Both the position numbers and the translations under genes were made by a program. Of a DNA stretch of 64,000 bases, positions 1 to 64,000 are shown piece after piece. The stretch's first letter is position 1. Each line of letters opens with the position of its first letter. The stretch is from Leucoraja ocellata (lineage: Eukaryota), in contig JAWMAR010000256.1 of the NCBI GenBank assembly GCA_036785375.1, positions 1,674,001 to 1,738,000 of the forward strand. The letters are read 5' to 3'. Below the pieces are notes generated by a model. The model saw only the letters and a program-made list of their open reading frames with translations, did not search any database and was not told the origin of the DNA.

Positions 1-393
1 GGACAAAAGTTATCATAAACCATGAAAACATGGCTGTCCAGGAACAGGCCCTTTGGCCCACAATGTCCATGAGACCAAATCAAACTAATCTCTGCCTGAT
101 GTGATCCATATCTCTACATATCCTTGTTCCCAAATCATGTGATAATGCTAAAAAAAAAACAATTATTCACTTTATTCGGGAAAATAAACAAACAGTGCTT
201 CTTAAATGTTGAAAAATTAATTAATATTGAAGCTCAACATTTTTTAAATATTCTTGGACACTGAATAAAAAATGAATATCCACTATTTGCAACGAATAGA
301 AACATGAATAGCATATTGCAAGCAGACTAATGTGCAATAGGAAGGAAGTCTTGCTGCAAGTCTTTCTTCGTTGAGAAAAATAACTGGATTACT

Positions 394-594
394 ATAGAAA
401 CATAGAAACATAGAAAATAGGTGCAGGAGTAGGCCATTCGGCCCTTTGAGCCTGCGCCGCCATTCAATATGACCGTGGCTGATCATCCAACTCAGTATCC
501 TGTACCTGCTTTCTCTCCATACCCCCTGATCCCTTTAGTCACAAGGGCCACATCTAACTCCCTCTTAAATATAGCCAATGAACTGGCCTCAACT
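394..594 (-). mobile_element. CR1/HER1-type LINE, 3' terminal fragment
   Basis: (ATAGAAAC)n tail followed by AGGTGCAGGAGTAGGCCATTCGGCCC; nearly identical to the 3' end of the copy at 1459-2794. Confidence 0.9.
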
Positions 595-926
595 GGCCTA
601 CAATGTGCAGTGTTGGCTCCTACATTCAAGTAAAGTTATTCCTGTCTTCGTGGTCTGCTATATATTGGTCTCCAGGAAATGTGGCTACTTGGTGCAATAA
701 CATGATGCATTCTCCAAAAAATAAAAGATGGGTGAATTTACTGAAGCACAAAATATTCTGAGAGCTTTATAAGGTGTGTGGTAAGATGCTGATTCCCTGA
801 ATAGAGAATCTAAGACTACTGATCTAGATCTCAGGATAACATATCATTTAAAACATAGAAGATTTTTTTTTACATAATCATTTGCTTATCCTTGGAAATT
901 TCTACACCAGAACACTTTCACTGCTC

Positions 927-1275
927 ATTTATCTATTTATTTATTTATTTATTTATCTATTTATTTATTTACTTATTTGATTCTTTATTTCGAACAGAAA
1001 AAAAGAATAAAAAGCAAATGTGAAACAGCATACAAAAAACAAAACAGGAATATTTATAAAGTGTCATAAACAATATCTATAAATAAATGAAATCGTATGT
1101 GTCCGAAAAGGAGCAGGAAGAAGCCGAAGCTTATTAATTCCCATCCCTTATTCAACTGCTTATAATTATCTTATACAAATTTAGCAGCTGTATGTACACC
1201 ATATGTACACCAGCAGCTATATGTACAACAAATTATTTACATTTATACTCTAATCAAATATTTACAAATTTAGTG
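927..1275 (-). mobile_element. 3' end of an unassigned LINE-like element with (TAAA)n tail
   Basis: (ATTT)n array at 927-978 abuts a block reading ...CTTCTTCCTGCTCCTTTTCGGACA...TGTTCGAAATAAA on the minus strand. This tail differs from the CR1 tails in the window; family not assigned. Confidence 0.4.
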
Positions 1276-1329
1276 CATTCATTTTTGGGGTTGATACATA
1301 CTTTGATTGTTAGGGAATTCAGGCATATG

Positions 1330-1430
1330 GAAGGTAGACACAAAATGCTGGAGTAATTCAGTGGGACAGGCAGCATCTCTGGAGAATTTATGTCTACCTT
1401 TGATTTAAACCAGCAGTTCTTTTTTACATA
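1330..1430. mobile_element. Penelope-derived short element with inverted arms, centre deleted
   Basis: GGTAGACACAAAATGCTGGAG...GCAGCATCTCTGGAG followed by the inverted TGTCTACC; same block as 16545-16640 and 59600-60155. Confidence 0.65.
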
Positions 1431-1458
1431 CCTCAGGCATATGGAATCAGATAGAGAG

Positions 1459-2794
1459 ATAGAAACATAGAAACATAGAAATTAGGTGCAGGAGTAGGCC
1501 ATTCGGCCCTTCGAGCCTGCACCGCCATTCAATATGATCATGGCTGATCATCCAACTCAGTATCCCGTACCTGCCTTCTCTCCATACCCCCTGATCCCCT
1601 TAGCCACAAGGGCCACATCTAACTCCCTCTTAAATATAGCCAATGAACTGGCCTCAACTACCCTCTGTGGCAGAGAGTTCCAGAGATTCACCACTCTCTG
1701 TGTGAAAAAAGTTTTTCTCATCTCGGTTTTAAAGGATTTCCCCTTTATCCTTAAGCTGTGACCCCTTGTCCTGGACTTCCCTAACATCGGGAACAATCTT
1801 CCTGCATCTAGCCTGTCCAACCCCTTAAGAATTTTGTAAGTTTCTATAAGATCCCCTCTCAATCTTCTAAATTCTAGAGAGTATAAACCAAGTCTATCCA
1901 GTCTTTCTTCATAAGACAGTTCTGACATCCCAGGAATCAGTCTGGTGAACCGTCTCTGCACTCCCTCTATGGCAATAATGTCCTTCCTCAGATTTGGAGA
2001 CCAAAACTGTACGCAATACTCCAGGTGTGGTCTCACCAAGACCCTGTACAACTGCAGTAGAACCTCTCTGCTCCTATACTCAAATCCTTTTGCAATGAAA
2101 GCTAACATACCATTCGCTTTCTTTACTGCCTGCTGCACCTGCATGCCTACCTTCAATGACTGGTGTACCATGACACCCAGGTCTCGCTGCATCTCCCCCT
2201 TTCCCAATCGGCCACCATTTAGATAATAATCTGCTTTCCTGTTTTTGCCACCAAAATGGATAACCTCACATTTATCCACATTATACTGCATCTGCCAAAC
2301 ATTTGCCCACTCACCCAGCCTATCCAAGTCACCCTGCAGTCTCCTAGCATCCTCCTCACAGCTAACACTGCCCCCCAGCTTAGTGTCATCCGCAAACTTG
2401 GAGATATTGCCTTCAATTCCCTCATCCAGATCATTAATATATATTGTAAATAGCTGGGGTCCCAGTACTGAGCCTTGGGGTACCCCACTAGTCACTGCCT
2501 GCCATTGTGAAAAGGACCCGTTTACTCCTACTCTTTGCTTCCTGTTTGCCAGCCAGTTCTCTATCCACATCAATACTGAACCCCCAATGCCTTGTGCTTT
2601 AAGTTTGTATACTAATCTCTTATGTGGGACCTTGTCGAAAGCCTTCTGGAAGTCCAGATACACCACATCCACTGGTTCTCCCCTATCCACGCTACTAGTT
2701 ACATCCTCGAAAAATTCTATAAGATTCGTCAGACGTGATTTACCTTTCGTAAATCCATGCTGACTTTGTCCAATGATTTCACCACTTTCCAAAT
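1459..2794 (-). mobile_element. Young 5'-truncated CR1/HER1-type LINE
   Basis: (ATAGAAAC)n tail, 3' UTR and an uninterrupted RT frame; highly similar to 34347-36165. Confidence 0.95.
1557..2794 (-). CDS. CR1 ORF2 reverse transcriptase and C-terminal region (truncated retroelement frame, not a host gene)
   Basis: Motifs QHGF, YLDFQKAFDKVPH, SGVPQGSVLGP, KFADDTKL, LVRPHLEYCVQFWSP, RRLRGDLIETYK. Residues from 2795-2858 in the ORF track are flanking sequence. Confidence 0.9.
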
Positions 2795-4781
2795 TGTTAA
2801 ACTTAAGGGTCAGACATGAGTCTAAGTTGTGAAGGAGGCTTGATGGACTGTGCGGCATGTTCTTGCTCCTTTTCTCTGTTTTTAGATGTATGTGGAAGCA
2901 TTACTGTTCATTTATAAATACATTTCCTACCCTGTTCCAAATATGCAATGTGACTCGTTAAGCCCATAGGTAACACCATGATTGGTATTCTTCTAAAAAG
3001 TATCTCTGTGAACTTCAGTAGGGGAATACTGAAATTGGCTTGTGTTACATTCATTTTGACTAGCACATTCCCGCAATGGAATCATTTTATGTAGTAAATG
3101 ACTGTAGCTACACAACTTGTAGAAAGATATAGTAATTTACAGACATATGTTTATTTATAACCCAATGCTAAATAGATTATAACATTCTGTAAGTAGCAAA
3201 TGAGAAGAAGATTCATTTTTTATATTCAAATTGAAAGCCACTGAGCAGTTTGATAATCGAAATTCAGCACCAACTTTTCAAAGCTGAACATTGGAAAATA
3301 ACTTTTGCTTAGATGTAGCCATTTTATTTTAAGCTTAGAACATGCCTCCAGGCCTATGGGCCTTTAGATTTACTTATAGAGCAACTCCGCCAAGCGAACT
3401 ATATTCGCAGTTAAGGTGAAACAAGTCTTCATTTTAAATGCAAATGGTCAGTTGAGGGAAATTTAAGAAACATAAACAAAATTACATGTATAAAATGGGT
3501 TATTTGGATGTTAGTTCATGACCGAAAAGCAAAGTTGGGGGTCATGGAGGTTTAAAATGCTGTGGGGTGAAGTTGTTCACAGTTAATGCATTGTGATGGA
3601 GTATGTAAAATAGTGTCTGAGTTATAGTCCTCTAAACTGATATATGTAATTGGCATAAAATTGAATGTACCTTGATTCACTTGTATCCCACGTGCAAACT
3701 CAATCTCATTCTTGAAATCAACATTCAATTTGAATTCAAAAGACAATCTGCTCAATCTTTACTTCACCCTCAGACCCACCCCCAATTGATCACTTCCTTG
3801 ATGCAAAATTTCATACGGAAAACTGCACACGGAAGAGAAATGAAAATTCACATTAAAAAATTGTTAACAATGCTTTGTATCCTTCCCACAAATGCACATT
3901 TATTTACAGGGACCTTTTCTAAATTATGAATGCTTCATCTCTTCTCCCAAGCATCATAATGTTTGTGTAAATGGACATGCCGCCAAATCAGGAAACCAAA
4001 AAGCAAGTTGTTTTTGCAATGATAGTAAAAGCCAGTCCTTTCAGAGTCATCATTAAAATTAAATGAATCAATTAAAGTAAGTCAAAGTAGGATTATACAA
4101 GTGCGTTCTTACCCAAAGTTCAGCTTCCTTCTGTCTACTCACTCTGCCATTAAGCAGCAACAGTTTTGCAGGCACTTCAGCAAATGAAGGAATCCGCCAG
4201 AGGTCACATGTATGGCTGTAATAATCTTAGCTAATCTTGCTGTACGTTGGGGAAGACAGCTATAGATTCTACACACAGTCTGCAAAGTTAAACCACATCC
4301 TGTTGGTTCAGCTTCTTTTTTTTTTACATAAAATATCTACAAAGAGTGTTCTTAGATATTTTTTGAACTGCATCACACATTCAGGGACTTAAATGGATAC
4401 CCTTCCTGAGGGAACATTGATTAAAGAAGGGTTTAAACCCTAATGGGCATTTTATTATTTGACAACGGGCACCTGTGGCAACTTCTCCTTTTTTTTGGTC
4501 ATATTTAGCAACCGCTGGCACAAATATTTTGCAAGCAGTAGAAAGTTCCAACCCATTAATCAAAACTGGTTCATTTTAAGAGTGCAACCTCTACTATTTG
4601 CATAAATACAAATTTTATTTTCTATTCCAGTAATAGGTTTCATCAGCTGACATGATTTGTTCTCAAAGATGTACTTAGAATTTTATTTCATGGGATTTAT
4701 AAATAGTTGGATCAACAATTCATCATCACATCATTACATCTCAAAACATAACAGATTTGCACAATAAATATTTCAATATTC

Positions 4782-5252
4782 AGCGCCGACCACAGAATAG
4801 TACTGGGTACCATCCACCGTGAAGCGTCGGATGTGGAACTGGGCCTCTGCCTGCTTGAATCACACTTCGGGCTTCAATGTCCAGAGCACAGGCTACTTCA
4901 GGGAGACAACATTCTGCTGGGATGGATTGATAGTGACCTCGGGCTGTTGAGGTTGATATTTGGCTGCGTCCATTGTTTAAATCCAAAATTCCCGTTTTGG
5001 ATCGTCGGGGTCACCAATATGGTGGGCGAATAAGGAAGCCACGTGTGGTGGAACAAAGAGTTATTTTTTGACAAAGTAAAAAGAACAGCACACACACGAA
5101 TGGGGGAAGGTTAACCCTGGGTTCATTATATGTACCAGGACACACCCCTAAATCCCGAGACAACTCCTTCCCGCCAAACCCAGTCATGTGACCCTGACCC
5201 CAACTGCCGAGGGTTCGCACAGTAAGTGGCCTAACTACCAGGTGGCACCACA
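4782..5252 (-). mobile_element. Gypsy LTR retrotransposon stub: 5' LTR, PBS and start of gag
   Basis: LTR 5252-5018 reads TGTGGTG...CACCATA. PBS TGGTGACCCCGACG at 5016-5003 is complementary to the tRNA-Trp 3' end. Decayed gag follows: MDAAK...NVVSLK*PVLWTLKPEV*FKQAEAQFHIRRFTVDGTQYYSVVGA. Confidence 0.85.
5003..5016 (-). promoter_or_regulatory. Primer-binding site (tRNA-Trp type)
   Basis: TGGTGACCCCGACG lies one base after the LTR end; tRNA-Trp ends in ...CGTCGGGGTCACCA. Confidence 0.8.
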
Positions 5253-5546
5253 ATATTCCAGAAAAATCTATATAGAGAAAGGATTTTATCAATGATTAAT
5301 TAGCAAGCGTTGGATAGACTAGGTTGTTTATGTTGAAAAGAGGTATTGGAATAGGTCTTAATGGATTAACTGTGAGTTCTCTATGTTGTAATTTGCAAGA
5401 TTCTTAATTCAGAATATATATGTTTTTCAATGCTATTCTATATTTCATGCTATTTTAATCCTAATTTCTTAAGAATGTCTTAATGAAGAAGGCAAGATTG
5501 TATCTGACTGGATTTTCAAAAGATATTTGTAATAACTCGACTGGTA

Positions 5547-5837
5547 TTAGTTTAGTTTAGAGATATGGCAAGGAAACAAGCCCTTCAGTCCACTAAGTCT
5601 ACACCAATGAACAATCAGAGTACACTAGTTCTATTCTATGCACTAGGGATAAATTTACATGAGCCAATTAACGTACAAACCTGCACATCTTGGGAATATG
5701 GGAGAAAACCAGAGCATCCAGAGCATACCCATGCGGTCAGAGGGATAAGTCTGTACAGACAGCACCTATAGTCAGGATCAACCCTGGGTCCCTTGTGCTG
5801 TAAGGCCACAACACCACACCTGCACCATTGTGTCACC
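5547..5837 (-). mobile_element. HE1-like tRNA-derived V-SINE
   Basis: A/B-box-like head, V-domain TCTGGTTTTCTCCCATATTCCCAAGATGTGCAGG and CR1-like tail with (CTAAA)n. Confidence 0.85.
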
Positions 5838-5972
5838 GCTTACTGTCTACTTCTTAATGTTGAGCATTGTTGTTGGGAGATTCTCTGAATGGAATACATT
5901 GTAATATTGCTAGCTGGTATTTTTCCCCCTCCGTTATGGCAAATGATACTGTTTCTGTGAACTGCAGCTGAA

Positions 5973-6020
5973 TAATAGACAATAGACAATAGGTGCAGGA
6001 GTAGGCCCTTCGAGCCAGCA
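5973..6020 (-). mobile_element. Ultra-short CR1 3' insertion
   Basis: (TAGACAA)n tail plus AGGTGCAGGAGTAGGCC; flanked by the direct repeat CTGAA (5968-5972, 6021-6025). Confidence 0.75.
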
Positions 6021-7841
6021 CTGAAGATAGGTCAAACAACACAATATGAAAGCAGCTAGCCAATTGTCAGATGGATTAAATCAAATTGATGCAGAGGATT
6101 TAACCTAATGTGATGCCTTCCACTGACAGAAAATTCTAAATCCTCACATAATACGTATACTATATTATGACTTTTGGTTGATACCAGATCCAATGTTATC
6201 TTTAATAATTTACAGGCCTCTAACAAAAATAATCTTTTGCAGGATGCACACTAGGATCGGCAGAACGTACGGCAAGATACGAGACTTTTGTTGCCGCCTT
6301 CTGAAGTCAGTGAAAGGCAGATTATGCAATAGTGTTGCCGTAAATATTCCAAGATTTTCATCTTCTTTCCAAGAGATTGATCGTAGTGTGATGATTGATG
6401 TCATCAAGTTAGCCTCTGCACAATTGGCTAAATAATATAAATATGCTCACTGCCTACTAACGAGGAACTATTTTGTTGGCCACATTGTTCACAAAAACCC
6501 TTTCAAACCAGTACTCTGAAAGTAGTCTCGTGAGATTAATAGAATAGGCATAAACGCTATGATGATTAATGATAATTTCTCTAAAAGTTTGACCCAATAT
6601 CCGCCTTAAGTACTTTAGGTTAAATGTAGAATATATTTTATGATAATGATATTCACTTTAAATGAGAACTATTAGTCATTTTCATTTAAATATTGCAAGA
6701 ATTGTATTCATGGTTTTTGAGTCCAATTTTCTCTTTTTCCTCACCACAGGTAATCAGTCATCATTTAAATAAAAGGAAATTAAACATAGTACATTATTTT
6801 TCCACTGTAAAATACTTTCATGATTTAGTTGCCACATTCATCTGAAAGGTATTGCGCCTAGTCAAAGTTTCAATCAGATTGGATTCCATGTTTATTTGTG
6901 TTTAAATATCACATGATTTATATAGTTTACAACAGTAATTTATTTGCATTACAGTAATCTAAGTGTTAATTGAAATATGGGCAGTGGGGCCATATTTCAT
7001 GGGTTGTATTTCAACAGCAATGTACTCCATCCTATGCTGATCTTACCAACTTGTGCCAGCACTAACATTTCTCACATAGTCCTTTTGCCAATACTACTAG
7101 TCTGGCATAGTTTGTGTGCAAAAGTCACTCCACTGATAGATTGAGCTCTTATAAGGGCACCTACATCTCAAAACTAAAAGTTCCCCATGGGCCCTGGATC
7201 AATGCCCCCCAAATTTCTATGCAAAGGTTCAGTGGAGATCTGTTTAGGGAACAATATTGCCATGTTTTGAAAAAGCTTTGTGGATGCAAGGGTAACTCAC
7301 ACCCCGAGTTGCTAAGTCAAATCATAATCATAATCATACTTTATTAGCCAAGTATGTTTTGCAACATACAAAGAATTTGATTTGCCATACAGTCATACCA
7401 ATAAAAAGCAACAAAACGCACAAAATACATTTTAACAAACATCCATCACAGTGACTCCCCCACATTCCTCACTATGATGAAAGGCAAAATAAAATTTCAA
7501 TCTCTTCCTTTGTTACCCCGTGGTCGGAGGCCTCGAGCCTTCTGTTGCCAGTGCAATCTTGGCACCCTCAACTGTTGGTCAGGTCCTCCGCATCGGGGTG
7601 ATCACGCTCCCGCATTGGGAGGATCTCAGCTTCCCCACGCCAGGTGATCGAACCTCCTGCAACTTTGGAGCTTCTCGACATCATCTCTACCCAAGACTGC
7701 GAGCTCTTCGATGTTGAAATCATAGGCCACGGTTGGAGCGTCTATCCCAAGGAAGGGATCACAGGCTCTGATGGTAAGTCCACGGCCCTGCGGTGGGGCT
7801 CAAAGTCAGTCTCGAGCAAGGCCGCCAACTCCATGATGTTA

Positions 7842-8714
7842 TATAACCATATAACATATAACAATTACAGCACGGAAACAGGCCATCTCGGCCGTACAAG
7901 TCCATGCCGAACAAATTTTTTTCCCCTTAGTCCCACCTGCCTGCACTCGTACCATAACCCTCCATTCCCTTCTCATCCATATGCCTATCCAATTTATTTT
8001 TAAATGATACCAATGAACCTGCCTCCACCACTTCCACTGGGAGCTCATTCCACACCGCCACCACTCTCTGCGTAAAGAAGTTCCCCCTCATATTACCCCT
8101 AAACTTCTGTCCCTTAATTCTGAAATCATGTCCTCTTGTTTGAATCTTCCCTATTCTCAAAGGGAAAAGCTTGTTCACATCAACTCTGTCTATCCCTCTC
8201 ATCATTTTAAAGACTTCTATCAGGTCCCCCCTTAACCTTCTGCGCTCCAAAGAATAAAGCCCTAACTTGTTCAACCTTTCTCTGTAACTTAGTTGCTGAA
8301 ACCCAGGCAACAATCTAATAAATCTCCTCTGTACTCTCTCTATTTTGTTGACATCCTTCCTATAATTTGGCGACCAAAATTGTACACCATACTCCAGATT
8401 TGGCCTCACCAATGCCTTGTACAATTTTAACATTACATCCCAGCTTCTATACTCAATGCTCTGATTTATAAAGGCTAGCATACCAAAAGCTTTCTTTACC
8501 ACCCTATCTATATGAGATTCCACCTTCAAGGAACTATGCACGGTTATACCCAGATCCCTCTGTTCAACTGTATTCTTCAATTCCCTACCATTTACCATGT
8601 ACGTCCTATTTTGATTTGTCCTGCCAAGGTGTAGCACCTCACATTTATCAGCATTAAACTCCATCTGCCATCTTTCAGCCCATTTTTCCAAATGGCCTAA
8701 ATCACTCTGTAGAC
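7842..8714 (-). mobile_element. CR1 LINE, second subfamily with (TATATGGT/TATATGT)-type tail
   Basis: Open ORF2 C-terminal frame; TSD TGTTA at 7837-7841 and 8715-8719. Confidence 0.93.
7927..8691 (-). CDS. CR1 ORF2 C-terminal (RT thumb/post-RT) fragment
   Basis: WQMEFNADKCEVLH, RDLGI, LVRPNLEYGVQFWSP, RRLRGDLIEVFK, FFTQRVV. Confidence 0.88.
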   Translation of the reverse strand: MEKWAERWQMEFNADKCEVLHLGRTNQNRTYMVNGRELKNTVEQRDLGITVHSSLKVESHIDRVVKKAFGMLAFINQSIEYRSWDVMLKLYKALVRPNLEYGVQFWSPNYRKDVNKIERVQRRFIRLLPGFQQLSYRERLNKLGLYSLERRRLRGDLIEVFKMMRGIDRVDVNKLFPLRIGKIQTRGHDFRIKGQKFRGNMRGNFFTQRVVAVWNELPVEVVEAGSLVSFKNKLDRHMDEKGMEGYGTSAGRWD

Positions 8715-10019
8715 TGTTAGGCTGCAGAGCGACCGAAGATACGATCCGGAAATCACTCGCATCTCCGGCAAGGTAAGAGATTGAAATAATTTCCCCCGAC
8801 TCCTTCCCCCACCCTCCAAATAAAACAAACCAGAGAACACTAACACATACTTTAAAAACACACTAAGAATAACAAAAAAGATGAAAAGACAGAGAGACCA
8901 TTGGCGAGGCTGCCATCACTGACGTCACCACTCGGAATGAATTGAGATAACTAGAAGATAATCATTATTGTGTTACACAAAACAAAACAATTTGGAATTG
9001 CATATTTGTGAGGTGAGATGGAAGACATTTGCCAATGGCCTCTGCTCCCGAGAGGACCAAAAGGCTTAAGAAGAAGAAGATATTTGTGAAAGTCTTATTC
9101 AATTGATCTGGATAATAGCGTTGCTGTGTGATATTCCACTATGTGGAATTTAAACCATGTCAGTGCACTAAAGCTTCCAAAATGTTCTTCCTGCCAAGAT
9201 CACACTTTTTCACATTGTGATCTGGACATCAACATTATGCTATACATTTGCCAATTTATTTTCTATGCACACCTTCTCATTGGAAGTATACAAGCCAAAC
9301 ATATTCCTTTATTAGGAAATAGGCATTTTTACAACTCACAAAATATTTGTGGCTAAATTCAGGCAAGCAAACAGAGGCTGAAACATGAAATGTTGTCAAT
9401 TCACCCATTCCAATGAGATACACATTTTAATATTTAATTTTAAATTTACACATCTAGATTTAGTAGTAAGTCTAAAAAGAAGCAAGGTAATTATTTTTCA
9501 GCTATATCCTAGTTTGATCTCAACAAATTCTTGAATACAGTTCACAGCAGCTACATTTATTCTTGCAGCTTGTCATGTTATTGTTATTTAATCAAATCAA
9601 TTTGAACAGATAACACATCAAACAAAACCAAGATAAAGTTAAAACAAATGCAGATAATACTGAAAGCATGCAGATCAGGCAGTAATTGCAGAAAGAGAAT
9701 TAAAAGATTCATGTTGAAGACACATTGAGAGAACAGAAGAAAATTAAGTTGGAAGGACCTAAGGTTGTTGGGATATCTTAATTAGGTAAACATTTAAGTC
9801 GACATACACATTTGAAGAAAATAGATCATCAAAGATTAATGAGGCACCACAGGGGTCAGACTGTATCTGTCGAAGATAAAGTTCGTAGTTGAAGCACAAT
9901 ATGTTTTAATTTAATCACATTTGACCTTCAGAATACAGAGAAGATCATAAACCAATGAGAAAACCATGCGGGGGTGCAAGCTGTAATCTGTTTTAGGAAA
10001 TTCAGGAAATAGATTGATG

Positions 10020-10785
10020 ATGCCTTACCATGTAAGTGCACAATATATGACATACACTTCCTCACATACACTGCTCAAGGCTTGAAACAGTCCTCCCAGG
10101 CAAGTTTGTAAGTCTTACATACTTCCTCCCATCTTGTGAATCCATTGCTTATAGTATGGTCAGTTGCCATAGGAACAGTGCAGATCAGATGTTGAGAATG
10201 CTGTGTCCTGCTCAATTTTGTTCAGGAATATGATTAGGTGTTGTTGGACACTTGAAAATCATATGCTTCCTCTAATAACATTTAATGTGGCAAATCTTCT
10301 GCTCAGACACCATTATTTTTTAGAGTGTTGTGAGTTTCTTCTTAGAAGTCCTAAAGTCCAGGACTAACACAACTTGAAGTCAGTGCATTTGTGTCTTGTG
10401 TTATGCCATCTGTGTAGACTAACAGCCCTGTGCCTGCACTTTCACTGTCAAATACAACTTTGACAGCTGGTGAGAGCAAGGGCAGAGGCTTGCTGGTTAT
10501 GAGTGCAGCTGGAAATGCCAATGTACTTGAAGATGAATGAGGACAACACAAGTAGAAAAAGTGGGATCCAGGGAAAGACAGCTGGTGATCTTGCGGCCAA
10601 GGGAAATGAGTCCTAATTAAAAAAAATGTTTAAACTCTGCAGATGCTGGAAATCTGACATATGAAACAGAAAATTTTGGAAACATTCAGCAAGTCAGATA
10701 ACATCTGTGGAAAGAGAAACAGTTGGCATTTCTGTTCAGGGACACTGTATCTAGCCTGCTGAGTTTTGAGCATATTGTTTTTAGT
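10020..10785. mobile_element. Highly decayed Penelope-related remnants
   Basis: Weak GIY-YIG-like stretch near 10030-10200, and the TGCAGATGCTGGAAATCTGA...CATCTGTGGAAAGAGAAAC block at 10637-10785. Confidence 0.4.
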
Positions 10786-11889
10786 TCTGCCCAAGTTACG
10801 TGAATCTTTAAATATAGCTGTCATTTTTTTATGACACAGGTTGTGAGTCTCAGTATAGGTGAAATGGAAGCTGGTTGGCAGTTTGATCATAGGAAACCTC
10901 CATCAACCACAATGACAGAAGGGTACATTTTAGCCTGGTATCAGCCCACTTCTTTAATAAGAACATTTACTTGCAATGGCTTGCAAGGTCATTTTGGACA
11001 ATAGCTGTGAGTGAACCTCATGACTATGTATCCCGAGTCACATTGCTCACTGTATGTTGTGACACCAAGGTTTCTTGCTCTACAAGGCAGAGGTGAATCA
11101 TTCTGACATTTTAATGATCAGCTTCAACTTTTATTTCAGAATTATTGTAGGCATATTTAACCAACTGATGTTTAATTCTCAGAAGTTGGGTTAAAAATTC
11201 ATGTCACTTGGTCATTAGCCAAGTATATCCACACCAGTCCAGTGGGTTTAAAATAGAGCAATTGTACTGGCTGCCCTCAAAGTCAGTAACTTAAAACCTG
11301 ATCTTTGTTTCTCTCTAGATGTTGGCTGACCTGCAACCCCCATTCCAACAGAACTGTATGAGTTTCTTCACCAGAAGATTTGTTGCTGTACAAGATGGCA
11401 GCACATTATTACCTGATCTTAGGCAACTAGGAATGGGTAATAAATGTTAACCTTGTCAGAAAATCATAACCTAAAAATAATGAGCATAAAAAATAATTTG
11501 CTGTTGGTGGAAGGTTCAAACAAAACATGCACTGAATTATCACATCAGGTCGGTTCCAAGGAGTGAGAAACAGAATTCTACACTGGCATTTGGCCCAGCT
11601 GAGATATCTGATCATAATGAAATAATAATTATTGTTTATACCCCCCACCCCATTCTGATGCCTTTTCCACCTTCCTATGCTTCAGATGTCTTCAGTTGAA
11701 TTCCATTTCCATTTTGCATATCCTTAGATTAGTTTGAAGTTGATATATCTGAAACCATGCGAACAACCTGTGTGGACCAACCAGCTGGAGTAAAAACAGA
11801 CATCTTACAACATCTTGCTTCTGCATTCCCAGGTTCCAACCTGTTTCAAAAGGGCATTAATCATTGTGGTGCCCAGTAAATAATGTACA

Positions 11890-12015
11890 GATGTCAGGGG
11901 TTATGGGGCAAAGGCAGGAGAATGATTTTGAGAGGGAAAGATACATCAGACATGATTGAATGACGGAGTAACTTGATAGGCTGAATGGCTTAATTCTGCT
12001 CCTATAACGTGTGAA
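11890..12015 (+). mobile_element. Degraded CR1 3' end
   Basis: GGGGTTATGGGGCAAAGGCAGG...CATGATTGAATG...GGCTGAATGGCTTAATTCTGCTCCTAT. Confidence 0.75.
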
Positions 12016-12159
12016 CACCCCTCTTACTTCAGAAACATCACAGACCATCTCTTCTACTATCTTGGAAATGTACAACCCCAACTCTTTTGATGACTGCCTA
12101 ATAAATAAGAGGAATGAATTAGAGGAAAGTCGGGCAGAACATGGTTCACCGAAGTAGAA

Positions 12160-12473
12160 GCAGCTTGGCAGCGCAGTGGTAGAGTTGTTGCATTACAGCA
12201 TCAGAGACCTGGGTTCGATCCTGACTGTGGGTGCTTGTCTGTACAGAGTTTGTACGTTAACCCCATGACCTGCCTGGATTTTCTCCAGGAAGCTCCGGTT
12301 TCCCCCACACTCCACACACAGGTTTGCAGGACAATTATAAATATAGCTATAAATATAAATTGTCCCTAGAGTATGTGGGATCGTGATAGTGTGCGGGGAT
12401 CGCTGGTCGGTGCAGACTCGGTGAGCTGAGGACCTGTTTCCGCACTGTATCTCTAAACTAAACTAAACTAAAA
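12160..12473 (+). mobile_element. HE1-like V-SINE
   Basis: B box GGTTCGATCC, V-domain CTCCGGTTTCCCCCACACTCCA and (CTAAA)n tail. Confidence 0.88.
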
Positions 12474-13789
12474 ACAAAAGGCTGGAACTAATTACTTGAA
12501 ATAGTGGTAGTAATCGCCATCCCATTTAAAGTTTTTTGATGAACATTTGAAGTGTTGTAACATATAAGGCTGTGGAGCAGAATTGGACAAGGGAATTAGT
12601 TCTTCAGCTGGCACAAAATGGTGGATTGTGGTCTGCTTTGTTACCACAGCTTTCTGTGTTTTATTCCCTGCTGCCTCATGATAACATTCGCACTCTTGGA
12701 ATTGTTTCCTGAAAGCACAAGAAAAAAAGGACAATTGGGATGACAGGGAGATGATAGCATTCACCGTGAAAATGATCTAAACTTACCAATGAGGGAAAAT
12801 TTTACACAACATTATGGCAGGGGATTTATTTGCTTTACTAAAAAGTGAAGAGAATATTAATTATATCTTGTCGCATCCTGCAGCTTGTCATTTTTAAACC
12901 ATGTTTGCTTCAACGCTATAAATCTCTTACCTGGGATCACAGAGCAGGCAGCTGATCTGTACAACTAAATGCTTTTGGTTATGCCCAGGTCAATCCAAAC
13001 ATAATGTAAAATTATGTTTCAAGTAAATATTCCAAGGGACAATGCCAGTATGAAAATGTTATGTTATTACTACACTGGCAAAAGTAAAGCAAAAAATGGA
13101 GTGATTGCTAGATTTATTCAAAATACAACAGATATTTGTACATTGATGACAAACAGAGTGCTTTCACCAAAGCTAAAATGATGTGTTAATCATCGTTTTT
13201 GTTTTTAGCTGGATAAAGGGTGCCATCATAACATACTCCTTGCAAATAGGAAATGGCAGATAGTATTTCACTCAGGGAAGACTTTGAAACCAATGAAATG
13301 AGAAGCCAAAAATGAATCATTCAAGTTATTTGCTAAATTTAAGATGGTCATATTAATACGACATATTGCACATAATTAGTTAGCTTTTGAAGTGCGGCAG
13401 ACTTTTTGATGTCCAGCTCAAGGAGATATTTCCTGCAGCCGGATGCATGCATTATGATGGGTTTAGTACAAATGAAAAGATTTTCTGTGTTAATTAGGCA
13501 TTGCAGCAAATTTGGCAGAAGGGATTTTGCACAGAGCAAACCACAATGACAAAGTGAGACGATAACCTGTTTTAGTTCCGTTGGTGAGGGATAGAATAAG
13601 AACATGAAATGCAATATTCCCTCATCCCGCAGAAGGTTAAAGACCCTAATTCTAATCTTTCCAAAGGAACCCAATATAAAATCCAAATGGATTTTATCAT
13701 GAATCCCTTTGTACATATTAGAATTTATCAGGAGGCACTCAAGATCATTCACAAATGCCCCATTTTGCACTATTATATCTATATTTTAA

Positions 13790-15180
13790 TTTTACTGCCA
13801 TTCAATCATGGCTGACCTATCATTCCCACTCAACCTCATTCTCCTGTCTTCTCCCCATAACGTTTGACCCCCTTACAAACACAAGCCTTTCAATTTCCGC
13901 CTTAAGAAACATTCAAAGATGTGCCCACAGCCGCCTGTGGCAATGAATTCCACAGATTCATCACCTGTCTAAAGAAATTCTTCCTCATCTCGTTTGTAAA
14001 GGTAATCCTTTTATTCTGAGGTTGTGCCCTCTGGTTCTATACTCTTCCACTAGTGGAAACTTCCTCTCCACTTCCATTCTATCCAGCCTTTCACTATTCA
14101 GTAGATTTCAATTCGGACCCTCATCATCCTTCTAATCTCCATCGGGTACAGGCCCAGAGAAATCAAATGTTCATCATAAGTTATCTAATCATGGAGGATT
14201 TGAATCTCCTCTGGACCCTCTCCAAAATCAGCACATCCTTCCTCCAATATGGTGCCCAACACTGCTCGCAAAACTCCAAATGTGGTCTCACCAGCACCAT
14301 ATAAAGCCTCAGCATTACATTGCTGCTTTCACATACTGGTCTCACGAAATGAATACTAACATTGCATTTGCCTTCCTTACTACCGATATAACTTGCAAAT
14401 GAACATTTTAGGAATACTGCACCTACTCCCAAGTCCCTTTGCACGTCCAATTTCAGAATCCTCTCCCCATTTAGGAAATAGTCTACGCCTTTATTCCTGC
14501 TAACACAGCGCATGATCACAGGCTTTGCTATATTTCATCTACCACTTCTTTCCCCATTTCCCAACCTGTCAAAGTCCTTCTGCAGCCTCCCTGCTTCCTC
14601 AACACTACCTGTCCCTCCATCTATCTTCCTATCATAGACAATAGACAATAGATAATAGGTGCAGGAGTAGGCCATTCGGCCCTTCGAGCCAGCACCATCA
14701 TTCAATGTGATCAATGCAGATCATCCACAATTAGTACCCCGTTCCTGCTTTCTCTCTATATCCCTTAACTCACTATCCCCAAGAGTTCCATCTAACTCTC
14801 TCTTGCAAGCATCCAGAGAACCGGCCTCCACTGCCCTCTGAGGCTGAGAATTCCACACACTCACAACTCTCTGTGTGAAAAAGTTTTGCCTCACCTCCGT
14901 TCTAAATGGCTTACCACTTATTATTCAACTATGGCCCCTGGTTCTGGACTCATCTGCAAACTTGGCCACAAAGCCATCAATTCAATCATCCAAATCATTA
15001 ACTTACAATGTGAAAAGTAGCAGATCCAACACAGACCAATGTGGAACACCTCTAGTCACCGGCAGCAACCAGAAAAAGCCCTGTTTATTCCCACTTTTTG
15101 CACTCTGCCATTCAGCCAATCTTCCATCCATTCTTTCTAATACCACGGGCTCTCATGTTGTTTAACAGCATTACGTGCGG
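13790..15180 (-). mobile_element. Older CR1 with a nested younger CR1 3' piece (about 14634-14950)
   Basis: Decayed ORF2 peptides ([31 protein letters not shown]); a second (TAGACAA)n tail occurs inside. Confidence 0.85.
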
Positions 15181-15183
15181 CAC

Positions 15184-16535
15184 GAGTTACGATGAGGGAT
15201 TATGTGAATAGCCCGCCAGCCCGCATGCACATCAATCTTCAAAGCAGCGGTGTGAAATCACAGATAACTGTTGTTGAACTGAATATAGGAAGATTCGAGA
15301 AACTAGAACCACCAGCTGACATTTATGAGAGAGGGTTGGGAGCAGAGGGCACGTAATCCCTCATCGTAACTCCTCATAGAATAAAGATCAAACTTTAAAA
15401 TGGTAAGTTCTCGTTTAATCTTACTATTATTACTGACTTGATGACCCGATGAAATAGGTTTTAAAGATTTATCTCAAGATTTTTTCCCCTAACTTCATGT
15501 TGAAATCAGAGAGACTACGTGAAGATTTCAAAGTTCTGTGATTTCATGCCGTGAACACGAGTCCATGCGTCACACACTGCATCAGTTGACCAAGGATGAG
15601 TGAACATTAATAATGCATTCAGACAAGACATAGATATAGACATACTGCTGCTTTTTAATGAACAAATAATAATAATAATAATAATAATAGTAACCCCTCT
15701 CATCTGGGAGAAAACTATGAAACAGAACCTAAAATAGAGTTGGCAAATACCCCCGGTCTGTCAATGGGTTTGTTATAAAAGTTTGGAATGATCATTCGTT
15801 TGACCAACCTGCAGCCGCTAGGATGTGGTCCAGCAGAACGTCCAAGCTGCTGATGTTATTGCAGACCTGGTGGAGTGAGATTTGAAAATGTCAGTGTTCA
15901 CTCCTGCACAAGCCAGAACCCATTTTAACCACCTGGAGATGGTCTGTACTGATACCTTCTTATGAGGTTTTATGTAACTAACAAACATTGCTAGTTCAGA
16001 GCCTCTAAGGCTCTTAGTGACCTAACATACTGTTGTAGATGTGTGACCACACACAACCGAAGGTCCATGGGATATGCCAACAAATCTAGTTTGAGACCTG
16101 ATGCCCCTCTGCTTGAGTAAGTCATAAACATAAAATGTTATTTTGCCTGCAGATGTAACCATCCTGTCCAGTCGCAGCTTATGCAATGACTGGACCCGTC
16201 ATGCTGTAACCAGCGCCATGAGCATAACCACTTTGTAAATGAGTTTGACCAAGGACAGGGATGTAGCTGGAGTCTACCGGTGATGTGGCGTTAGCACAAT
16301 GTTAACATCCCATATCTCTGCGTACCTGGACCTGGGAGGTTTTGAGTCGAAGATACCCTTCATAAATCTGGATATCAGAAGGTGAGATCCGACAGAGTGG
16401 GTCCCGCTCTCCGCAGCAAATATGATGAGGGCACGTTTGGCACAGTTAATGGCACTATAACTTAATTTTTGTCAAAGACCCATTCGAAAATGAACTTCAA
16501 GTCGTCAGTCATCCATGCCGTATTATATGTAACCA
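15184..16535 (-). mobile_element. DIRS-like tyrosine-recombinase retrotransposon, 3' part
   Basis: Decayed YR frame plus a 23-bp inverted repeat (15184-15206 and 15350-15372), as expected for the terminal-repeat/ICR region. Confidence 0.85.
15760..16480 (-). pseudogene. DIRS tyrosine recombinase (frameshifted)
   Basis: Manual translation gives KLSYSAINCAKRAL, GSHLLISRFMKGIFDSKPPRSRYAEIWDVNIVL, VVMLMALVTA*RVQSLHKL, HKKVSVQTISRWLK, FKSHSTRSA, AAAGWSN, FYNKP. The catalytic HxxR, W and Y motifs are present. Confidence 0.85.
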
Positions 16536-16544
16536 GTCCTAACC

Positions 16545-16640
16545 AGTCTGAAGAAGGGTCTCGGCCCGAATTGTCACCCATTTCTTCTCTCCAGAAATGC
16601 TGCCTATCCCGCTGAGTTACTCCAGCTTTTAGTGTCTACA
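16545..16640 (+). mobile_element. Penelope pLTR-derived fragment with a degenerate hammerhead-type core
   Basis: CTGAAGAAGGGTCTCGGCCCGAATTGTC followed by the ...GCTGAGTTACTCCAGC block. Confidence 0.75.
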
Positions 16641-18309
16641 CACATTGAACAATTATGCACAGTAGGGTTGCCAAGTACAGAATAATCTTTGATGTCATGT
16701 TTGTACTTCAAAAGGCCTCTGATGTGGCCAATAATTTGGTAATTTTCCATTGCTGCCAGCAGGAAATGGTATTCAATCAAAAGAAAGAGATGAAGGTGAC
16801 TGAATTGTTCCATTACTAACACAGATGACAAAAATAATTGGTTGTTCTTTAGCAATTCTGTACAATTGTACGCGACTGATGATTTAAAAAAAAAAAAACT
16901 GGCATGCCTATAAGCCTCTGAAATTTAGAATAATAAAGAATAATTTTCAAGATACCAGGCAATGAACAGCAAGTACATAATTCGAACACAATAGCTACAA
17001 ACATTTAAACAAACTGTTGCTCGTAGAGTACATGCTCTTAAAATGTGATTGGCCTTTCGATGATAATGCACTGTAGTTAGTCATCTTTATCCAGTCCTGA
17101 TCAAAGATCCTATAACAGAGCAAGATAGGCCACTCCTATGAAATGCAATGGGCTGACATGTAGTACACAACGGAGTGGAACGTGGGCATTTTCTTTTGTT
17201 CATTTCAGTAACCGGAGCCTACCCAACCCGACCCGACTCGCAGTGTAATCAACGTTGCGAGGGAATGGTTTGTGAGTGTGATATATGGTTAGATTCATAA
17301 TTCTGTTAGTTCATCATTCTGTTAATTCTTGTTAAAGAATAAAATGTTTATACATTTTGACTCTGGTAATTTTCTTTTTTAATGTTTTTTTTAATAATTT
17401 CTTTTTAAATGGCTCATATGCTGTGTTTGAGTTGATTTTAAATTACACTTGCACTTCACAACTGCAGTATTTGGGAAAATAATAGCAATATGAAAATTCC
17501 AGTTGCTCTAGCCCTGGAATGTTACTTAATGTTTTTGTGTCTATGGAGTTATTTCTCAACAATAAAATGGGTCTGTTCTTCCCAATAGCCAGAGAGTGGA
17601 ATGAGATCTGTCTGTAATTTGTTTTGAGCAAGATTTACAAATGATGTATAACTTAAGGATGGTTTTATTCAGCGAGCATACAACTGATTAGATTTTGCTC
17701 GAAAGAACACACATACATAAATGTGATATAGATGTACAGTATATAATAATATAACACACACATTTACATTTCTTCCAACTTTTATATCCAATGATGAACT
17801 TTATTTCAAACTAGACAAGGGACAACATTAAATTAAAAAAACATTGTAAACCTCCCCGCAACTTCAGTTTGGTGTCTCGGCTGTGCTGATCTGGGCCAGA
17901 CTCCCCGCACGCTGTGGAAGGAACATCTATCGCTTTTATTGTGATTTATTTCTCTTTTTAACACTGAATATCTGATAACGACACATTAGCAGCATATGGA
18001 ACCAATATTGCACCAACCCACTCAATTTTAAATAATTCATAATAGAAATCCATTAAGATGGTTAACACTTTATTTCTGACAAGCATAATAAGATTTACAT
18101 AATTCACATTATTCTGTGCGCAAGATATACAGGGTTGCAGTGTTCAGCATATCAGCTAACCAGTGAAAGTGTTGTACAATTCAACATATGTAACATAATG
18201 GTAGCCCCACCCTTCTTACACCAAAGAGCAAAACGTCCAACGTAGATACAATAATAAATAAATCGCCATTTGCATTGTTTTGAGCTGCTAACAAATCACA
18301 ATTTCACAC

Positions 18310-18398
18310 AATGAACATAAGACGGCAGTCATTTGACAAATACTGCAGTTCGGTGTAGGAGATCATGTCGGCGAGTATTCTGGACCCATTGTCGACAT
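18310..18398 (-). pseudogene. THAP zinc-finger exon 2 (decayed)
   Basis: TTTCAG|A acceptor, then (R)CRQWVQNTRRHDLLHRTA/YLSNDCRL/CSL. The phase matches exon 1 (AG+A = Arg). Confidence 0.78.
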
Positions 18399-18401
18399 CT
18401 G

Positions 18402-19760
18402 AAATAACAGAGAGGTAGAAAGTAAATGCTCTTGAGAATAGTTTTACAAGGATGTTGCCATGAGGCAGCTAGTACTCCTGCACCTATTCCAGCACTATCT
18501 AAATGACATTAAGTTGGGAAAAGGGGAAGTACAACAGGATCTGGGGTTCCTTGTACAACAGTCTATGAAAGTAAGCATGCAGGTACAGCAGGCAGTGAAG
18601 AAAGCGAATGGCATTTTGGCCTTTTTAACAAGAGGAATTGAATATTGGCTCAAAAGGTCCTTCTGCAGTTGTACATAGCCCTAGTGAGACCACACCTGGA
18701 GTATTGTGTGCAATTTTGATCCCCTGATATGAGGAAGGACATTCTTGCTATTGAGGGAGTGCAGCGTAGGTTTACAATGTTAATTCCCAGGATGGCGGGA
18801 CGGTCATATGCTGAGAGAATGGAGCAGCTGGGCTTGTACACTCTGGAGTTTAGAAGGATGAGAGGGAATCTTATTGAAACATATAAGATTGTTAAGAGCT
18901 TGGACACACTAGAGGCAGGAAACATGTTCTGATGTCGGGGGAACCAGGGGCCACAGTTTAAGAATAAGGAGTAAGCCATTTAGAATGAAGATGAGGAAAC
19001 ACTTTTTCTCACAGAGAGTGGTGAGTCTGTGGAATTGGAGGCAGGTTTTCTGGATGTTTTCAAGAGAGAGCTAGATAGGGATCTTAAAAGTAGGGGGATA
19101 TGGGGAGAAGGCAGGGGATATGGGGAGAAGGCAGGAACGGGGTACTGATTGTGGATGATCAGCCATGATCACATTGAATGGCGGTGATGGCTCGTAGGGC
19201 CAAATGGCCTGCTCCTGCACCTATTGTCTATTGTCTATTGAGGCTTCGACTGTATCTGAGACAAAGGGGAGCACCCAGCTCTAAGATCTGAACTATAGTA
19301 TATAGTGATCTGTATATATCACTATAGTATATAGTGGGCTGTATATCTGTCTATAGTATATAGTGGTCTAAGATCTGAACTATAGTGAGAGTTCGGGCAG
19401 ACTTAATAACATTCTCAGTATTAAACAGAGTCAATATGTTCTTATTCTGCATTAAATAACAGAGAGGTAGAAAGAAAATGCTCTTGAGGAGAAGATTTTT
19501 ACAAGGATGTTGTCATGAGGCCTCGACTGTATCTGAGACAAAGGGGAGTACCCAGCTCTAAGATCTGAATTATAGTGAAAGTTCGGGCAGACTTAATAAA
19601 ATTCTGTACAAAACAGAGTCAATATGTTCTTATTCTGCATTAAATAACAGGGAGGTAGAAAGAAAATGCTCTTGAGGAGAACATTTTTACAAGGGTGTTG
19701 CCATGAGGACTCGACCATCTGAGCTCAATGATCTAACTACAGTGAGAGATTGAACAGATT
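18402..19760. repeat. 188-bp tandem repeat (about 3 copies) in the transposon intron, with an internal ~29-bp CTATAGTATATAGTG expansion
   Basis: AAATAACAG(A/G)GAGGTAGAAAG starts at 18402, 19454 and 19642; the first copy is split by a CR1. Confidence 0.85.
18467..19238 (+). mobile_element. 5'-truncated CR1 inserted in the THAP intron
   Basis: ORF2 peptides (VQQAVKKANGILAF, RKDILAIEGVQRRF), (CTATTGT)n tail and TSD TGAGGC (18461-18466, 19239-19244). Confidence 0.92.
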
Positions 19761-19806
19761 AAATACAATTTTTAATATGCCACAGAAGTAATAAATGTTT
19801 TCTTAC

Positions 19807-19914
19807 CTTTCCTCCTTAATGGGGAACCTGAAGAAAGATGTTGCGTCCCCTACATTGCCGATTGGAGCAATTTACCACAGAGCAGAATGCAACACTAGTA
19901 GACGTGGACGCCAT
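19807..19914 (-). pseudogene. THAP zinc-finger exon 1 of a transposase (one frameshift)
   Basis: MASTSTSVAFCSVVNCSNRQCRG/ATSFFRFPIKEE(R) ends at an AG|GTAAGA donor; CxxxxC and FFRFP are THAP signatures. Confidence 0.8.
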
Positions 19915-20652
19915 GGCTAAAGTGAAGATTCTTTGGATTTGAGAGCGGAGGCGGAAGCAAAGATCCTATCTTTGGGTGGAAGCAAGATGGCGGAAGCAAG
20001 ATGGCAGAAGCTGATTACGAAAATGGGTCCTATAATTACCCATGAGTCTGCCCATGACCGTACCACGTGTTTTGCGTAGGAGTTGTCCATCTTGCTCCGC
20101 TAAAGGATCTTTGGCCCTGATTGAATGTCAGTTCACCATGTGCTTGTCCCCAAAATGTCCAGTAGATGGCTCTGTAAACCAATTAATATTATGAAGAACA
20201 TTTGGGAAGCTGTAAATCATATTGAACAGATTTCTTAAATTATGAAAAATGGTAAAACAAAAACAGTGAACATTTTGAAATCAAGGGGGTACACTTAAAG
20301 CCTTATTAGGAGAGTTGAAAACAATGAAGGGGGAGTTGAAATTGAGGAAGAGATGTTCTGTATGTCCAGTGGACCAACATATCCACCATATATACTGCTA
20401 CAAGGCAGCTGCAGCAGAGGATGCCAATGACAGGAGACAAATCCTGAGACACTTGCAATATTATTATACTGCAATATTGCAATACACTTGCAAGACTATT
20501 AGAAGTTCAAGGACTTCAAATTAATGCATCTTCAAATGTCGAATCCCACCTAATCAGCCATAAATTACTGGTAAACACATCCCCATTCCTTGATGAACCA
20601 AGAATCTTTATCAATACCATCTGATCTAAAATTATCATGCATCACAGCTTCT

Positions 20653-20953
20653 CGGTTTGCACTGTAGTGCAGCAGTGGTATTCCTGCTTCACAGTGCAAG
20701 AGACGCAGGTTCCATCCTGACTATGGGTATTGTCTGCATGGAGTTTGTCCATTCTTCCTGTGACAGCGTGGGTTTTCTACAAGTGCTCCGGTTTCCTCCC
20801 ACACTCCAAAGATGTGCGGGTTTGTAAGTTAATTTGCTCTGTAAATTGTCTCTAGAGTGTAGGATAGAACTAGTGCACAGGGTGATTGTTGAGCAGCGTG
20901 GACTTGTTGGGCCGAGGGGCTGTTTCCACACTGTATCTTGAAACTAAACTAAA
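20653..20953 (+). mobile_element. HE1-like V-SINE
   Basis: V-domain CTCCGGTTTCCTCCCACACTCCAAAGATGTGC and (CTAAA)n tail. Confidence 0.88.
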
Positions 20954-21064
20954 ACACAATCAGATAATATGACAGAATGTAGTTGGCCATTTTTATCCAG
21001 TCCCGATTGAATGCCAGTTCATCATGTTCAGCAAATAAATACTGCTATTGCTGGAAACTAGAAA

Positions 21065-21369
21065 TAAAGTGACACTGCTGGTAGAGCTGCTGAGTCACAG
21101 CACCAGAGACCCTGGCTCGATCCTGACCTCGGGTGCCATATGTGTGAAGTTTGCACATTGTCCCCTTGACTGCATGACTTGCCTCCGGGTGCTCCAGTTT
21201 TTTCCCACTTCCAAAAGACACAAGGATTTCTAGATTAATTGCCTTCTGTAGAGTATTAAGAGTGCTTGAGAGAGCAGGATAACATTGAACTAGTGTGAAC
21301 AAGCAAACTCGGTGGGCCGAAAGGCTTGTTTCCATGCTATATCTTTAAACAAAAGACAACTAAACTAAA
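21065..21369 (+). mobile_element. HE1-like V-SINE
   Basis: Head GGTAGAGCTGCTG...GGCTCGATCCTGACC, degraded V-domain and tail GGGCCGAAAGGCTTGTTTCC. Confidence 0.82.
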
Positions 21370-21968
21370 AAGAAATGCTAGAACCATTCAGTCGGTCAGA
21401 CAGCATCCATGGAAAGAGAAACAATGTTTTAGGTTGATAAAATATTGGTGCTGAAAAAGAAAAAAATCAAACATATTTAAATGATTCCTGCATTTTTCCT
21501 TTTTATGTAATTTCAATTTTAAAGCATATATTCCCTGTACTGAAATAATTTATACAGACATAAATTGCTTTATCCAGTCATAAAATGTAGCATAAAATTT
21601 CAATTGTTCTGATCACAAAGACAACATTACTCATACAGAAGTGCACTATTAGAAATCTCTCAACACTTAAGTGAAGATTGTCTCGCCTTCCTCCCTCATG
21701 AACCAACATGAACATTTCCAAAACTAGCTGCATTGAAGAGTTCATGCACACATTTTCTATCTTCAATAGCACTCGAGTGTGGGCATAATGCAACCAGAAT
21801 TGAATTATCAATAGATACAGACCACATGTTCTTGAAGTCTGCTTGATGTAAAGAATTGAGTCTCAAAGTTATTTGATAATTTAATTTATCATTTATTGCT
21901 TGACTAACCAGCATTAAAAATAAGAAACATTTTTATAGGCCTTGTTGGACACAAATGTTGTAATCTAA

Positions 21969-22700
21969 CTGGACTAAGTGGACACACGGGAGGCCTGATC
22001 CAGTCACATGAGAGGCCTGGTCCCCCAACACAACACGTTCCTCCAAAGCAATATTTCACCACTCACCCATAGCCTCCAACTGCGCAGGCACGGCTTATTT
22101 CCCCTCATCCCCAGCACTCTCTCCCCCTCCTCTTCACCCTCCCTCTCCTTTCCCATACCATCAGTCACTCCCTCCCTCCCTCCCTCCCTCCCTCCCTTCA
22201 TAGCTCCTCTCCCCTCCTTACCACCCTCCTATCCCTCTATCCCCCATTCTCCCTCCTCACCTCCCCCACTTTCCCCTCCCTCTCCCTCCCTACCCGTTCC
22301 TCTCCCTCAATTCCCCCACGCTCCCTCCTCACCTCCTCAGGATTGCGAGATTGCCACTCCTCTGACCGGAGGTTGCCTTGACTGGAGGCCGTGCCGACCA
22401 GAAGCCGCACCGACCAGAAGTTGCGCCGGGCAAAGGTGGGCACAGATGGTGACTCACAGTGGATGCGGCCAATCAGTGCGATGGTGCAGGAAGGGGCGTC
22501 GCCGTTCTTTTGTCAAAGAACTATTAGAATTTTCTCCTGTGAGGAGATCTGTCAAAGGAGAATTACACATGTTGTTATATGCAGCACTTAAAAACGTTGG
22601 CACAACAGCTGGGGAAAATACCAAAATATATACAACCAGCTTTTTGGAATTACAATGCAGTATTGTTAGAAAAATAGGTTCTGGCCAATGAACTTCGACA
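21969..22700 (-). mobile_element. Helitron-like non-autonomous element (homologue of the unit at 32857-33992)
   Basis: The minus strand ends ...CCACTTAGTCCAG. Bases 22020-22340 are the reverse complement of the 33400-33965 blocks, including the purine tract. Confidence 0.6.
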
Positions 22701-22709
22701 ATCTTTTTT

Positions 22710-22912
22710 GGTTTAGTTTAGTTTAGAAATATAGCAAGGAAACAAGCTCTTTGGCCCACCAAGTCCATGCCAACAGGTGATCCCCGTAACACTAGCACTA
22801 TCCAGCACACGATGGACAACGTACGATCTTTACTGAACCTAATTTACTGAACCCTACAAATCTGTACATCTTTGGAGCACGGAGTCATGGAGAGAATGTG
22901 CAAACTCTAATT
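22710..22912 (-). mobile_element. HE1-like SINE, 5'-truncated
   Basis: (TTTAG)n tail, GGAAACAAGCTCTTTGGCCCAC and a V-domain remnant. Confidence 0.75.
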
Positions 22913-22926
22913 AGACAGCCCTTAGT

Positions 22927-23052
22927 GAGGAGAGAGAGAGAGAGAGATAGGGATGGAGGGAGGGTGGGTGGGAAGGAAGAAAGGAGGGTGGGAGGGAAGA
23001 AGGGAGGGTGGGAGGGAAGGAGGGAGGGAGGGAGGGAGGGAGGGAGGGAGGG
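22927..23052. repeat. (GA)n and (GGGA)n polypurine microsatellite
   Basis: Direct reading of the sequence. Confidence 0.95.
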
Positions 23053-23054
23053 AT

Positions 23055-23570
23055 ACATATATTTGGATGAAAATGTACAAGGCATGATGAGTAAGTTTGC
23101 AGATGACACTAAGCAGGTGATATCGGAAACAGTGAAGATGATAATCTTGAATGCAGCAGATTCTTGAGCAGCTGGACAAGTGGGTTGAGGAAAGGCTAAT
23201 GGAGACATTATAGAGGTGTGTAAAATTATGAGGGAAATTGCTGGGATAAGTGCAGTGAATATTTTACATGGTGTAGAGAATCAAGAACCAGAAGACATAG
23301 GTTTATGGTGATAGGGGAAAGATTTAATCGAATCTGAAGGTCATTTCTTTCCACTCAGATGGTGGTGGATGTATGTAATGAGCTGCCAGAGATACCTATA
23401 AATGAGACAGATACTATAACAGACACTTAAAAGACCCTTGGACAGGTTCAAGTTTAGTAAAGGTTGGGAGGGAAATGGACCAAATGTGGAAAAGTGGGAC
23501 CAGCTTAGATGGGCATCTTGGTCAGCATGAGCAAGTTGGGCCAAAGGGCCCGTTTATATGCTGTATGAGG
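23055..23570 (+). mobile_element. Degraded, internally deleted CR1
   Basis: LDENVQGMMSKFADDTK peptide and a CR1-type 3' end. Confidence 0.8.
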
Positions 23571-24008
23571 CTAAGATAGTACATTTTGAAAGTCTTCTTG
23601 GATATGTTATTCCAATGACCATTACTTAATTAAATACGTTTTCCACATAATATTGTTCATTGTATGTTTTCAATCACTAGTGATGTATGTATTAGATAAT
23701 TAGTCTATTGTACTGTAGGTTTACTTTGGCTAACTTTCAGATGTGCTCTTGCTTCACAAAGCCTACTTTACTTATAATTATTTGGAGCAGATTAATTTTA
23801 GCCTGGAAATTTTAACTTGGGTTGCAATTTTTAACGTGCATGTGGTTTTGACTATCATATTTAATGGATGAGAATTTGTTTAGTATTTCTCTAAAACCTT
23901 CAAACCAGCACCAAGAATTAGTGGCTAGCTATTACAGAGCAAGCTGAATTCCCAAGCAGAATTTGGCTGGCTAGGAGTCTTTAAGCCTCGTATGTTTTAA
24001 TTTGCTGC

Positions 24009-24190
24009 ATAGAAACATAGAAACATAGAAATTAGGTGCAGGAGTAGGCCATTCAGCCCTTCGAGCCTGCACCGCCATTCAATATGATCATGGCTGATCA
24101 TCCAACTCAGTATCCCGTACCTGCCTTCTCTCCATACCCCCTGATCCCCTTAGCCACAAGGGCCACATCTAACTCCCTCTTAAATATAGC
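24009..24190 (-). mobile_element. Young CR1 3' fragment
   Basis: Nearly identical to 1459-1640. Confidence 0.93.
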
Positions 24191-24840
24191 ATCCATGGCA
24201 GCTTGGAGATTATCAATCCCTCTTGTATCAATTGCTATTTATACAAGGATCACCTCGTGAATCACATTGTAAACAGAATATTTATATTAATGTGAGCAGA
24301 AAAGGGATAATGTTGAGACAAATGGAAAGAGGTCACAGTACTCCAACTTCAGGAGAGGATGTGTCTTGAGGGAGTCAGTGTTATGATCAAAGAGTGCTGA
24401 ATGTCAATGCGTATAAAGGTAGACAAATCTCCTGGGCCTGATCAGATATATCCAAGGACACTGTGGGAAGCTAGAGAGGAAATTGCAGGTGTCCTGGCTG
24501 AGATTTACGAGTTATCATTAAATACAGGTGAGGAGCCAGAAGACTGGAAGGTGGCAAATGTTATGCCTCTATTTAAGAAGGTGTTGGAATAATTTACACG
24601 AGATGTGAGGGGGAGTTAACTTCCTCTTTATTTGCAATAACTTGTCAGACACAGAGAACAGTCAAGCAAGAGACTGTTCTACAGACTCAAAGCAAGGAAC
24701 CTTTTTATACTCTTATCATATTTGACAGGGACATATGTTTACACAGTGGGTATTGTAATGCAGTATTCTGCCTTTCCCCCAGCAGCGCAGCCTTATTACT
24801 AAAAAACAGAACATGCAGGTGTCCAAATATTTGACTTCAT

Positions 24841-25167
24841 GGGGCGGCATGGTGGCGCAGAAGTAGAATTGCTGCCTTACAGCACTTACAGTGCCAGAGA
24901 CCCGGGTTCAATCCCGACCATGGGTGCTGTCTGTACGGAGTTTGTACATTCTCCTCGTGACCACTTGAGTTTTCACCGAGATCTTTGGTTTCCTCCCGCA
25001 CTCCAAAGACGTACAGGTTTGTAGGTTAATTAGCTTGGTACAAATGTAAAATTGTTGCTAGTCAGTGTAGGATAGTGTTGATGTGTGGGGATCGCTGGTC
25101 AGCACAGACTCAGTTGGCTGAAGGGCCTGTTTCCACACTGTATCTCTTAAATAAAACTAAATTAAAC
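24841..25167 (+). mobile_element. HE1-like V-SINE, full length
   Basis: GGGGCGGCATGGTGGCGCAG A box, GGTTCAATCCC B box, V-domain and tail. Confidence 0.9.
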
Positions 25168-25194
25168 CAGACATGTTTAGCCTAGTACAGAAGG

Positions 25195-25823
25195 AGTGGC
25201 TGGCTCGCCGACAGTCTGTCTTGTCCTTTTCTCTCTTTGTTTTTTACTACGTGTTAAATGAATTTTTTAGTGTTCTTTAGCTGTTTTATGTGGGGGGGGG
25301 ACGGAACTTAAAAAAAATCTCTTACCTTGACGGAGATGCAATTCCTTTCCGTATCGTATGTCCGCCCACACTGCGGCCTAACATCAAGGAGCTGGCGGTC
25401 TCTTGCTGGGAATCAAATTCGGGAGCTCCAACCACTGGAACCTGCAGGACTTAACATTGTCGAGCTCGCGGTCCCTTGGTTAGGGACCGACTTCGTGTGC
25501 TCCAGGCCGCAGGAGCTTTCACCTGATCGTGGGAGCCTCTACTGCCGCAATATGGGGGCGTCGATCGCCGGCTGCAGGAGCTTCGATCGCCCCGACTGTG
25601 GATGGTTCACCTGCCCCATCCGCGGGAGAATAAAGAGTGAAGAAGCTTAAACTTTATTGCTTTCCATCACAATGAGAAATGTGGGAATCCACTGTGGTGG
25701 ATGTTTATGTCAACTTTTAAGTATCTTGTTGCTTTTTCTAGTATGACTGTGTGGTAAATTGAGTTTCACTGTACCTTAATTGGTACATGTGACAATAAAA
25801 TACCTTTGAAGCTTTGAACCTTT
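25195..25823 (+). mobile_element. Rex1/Babar-derived non-autonomous element
   Basis: CTCGCCGACAGTCTGTC head, GC-rich body, TTCCATCACAATGAGAAATGTG block, tail TTTCACTGTACC...GGTACATGTGACAATAAA and (CTTTGAA-like)n. Confidence 0.72.
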
Positions 25824-28162
25824 GAAGGAAATCTTTACTGGAACAAAGTTTAACTTCCACAGTACGAAGTGCTCCCATGATCATGACAAGATTCCCACAA
25901 AAGGTTGCAAGGAAAAGCCTGGAAATTATAGGACAGTGAGTCTAACATCTGTGGTCAGAAAGTTACTAGACAGTATTCTGAAGGATAAGATGTACATACA
26001 TTTAGATAGACAAAGGCTGATTATTGATAGTCAGCATGTGGGAGATTGTGTCTTATGAATCTGATCCAGTTTTTTGAAAATATAACCAAAAGTGGGCAGA
26101 GCTGTAGTTTTCAACAGGCAATCAGCAAGACATTTGACATGGTTCATCATGGTAGGCTGCTCTGGAAGGTTAGATCACATGGGATTCGAGAACTAGCCAA
26201 CTGAATAGAAAATTGGCTTAGGGTCAGAAAGCAGAGGGTGATGGTAGAGGTTTGCTTTTCGGACTGAAGGCCTGTGACTAGTGGTGTGCCACAGGGATCA
26301 ATGCTGGGCACATTACTGTTTGTCATCTATATCAATGATTTGGATGAGAATGTACAAGGCACGATTTGCAAGTTTGCGGATGACACCAAAGTGGGTTGTA
26401 TTGTAGATAGCCACATGGCTATCAAAGGTAACAGCTGAATCTTGAACAGTTGAGGCAGAGGAATGGTTAATGGAGTTTAATGCAGATAAATGTGAGGTGT
26501 TGCATTTTGGAATGTCCAACCATGGCAGGACCTTCATAGTAAATGGCAGAGCTCTGGGGAGTTTTGTAGAGCAGAGGGATCTAGGAGTGCAAGTACATTG
26601 AAAGTGACATCACAGGTAGATAAGGTGGTCATGAAGGCTTTCGACACATCAGTCAAGGTTTTGAGTATAGATGTTGGGGTGTTATGTTACTGTTGGACAA
26701 GGAACCAGTGATGCCACATTGTGTTCAGTTTTGGCCACCCCGTTATAGGAAAGAGGTTGTTAAGTTGGAAAAAGTGCACAGAAGATTTATGAGGATGTTG
26801 CCAGGACTTGAGGGCCTGAGCGATGGGGGAAGGTTGGACAGGCTAGGAATGCAGTAGGATGAGAGGTGATCTTATAGAGGTGTTTAAGATAATGAGGGGA
26901 ATGAATAGGGTAGATGCATATAATCTGTTTCCAAGAATAGTGAAATCAAGAACCAGAGGACAGGTTTAAGGTAATAAGAGAAAGATTTAATAGGAATTTG
27001 AGGGGCAACATTTTCACATTGGGTATATGGAATGAGCTGCTGGAGGAGGTAGTTGAGGCAGAAATTATAACATATTTAAAGGCATTTGGACAGGAACATG
27101 GATAAGAAAGGTTTAGAAGTATATGGACCAGGTGAAACTAGTGTAGATGGGGCACATTGCTCGGCATGGACAAACTGGGCCCAAGGACCTGCTTCTGTGC
27201 TGTATGACCCTATGAATCTAAATGGAGCCTACAGTTGCAAGGCTGCAGCCAGGCAGAGCAAATCTTTAGTCAAGTATTGACATGTGAGTTCATGGCCCAA
27301 AGTGTTTATGCCAGAACAGGAAATCAAGGTTCTCAACCCAAAATATCACCTATTACTTTTCTCCAGATATGTTGCCTGAGCCTTTGAGTTACTTCATGAT
27401 TATGTGCCATTCTTCAGTGTAAACCAGCATCTGCTCTTCCTTCCTACACAATCACACACTACTTGCAGGTTTCCTTCCAAGTTATTATCACTATTTTTTT
27501 AATTGCTAGATCTGAATCATTGTATTCTCTGCGGGAATACCTTCAAAAGAATAACTGCAACAGGTCGAGATGGTGGCTACTGCCACTTTTATAAGAAATT
27601 ATTTTATAATAAATTCTTGGCTTGTCAAAAAATTCTATCCCCTGCAAATAAATCATTTTATCAAGCAGCGATGAGCAATAGGTGAGCAATAGATAGCAAT
27701 CTTTAGGATTGGTACAGAGCTTGGTTAGGTTAACTCATGTAGCTTGCCTAACAGAAAGAAATGATGGAATCCATCTTGGTCTGCAGGGATTCAAAATAGC
27801 AGCTGCATGGTTCATTGAATATTTGGAAATTTGTTTGAATTTTGCATCTCCTCTTTAATTATAAAGATGAGTGGCAATTCATCCACAGTGCTGAAGGAAA
27901 CAAATTATGGGGATGACATTTGCTTTTAATTCCAAAGTAATTGGATTCAATAGGAAAAATGTTATTCCAATAAATTTAAATTTTATTAAAATGCTGTTTA
28001 CTCTTGCACAGTTGTCATGACAAATTGATATTGAACAGCTGTTTCTCAGCTGGAGCTACTGGATGACATGTATTCCCGCACCAATGTTATATGTAAGATT
28101 AGTAGCGTGGATGAATAAGAAATACAGACTATTTTTCAAAAATGTGATAGATCAATGGATCT

Positions 28163-28756
28163 TAACACCTGGAGTATTGTGTGCAGTTTTGGTCTCCAAA
28201 TTTGAGGAAGGACATTCTTGCTATTGAGGGAGTGCAGCGTAGATTCACAAGGATTCCCGTGATGGCCGGACAGTCATATGATGATAGAATGGAACGGCTG
28301 GGCTTGTATACTCTGGAATTTAGAAGGATGAGAGGGTATCTTATTGAAACATATAAGATTATTAAGGGGCACGCTAGGGGCAGGAAACATGTTCCCGAAG
28401 TTGGGGAGTCCAGGACCAGGGGCCACAGTTTAAGAATAAGGGATTGGCCATTTAGAACGGAGATGAGGAAAATCTTTTTCACCTAGAGAGTTGTGAATCT
28501 GTGGAATTCTCTGCCTCAGAAAGCAGTGGAGGCCAATTCTCTGCCTCAGAAAGCAGTGGAGGCCAATTCTCTGGGTGTTTTCAAGAGAGAGTTGGATAGA
28601 GCTCTTAAAGATAGCCGTCAGGGGATACGGTGAGAAGGCAGGAACGGGGTACTGAATGTGGATGATCAGCCATGATCACAGTGAATGGCGGTGCTGGCTC
28701 AAAGGACCAAAGGGCGAATGGCCTATTCCTGCACCTATTGTCTATTGTCCATTGTC
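28163..28756 (+). mobile_element. 5'-truncated CR1 with an internal 30-bp tandem duplication
   Basis: QFWSPNLRKDILAIEGVQRRF; AATTCTCTGCCTCAGAAAGCAGTGGAGGCC occurs twice; (CTATTGT)n tail. Confidence 0.92.
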
Positions 28757-29297
28757 AAGCAATGACTGCATATGACTAATGTAGTTCTTCTACATTAGAA
28801 ATATGTCTACCAATTCATTGTTCCATGGTGAGATTTAACAAGTACGATTTCATCCAGTACATTGGTGTTTTAAAAAAAAGTGATTGCCAAAATTTGTTTT
28901 CAGTAATTGCTGCAGAAGCCTTTTTAAAAGCAACCAATTTTATTAGTGCAGATAAAATAACTGAAATTTCATGTCCTATAAGAATAATCCATGTTGGAAA
29001 AAACAGTTTTAAGCTAAAATAAGCTCAGTTGTAAAAATACAACATATGCTGCTGTACCAATGTTCCCAATATTATGTAGCTTCTGATTCTATTTTCCAGA
29101 TATATCCTAAATAATTATCTTTTAGGAAAATGTGGCTCTGCCTTATATGTATATTATATATGCAATGTATTCAGTAGATCTTCCATAATACTCAATCACA
29201 AATGAATATATGAATGGCTCAAAATGATTTTCCCCGAGTGAAGTATTCTTCCTGATGGGTCTGTATACCAATGGTTACTTCTGTTTACATCTGACCT

Positions 29298-29624
29298 TTA
29301 GTTTAGTTTTGAGATACAGCGTGGAAACAGGCCCTTCGGCCCACCGGGTCTGTGCCGACCAGCGATTCCTGCATATTAACACTATTCGCCAAACACCAAG
29401 GACAATTTTTACATTTACCAAGCCAATTTTCCTACAAACTTGTACGTCTTTGGAGTGTGGGAGGAAACCGAAGATCTTCTAGAAAACCCACGAGGTCACA
29501 GGGAGAATGTACAAACTCCGTACAGACAGCATCCATAGTTGGGATTGAACACAGGCCTCTGGCACTGCAAGCGTTGTAAGGCAGCAACTCTACTGCTGTG
29601 CTACTGCTGTGCTACCGTACCGCC
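29298..29624 (-). mobile_element. HE1-like V-SINE, full length
   Basis: Same architecture as 24841-25167 on the minus strand. Confidence 0.9.
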
Positions 29625-30404
29625 TAACTGTTTAATTAAATAATTTAGTGCGCCACGCAATTACGAATAAAACATTTCAAGTAATAGATTTTATAATCTA
29701 CTAATAAAACGTGATAGACAGGGTATTTGATTAACTTTAAACTTACAGGAATAATGCGTGTGTACAATTAAATGACCTTTTGCCTGCTTCACCTATTGAC
29801 TAGGAAATGGCTAATTAGTTTTTTTTTGCTGTCATATATAACCTTCAGAAAGATTTTTTAGTACCTAAGAAAAGCTAATTCTCTCACCTTTTGTTAAGAA
29901 GATGATTAGCATGGAGTTGTTAAGCGATGCTGGATTCATTTATTTTCACAAGATGATCATTTTTCAAATTTACATTTAAACAGCTATAAAATTGATTAGT
30001 TCTTATTTTTGAAATTTGCCCAATAGGACATATGTTTACAAGTGTTTTTGTTTCCATTTATTTTAAGGTTTTGTATTTGTTAATTTCATTAAAGTTTGCC
30101 ATCTGCCACTCAAAGACATGTCAAAAAAAAGACCATCTGTCTCACTAGCAGGATACTGCTCTCTGTGGAAAGCCAAAGTAAACCATTACCTTTTAACAAA
30201 GATGAAAGTTTCTGGCATGGGCAAGTTATATGGTTTTCAGACAATAGAAAAATCAGTTGAAATTTTCCTGATTCATTGCTGAATGTACCGGCTACAATTA
30301 GTTCCATTGTGGTCAACTTAACTTAACTCAAATATTCTGTTACGTTCTTGCATGGATACATCCGGGAGATAGAATAAATCTGCTGTCCCTATCCTTGCTT
30401 AGGT

Positions 30405-30573
30405 ATCAATGCACGCTCACAATGTCGGAAAGCCAAATAACCTAATGGACGCAATGCCTAAAAGCCAAATACCCGAACCGGTGCAACGCTGAAAAGCTGG
30501 CGCAATGGTGAAAAGCCAAATATATGCGACGCCGAAAAGTCAAATAACGGACATGACGTCTCTCGTTCTTTCT
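30405..30573. repeat. Array of short (G)AAAAGCCAAATA-like motifs, possibly the subterminal repeats of a DNA transposon
   Basis: Four to five CpG-rich imperfect copies run up to the assembly gap. Confidence 0.45.
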
Positions 30574-30703
30574 NNNNNNNNNNNNNNNNNNNNNNNNNNN
30601 NNNNNNNNNNNNNNNNNNNNNNNNNNNNNNNNNNNNNNNNNNNNNNNNNNNNNNNNNNNNNNNNNNNNNNNNNNNNNNNNNNNNNNNNNNNNNNNNNNNN
30701 NNN
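30574..30703. other. Assembly gap (130 N)
   Basis: Run of N. Confidence 1.
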
Positions 30704-30718
30704 TATCATCATATCATA

Positions 30719-31295
30719 TCATATACATTAAAAGTCTTATCTTGTACATGTGTATATGTGTATATGTATGTGTATATGTGTGCGTATATGTGGTTGTCTT
30801 TACATCTTCACAAAAACACTATGCGGTAACAATTACATTTTTACATATTCTGATTGACATTTTCTCCCTCGAGGCCGAGACCACCTTCACTGAACATTTT
30901 ATGCTTTATTTCTCGACATTACATTAAAAGTAAGTAAGGTTTAAAAACATCAAAAGACTTTGCATTTAAAATGACCAGCTTTCACTGATGACGTCAAAAT
31001 GGCTCAGCTATCAGTGATCAGCTTCACTGAAGATTTCATCCAATATATTCACGTTATTCACAATTAAAGCTTGAAAAATGCCAACTTTCATAAGATTTGT
31101 AGTGTTAAAATCAGACCTGCCAGCTTCCAACACATTTCGATCCAGTTTTGCGACTCAGGAGCACTGAACATTTCACCTCACAGGAGGGGGAGGGTGAATT
31201 GCCATTGCAACACGCAGGGCAAGTGCAATTGGGAGCTACAGGTGGGAAACAGGTGCATTGGGGGAGCAGAACCGACGGGCCTGCACTTGGTCTAG
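30719..31295 (+). mobile_element. Helitron-like unit 1
   Basis: 5' TCATATACATTAAAAGTC; 3' imperfect hairpin GCAG...CTGC, then ACTTGGTCTAG|T. Confidence 0.7.
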
Positions 31296-32856
31296 TATAT
31301 AGTAAAACTCTCATCTTGTTCGTGTGTATATTGTGTATTTTTAGATTTTCGCAAAAACACTACGCGGTAATGATAACATTTTTACATATTATGATTCACA
31401 TTTTCCCCTCTAAGCAGTGACCAACTTCACTGAAGATTTTAGGTTTTATTTCTCAACTTATTGCTGATTAAAGCTTACAGATATAGAAACACTTCCTTTT
31501 AAAACCAGCTTTCACTGATGAAGTCACAATGAAGTTTGCTCGACTCGGAGCCTGTTTCACGCACACAATTACTGCACGAGCTTCGAGTGATGTCACCCCC
31601 GCGACAGCTCCCATCGCCCCCCCCCCCTCCCACCCTCCCGCCCAAGCTATTCAAGCTCCCCCCCGAGATATTCACATTCCTCTCACCCGGGTTATTCGCA
31701 CCTTCAACCCCCACTGCCATGACACCCTAGCTGGGGTTTTATGCGGCCATCAAGGAGACAACGAGATCGCAGCGGTGAGGCCTGTCAGTTTGCCTGGTGG
31801 GAGTTGAGCTAGGGTTGCCACTTCGTTTGCCTGGTGCCTGGTGGAGAAGTTGCTGCCGTGGGCCAAGCCTGGCAACTGGGCCTGGGCTGGAGCCGATCCT
31901 GGAGCTGGAGTGAGGGCCGTGGCTTGGGATGGGGCCTTGACCGGTGCCGAAAAAGAAGCTGCCGGTGGAACCAAGGACAAGCCGGGTTCAGGGACGAGTC
32001 CGGAGATGAAATCGGGGCCTGGACTGGAGACCATCCAGTGGCCGAGCTGACAGCTGCAGTCTACAGCCTGGACCGGGCTGAGTATGAGAATCAGGCCGAG
32101 TTCCAGGCCCTGTTGCTGTCTACGACCTGGTTAGGTACACCCTCCCCCTCCCTCTCTACCCCCTCCCCCTTTAACCCCTTCCCCTCTACTACCTCCCCTC
32201 TCACTATAGTCCCGCCCCCTCCCTCTCAACCCCTCCCCTCCCTCTCCACACCCCATCCCTCTCTACCTCCTCCTCCTCCCTCTCTATGCTCTCCCTCTCC
32301 TCTCCCTCCTCCACTCCAACCAATCTACCCCCATCCCCTCTCTACCCCCTTCCCCTCCCTCTCTACCCCCATCTCTCCCAACCCCTTCCCCCTCCCTCTC
32401 TACCCTCTCCCTCTCCTTCCCCTCCCCTCCAAATCTACCCCCCTCCCTTTCTCTACTCCCCTCCCTCTGAAGATTTCATCCTATATTGCACGTTATTCAC
32501 GATTAAAGCTTAAAAAATGCCAAATTTAACAAGATTATTACAATTAAAATCTTTCCTCCCAGCTTCCAACACACTTCGATACAAAGTTGCAAGACAGAAA
32601 CACTGAACTTTTCACTTCAATGGGATATTTCAACAGAAGGGGGAGGCCAAATTGGTATTGCAATTGGAACTGCTGCGGCAGGGAGGGGAAGTGCAATTGG
32701 AATTGCACTCCCCTCCACTGATGAGCGAGGCAGGGGAGTGCAGGAATCATACATTTGGGAACGGCTTCAGTTGCGTTGAGGGAATGGGTGAGTAGTGGAA
32801 TATTGCATTGGGGGACCACACCATTGGGGGAGCAGATCCAATGGGTCTGCACTTGG
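31296..32856 (+). mobile_element. Helitron-like unit 2 with a GC-rich segment and a C-rich tract (32140-32465)
   Basis: 5' TATATAGTAAAACTCTCATCTTG; 3' 8-bp hairpin GCAGATCC-AAT-GGGTCTGC then ACTTGGT (CTAG missing). Confidence 0.7.
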
Positions 32857-33992
32857 TATATTACTAAAACTCTCATCTTGTTTGTTTGCGTGTGGGTTTT
32901 GTCCCCAAAACTACGCCAAAAAGGTACATGATACAATTTTTGTGCCAACTTACTCACCATTGTCATGTGATGTAAATGAAAGAAGTTTTGTTCAGATTGA
33001 TTGTATATTTTGCAAGTTATTGACTTTTAAACCTTAAAAGTACTTAAAACAGCGCCCAACATGCCGGTTGCACCTGTGCAGTTGGGGGAGGCCAATCAGC
33101 CCTGCTCTCTGCTGTGGGTCAGAGGGCGGGGAGAGGCCATGGTGGGGACCCAGGGCATGGCCGCTGGGGCTGGGTCTGGTGGCGGCGGCACTGCTGCTCT
33201 GGGCCCGTGGGGAGGGAGAAAATCGGGACCCAGGCAAGGACGAGGCTGCAGCCTCAGTCTCTCTCTCCCTGGCTCCAGTCTCGGCTTTCCTCCCTCAACA
33301 GCCCCTGCCTCAAGTACAACATCATCACCAACATGGTGGAGAAAACAGGGCCGGCGGTTTTTTACATCGAGATCCTGGGGAGGTGAGTAAACTGGGGGGA
33401 TTGAATGAGAGGAGGGGGTAGGGAGGGAGAGGGAGGGGAAAGTGGGGGAGGTGAGGATATATTATGGCGGAGGAGGGAGGATAGAGGGAGTGGCAGGGGG
33501 AGTGGAGCAGTGGGGGTGGTGAGGAGGGAGAGTGGGGTGTTGGATAGTGGAGTTAAGGATGGAGGGAGGGAAGGTGTGACTGAGGGTAGGGGAAAGGAGA
33601 GGGAGGTAGAGGTGAAGGGGAGAGTGGCAGAGGGGATGAGGAGCGAGAAAAGAAGAGGGTGAAGAGGAGAGAGTTCTAGGGGTGAGGGGGAATGGAGGAG
33701 GATAGGGGTAGGAAGAGGGATGGGGACAGAACGGAGGAGGGAAGGGAGAAGAGAGAGGGCAGGGAAGGGGTGGGGGGAGGTTGGTGGAGGCTGGGGAGAG
33801 GGAGGATAATGGAGGAGGGGAATAGCGGACTGAAGAGGGAGGGTGAAATGCATTCACAGTTATCTTATTTTTCACATTATTGCCATTATAAAATTTTAAA
33901 ACATCAGCCGCACCTGCTCAGTTAGGGGCTATAAGTGAGTGGTGGGATATTGCTTTGGGGGAATGGGGCCCAGCGTGTCCCACTTTGTCTAG
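32857..33992 (+). mobile_element. Helitron-like unit 3 with a G-rich tract (33395-33845)
   Basis: 5' TATATTACTAAAACTCTCATCTTG; 3' degenerate hairpin then CTTTGTCTAG|T. Confidence 0.7.
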
Positions 33993-34346
33993 TATCTATA
34001 TAATTAAACTCAAATCTTGACCACCTCCTGTTTGAAGTGCATATTGATTTTAGAAAAAACACTACCACGTACGGCTGTGATTTTTGGCCATCTTACTCAG
34101 AGTCCCACTGTGCAGAACAAGATGATTTTTCCCACCGATTAAAAATAAAAGACATTAATGTTTTTTAAATGTTGAGATTCTATCTCCTTTCAATCATGCC
34201 ATGAAGGCCACGCCCCTTCTGGTGGGAGAGGGAGGGGCTATAAAACCTGAAAGTGTATGTGGCGCACCTAAAACGGTGTGACCACCTCGATTTAATTTAA
34301 TTTAGACTGCCTCAATCTCTGCAAGATGGGGGTGCGAGAGATCACC

Positions 34347-36165
34347 TTGAGAGATCAAATGTAGGTCCCTTGCAGTCAGAAACGGGTGAATTGATCATGG
34401 GGAACAAGGACATGGCAGACCAATTGAATAACTACTTTGGTTCTGTCTTCATTAAGGAAGACATAAATAATCTGCCGGAAATAGCAGGGGACCGGGGGTC
34501 AAATGAGATGGAGGAACTGAGTGAAGTCCAGGTTAGCCGGGAAGTGGTGTTAGGTAAATTGAACGGATTAAAGGCCGATAAATCCCCAGGGCCAGATAGG
34601 CTGCATCCCAGAATACTTAAGGGAGTAGCCCCAGAAATAGTGGATGCATGAGTGATAATTTTTCAAAACTCTTTAGATTCTGGAGTAGTTCCTGAGGTTT
34701 GGAGGGCAGGTAATGTAACCCCACTTTTTAAAAAGGGAGGGAGAGAGAAAACGGGGAATTACAGACCAGTTAGTCTAATATCGGTAGTGGGGAAACTGCT
34801 AGAATCAGTTATTAAAGATGGGATAGCAGCACATTTGGAAAGTGGTGAATTCATTGGACAAAGTCAGCATGGATTTATGAAAGGTAAATCATGTCTGACG
34901 AATCTTATAGAAATTTTCGAGGATGTAACTAGTAGAGTGGATAAGGGCGAACCAGTGGATGTGTTATATCTGGATTTTCAGAAGGCTTTCGACAAGGTCC
35001 CACATAAGAGATTAGTATACAAACTTAAAGCTCACGGTATTGGGGGTTCAGTATGGATGTGGATAGAGAACTGGCTGGCAGACAGGAAGCAAAGAGTAGG
35101 AGTAAACGGGTCCTTTTCACAATGGCAGGCAGTGACTAGTGGGGTACCGCAAGGCTCAGTTATGGGACCCCAGCTATTTACAATATATATTAATGATTTG
35201 GACGAGGGAATTGAATGTAACATCTCCAAGTTTGCGGATGACACAAAGCTGGGGGGCAGTGTTAGCTGTGAGGAGGATGCTAGGAGGTTGCAAGGTGACT
35301 TGGATAGGCTGGGTGAGTGGGCAAATGCATGGCAGATGCAGTATAATGTGGATAAATGTGTGGTTATCCACTTTGGTGGCAAAAACAGGAAAGTAGATTA
35401 TTATCTGAATGGTGGCCGATTAGGAAAGGGGGAGATGCAACGAGACCTGGGTGTCATGGTACACCAGTCATTAAAAGTAGGCATGCAGGTGCAGCAGGCA
35501 GTGAAGAAGGCGAATGGTATGTTAGCATTCATAGCAAAAGGATTTGAGTATAGGAGCAGGGAGGTTCTACTGAAGTTGTACAGAGTCTTGGTGAGACCAC
35601 ACCTAGAGTATTGCGTACAGTTTTGGTCTCCTAATCTGAGGAAAGACATTCTTGCCATAGAGGGAGTACAGAGACGGTTCACCAGACCGATTCCTGGGAT
35701 GTCAGGACTTTCATATGAAGAAAGACTGGATAGACTCGGTTTGTACTCGCTAGAATTTAGAAGATTGAGGGGGGATCTTATAGAAACTTACAAAATTCTT
35801 AAGGGGTTGGACAGGCTAGATGCAGGAAGATTGTTCCCGTTGTTGGGGAAGGCCAGAACAAGTGGTCACAGTTTAAGGATAAAGGGGAAATCTTTTAGGA
35901 CCGAGATGAGGAAAACTTTTTTCACACAGAGAGTGGTTAATCTCTGGAATTCTCTCCCGCAGAAGGTCGTTGAGGCCAGTTCATTGGCTATATTTAAGAG
36001 GGAGTTAGATGTGGCCCTTGTGGCTAAAGGGATCAGGGGATATGGAGTGAAGGCAGGTACAGGATACTGAATTGGATGATCAGCCATGATCATATTGAAT
36101 GGCGGTGCAGGCTCGAAGGGCCGAATGGCCTACTCCTGCACCTATTTTCTATGTTTCTATGTTTA
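34347..36165 (+). mobile_element. Young 5'-truncated CR1/HER1-type LINE
   Basis: 1.8 kb of ORF2 with a single in-frame TGA (34649-34651), 3' UTR and (TTTCTATG)n tail. Confidence 0.95.
34652..36070 (+). CDS. CR1 ORF2 reverse transcriptase (complete RT domain; endonuclease missing)
   Basis: NYRPVSLISVVGKLLE, QHGF, DFQKAFDKVPH, GVPQGSV, KFADDTKL; the frame continues upstream to about 34350 past one stop. Confidence 0.92.
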   Translation: MIIFQNSLDSGVVPEVWRAGNVTPLFKKGGREKTGNYRPVSLISVVGKLLESVIKDGIAAHLESGEFIGQSQHGFMKGKSCLTNLIEIFEDVTSRVDKGEPVDVLYLDFQKAFDKVPHKRLVYKLKAHGIGGSVWMWIENWLADRKQRVGVNGSFSQWQAVTSGVPQGSVMGPQLFTIYINDLDEGIECNISKFADDTKLGGSVSCEEDARRLQGDLDRLGEWANAWQMQYNVDKCVVIHFGGKNRKVDYYLNGGRLGKGEMQRDLGVMVHQSLKVGMQVQQAVKKANGMLAFIAKGFEYRSREVLLKLYRVLVRPHLEYCVQFWSPNLRKDILAIEGVQRRFTRPIPGMSGLSYEERLDRLGLYSLEFRRLRGDLIETYKILKGLDRLDAGRLFPLLGKARTSGHSLRIKGKSFRTEMRKTFFTQRVVNLWNSLPQKVVEASSLAIFKRELDVALVAKGIRGYGVKAGTGY

Positions 36166-36257
36166 TATCATGACTCTCAGTCAGAGCTGTGAATAACACT
36201 GAACACATGCCTACTAATTGTGATTGGTTTTACTGACCTGTGAGTGCCCTTAATGTA

Positions 36258-36482
36258 GTTTGAAAAAGAAAAGCAAATGTGGTGGTGATTTGTTGGTGTG
36301 AAAAAGCAAAGCAGATGTGGTGGTGGTTGGTTTGAAAAAGCAAAGCAAATATGGTGGTGGTGGTGGTTGTTTTGAAAAAGCAAAGCAAATATGGTGGTGG
36401 TGGTGGTTGCTTTGAAAAAGCAAAGCAAATGTAGCAGTGGTGGTTGGTTGAAAAAGTTAAGCAAATGTGGTGGTGGTTGGTT
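36258..36482. repeat. ~35-40-bp minisatellite TTTGAAAAAGCAAAGCAAAT(GTG)nGTTGG, about 6 copies
   Basis: Direct reading of the sequence. Confidence 0.9.
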
Positions 36483-36569
36483 TAATCACAACTCTCTGTC
36501 TGAGCTGTGAACCAACTGGACATACTGAATGTCTACTGAATAATCTACTGAATACTATTTTCTATGTTT

Positions 36570-36675
36570 CTATTTGATAGGGGACGACCAGCCATGATCA
36601 CAATGAATGATGGTGCTGGCTTGAATGGCCGAATAGCCTCCTCCTGCACCTATTTTCTATGTTTCTATGTTTTCT
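36570..36675 (+). mobile_element. CR1 3' tip
   Basis: CAGCCATGATCACAATGAATG...CCTGCACCTATTTTCTATGTTTCTATG. Confidence 0.85.
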
Positions 36676-36771
36676 AAGTATGAGTGTGGTTTTTAAGTGC
36701 TTTTTACTTGTTTTTTATGTGGTGGTTTGTGGTGTTTTGTGGTGTTTTATGTGGTTTTGTGGTGGTTTCAC

Positions 36772-37381
36772 CCAACTTGAAACGGTATGAAACTGCATTT
36801 GAATTTGATGGCCTTGCAACCTGCTTGAAATGGCATGAGACTGCATTTGAATTTGGTGGCCTTGCACCCCGCTTGAAATGGCATGAAACTGCATTTGAAT
36901 TTGGTGGCCTTGCACCCTGCTTGAAATGGCATGAAACTGCATTTGAATTTGGTGGCCTTGCACCCTGCTTGAAATGGCATGGAAATGCACTTGAATTTGA
37001 TGGTCTTGCACCCTGTTTAAAGTGGTATAAAACTGCACTTGAATTTGGTGGCCTTGCACCCTGCTTGAAGTGGAAGGAAACTGCATTTGAATTTGGTGGC
37101 CTTGCACCCTGTTTAAAGTGGTATAAAACTGCACTTGCATTTGGTGGCCATGCACCCTGCTTGAAGTGGAAGGAAACTGCACTTCAAATTGGTGGCCTTG
37201 CACCCTTCTTGAAGTGGTAGGTACTGCACTTGAATTAGGTGGCCTTGCAACCTGCTTGAAGTGGTATGAAACTGCACTTGAAATTGGTGGTCTTGCACCC
37301 TGCTTGAAGAGTTAGGATACTGCACATGAATTAGGTGGCCTTGCACCATGCTCGAAGTGGTATGAAACTGCACTTGAAATT
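36772..37381 (+). repeat. 48-bp minisatellite, about 12-13 copies
   Basis: Unit CTTGAAATGGCATGAAACTGCATTTGAATTTGGTGGCCTTGCACCCTG. Confidence 0.95.
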
Positions 37382-37402
37382 GACATTCCGAAGATGTGAG
37401 GG

Positions 37403-37553
37403 TTCGTAGGTTAATTGGCCTCTGAAAATTGCCCCGGGTGTGTGACAAGTGGACGAGAACGTGAGATAATGTAGAACAAGTGCGAATGGGTGATCAGCGT
37501 GGACTTGTTGTGCCAAAGGGCCTGTTTCCGTGCTGTGTCCCTAAATCAAACTA
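37403..37553 (+). mobile_element. HE1-like SINE, 3' half
   Basis: GTAGGTTAATTGGCC...AAGGGCCTGTTTCCGTGCTGT. Confidence 0.75.
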
Positions 37554-37574
37554 ATCTAGCTAGGTAAATGCAAG

Positions 37575-38050
37575 TCAATAGCCAACAGGTGCAGGAGTAG
37601 GTCATTCACCCCCTCAAGTCAGCACTGCCATCATGGCTGATCATCCACAAATCCCATTCCTGCTTTCTCCCCATATCCCTTGACTCACTGTCTTTAAGAG
37701 CTCTGTCCAGCTCTCTCTTGAAAGCATCCAGAGAACCAGCCTCCACTGCCCTCTGAGGCAGAGAATTCCACACTCACAGCTCTCTGTGTGAAAACATTTT
37801 TCCTCATCTCCATTCTAAATGGCTTACGCCTTATTCTTAAACTGTGTCCCCTGGTTCTGGACTCCCCCAACATTGGGAACATGTTTCCTGCCTCTAGCGT
37901 GTCCAAACCCTTAATAATCTTACATGGTTCAATAAGATCCCTTCTAAATATTCTAAATTCTAGATTATACAAGCCCATCTGCTCCATTCCATTAACATAT
38001 GACAGTCCTGCCTTCCCAGAAATTAATCTGGTGAACCTACTCTGCACACC
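37575..38050 (-). mobile_element. CR1 3' fragment
   Basis: GVQSRFTRLISGKAGLSY...LEAGNMFPMLGESRTRGHSL. Confidence 0.9.
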
Positions 38051-38051
38051 C

Positions 38052-38470
38052 CCAAGTTTCATACCATTTCAAGCAGGGTGCAAGGCCACCAAATTCAATT
38101 GAAGTTTTGTACCATTTCAAGCAGGGTGCACGGCCTCCAAATTCAAATGCAGTTTCCTACCAATTCAAGCAGGGTGCAAGGCCACCAAATTCAAGTGCAG
38201 TTTCATGCCATTTCAAGCAGGTAGCAAGGCCACCAAATTCAAGTAAAGTTTCATACCATTTCAAACAGGGTGCAAGGCCACCAAATTCGTGCAGTTTCAT
38301 ACCATTTCAAGCAGGGTGCAAGGCCTCCCCTCCCATCGGAAGTGTCGTGCCCTTCATGGCATAATTGACAGGAGAGAGATTCTCAACATTTTTAAAACAC
38401 TGATAACACTTTTATTTTTCATTGATGGGAAGAATCCTCTGCACCTGATGAGCCAAGGGGGACTGAGTGT
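38052..38470 (-). repeat. Inverted 48-bp minisatellite (about 6 copies) plus an inverted copy of 34095-34225
   Basis: Reverse complement of the 36772 unit, followed by the reverse complement of the unit-4 5' block. Confidence 0.85.
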
Positions 38471-38489
38471 TTACAAATACACAAGACCA

Positions 38490-39518
38490 GGTGTTAAAAG
38501 TCCAAAGTGCCAGATATCAATTTACTCTCGATGGTGATGGGAGCCTTCTGCACTCAACTATGCTCCTCCAATGTTTAGAAAGGCTGGGCAGACACGTCAT
38601 TGGGGTTATCAAGTGGGCACCTACTTTCATCGACGTTTCGCTGATGGAACCCACAACGTCTCCAGTAGGCTCAGCGGTGTATTCTGGCGTCCAAGAACCA
38701 CCCCCCTCTGCATCTGTCTAGTCGGTTATTTGGGAGACCAAATGGGGTCTTTCCTCTTCAGCCAGAGCCACTGCGTAACTCCGCTCTGCCACACGTGATG
38801 TTTCTTTGACGGCCTGGCGTAGGGCTTGTCCTCTGATCCCCAGGTCCTTCATCAGTTTTAAGGTAGATGTTCCCACGAATCCTCGACATCCAACTTCTAC
38901 CGGGCAGATCTTAGCTCTCCAACCCCGCTGTTCTGCCTCTGCTGCAAGCTCTGTATATCGCAGTTTCTTTCGAAGGCTTCCTGCACAGCATCCTCCCAAG
39001 GGACTGTGAGCTCCACAAAATACACTATGCGCTGAGATTCGACCAGAGCACAAGATCAGGCCTCATGTTGGTGGTGGCTATCTCTGATGGAGATGTAAGC
39101 CTTTGGTCTCACTATCAGATGCCTTCCTCCACTGCTTCTTGAGCTGCCTTCTCTCCCGTATTAAGCATTCCATCTCCTTTTGCTGTCTGGACTTGCTTTC
39201 CAAAGCTGGTGACTTTTCCTTTTTGTCCCTTATTCCATATCGGTCTGCTCCACAGCCATAGATGATGTCCCCCATCTTATCAAGCTTTCTTTCAACTGTA
39301 CCCCTTACACCCTGTAAGATATGGGTCAGGTCTACATTTATGGTCTCCCATTCTTTCTTCTCTGAGGCTCCAGGCCATTTGACGCAAGGTTTTCTTCTGC
39401 TGATCTTTTTCTCCATTGCTGGTTTTCTTGGCTGGACGGGCTCCATATCTTCCTCTGCCTGCGTAACTGTGCTGATGCCCTGCGAACGTTGGTGAGACTG
39501 CAGTCGCTGGACTTCTCC
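38490..39518 (-). mobile_element. HERO-like RLE non-LTR retrotransposon with the RT domain deleted
   Basis: N-terminal VKWPGASEKKEW...KSRQQKEMECLIRERRQLKKQWRKAS is joined near 39090 to the RLE segment EIATTNMRPDLVLWS, FVELTVPWED, KLRYTELAAEAEQRGW, PVEVGCRGFV. Confidence 0.8.
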
Positions 39519-39805
39519 GGATGGCATTAACATTGAATTCTACCAATTTTGCTAGCCCTTGCTGTCTCCTCCCCTTCCTTAACCCTCTAGCTGTCTCCTC
39601 CCACCCTCCCATCCGCCCACCCTCGGGCTCCTCCTCCTCCCCTTTTCCTTCCTTCTCCCCCCGCCCCCCATCAGTCTGAAAAAGGGTTACGGCCCGAAAC
39701 GTCGCCTATTTCCTTCGCTCCATAGATGCTGCTGCACCCGCTGAGTTTCTCCAGCAATTTTGTGTACCTTCGATCTTCCAGCATCTGCAGTTCCTTCTTG
39801 AACAC
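39519..39805 (+). mobile_element. Penelope 3' fragment
   Basis: GIY-YIG end PDGINIEF, pyrimidine tract, then CTGAAAAAGGGTTACGGCCCGAAACGTC and the GCTGAGTTTCTCCAGC block. Confidence 0.85.
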
Positions 39806-39909
39806 AAGATATTCATCCAACCTTCCTCTCTGACTCGTACACTCTAATCTTCGTCAAACTCCAGCATATCGCTTTTAAACGTTAGAAATGTGGATGGATA
39901 GGAGCCCTC

Positions 39910-39960
39910 TTTTTCTCTCTCTCTCTCTCTCTCTCTCCACATCACTTTTTTTTTCTCTTT
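39910..39960. repeat. (CT)n and poly-T microsatellite
   Basis: Direct reading of the sequence. Confidence 0.9.
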
Positions 39961-39964
39961 CTAA

Positions 39965-40515
39965 TGCCTTTATTCAACAATTGCATATTACAGTGTACCA
40001 AAAGTCCATAAATGTTCAATGGTCACAATACATCAAGCAGTCATTATAATACAATGGTCCAGTTTTTATATACAATGTTCTCGACCCCTCGCGGTGACCA
40101 GTGCTCACGGCAGGCATCCAGCATCCCCATTGACACTGCGTATTTCGTCCCCAGGGACACGCGAGCATGGACATAGGCCCGGAAGAGGTGTAGGCAACCG
40201 ACTCTGGTGTGACTTACTGCCTGGACCCGCGAATGACCATCTTGGCCAGGCCCAGGAGCAAACCGACAGGGAGATCCCTCCTTCCTGACCAGTCCTCTCC
40301 ACTCCCTGCTCCATACCCAAACACCAGGATTATGGGACTGAAATGCAAACCTTGATAAGCAGCCCCTTGATATATCCGTATAGGGGCAGCAACCTTACAC
40401 CCACCATATACACGTGGAACACGGTCTCTTCCTCTCCGCAGATGTTACAAGTGGCCGGTGAGCGCGTGAACGAAAATTTCAATTTTTGCAGACAGCGGAT
40501 GTGGGCCAGAAACTG
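39965..40515 (-). mobile_element. Tx1/L1-clade LINE 3' end
   Basis: Zinc-knuckle-like CNICGEEETVFHVY, LLLGLAKMVIRGSRQ in an adjacent frame, and AATAAA at the end. Confidence 0.75.
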
Positions 40516-40659
40516 TTCTTCTTTGCTCTTTAAAAAAATGATACAATTCATCTCATTCTTTCAACGCCAGTCTTTACAAGTGTGATTTAAAAATCTCTGG
40601 AAGGTTTTTCAGGTTTATAATACTGATTTATTTTAAGGTGTAGCACTTTTGTTCAGCTG

Positions 40660-40778
40660 AGCACAAAGTGCTGGAGAAACTCAGTAGCTCAGGAAGCATC
40701 TATGGAGGAAACGAGCAGACAGCATTTCGGGTTGGGACCCTTCGTCAGACTGATGCATCTGCAGTTTTGTGTGTCCCC
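40660..40778 (-). mobile_element. Penelope pLTR-derived fragment with a hammerhead-type core
   Basis: Minus strand reads CTGACGAAGGGTCCCAACCCGAAATGC. Confidence 0.75.
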
Positions 40779-41388
40779 AGTTTTGTTCATCTCTTGTGCC
40801 TGAGTTCATGGGACTGCTAGTTAAGATTAGTGCATAATCTAGCAGGTTTATGCACGAAAGCGGAGAAACTGTAAGAGACCACATACCACAACGTGACGAG
40901 CATCCACTATTCATATCACAATCTGACACACATGTATCTGAACCCCTGCTTCACAACAGATGTTATTACAGAACTCAGTCATTTGTTGCAGCGCAAACCA
41001 GATCTTTAAACCACGGCATGTACAATACTTCCTGCAGTTACAATCACCAGAAGCCTCAAATTTCTAACCTACTTCATCATTTCACATTTGAACACCATGT
41101 TACACATAATTGCATCGTTTTTAAAGCTCTTTTTCCCCAGGAGGAGCCAAGTCAGCATTTCCTCCCATATTACGTTCTTCAGGGAAAAGAGCTCCTTGAT
41201 AGCAGGTTTAGTTAAATTATCAAGACTAACTGATTGAATATGCATCATAGCATGTGCCTTATATAAAGAACCTAGGGGTCCGACATTGTGTGAAGATATT
41301 CAAAAACAGCTCACGATTCTGCAATTGTCATGAAAGCCTTGTATTTTAGCCCCTTTCCATTTAGAGATAATGTCAAAGACATATACAG

Positions 41389-42405
41389 TAGCAATGTTAC
41401 AAAATTTTGAGATTTAAAAAATCAAGTCTGCAATTTATCCCATCAGATAACACTAAGTTTAATTTGACACCTAATTCACTTTCATAACTCAAGTAATAAA
41501 AAAGTTATGGCCATTTTCATACCCGGAAATTAGCATCTTGTTCCCTATTGATTTTCTATGGAATAACAAAAAAGCTGTGATCGAGGACAGTCAAAAGCCC
41601 ATAACCTTCTTAAAAATTAAGAGAACTGAATGAAATTTTCAGTTATCATAGATTGAACCATTCTGAAACAAATATAAAATAATCTTACTTGGAGGACCTG
41701 AAATTAAAGCATATAATTAGTTAATTACCCAATTGTAGCTAATTTCAAACTTCAATTACTAGATCTAAACATCTATCCATTTCTTAATAAATGATTAACA
41801 TTTTTAAATAGCCTTTCCAAATAATATTCACAAATAATTCACAATAAAACATGATTTTTAAATCTCATTTACATCAATTTATAGGCCAAATGGAAGGAAT
41901 TTAGTGTTCAGTTGCTGTAAATTCAAGTCAATTTAAATCGGCTTTCTTGTGGGTTCCTGTGAACGCGCTGGTTTAGAACGTTCACATTGCAGTGGATTAG
42001 TGCCCTCAAAAATACTGCGGGATATAAAGAGCCCAAAATGAACTATTCGCTATAGAAAACTTTATAGACAGGGTTCTTAAGAAGCCCCTTTTAATGTAAA
42101 AATAAGATACATACCTTTAATTGTTTGCTTTATAAAACCCTGGGGCTGCGAGAGGTCGCGGTTTGAGAGAGTGGTTTTTAAACTACTATAACTATTATAC
42201 AAGGCCATAAAAACTAATAATACCTTTTGCGACGGGGTCTTTCAGCGATTTTCCGTTAATGATTTACTAGGCTGAACATTTTCAATTGCAACAGCCTAGT
42301 AAAAATCGCGTTTTAAACCCGCCCCCTCTAAACAGCGCCAAAATCGCGCACACGGCCTGGGGGCAGATTCTCATCGACGATTCAGGTAGGTTTTGTAACA
42401 TACCT
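41389..42405. mobile_element. Non-autonomous DNA transposon with subterminal IRs and an 8-bp TSD (Zisupton-like)
   Basis: TAGCA-ATGTTACAAAA ... TTTTGTAACAT-ACCT; perfect TSD ATATACAG (41381-41388, 42406-42413). The superfamily name is inferred from the end structure only. Confidence 0.6.
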
Positions 42406-43189
42406 ATATACAGTGCAGGAACAGGGCCTTTGGGCCCTTCGTCCATGCCAACCAAGTCATATAACTGAGCTAGTCTCATTTGCCTGTACCTCCCCAATAT
42501 CCTTCAAACCTTTCCTGCCCATGCACCTGTCTATGTATCTTATCTGGCCACCACCTGTCCACATCATTCTCTGTGTGAAAAATATTTCCCTTACCCCCAG
42601 GTCCCTTTTAAACATTTCCACTCTCAACTTAAACCTATGCTCTCTAGTTTTAGACTCTTCTTCCCAAGGTGAAAGACAGTGGCTATTCATCTTATCTATC
42701 CATTATTATTTTATATGGAATCATAAGGTCACCCCTCAGCCTCATATGCTCCTGGGAAAATAGACCCAACTTACCCAGCCTCTCCTGATAACTCAAACCC
42801 TCCTGACCCAGCAACATCCTCATGAATGCTTTTTGCACACTTTCCAGTTTAATGACATTCTTCTTATAGCAGGATGACCAGAACTATGTTCACAATACTC
42901 CAAATATGGCCTTACCAAAGTCTTGTATCTCTGTAACATGATATCCCAACTCCTATATTAATTTCTCTGACAAATGAAGGTAAGCATGTCAAATGTCCTT
43001 TTCACCACGCTGTCCGGTGTCGCTACCTTCATGGAACGATGTACCAGCACTCATACGTCTCTCTTTTCTACAACATTTGGTTGTGCAAGTGCTACCCTGG
43101 TATGTTCTCCCAAAATGCAATACATTGCATTTTTTTCCAATTAAAGTCAAACCTCCTCAGTGTATTGTGCCCTGTGGATCAGGTAATCA

Positions 43190-43540
43190 TAAATAATCAT
43201 CCATGGCCCGGGGTGTACGTAGCTGCCACCCTCCAATCCAGCTGACAAAGCTATTGTTGCGGGAGCTCCGGAGAATCAGCCACCAACCTGGGACCTGCGA
43301 GCTCCCTGCGAGCTCCCGATGTTGTCATCCACTGGGCCCAGGGCCGAAGCCTCCGAGGTTCCGAAGTCGGGCCACCACCGCAGCGCCACCACAGCCCCAA
43401 AGTCGGCCAGCTTTGCGATGGTGAGTCCTGGCTTTGCCTCCGGCGCCTCAAGGTCAGTCCCAGTTGGCGAGCGCCAGCTCCGCGACTAGGCCTCAGCACA
43501 GACGGTATTCCTAAACTAAACTAAACTAAACTAAATCTAA
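43190..43540. mobile_element. GC-rich insertion ending in (CTAAA)n, family unassigned
   Basis: Interrupts the CR1; CpG-rich body resembles the interior of the Rex-derived elements. Confidence 0.4.
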
Positions 43541-44130
43541 TCTCCCAAATCAGGCTACCATGTCTTGCTAATAATCATGCAGACACAATATACCTCAATA
43601 CCCTCAGTCTTCTTGTTCATCTCTTCAAAAAAACACAATGAAGTTGATGAGAAATGATTCCTATCCACAAAGCTATGCTGACTATCCTTAATCAGTCTTT
43701 TCTTTTCCAAATGCATGTAGATTCTACCTCTCAGAATCCCCTCCAATAACTTACACATGACTGGTTAGTCTCACTGGTCTTTAGATCCCAAGCATTTCCT
43801 TGCATCAATTCTTAATTAAAGGCACAACATTAACCATCCTCCCGTCTTCCCCTCCTCATCCATGGCCATTGAAGCATCTTTGCCAGTGGCCTCATAATGT
43901 CTGAGAATACACTTGATCAAGTCCCAGAGATGTATTTACTTTAATGTGCCTTAAGACCTTTCAGCACCTCTTCTTCTGTAATATTGATTCTCGCTGAGGC
44001 ATCACCCTTAACTTTCCCGAGTTTCCTAGCATCCATGTCTTTCTTCATAGTAAATATAGGTGAGACATATCCATTTAATACTTTGCCCCTCTGCTATATC
44101 TTCACACATAGATGACCCTGTTGTTTGTTA

Positions 44131-44585
44131 ACATAGAAACATAGAAATTAGGTGCAGGAGTAGGCCATTCGGCCCTTCGAGCCTGCACCGCCATTCAATA
44201 TGATCATGGCTGATCATCCAACTCAGTATCCCGTACCTGCCTTCTCTCCATACCCCCTGATCCCCTTAGCCACAAGGGCCACATCTAACTCCCTCTTAAA
44301 TATAGCCAATGAACTGGCCTCAACTACCCTCTGTGGCAGAGAGTTCCAGAGATTCACCACTCTCTGTGTGAAAAACGTTCTTCTCTTCTCGGTTTTAAAG
44401 GATTTCCCCCTTATCCTTAAGCTGTGACCCCTTGTCCTGGACTTCCCTAACATCGGGAACAATCTTCCTGCATCTAGCATGTCCAACCCCTTAAGAATTT
44501 TGTAAGTTTCTATAAGATCCCCTCTCAATCTTCTAAATTCTAGAGAGTATAAACCAAGTCTAATTCTAGAGAGTATAAACCAAGT
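44131..44585 (-). mobile_element. Young CR1 3' fragment with a short duplication at its 5' junction
   Basis: Near-identical to 1459-1895; AATTCTAGAGAGTATAAACCAAGT occurs twice; probable TSD GTTAA. Confidence 0.93.
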
Positions 44586-45019
44586 TAAGGAGCCCTATTC
44601 CTTCCCTAGTTAATTTTTTGCCCATAATATATACTTGTGGAATCTCTTTTGATTCTACTTTACCTTTTCTTCCAAAACAATCTCATGTCCCTGTTTTGTC
44701 TCATGATTTCCACCTTAGGTGTATTACTATACCACTAAAATAATGTGCTTGTTTTCAGCTGACACATGCCTAGTTTTTCCTGACCAGACTTTCTGTATTA
44801 CTCAGCAACCCCCGGGTTCCCTACTCCTGACAGTCTTGCCCTTCACTCTAACAGGAACATGCTGATCCTATCTCATGTTGAGAAGCCTCCTACCTTCCAG
44901 ATGTATCTCTATCTGCAAACAGCCTCACAGTCAGGATGGCTTCAGGGCCCTCTAGTAATTCATTCAGGTTTTCACTCTCCTCCACCTGGCAGAACATACC
45001 CTCACCCTTAACAAGTTAG

Positions 45020-45590
45020 TCATAGGAAAAGGCCCTTCAGCCTAATTTGGTCATGCCAATCTAGATGCCCTAAGTTAGTCCCATTTAGCGGTATTAGTCC
45101 TATATTCCTCCAGATTTTCAAATTAATTAATGGTCCAAGAGTTTTCTTTAAATGTTGTTACAGTACCTGCCTCATCTACCTCCACTGGCATCTCATTCCA
45201 TATAACAACCTCTTTCTCTTTTGACTCATAAGGCCATTATAGTAGAATTAGGCCATTTGGCCCATCAAGTCTACTCCACCATTCAATCATGGCTGATCTA
45301 TCTCTTCCTCCTAACCCCATTCTCCAGCCTTCTCTCCATAATCTCTGACACCTGTACTGATCAAAAATCTATCTATCTATCTCTGCCTTAAAAATATCCA
45401 TTGACTTCGCCTCCACATCCTTCTGTGGCAAATAATTCCACAGATTCACCACCCTTTCCTCTCACTTTCTTCAAGATAAAGTTCAAGATCAAGATCAAGA
45501 TAGGGGAGAATAAGTGTTCGGTACGGACTAGAAGGGCCGAGATGGCCTTTCTGTAATTGTGCTGTAATTGTTATATGTTATATGGTCATA
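45020..45590. mobile_element. Cluster of CR1 3' fragments (two minus, one plus)
   Basis: GGCCCTTCAGCC, GGCCATTTGGCCCATC...TCAATCATGGCTGATC and a (TATATGT/GGT) tail at 45570-45590. Confidence 0.75.
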
Positions 45591-47135
45591 TAAAGGTGTA
45601 TCCATGAACACACACATGGACCCCATGGGTGCGTGTTTTTTGTTGGTTATGTTGACCACTCCTTGTTCCAAATGTAGCCTGGCACCATTCCCCAAGTCTT
45701 CCCCTGCTACATTGATGACTGTTTTGGGGCTGCTTCCTGCACCTGTGCAGAACTCATTAATTCCAACTTTCCTACTAACTTCCATACTGCCCTCAAATTC
45801 ATTCGAGGTATCTCTAACCTCCATTTTCTCAATCTCTGTCTTCATCACAGGAGAGATGACCTCCCAAAGGTCTACTGCAAACCCACTGACTCTCACGGCT
45901 TTTTCGACTATACCTCCTGCCACTGCAAGGGTGCAATCCCTTACTGACAATTTCTGCATCTCTGCTGCATGTACACAAACCTAAACCCATCTGCTCCCAA
46001 GATGGGGCTTTCCATTCTAGAACTTCTGAGGTATTCTCCTTCTTCAGTAAATTCTTCCCTACTTTTGTTATAGATGAAGTCCTCACCCATCTCTCCTCTG
46101 TGTCCCACAGTTTGGTCCTCATTCCCCCTCTCCATTGAAGGAAAAGGATAGTGCTCCCCACTTCCCAACTTTCACCAACCAGCCTCAGCAAACACATATT
46201 AGTCTCTGATAATTTTGCAACCTTCAACATGATCCCACCAATCACATTTTCCAACTCCTTGGTTCACTCATCTGTTCCCACCCAACTTAACCTATCCCCA
46301 GGCTCTTTTCCATTCAACAGTGGGAGATGTAACTCCCGATCCTAGACACCCTCTCTCACTTCCATCCAAGGATCCCAGCAGGCATTATAAATGAGATAAA
46401 GATTCATATGCATCTCTTCTTACTTTGGCTTTGCATTTAGTTCTCCCAACATGACATCTGTTATATCAGAGAAACCAAGCATAGATGAGGCAACTGTTTC
46501 GCAAGCCACGTGCTCTGTTTGCTGAAGCTGGTAGCCAACCATTTTAACTGAGAGAGGCCATGCACAAATTTAAAGAGCAGTACCTCATATTCACTTGGGT
46601 AGCTGACAATATAACAGTAGGAACATTGAATTCTTCAATTTCAAGTTATTCCCCCCCTCTCTTTCCCATTCCCCTCCCATCCAGTACACACCCATCTCTC
46701 CCACCACCTCCTACTACCCCAGTCACTCTACTCCTTTTTTCCCCCATACACACCTCTCCCATCCACAAGTTCCATAATTTATTTTAGCCCCTTGTTCCCT
46801 TTCTACCTTTATCCCTCCCTTTGGTTTTGTATTTTACTTCTCCTTTTCTTTCCTTATCTTACAATCTTGTGTCTTCTTTTCATCTCGAGTCTCTGGCACT
46901 TTCTCCACCATTCTACAAATCACCACTCTCTCTCTCCCTCAGTTGTATCCATTCATCATTTGCCTCATTCTCACATCTTTTTTCCTGCTTTTTCCCCATT
47001 ACTCCATCAGTCTGAAGAAGGGTGCTGACCCTAAACATCGTCTATCCTTCCCCTCCATTGCTGGTACCCGACCCACTGAGTTCCTCCAGCACTTTGTGTT
47101 TTGCTCGATATTCCAGCACCTGCAGTTTCTTGTGT
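45591..47135 (+). mobile_element. Decayed Penelope-like element (RT C-terminal half, GIY-YIG endonuclease, pLTR)
   Basis: KGVSMNTHMDP (cf. GVAMGTRMGP), YIDDC, KPTDSH, YI.ETK.R...F..H, KFKEQYLIF, then CTGAAGAAGGGTGCTGACCCTAAAC. Confidence 0.88.
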
Positions 47136-48218
47136 CATCATCAAGTGATTCATAGGAGTGGTAACCTGAATGTATTGCTATGTTACATCTAGATATTAAT
47201 CAAGATGACCGAATGGCCAACAAGGCATTTTTCAAAGAGGTGTCTCAGAAGGGAAGAACATGCATGGATGAGCTGGGTGCTGCCATGTACAGTTCACAGA
47301 GCCTGCATTGGCATTGTCTTGGTATTAAAAACATGGCAAATGAAGATATTTCTCTTCATCACTATCCCAAAACCAACCCTTAACACCATAAAAAAAATGC
47401 AGGATCTGGTGCTAATTTGAAATTAGGCAAAATTATTGTTTGACCAATGATGTTGTTTTCAAATTGGCAACTCAGTGGTCTTGTAATAATTAAAGAGGTA
47501 ACAGACACATCAGCCAAAGTTTATCTCCTCAATCTAATTGCCACTTCCAATTCAACAGGATTCCTAAACCCAACACATAAACATTCTTCTATTTATCATT
47601 ATCTTGAGTATAAAATTAAACCAAGACGTTAACAAAAAACCCCTTAATAATCTTAAAATTATATATTTTTAATATTTCAAGGTTTGACTCACTTGACTTG
47701 TTTTTCTGAATAGGTATAAACATTTCTGAAAGCTCTATTCCTGTACCAATTTCACATAGTGCTGTGCTCCACAGATTACTTCTATGTGTGTTTCATCTCC
47801 TGTATTAAAAACCCTGAAGTGGTCAGTCTTTTCAACACAATTAACGTTAGGTGTTCAGCATTTGCCAAGATATATTAACATGTTTCCTATCACTTAGTCA
47901 TCCATTGGGAAATTAAAACATTACCTCATTAGCAACTTAATTATGGATCATTTACTTTTTTTTTACTTGGATGAAATGATGATGAAATAAACATTTAAAA
48001 ACTAACTCTTTGGAAAAGTGACAGAAATATTTAAGCCTGATAGAAAGATTAATGGTATACAGAAGCTACTACTTGGTTAAATAGAAATTCTGTCCCAAAG
48101 GCACACAGCCAGTGATTCTCAATCCCAAATGTACTTTCAAACAAGTCACCAAATCAAGTTCAAGTCCCTTGTAGGCACAAACTGCTGGAGTAACTCAACT
48201 CAGGAGAAAGGAATGGGT

Positions 48219-48245
48219 GACGTTTCGGGTCGAGACCTTCTTCAG
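48219..48245 (-). ncRNA. Minimal type-I hammerhead-ribozyme-like core of the Penelope pLTR (activity unproven)
   Basis: CUGAAGA-A-GGUC(UC)GACC-C-GAAA-CG-UC; stem I is only about 2 bp. Confidence 0.5.
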
Positions 48246-48278
48246 ACTAATGTCAGGGGAGTTGGCGGGACAAAGATA

Positions 48279-48657
48279 AGGGCATGTCCCACGAGCATGC
48301 GACTCCATGCGGCAAGCGCGACCTAACGTGGCCGCTTGAGCCGTACGGCCTCGTGGGGCCGGTCCCACTTCGATCGCCGGAGCCGCATGGAGTTGTGCGG
48401 AGCTGGTCTCGACATCGCACGGGGCTCCGAAAAACTGACCGCGTTCAAAAATTCCGTGCAGCAACGGCCTGCCAGCCCGCAGCCGCCTTGATGCCGCACT
48501 CACCACCTCGACGGGCGTCTTGACGCCGTACGTCACGAGCGAACTTCCCGCGGACTCCGCTCGAACTTCACGTCACTCACTCAACCTCCGCGCAGCCCCT
48601 GCTTCCGGTTTGGTCGCGCTTGCCGCATGCAGGTCGCATGCTCGTGGGACAGGCCCT
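48279..48657. mobile_element. PIF/Harbinger-like MITE A
   Basis: ~45-bp TIR AGGGC(A/C)TGTCCCACGAGCATGCGAC...; 3-bp TSD ATA. Confidence 0.85.
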
Positions 48658-48979
48658 ATAGAATGTAGTCAGAGACTGGTGGGAAAACAGGGAAGGGGGA
48701 GGGAGAGGGAAAGCAAGGGCTATTTGAATTTAGAGAAGTAAATGTTCGTACCACTGTGGTCTAAGCTACACAACCAAAATATGAGGTGCTGTTGCTCCAA
48801 TTTGTGCTGGGCCTCACTCTGACAATGGAGGAAGCGCAGGTCAGAAAGGTCAGGTTGGGAATGGGAGGGATAGTTGATGTGCTGAGCAATCGGGAGATCA
48901 GGTAGGTTAATGCAGACTGAGTGGAGGTGTTCAGCGAAACGATCGCCGAGTCTGTCTAATCCGGTCTCATTTGTCTGAG

Positions 48980-49235
48980 ATTGGCCCATAATTTTCTAAA
49001 CCTTTCCTATCCATGTACCTGTTTCAGTGTTTATTAAATGTTGTTATAACATCTGCCACAACTACCTCCTCTGACACCTTGTTCCATATACCCACCACCC
49101 TCTGAGAGAAAAAGTAGTCCCTCAGGTTTGCATTAAATCTGGCCCCTCTCACCTTAAATATATGTCCTCTTGGTTTTGATTCCCCTGCGCTGGGAAAAAG
49201 TCTCCATGCACTCATCCTTTTTATTCCCCTCATTG
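48980..49235 (-). mobile_element. Degraded CR1 3' fragment
   Basis: LFPSAGESKPRGHIFKVRG...FFSQRVVGIWN. Confidence 0.8.
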
Positions 49236-49474
49236 CACAGAAACCTATCAACCCTAAATGTCCGGAACTCGCAAACTTTTGGAATCAGGGAGAGGTCTGT
49301 GTTTCAAGGGAAATCAGCAATGAACAGGTAATCTTGGAAACCTCCAATAAGAGGAAGATGGCATCATCTGTTGACGAAATTTCTGTCAAGTTAATTTTGT
49401 TAATGCAAATGTAATAATAAGCTTGTGGACAATAAGAAGGTGTTTATAATTGAATGGATGCTCTGATTAAGTTG

Positions 49475-50440
49475 GAGGAGGAGCCATCTTGGGGAGCAGC
49501 TGCTAACCAGCAGCCGTCCGTTTACTTCGCTTTTTTTAAAAGTTTTTAGTAAGTCCTGTGTTTCGTCCGTTGGAGAAATTGAATTTTTAATGTGGGGGGT
49601 AGGGGGCAATTTTACTTCTAGGTCCCTACCTGGTCGGTGAGGCAGCTTTTTCTCCGGGCTGCCTGTCGACCCGTCCTCGTGGCCTACCAGCGGGCTTGGA
49701 GCGCCGTTTCCTGGCAGGGACCGCCCAGCACCTCGGCCTCAGTCGCGGAGCGGAGCGGGCGATGCCTTGCCTGGGTCGCCGCTCTCGATCGACGCGCTGG
49801 AGCTCCAGTGAGCTGTGTCCGCCGTGTTTGACACCTCCGGGCTGCGGGTCTGTGGAGCGGAGCGTGCGGCGCCGATTTCAACATCGGGAGCCTGGGAGCT
49901 CCAAACTGGCGCGGCCTTGTCGGCTTCGGAAGCCGCGGTCTCCAGCTAGGAAGCGGCCGTTCCAGGTGGCCCAGCCACTGAGAGGACTCTCCCAACGCCG
50001 GGGCAAGATCACCCGGTGAGAACGGCCAGGAACATCGGGCCTCCGTAGAGGCAATTGCGGTGGCCTCAATAGGCCTGACTTTGGGTGAACTTGGGGTTGG
50101 GGACTGGACATTGTGCCTTCCCCCACAGTGGTATTCATTGTGGGGGGATGATTTTTTTGTCTGTAAGTAATCCTGTTAGTCTTTGTCCAAGATGCCTGTC
50201 GGAAGGGAGAGTGGACGTTGGCACGCTTTAGCTGCCGCTGCTCTCTTTTTCACATTGTGTTTTTGATTTTTTGTTTTTGGACTGAATTCTGTTTTTAATT
50301 TTTAATTTGTGTTTCTGTGATGTCTTTATTATTTATTTTATTCTGATTATATGTTTTTTACTCCTGTTAATCTCTAAGGTGTCCTTGAGATTCCTGAAAG
50401 GCGCCCAAAAATAAAATTTATTATTATTATTATTATTATT
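49475..50440 (+). mobile_element. GC-rich non-autonomous retroposon with an L2-like tail
   Basis: Same T-rich/G-rich/hairpin leader as the Rex-derived family; ends GTGTCCTTGAG...TGAAAGGCGC...AATAAAATT(TAT)n. Confidence 0.6.
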
Positions 50441-50507
50441 AAGTTGTGAAAACAGGGAGCAGCGTCAATGCTGAAATTGGTTACTAGGGCAAAAAAAGTG
50501 TTTAGCA

Positions 50508-51812
50508 AGTTTAGTTTAGTTTGGTTTATTATTGACACGTGTACCGAATTGCAGTAAACAGCTTTTTGCTGCATGCTAATCAGTCATCAAAAAGACTATA
50601 CATGCTTACCATCAAACCATCCACAATGTACAGATACAGGATAAAGGGTATAACGTTTAGTACAAGATAAAGTCCAGCAAAGACCAATTAGTTCAAAGGT
50701 CTCCAATGAGGTGGATGTGAGACCAGGACCATTCTCTAGTTGGTGAGACGACGATTCACTTGCCTGATAACAGCTGGGAAGAAACTGTTCCTGAATCTGG
50801 AGGTTTGCGTTTCCAACGTTTCAATGGTTCAATGGTTTAATGGTCCTTTCTTGTCACGTGTACCAAGGTACAGTGAAATTTGAATTACCATACAGTCATA
50901 CAAAAAAAGCAACAAGATACATAACTACATAAAGATTAAACATAAACAGACACCACAGCAGCATGTGGGATTCCCCAAGGCTCACAGCATAAGTGGACAA
51001 CCACCAGTTCAATGTCCGGGCAACACACACGCTCCTTCACCGTGATATTATCAGAGTTGTACCGACCGCTGTCACTCTCTCTGCAGTCCCTGTCCACCCA
51101 AACAGTCAGAAAGCTGTGTGGATGGCTTTCTGGCTGTTTGGGCGGACAGGGACTGCAGTCTAGACTCCAGGATGTCCTCATGGAGCGATGTCCCTGCAAA
51201 CACTGAGATCACTGCACTGACGGCATTCCCTCCGAGTCTTCACCAGTGCTGGCAGCACGTCCATCTAGTTTTTCAGTGACCTCACATTCCCCACTGTGAT
51301 GGAATCTCCTGCGGTTGGGGCAATCAAAACATCTGCAGTCGGGCCAATCGACGTTCCCGTAGTTGGTGATCGAAGCCCCCGCATCGGGGCGAACGAGGCT
51401 CCTGCGATCGGGGCAGGTCGAAGCTCCTGCGGTTGAAGCTCCCGACGTCGATCCCTAACAAAGGGACCGCCAGCTCCACGATGTTAAGGCGGTAGTGTGG
51501 ATGTAGTAACGATACGGAAAAAGTCACATCTCTGTGGAGGGAAGAGATAACAAAAGTTTCCCCCAAGCTACCCCACCTCACTCCCACATAGTACAAAAAC
51601 TAAAGATACACTAAAACATACAAGTAAAAACAAACTAAAAACAACAAAAGAAGGAAGGGAAGAGACAGGTTGTTGGCGAGGCTGCCATGTATGGTTCCAC
51701 TTGGTGATCCAACATTTGTACCTGTTGACTGATGGAAGAGGGGAGAAGAGGGAGATCGGGCGAGACTGGTCCTTGATTTTGTTGGTGGCCTTGCCGAGGC
51801 AGCATGAAGTCT
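50508..51812 (-). mobile_element. Rex1/Babar 3' end, split at about 50818-51710 by a nested element
   Basis: (TTTAG)n-TTTATT tail and CTGATAACAGCTGGGAAGAAACTGTTCCTGAATCTGG; resumes at TGTACCTGTTGACTGATGG. Confidence 0.7.
50820..51710 (-). mobile_element. Rex1/Babar deletion derivative retaining part of the AP endonuclease
   Basis: 51303-50940 translates SITVGNVRSLKN*MDVLPALVKTRRECRQCS...LHEDILES...DRDCRES...ITVKERVCCPDIEL...VVSVYV; same head and tail as the shorter family members. Confidence 0.8.
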
Positions 51813-53089
51813 AATTAGAGAGCTAGGTTGAGGGCTGTTGAAAGGAACAGTTGATGTTGCTGCAGAGAAGACAAAAAATAAAATCTCCGTTTTTCTAAGA
51901 AGTAATCAAGTCTGGAAAAAAGCTCAAGGTCTGCTGTAAGATTGCAGTATGGCTTTGATGACAGAATATAAGAGAGAGGAGAATTAAAAGGATGCATGAC
52001 AACAGAAGGGAAATGTCTAGGAAGGCCAACATAAAATAAATGTTAGAAAAAAAGACACTGATCTGGATCAACAACTAAAATACAAACATGAACAGATGTA
52101 GCCAAACTCCAGTAATGGGTTTGCTTTTATGCACAATGAAGCTTCTCGTAATACAAGGGAAATATGGAAAAAATCAGGAAAATAGAATCAAAGTCAGTAA
52201 TCGTATTGTAAAGTTAATATAGGCAAGGTGGAATCTGCTTAATGGTCTTAATGCTACCGAGGATTTCCAGCAATTTTGTTTTTCTGATAGTCAAACTAAT
52301 GACCAAATCAAGTACAGGACAGCACTAGTAAAGGCCAAGATAAAATCATCTGTGTATTACTTTAAGCAAAGACCAAAATGCAACCCATTTAATTGCTACT
52401 GCTGAAGCTTTAAAATCAATGTCCTGTACACCAGTGTCAATCCAAATGTAGGCTAAAGTGCTCAATCCCTGTGTTTCTGTTGGAAGGTGAATTATTGCTT
52501 ATGATCCTTTCTGATGATTTGTACTGATAAGGCATGTAGCAATTTCAGGGCAAGCTCCCTTTTAAAAATATTCTAATTGCAGTGTTTTGTTTGGTTTTGG
52601 GTGCGGAATATTGGATGACAATAAATGTGTTGGTTTTCACAAATAATTTTAATTAGCTCTGATCAATCAATAGAATATTACTCTCAGATGAAAGCATTGG
52701 ATTTTAACCCCAGATATTTGTGAGGATTGATTGGGTCTGCAGCAAGTAGAATCTATCCCAACCTTGCGTATTGGTGTCTGCCAAGCTTTAAGTTGGTCTG
52801 GTCAGACTCACAATACAAAATTATTATGTCCACATAGCCAAAAAGTACAATGTCGTGAGGCAGGCTTATTGTCAGCATCTGAGTCCATAAAATGATTACT
52901 AAAATAAAGAGGATGATAATTAATTGTGACATGAGGAAAAACATTGTTTACGCAGAATGTGGTTGGAATCTGGAACACGGGCCTACGTAGAAGGGGCTAT
53001 TTGGTGGAACTAGTGGGTTAGGTGGCATGAATACAATTTAGTAGAATAGGGTAGAGCAGTGGTGAAGGCAGGAGATCTACTAATTCACA

Positions 53090-53886
53090 GCCACTAGGGG
53101 TACCGCATTGATGGCAGCCTCTGCCTATAGTCTGTCTGTTTTTCTGTCTTTAAAAAAAAAAAATAGTTTTAAAAGTTTGTTTTGGAGATTTCCTTAGCTT
53201 TTCTATGTGGGGGAGGGGGGTAGGGTAAGGGGGAAATCGCTTCCCAGTTACTTCCTGGCGAGGATGCAACTATTCTTAGAGTCTCGCCCTCGCCCTCCTC
53301 CTCGCAGCCTACCACCTGGATTGGAGTAGCCTTTCCTGCCGGGGACCCAGACCAGAGCTTCAGCAGTGGCGGTGCAGCACTGTATACATCGCGGAGTGGG
53401 AGATTGCTTACCTGGATCGCTGTTGAAGCTCCGGAGTGCTGGGCCTGCAGCTTCAACATCGGAGCTGTGGTTCGTAGAGTTTCCAGCGCGGGCGGCATCA
53501 ACATCACAGAGTTGTGCCAGCGGGCTGCCAGCGTTGAATCTCCGCCCAGCGCGGCCTGTGGACTTAGGGAGCCGCGGACTCCGGTAGGAGGTGGCCGATT
53601 CGGATGTCCAAGCCGCTGAGGATGTCCTCCAGTCCCGATATCGGACTTCCATTACCCCGGCAAGCGGGAGGTTCGGGAGTCCCCTGACCACGGGAGGACA
53701 ACAGAGGAGGATGACTGAATTTTGGATCCTTCCCTCACAGTGGGAAACTTTTATCCCACTGTGTGGAGATGTCTGTGTTAAAGTCTAACGTGTTCTGTGC
53801 TCTTTATTATTCGTATGGCTGTATGGCGACCACACATTTCACTGTACCAATTAGTACATGTGACAAATAAATGTATCTTGTATCTC
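53090..53886 (+). mobile_element. Rex1/Babar-derived non-autonomous element
   Basis: GATGGCAGCCTCTGCC head; tail TTTCACTGTACC...GTACATGTGACAAATAAA plus (TGTATCT)n. Confidence 0.72.
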
Positions 53887-54514
53887 AATCATCCAGATAT
53901 AATCCTAACATCAGGTGCTGCTTGTGACTGCATAGGTTTCTTTGGGTGATCCGGTTTCCTCTGACATTGCAAAAATCTTTAAGTTTATAGACAGACCAGT
54001 CAGTGCAAATTCTTCTAAGGCAGAAGATTCTTCTGTGGTAGAAATGGGGGAATTGATGAAAATATGGGATGGTAGAATGGGAATGTGTGCTTTTTTTCAA
54101 ATGCTTTGTGACTAAATGATTATTGTGGTTTCAATCATATTCTTCTGTATTGTAACCATTCTGATTCTCAGAAAGTGGAGGGTATTTTATGCTCATGAAG
54201 GGAAAAAAGCCTTTGGAAAAGGAATCCTAAATTTTCCTTTCAAAAGCATTGCTTCTTCTCTTGCCCTTGCAAAGAAAATCACACAAAATTACTTGTCTCG
54301 TTTTGGATTCATCTGGCTTTTAGATTCATATATTCCTGCCATGTTGACCCAGCAAGGAAACCAGAAAGAAGATCTTTCTCAAAGAGGTTTCTCATTAAAA
54401 TAAAGCATTTGTGACTTATGATACCACTAAACTCTATTTCTGATCGGCGTCTTTCTCTCCTGTTCAGGAGAACATTTTAACATTTCAACTTAAGAAATTG
54501 GGATATTTTGGTAC

Positions 54515-54785
54515 GCAAGTTCATAAGTTCATAAGGTCTAGAAGCAAAATTAGGCCATTTAGTAAATGTAAAAAAAAGATTGTCCCTAATGGGTATAGGA
54601 TAATGTTAATGTGCGCTGGTCAACGCGGATCCGGTGGGTTGAAAGCCAGTTTCCGCGCTGTATATCTAAACAAAACTAAAACTAAAAAGGCTACTCCGTC
54701 ATTCTGTCATGGATGATTTATCTTTCCCTCTCAGCCCCATTCTCCTGCCTTCACCCCATAACCCCTGACACCCTTACTAATCAAT
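54515..54785. mobile_element. CR1 3' tip (minus) with a nested SINE tail (plus, 54560-54688)
   Basis: TTCATAAGTTCATAAG...AATTAGGCCATT, then TTTCCGCGCTGTATATCTAAAC, then CCCCATTCTCCTGCCTTC. Confidence 0.7.
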
Positions 54786-55774
54786 GTTATAACGGTCACT
54801 GGTGGTGGTGGCTCGTTACAATGGCTGTTCTAACTATGCACTGAATGCCTGATCTGACAAAGTTACTATTGTCCTTATGCCTATCTGTGTGGTTCCGTCA
54901 GATGGATGCAATGGGTTAGCACATGTTTACACTAATTTAATATCTGGACTGAATATGTGTTCTCCATTTTATCTCTAAGAGTCCTATAATAAATAGATTT
55001 TAAGAAACCTATATTTAACTCACAATAGTTTTATATCAGAAAATTAGCTATTTAATTTAGGCACAAATGTAGTGATTAAAGCAAAATAAATACTTGCATT
55101 TGGTGCAGTAGAGGGCGTCCTTTTGCAATTTTGAGTTGAGTGAAGTCATTGGAATTGAGCAGACTCAGCAATTTTATGGACCTGACCATATTTTAACTGT
55201 ATTAGATATAGACAGCAGGTTGCAAATGTGTATAAATTGTCAGTTCACAGCACTGATCTCCCTCAATTAATGAACAATAATTTCTAGCTGCCAAAATCTT
55301 GAAGGACTGCAAAGTACTTACCCAGAAAATACTTCCAAAATGTGTGAAAGACCGATATTAAATTTGACCTTTGGTTAAGATTAAGTAAGAATGTGCATCT
55401 CTGAAAATATTAACAAGTCCTACATATCTGATCAATTATTTTAAAGTGCAGCTAATGTTATTCAACACTCAGCCCTTTAACCTTTGAAAATTAGGAGACA
55501 GTTAGTCTCTTTAAGTGCACAGATAATAAAGATGCACAAAATTGTCATTAAGCGGTTGCAGAAGTGTTACTGGAAACAATATATTAGACAGCTTTAACTT
55601 CTACCCCACCCCCTCAACTATGATGAGTTGGAAATGTACAGGAGGAGATGGTTAAACTGTCAGATCTGTGAAGCATGGGCCTAATTTGCCATGCATGCAC
55701 AGACTGCCAAAGCAAAGATGCAAGGAGATAAATGTATCTTTGTTCTTCATTGCTAAACCGATGCAAGAGTATTA

Positions 55775-56361
55775 AGGGCCTATCCCACTTAGGCGACTTT
55801 TTCAGCTAAGTTTTGAAATGTTCAAAACCTCTCGGTGACAGTTTGCTTGACCTTACGTGACTTCTCCTGGCGTAAGTGCTGTCGTAGGTTGTCGTAGGCT
55901 GTCGCCAGGTTGATGCCATCTGACGTTGGCTGTCGCCGGGTGTGACTTCGGTGAATTCAAGTGGTGGCAGCCTACATCATGCTACGTTAATCGGCGACAG
56001 TATCGGCTTCACGAGAAGTCACGTTGTGTCATTTGAAAAAAAGTGCACCACTCCGCCTGTCTTCAGTTGACGCCGTCATCAGGGTCGTAGCTTGTCGTAG
56101 CTTGTTGTAGCTTGTTGCGGGCTGACGTAGGTTGACTTTGGTTGTTGTAGGCTGTCGTCTATACCATCGTAGGCTGTCGTGGGTGTTGTCGTGGGTGGAC
56201 GTCACGTGTCACAAAGAATTGGGACGCTGGTATACGTAGCTTGTCGAAGTTTGGCGTCGACTAGGTGGCAGTCTGTCATAGACATTGTTTCTTGGCGTCA
56301 CGCCACGACAGTGACTGTCGCTGGCTGTCGTCGAAAAAGTCGCCTAAGTGGGACAGGCCAT
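55775..56361. mobile_element. PIF/Harbinger-like MITE B with internal (GTCGTAG)-type repeats
   Basis: 29-bp TIR A(G/T)GGCCT(A/G)TCCCACTTAGGCGACTTTTTC; TSD TTA. Confidence 0.85.
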
Positions 56362-56704
56362 TTAGCCACGAGTACTACTCACCTCCTAACAGTGGAACTG
56401 AACATCAATTGGGTGAACACATCCAGCAACTAAAGTTTTAGCACCTGCTTGGCATTAACAACCAAAGACAAGTTTGCCCCTTGAATTATCCAAAACCTCT
56501 ACATGAAGAGGTAGAACAGAACTTAACCTATATTTTTCCCTCTCATCAGTGTCTTTCAGTTTTCCAACCTCTGCACTTTTTACTTTGATGTTCAGATCAT
56601 TAAGAGTATCCAGGATTTTTCAATGTACTGATATACATTTATGAGGGAACTGCTTTCCATAGAGTATGCATGAACTTTGAGAAACACATATGATGAGTAG
56701 AACT

Positions 56705-56792
56705 TGTCTGAAGAAGGGTCCCAACCCAAAACGTCACCTTTCCAAGTTGCTGCCTGACCTGCTAAGTTATTCCAGCATTTTGTGTCTATCTT
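56705..56792 (+). mobile_element. Penelope pLTR-derived fragment
   Basis: CTGAAGAAGGGTCCCAACCCAAAACGTC...TCCAGCATTTTGTGTCTA. Confidence 0.75.
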
Positions 56793-56889
56793 TGGTAGAA
56801 TTTGCAAGATGACTGGAATAAGGTAAAGGGAATTAATCTGGGTAGGATAGCAAGCCGATTTCAGCACTGTGATCAAAAGTCAAAAGTTT

Positions 56890-59050
56890 GGAAAATGGTT
56901 TTGAATGTAGGAAAATGTGAGGTTATAAACCTTGGTAGGTGAAATCAAAAGATAGACTATTATCTGAATAGGGAAAGATGACACATGAGTGGTATGGAAG
57001 CATCTAGGTGTCCTCGTGAATTAAAAGTGAGCCTGTAGGTAAAGTAATTTAATGTATATTGGCCTTTGTGCTAAGGTTTGAACATGCAAAATTGAGACAT
57101 TTTGCTACATAGTGCTGGTTGCTGATAAGGTTACATTTGAAGTACAGTGTACAAATTTGGTCCCCTTATTTAACAAAAGATATACAAGCATTGAAGGGAG
57201 TCCAGATGAAATTCACTTGGCTAATTCTTGATATGAAAGGGATGTCTTATCATGAACAACTAGAAAAGCTAGATTATAATATTTCCTGGAGTTTAGAAGT
57301 ATAAAGAATGATCTTTCTGTAACATATAAAATGCTCAGGAGGCATGGAAAGGTGAATGTTAAGATATTTCAACGAAAATGAATATCTTATACAACAAGAC
57401 AAAGTTACAAGATAGAAGGGAAGTTATTTAAAAGTGGGCTGAGTGGTAATTTCTTCTTGCAGGGTGTGTGAATCTCTGGAATTTGCTACCACTGAAAGTT
57501 TAAAGCTAGATCGCTGGAAGTATTTAAAAGAGGAGGACTGGGGCCAAGGCTTTTTTGTGCTGGCACAGAGAAGCCTCTGAGAGTATGAAATCAGCCATGA
57601 TCATATTGAATCGTATGGGATCCAATGAGAGATAGCTGAATGGATAGAAATTTGCCTTCATGGAAGGAAGCAGAAGATAATGATGGAAGGTTGCTTCTCG
57701 GACTGGAGGCCTATGAATAGTTGTGTGCCGCAGGGTTTGGGCTGGGCCCATGACTTTGTCATCAACATCAATGATTTGGATGAGAACATACAGTGCAAGA
57801 TTAGCAAGTTTGCAGATGATACAAAATTGAGTGGTTTTGCGGATAGTAAAGATGGTTGTGAAAAATTGCAGCAGGATCGTGATCGATTGGCCAGGTGGGC
57901 TGAGAAATGGTTGATGGAATTTAATACAGAGAAATGTGAGGTTGCATTTTGAGAAGTATTACATGGGCAGGACATACACAGTGAATGGTAGGGGTCTGGA
58001 GAGTGTTGTAGAGCAGAGGGATCTAGTTGTGCAGGTGCATGTTTCCTTGAAGATGGAGTCGCAGGTAGATATGGTGGTCAAAAGGTATTTTGGCACATTA
58101 GTCTTTATCAGTCAGAATATTGTATAGAAGTTGGGAGATCATGTTGCAGTTGCATAGGACATTGGTGAGGCTGAATTTATAGTATTGTCAGTTCTGGGCA
58201 GCAGAAACATAGACATAGAACAGTGGACATAGAAATATAGAGAAACATAGAAAGTAGGTGCAGGAGGAGGCCATTCGGCCCTTTGAGCCAGCACCGCCAT
58301 TCATTGTGATCATGGATAATCGTCCCCAATCAATAATCTGTGCCTGCCTTCTCCCCATATCCCTTGATCCATTAGCCCCTGGAGCTCTATCGAACTCTCT
58401 CTTAAACCCATCCAGTGATTTGGCCTCCACTGCCCTCTGTGGCAGGGAATTCCACAAATTCACAACTCTCAGGGTGAAAAGGTTTTTTCTCACCTCAGTC
58501 TTAAATGGCCTCCCCTTTTTTATAAGACAGTGGGCCTTGGTTCTGGGCTCGTCCAACATTGGGAACATTTTTCCTGCATCTAGCATGTCCAGTCCTTTTA
58601 TAATTTTATATGTTTCTATAAGATCCTCCCTCATCCTTTTAAACTCCAGTGATATAAACCTAGTCTTTTCAATCTTTCCTCATATGACAGTCCCGCCATC
58701 CTAGGGATCAATCTCGTGATCCTACACTGCACTGCCTCAATCACAAGGGTGTCCTTCCTCAAATTAGGAGACCAAAACTGTATAAAGAAATAGGTTTAAG
58801 GTGAAGGGGAAAAGATTTAATAAGAATCTGAGGGATAACATTTTCACACAAGGGGAAGTGGGTGTGGATGAGGTCGTTGAGACAGGGACAATCCCAACAT
58901 TTAAGAAACAGTCAGACAGATAGGACAGGCTTGAAGGGATGAGGATCAAATGCAGGCAGGTGGGATTAATGTAGCTGGAACATGTTGGCCAGTGTGGGCA
59001 AGTTGGGCTGAAGGGCCTGTTTCCACACTGTATCACTCTTTGACTCTATG
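56890..59050 (+). mobile_element. Two old plus-strand CR1 remnants (56890-57610, 57610-59050)
   Basis: LIRLHLKYSVQIWSPYL; SDWRPMNSCVPQG, KFADDTKL, WLMEFNTEKCEV. Confidence 0.82.
58205..58782 (-). mobile_element. CR1 3' fragment nested in the opposite orientation
   Basis: MREDLIETYKIIKGLDMLDAGKMFP; (ACATAGA)-type tail. Confidence 0.9.
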
Positions 59051-59599
59051 TAAGGTGGGGCAGGCTTGAGGGACCAGGTAGTCAACTCCTCCCATGTTCT
59101 TGTTTTCTTCTGTCCTTGTGTTAAACGGGAGAAAAGAATGATAAGGATAGATAAGTAAATTCAGACCAAGTATTCGATTTCTATGTGGTTTAATTCTGGT
59201 TATGCTTATCACCTGTGCATTCAAGTACACCTTCAAATGTTGTTACCATTTATCTAGGATTTCTGAATTAATTGGATAAGATGCAATGAGAATGTGCCTT
59301 TGATGCAGTCATGACTTTAAAGATGTTGCTTAAACCAATTTAAGCATGACAAATATTTTCAGTGCAGAAAGCTGGTTAAACCTTGAGAGTGCTTGCTAAG
59401 TTATGCACAGCTCAATCCACAGTTATCAACAGTGGATTCCTTTCTTAATTTTCTCACTGAAAACAAAAGTCATAAAACATTTTTTAAAAAATCAGCTTGC
59501 TTTACTGATCTGAATTAACATTAGCTTGCTTTACTGAATATAAAACAAAATAGAAGCAGAAGTGACTGCAGCACTCCACACACAGTCTACAGTTCAATG

Positions 59600-60155
59600 A
59601 GTGTAGGAAGGAACTGCAGGGGCTGGATTACACTGAAGATAGACACAAAAAGCTGGACTCAGTGGGTCAAAGCCCTGTCCCACGGTACGAGTTCATTCCA
59701 AGAGCTCTCAGGAGTTTGCCCTGATTCGAACTCTGAGATTTACTGTAATGGCCACTCGGGACTCTCGTGGACATTTTTCAGCATGTTGAAAAATCTTCAC
59801 GAGTCTTCCCGTGCTTACCTGCCGTTAGCGCGTCTTCCCAAGTGCCTGCCGTTAGCGCTAAGAGACGTCCCTGAGCTCCGACATACCCGCTATGTTCATT
59901 CTCCGTGTTTACCACGAGATTGATTTTTTAAAAACTCGGGAGAGCTCTTAGAATGAACTCGTACCTTGGGACATGGCTTTCAGGCTATATCCCTGAAGAT
60001 AAGGAGTAGGTGATGTTTCAGGTCGAAACCCTTCTTCAGACTGGTCTGAGGAAGTTGTTCAGAATCTGAAGAAGGGTCTTGACCCGAAACTTCATCTATT
60101 ACTTTTCTCCAGGGAAGTTGCCTGACCCACTGAGATACTTCATCTTTTTGTGTCA
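59600..60155. mobile_element. Penelope-derived element with inverted pLTR arms and two back-to-back hammerhead-type cores
   Basis: Cores at 60012-60039 (minus) and 60066-60093 (plus); the left arm is interrupted by MITE C. Confidence 0.8.
59670..59979. mobile_element. PIF/Harbinger-like MITE C
   Basis: ~45-bp TIR AAGCC(C/A)TGTCCCA(C/A)GGTACGAGTTCATTC...; TSD TCA. Confidence 0.85.
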
Positions 60156-61646
60156 ATCCACAGTTCAATGATCTGCTCCAGACCTCATCACCTTTTCTTT
60201 GCCCATTCCCACCATCTCTCAATTTCATGATTTTTCAAAAATATATTTACTTCCCCTCTAAATATCCCCATTGATCATTCTCCACAACTCTTTGGTGTAG
60301 AAAGTTTCAGAGCTTTAGTGTCCTCTGTCGGAACTTCTGGAACCTCAGTTTAAAATGATCATCCCCTTACCTTGTGGCTCTGCCCCCTCATTCGAGAATC
60401 CTCCACTCATGGAAAAAAGTCATCATCTGCCATGTTATGCCTCCTATAAATCTTATATCATTCGTTAAGATCATCCCAATTCTTCTAAACTCCAAAGATC
60501 CCGTTTACCAGTTTTTGTTGTATTAATTCTGTATATTGAATTATTTACTCTAACCTCTAGGAACTCTATAAATAACAAGGGATCAAACTTTGCAAAGAAC
60601 CCCATAATAGTTGTGTTAATTATTGTTAAAAGGAAAGAAAAAATCAAAAGGTGGTTAATTGATGGACTATATATACTATTGCACTTTGTGGGCCTTTGGG
60701 AAGACACTGCAGCAACAATGACTCAAAATGACTTAAACTTCATGTTTATCAAAGGTGTAAGGCTCAAGAAATTAGCCAGGAAAATCAGAGTTGGAGGAAG
60801 AGAAGGTGGATTTTGTGCAGGTTTGAGGTAATGAAAGCAGTGAACAGGATGTGCACTAAAGAATCAGTTGGAATAAAGGAGTGAATAAAGATGTTAGCTA
60901 TTCACAATGTACATGTGAAAGTAAGTGACTATGATATTGCTCATGATTCCTGCATTTGCCGTCTCCTGTGCATCCACAACTCAACCTCACTTCTGTTATG
61001 AATGCCGATTATTGATCATTCACCTTAGCAGGGGGCCGCATCTACCAGACAAATGACTTTCTGTTTTGAGTTTGACGTCAGAACTTAAAAAAGTGAATCC
61101 TCTGAGGAATCATATCTTTTTTTGCACCTTGACAATAACAGTAGACAGCTCTATTCGAGGCACAAAGGAACTGGCTTGTTAGCAATCTCATCCAAGATTT
61201 ACTGAATGAGCTGTTCAAGGTGTTAACATTTTAGGACAATAGGAGCTTTTTGACCTCACTTCGATGATTTCAATAGTAGTCACATACGAGTTATTGGGGT
61301 AAAAAGCTGTATCCTTGCACACGATTGATTCATCACAAAGAAATGTACATACAGAAGGGAAGAAAATCATTTGATTGCCAGCTCTGCTAAAAAAAAATTG
61401 GAAAAATAGAAAGTCAAAGTTTGTGATGTCAATTGTTTTGTTTAGAGAGGCCACAAAAGCAATTAAAGCAGAACTCAGTTAATATAGGTTGCATTCGTTA
61501 TGAAAATGTAGACAGATATGTAAAATGTATAGGTAGTTTCCTGATGAAATTTGCATACTCACATACAAAATTAATGTTTGGCAGAATGAATAAGAGTATG
61601 AATTAAATATTAGAATCGTAGGATTGTTGCAGAACAGAATGTAGAG

Positions 61647-61722
61647 TCTATGACAGGTACAATAATTCTGTCAGACCCATAATTAGTATCTATGACAGGT
61701 ACAATAATTGTGGCAGACCCAT
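61647..61722. repeat. Local direct duplication (34 bp, 42-bp period)
   Basis: TCTATGACAGGTACAATAATT(C/G)TG(T/G)CAGACCCAT occurs twice. Confidence 0.85.
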
Positions 61723-61729
61723 TCCCTCA

Positions 61730-63190
61730 TTCTTTCCCTATAATCAGGAAAATAATTCTCTCTGAAGTTCCATCCAAGCCCCATTTAAGGCACTGATTGA
61801 TTCTGCTACACATCGTGAATTTCAGACCATAACAATTTTCTGAACGTTTTTTGTCCCTCATATCCCACTTTAAACTTTTGTCCAAAATGTTAAATGTATA
61901 CTCTCTAGTTCTTTGAACTAGTCACTAATGGGAATATCACCTCTCAATTTATGTTACCTAAGCCGATCATGCTGTTATTGGTCAAATAACATTTTGACCA
62001 ATTTATGTTCCAGCCAAAACAACCTTAGTTACTCCATTCTAATCTCCTCACTCTAATTCCTCATTTCTGAGACAACTCCATTAATTCTTTTCTATTCAAT
62101 TTCTTCTGCTAGTACATCCTCCCCAAGGTACACTGACCAGTATTAGATGCAATATTCCCGTTGTGGCTTAATTAGTATTTTGTACAGATTCAGCATCTCT
62201 GTTTTTGTGCTCCAGGCCTTTATACTGTATATGAATACCAGATCTTATATCCTTTACTAAGCATTCTCACAAAATTCCCTCCCATTCCAAGGATAATACA
62301 CATGTACACTCAAGTTATTTCTTCCTGCACACCATTTAGAACTTTGCCAATTATTCCATTTTGTCTTATTCTTTTTCCCAAATGGCATAATATCATACTT
62401 TTCTGTATCAAGTTTTATATAAATTTATCGGCCAATTTGGAAGACTATCCATATCTTCATCTAGTTTATAGTTATCTTTCTCAGTGTTTTTCGCATTTCA
62501 AAACTTAGTGTCATGGGCACATTTGGAAATGTAACCATGTACACTTATATGTAGGTCATGAATTGATGTGAAAAAGCAGTGGCTAATGCTGGGGAACACT
62601 AATGTCTCCCATTGTCTGAACTAAATAACCATTTATCACTACTCAATCATAGAGTCACGCAACGTGGAAAAAACCAGCAGCCCATCGGGAGTCCACCAAC
62701 CATCAAGTACACATTTTGGCTATTCCTACCGTAACTCATTTTATTTTCACCATCAACTTCTTTATCTATGCATAAGGCTATTTTATAGTAACAACCGATA
62801 TGTCTCGGGATGTGGGGCGAAATGAGAGCACTCTGAAGGGGCTCAACCAGTCACTGGGAAAGTATGCAAACTGTACAAGGGCAGCAGCACTGTTGGTCTG
62901 AACTGAATCTGAGAAACTTAAGGCAGCTGCATCTACTCTCTACTGCCTGCCTTTAAGGCATTTTTTTAAATCCGTGCTTTTTATCAAAGCACTTCTGAAA
63001 ATCTATATGCATTAATCTATTGCATTACCCATCATTGTCCTTCCATATTACTTCATCTAAAATTTCTATCAGATTAATTAAATATGAATTCCATTTAATA
63101 AATTATGCTGCCTACTTCTTTCCCATCTCAAATGTCTCCAAGTGTATATTAATCTTTTTCTAATTTATTGTTTCCAAAATCTTCACTACA
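61730..63190 (-). mobile_element. Ancient CR1 remnant with a nested degraded SINE (about 62645-62945)
   Basis: Faint ORF2 signatures in collinear order (TTAGTGTCATGGGCACATTTGG = FADD region; GGGGAACAC = GVPQ region). Confidence 0.6.
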
Positions 63191-63219
63191 TGCAAGATTG
63201 AACTCAGTGATGACATAAA

Positions 63220-63700
63220 GTCAGAGAGTCCTACAGCGTGAAAAACAGGTCCTTTGGCCCAACATGCCCACACTGGCCATAACTCTCGAAATCTATCTTA
63301 TCCATGCACCTGTCCAAATGTTGATTGTGTGATGATAGTACTTGCCTCACCTACATCATTGGGCTTAGTCCATATACCCACCACCCTTAGTGTAAAAAAG
63401 TTACCCATCAGGTTCCTATTAAATCTTTCCCCACTCACCTTACTGATGTCTTCTGGTTCTCGATTCCCCTACTCTGGAGGTGTATAAAAGCATGAGAGGA
63501 ATAGATCGGGTAAATGTACAGCGCCTTTTGTCCAGAGTAGGGGAATTGAAAACCTGAGTTTAAGGTTGGGGGGAAAGATTTAATAGGAACCTGATGGGTA
63601 ACTTTTTAACACTAAGGGTGGTGGGAAAACCACCTAGTTTAGTTAATCTGCAAACTTGCTAATCATGCCTTGTACATTCCATTTCAAATCATTGATATAG
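63220..63700 (-). mobile_element. CR1 3' end with an internal inverted duplication
   Basis: Arms 63377-63478 and 63531-63625 are reverse complements. Confidence 0.85.
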
Positions 63701-63702
63701 AT

Positions 63703-64000
63703 CAGCACCCCCAAACGTTTCAGCATGAGGGCCACATTATATATTTGGCACATTTTTGCAGACCATACACACACACACACACTCACACACACTCACACAC
63801 ACACTCACACACACTCACACACACTCACATCCACACACCCACCGCTGTCGTCGATCTTCACCGTCTTCCCAGGGCAATCAACAGTAACCTGTCAGCAGCT
63901 GCATATAAACCCTCTACTTGATAGCCTAGGGCAAACTGACGTGTAAGTACCCGCACTACCACAGAACCCGCTAAATAGCCTGCCGCACGGAACGTGTTAA
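63703..64000. mobile_element. Possible hAT-type MITE start containing a (CA)n/(CACT) microsatellite (63767-63837); runs off the window
   Basis: CAGCACCCCCAAAC...GAGGGCCACAT resembles hAT/Charlie-type ends; the other end is not visible. Confidence 0.4.

What the first reader, a model, noticed from the sequence alone, without database searches (positions are those of the whole stretch)
17102..20113. Intron-containing THAP-domain TIR transposon (P-element-like) in a cartilaginous fish
Seen: 37-bp TIRs starting CAAAG, an 8-bp TSD, and a THAP domain split by a phase-2 GT-AG intron (19806-18399). YY1-like CCGCCATCTT motifs lie between the TIR and the ATG. Near 17690-17620 a decayed segment, YAR*IKPSLSYTSFVNLAQNK, loosely recalls the LxxPS C-terminal motif of P transposases. 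The catalytic core is absent, so this is an internal-deletion derivative. Established: P transposases and THAP9 have an N-terminal THAP and make 8-bp TSDs, but THAP12-type hATs also carry THAP. Inference: a P-superfamily lineage in batoids, where to my knowledge such elements are poorly characterised. Deleted copies retaining only THAP parallel the KP repressor architecture.
Basis: partly seen in the sequence, partly recalled or inferred. Interest (0 to 1): 0.7.

Follow-up and report, generated by a model that had tools for sequence, protein, structure and literature searches.

The report
Skate P-element family, broken copy
This is a broken, internally deleted copy of an abundant P-element-type jumping gene in what is likely a skate genome, and it cannot encode the repressor-like protein first proposed, although intact parent elements lie elsewhere in the genome and were likely mobile recently.

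Summary
Real and P-type. The 3,012-bp element has 39-nt TIRs (32/39) and an 8-bp TSD (7/8), confirmed by an empty paralogous site nearby. Its TIR pattern occurs 3,239 times genome-wide (control 0). Full-length partners bounded by the same or related TIRs carry THAP, HTH, split RNase H and GTP-binding domains, keep all three catalytic residues and have no hAT domain. Five copies have intact 881-927-aa ORFs over three exons. Intron 2 is GC-AG; both introns are spliced in RNA from a sister subfamily. 1,757 end-to-end TIR remnants look like excision scars. The copy's THAP is frameshifted and cut before its last two zinc ligands, so it is not KP-like. The 'LxxPS' segment is non-coding DNA about 735 nt past the stop. 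A second amplified derivative also lacks an intact THAP (19 of 20). The window's own splice junction was not seen in the visible RNA rows. Earlier notes of this scan already reported P-type elements and scars elsewhere in this genome; six literature searches found no description. Placement relative to THAP9 was not tested.

The parts
17094..17101 (.). 8-bp target-site duplication, copy at the element's 3' end
   Evidence: 7/8 identical to 20114-20121
17102..17140 (+). 3' terminal inverted repeat (39 nt)
   Evidence: 32/39 to the 5' TIR
17141..18318 (-).
   Evidence: collinear at 70-83% with DNA downstream of the stop codon in full-length copies
18319..18398 (-). remnant of exon 2 (THAP second half), frameshifted and cut by the internal deletion at 18319/18318, before the last Cys and His ligands
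   Evidence: same breakpoint in 13 of 20 sampled relatives
18399..19806 (-). intron 1, GT-AG, phase 2 (212 nt in unexpanded copies, 1408 nt here)
   Evidence: homologous intron spliced in subfamily C RNA
18514..19240 (.). LINE-like repeat fragment inside the intron, also present in many sister copies, so older than their spread; CR1-type label is recalled, not from a library
18402..19708 (.). three copies of a ~65-nt intron segment (18402-18466, 19454-19521, 19642-19708) from local duplication
19807..19914 (-). exon 1 (THAP first half), 108 nt instead of 110, frameshifted, stop at codon 33
19984..20006 (-). subterminal CCGCCATCTT motif (19993-19984) and one variant (20006-19998); YY1 or transposase site, untested
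   Evidence: three tandem copies in full-length L110
20075..20113 (-). 5' terminal inverted repeat (39 nt)
20114..20121 (.). 8-bp target-site duplication, copy at the element's 5' end
20978..21027 (+). paralogous empty target site with a single copy of the 8-mer
   Evidence: 88% over 50 nt, E 2e-12 within the window

Best explanation
The element is a non-autonomous, internally deleted copy of a P-superfamily DNA transposon with a broken THAP reading frame, likely inserted here by a transposase supplied by a full-length relative. A deletion in an ancestral copy joined the middle of exon 2 to the 3' non-coding arm, removing the THAP's last zinc ligands and the whole catalytic gene (shown). That derivative kept both ends, gained a LINE fragment in intron 1 and spread as a passenger (shared breakpoint and separate TSDs shown; mobilisation in trans inferred). 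Full-length parents have three exons and need a GC-AG second intron to put THAP in frame with the HTH, RNase H and GTP-binding domains (frame and splicing shown). The enzyme likely cuts like Drosophila P transposase, with long staggered ends that leave 28-38-bp end-to-end scars and an 8-bp duplication (scars shown; their origin by excision inferred). This copy likely makes no functional protein and does not regulate the family.
For: 8-bp TSD perfect in 48 of 88 two-ended loci, and 0 of 88 for 6, 7, 9 or 10 bp. 3,239 exact TIR-pattern hits, control 0. 15 of 40 loci fetched around PF21787 hits are TIR-bounded 5.1-6.9-kb elements collinear with the window element at both arms, at 5 distinct target sites. 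Pfam RNaseH_N, GBD and RNaseH_C over cut-off in 4 of 4 partner ORFs, HTH over cut-off in 2 of 4, no hAT family. The only PDB hit is Drosophila P transposase 6P5A, E 1.6e-41, with D230/D303/E531 equivalents kept (residues per PMC7776569). 5 of 62 loci give intact spliced ORFs; dN/dS 0.14-0.15 in the core between subfamilies B and C. GC-AG joint in 140 reads from 70 starts plus three contig sets. 1,757 scars, TSD at least 7/8 in 14 of 15 checked. Frameshifts and breakpoint shown directly.
Against: The direct parent was not found: the intact copies are only 70-91% like the window element, and the closest long relative (85-87% at the 5' end) is one decayed insertion amplified with its flanks and lacking the 3' arm within 10 kb. 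28 of 88 two-ended loci have a TSD match of 6/8 or less (best end pair chosen per locus). The window's own 18398/19807 joint was not among the 15 joints shown, 117 hidden. Scars cannot be told from tiny mobile hairpins by sequence alone. No transposition assay. One short relative (L068) and one C derivative (L200) do keep a whole THAP ORF.
Confidence: 0.92

Rival explanations
1. KP-like repressor element: deleted copies spread while encoding a THAP protein that blocks transposase binding.
For: L068 (1.9 kb, both TIRs) keeps a 106-aa complete THAP ORF; L200 keeps a 179-aa one. In runs X1 and X2 the longest exon-1 contigs have no gap, and the deletion junction is also present; the two cannot be phased. 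The two criteria for such repressors are given in PMC12393704 (passages).
Against: The window copy and 13 of 20 relatives lack the last two zinc ligands. The amplified C derivative is frameshifted in exon 1 in 19 of 20 copies, and the only exon1-exon2 joints listed for raw-read run X24 carry that one-base loss (85 reads).
Confidence: 0.04
2. THAP12-type hAT element that happens to share an 8-bp TSD.
For: NCBI names two skate relatives of this THAP 'THAP2-like' and '52 kDa repressor of the inhibitor of the protein kinase-like'.
Against: Those same proteins are 86-92% identical to the N-terminus of the P transposase of subfamily C. Partners carry only P-type domains.
Confidence: 0.01
3. The copy arrived by segmental duplication, not by its own transposition.
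For: This happens in the family: 21 of 21 long A-type loci share one left flank and 10 B copies share one TSD. A 99% copy of the window locus lies on C1726.
Against: The window has its own TSD and an empty paralogous site 860 nt away; sister copies have different flanks and TSDs.
Confidence: 0.03

Closest known systems
Drosophila melanogaster P element and its non-autonomous derivatives (PMC7776569, passages; PDB 6P5A)
   Same: 8-bp TSD, TIRs of about 31-39 nt, THAP-HTH-split RNase H-GBD order, catalytic D/D/E, intron-containing gene, many internally deleted copies, end remnants at likely donor sites.
   Different: Vertebrate host; three exons rather than four ORFs; second intron is GC-AG; elements 6-12 kb rather than 2.9 kb; the commonest long scar is 38 bp (19+19, or 20+20 sharing two bases) against a 17-nt overhang in Drosophila.
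Zebrafish Pdre2 / zfTHAP9 (PMC10983969, first seventh of the text read; PMC7776569 passages)
   Same: Vertebrate P-like family with 8-bp TSDs and internally deleted copies.
   Different: Pdre has 13-bp TIRs, distant subterminal repeats, about 50 copies and one full-length gene that excises but did not integrate in assays. Here: 34-39-nt TIRs, over 3,000 ends, at least five intact ORFs in two subfamilies. Orthology to THAP9 not tested.
KP repressor element (PMC7776569, PMC12393704 passages; the 1998 primary paper was not held)
   Same: One internal deletion amplified to many copies; 5' part of the gene kept; the C derivative is transcribed and spliced.
   Different: KP encodes an intact 207-aa THAP protein; the window lineage and 19 of 20 C-derivative copies do not encode an intact THAP.
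Molluscan P transposases (Batillaria attramentaria, Elysia marginata)
   Same: Nearest named proteins, 34-41% identical, same Pfam domains.
   Different: Sit outside the well-supported clade of the skate proteins plus four unnamed proteins P0001-P0004 (quick tree).

Membership tests
P superfamily | Terminal inverted repeats and 8-bp TSD | tested here: met
P superfamily | N-terminal THAP domain | tested here: met
   PF05485 over cut-off in exon 2 of L110 and in skate relatives; broken in the window copy
P superfamily | Split RNase H with D230/D303/E531 equivalents, in partners sharing the ends | tested here: met
P superfamily | GTP-binding insertion domain and HTH | tested here: met
   PF21788 in 4 of 4; PF12017 over cut-off in 2 of 4, below in 2
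P superfamily | Long staggered cleavage (17 nt in Drosophila) | tested here: inconclusive
   1,757 end-to-end remnants; of the first 50 listed, 11 are 28 bp, 16 are 33, 13 are 38 and 3 are longer; fits long overhangs of about 19-20 nt but is indirect, and the pattern cannot see arms under 14 nt
P superfamily | GTP-dependent transposition | not testable with these tools
   needs biochemistry
hAT / THAP12-type | hAT dimerisation domain or DUF4371 in the autonomous partner | tested here: not met
   0 of 4 ORFs at E 0.1
KP-like repressor element | Transposase interrupted | tested here: met
KP-like repressor element | Intact DNA-binding THAP domain | tested here: not met
   window copy; sister copies; C derivative
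KP-like repressor element | Spliced transcript of this copy | tested here: inconclusive
   swamped by LINE reads, joint not in the 15 shown; 36 reads carry the window-type deletion junction, from any copy
KP-like repressor element | Represses transposition | not testable with these tools
   needs an assay
THAP9 / Pdre lineage | Clade with vertebrate THAP9 | not tested
   no named THAP9 among the 120 listed homologues (most are unnamed), so none in the tree
THAP9 / Pdre lineage | 13-bp TIR with distant subterminal repeats | tested here: not met
   TIRs are 34-39 nt

The most novel reading that the evidence does not exclude
Skates carry a still-active P lineage separate from THAP9 and zebrafish Pdre, with a fully working transposase that cuts about 19-20 nt inside its ends. 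Its output is gated by a weak GC-AG intron whose retention gives a 128-aa THAP-only repressor, a vertebrate counterpart of Drosophila IVS3 control, while the derivatives that spread best are those that lost THAP coding. For: GC donor in 27 of 27 and 10 of 10 copies read without assuming it (many are copies of one insertion); protein P0163 is exactly this read-through product. Against: the intron is efficiently spliced in the four runs laid (X2: about 4 against 109 in depth).
Probability: 0.15. Interest if true: 0.8.

Novelty: new member of a known kind. Interest (0 to 1): 0.5.

Why it matters
The copy itself is ordinary dead repeat DNA. The family matters more. In the papers read, zebrafish is the one vertebrate with mobile-looking P elements, and its enzyme excised but did not integrate. 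Here a vertebrate holds intact, spliced P transposase genes under purifying selection, young insertions at separate sites and well over a thousand likely excision scars. That offers a natural vertebrate P enzyme to assay and a genomic record of where it cuts. It also shows that skate gene models named THAP2-like or THAP12-like are P-transposon pieces.

Tried and rejected
hAT/THAP12 reading: rejected. Decayed C-terminal LxxPS motif: rejected, non-coding. KP reading of the window copy: rejected. I first took the transcribed C derivative for a KP-like element (179-aa product computed from L107); fetching 20 real copies showed the exon-1 frameshift in 19, so I dropped it. A canonical GT donor 4 nt after the GC donor would be out of frame and was not among the joints listed. 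The run search listed no holder on record as RNA; spliced joints in the laid data are what is used. Laying reads on the window was swamped by LINE reads and gave no verdict on its junction. The ESM Atlas gave no result. L139, checked as a possible domesticated THAP9, is a decayed piece of the same lineage. A sequence look-up in earlier findings returned nothing. The careful tree did not finish; only the quick tree is cited (P0001-P0060 plus five skate proteins, 64 of 65 rows kept). L151-L158 and L160 were fetched but not analysed. No structure or complex was predicted.

Full report
Observation. The element spans 17102-20113 and reads on the minus strand. The ends match at 31/37 or 32/39 positions. 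The flanks are GTCCTGAT and GCCCTGAT. A paralogous empty site at 20978-21027 matches the joined flanks at 88% over 50 nt and holds the 8-mer once. Exon 1 (19914-19807) is 108 nt against 110 in full-length copies and stops at codon 33. Exon 2 (18398-18319) has a second frameshift and ends at a deletion junction just before the THAP's last Cys and His. Neither translated piece hits Pfam. The intron holds a LINE-like fragment (18514-19240, repeated several times in the window) and local duplications.

Copy number. The THAP end gave 1,696 candidates, of which 40 were scored. A 27-nt degenerate TIR pattern has 1,576 + 1,663 exact hits, control 0. Of 20 hits fetched at 10 kb, 13 share the window's breakpoint, 2 continue through the THAP and in 5 exon 2 was not found. 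The 13 are 92-95% identical to the window over the exon 2 to 3' segment. Over 88 two-ended loci an 8-bp TSD is perfect in 48 and at 7/8 in 12; lengths 6, 7, 9 and 10 are perfect in none (best end pair taken per locus). The 50 distinct targets lean to a palindromic GTC..GAC; its likeness to the Drosophila preference is recalled, not checked.

Partners. PF21787 matched 137 of 150 scored candidates out of 216. Ten lie about 1.4 kb behind THAP-end hits, but these belong to one decayed insertion amplified with its flanks (21 of 21 share the left flank). Of 40 further loci, 15 are TIR-bounded 5.1-6.9-kb elements (subfamily B, 5 distinct target sites, one site repeated 10 times) collinear with the window element in both arms at 70-91%. 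Subfamily C has a related 34-nt TIR; 9 of 11 loci have both ends (8.0-11.9 kb), 6 of 9 with a perfect TSD, each at its own site, about 97% alike. Four partner ORFs carry RNaseH_N, GBD and RNaseH_C over cut-off, two also the HTH, and none a hAT family. The only PDB match is Drosophila P transposase, with the equivalents of D230, D303 and E531 kept (residues from PMC7776569). The direct parent of the window lineage was not found.

Gene structure. Exon 1 is 110 nt, intron 1 GT-AG phase 2, exon 2 269 nt, intron 2 GC-AG phase 1, exon 3 the rest. The GC donor stood in 27 of 27 and 10 of 10 copies located by other motifs. Five of 62 loci give uninterrupted spliced ORFs of 881-927 aa (L104, L105, L107, L110, L112; many others were dropped because a motif was not found). 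Between B and C, dN/dS is 0.14-0.15 in the core and 0.24-0.27 in the THAP (Nei-Gojobori). Retaining intron 2 gives a 128-aa THAP-only product; the GT donor 4 nt downstream is out of frame.

RNA. Four runs were laid on C copy L107. The joint 3280>4393, which slides by two to the GC-AG sites, has 140 reads from 70 starts in raw-read run X24 (5% of the run read) and stands in contigs of X1, X2 and X5. Intron 1 is spliced in 85 reads. Intron 2 itself is thinly covered (X2 about 4 against 109). NCBI models from Amblyraja radiata and Leucoraja erinacea read through the same junction, and a Logan protein (P0163) is the read-through form of subfamily B. X1 contigs cover the catalytic region from 4513 to 6700 with only a 3-nt gap. 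In X24, 125 reads jump from 4542 to the 3' arm. This is a genomic deletion, present in 21 of 30 loci fetched (130 candidates), at separate sites, TSD perfect in 14 of 18, median identity 98%. It looked KP-like, but 19 of 20 copies are frameshifted in exon 1 and the X24 exon-1 joints carry that loss. Against this, the longest exon-1 contigs of X1 and X2 have no gap, and cannot be phased with the deletion. Thirty-six X24 reads carry the window-type junction. On the window itself the lay was swamped by LINE reads; the 18398/19807 joint is not among 15 joints shown, 117 hidden. The runs are of a coded organism holding up to 93% of the sampled words.

Scars. Of the first 50 listed, 11 are 28 bp, 16 are 33, 13 are 38 and 3 are longer; 14 of 15 checked have a TSD of at least 7/8. 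This fits repair after a long staggered cut, as the 17-nt cut of Drosophila P (PMC7776569), here of about 19-20 nt. Excision origin is inferred.

Host and relatives. Nearest named relatives of the THAP are skate proteins, 86-92% identical to subfamily C; the species was not determined. For the catalytic exon the best of 241 hits are unnamed (54-72%); the named ones are molluscan at 34-41%. A quick tree groups the five skate proteins with four unnamed ones at SH-aLRT 99. No THAP9 was in the set, so the relation to THAP9 and Pdre is open.

Literature. Searches listed no paper on P elements in cartilaginous fish (listings and abstract starts only). Read: PMC10983969 (first seventh), PMC7776569, PMC12393704 and PMC4350176 (passages; the superfamily figure of the last is not visible), PMC10824691 (term search, no hits). 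Repbase, Dfam and supplements of skate genome papers were not seen and may already list the family. Earlier notes of this scan report P-type elements, scars and young parents on other pieces of this genome.

Verdict. A dead non-autonomous copy of a large, likely recently mobile skate P family. New member of a known kind; interest 0.5, carried by the family rather than by this copy.

Noticed in passing
P0166, P0167 (Leucoraja erinacea NCBI models named TRIM55-like / uncharacterized): About 250 residues of subfamily-C P transposase (THAP, coiled coil, start of HTH; 86% identical) fused to a B-box and TRIM coiled coil: a candidate transposase-host fusion, or a gene-model artefact.
   Followed up: partly
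L191-L210 (for example G000:C2767:22857-32856): Young 5.4-6.6-kb deletion derivative of subfamily C, one shared breakpoint, separate TSDs, transcribed and spliced, THAP frameshifted in 19 of 20.
   Followed up: yes
L068 (G000:C37:8816014-8826013) and L200: The only two sampled deleted copies with a complete THAP ORF (106 and 179 aa): true KP-like candidates.
   Followed up: partly
L081-L100, L079: One decayed P insertion amplified at least 21 times with identical flanks, followed by a broken retroviral pol-like remnant; observed only.
   Followed up: partly
L109, L115, L119, L127-L132, L140: Ten subfamily-B copies share one TSD and flank, so they were amplified by segmental duplication; some then lost exon 2.
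   Followed up: partly
L105 and L200 right flanks: Both have a mismatched TSD and the same 8 bases to the right of the element, suggesting recombination between copies or hybrid-end transposition.
   Followed up: no
L117:5978-6632 and L134:7424-7940 (oriented coordinates): Window-type derivative pieces nested inside subfamily-C elements; C elements also carry a 44-nt piece like the A/B 5' subterminal region in their 3' arm.
   Followed up: no
L110 intron 2 (element positions about 1610-1880 and 2130-2400): Long inverted repeat inside intron 2 of subfamily B, probably a nested MITE; seen by eye.
   Followed up: no
window 17072-17101 + 20114-20141 and 20978-21027: The target sequence is a locally duplicated 50-nt segment that translates without a stop in one minus-strand frame at both copies; possibly decayed duplicated exons.
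   Followed up: partly
G000:C1726:24893-28206 (L002): 99% copy of the window element's 5' 1.8 kb; haplotype or recent duplication.
   Followed up: no
window 15184-15372: 23-nt inverted repeat pair, 96% complementary, 143 nt apart; possible small MITE.
   Followed up: no
G000:C392:1439486-1621901 (L139): Cluster of decayed, tandemly repeated pieces of the same P lineage without detected TIRs.
   Followed up: partly
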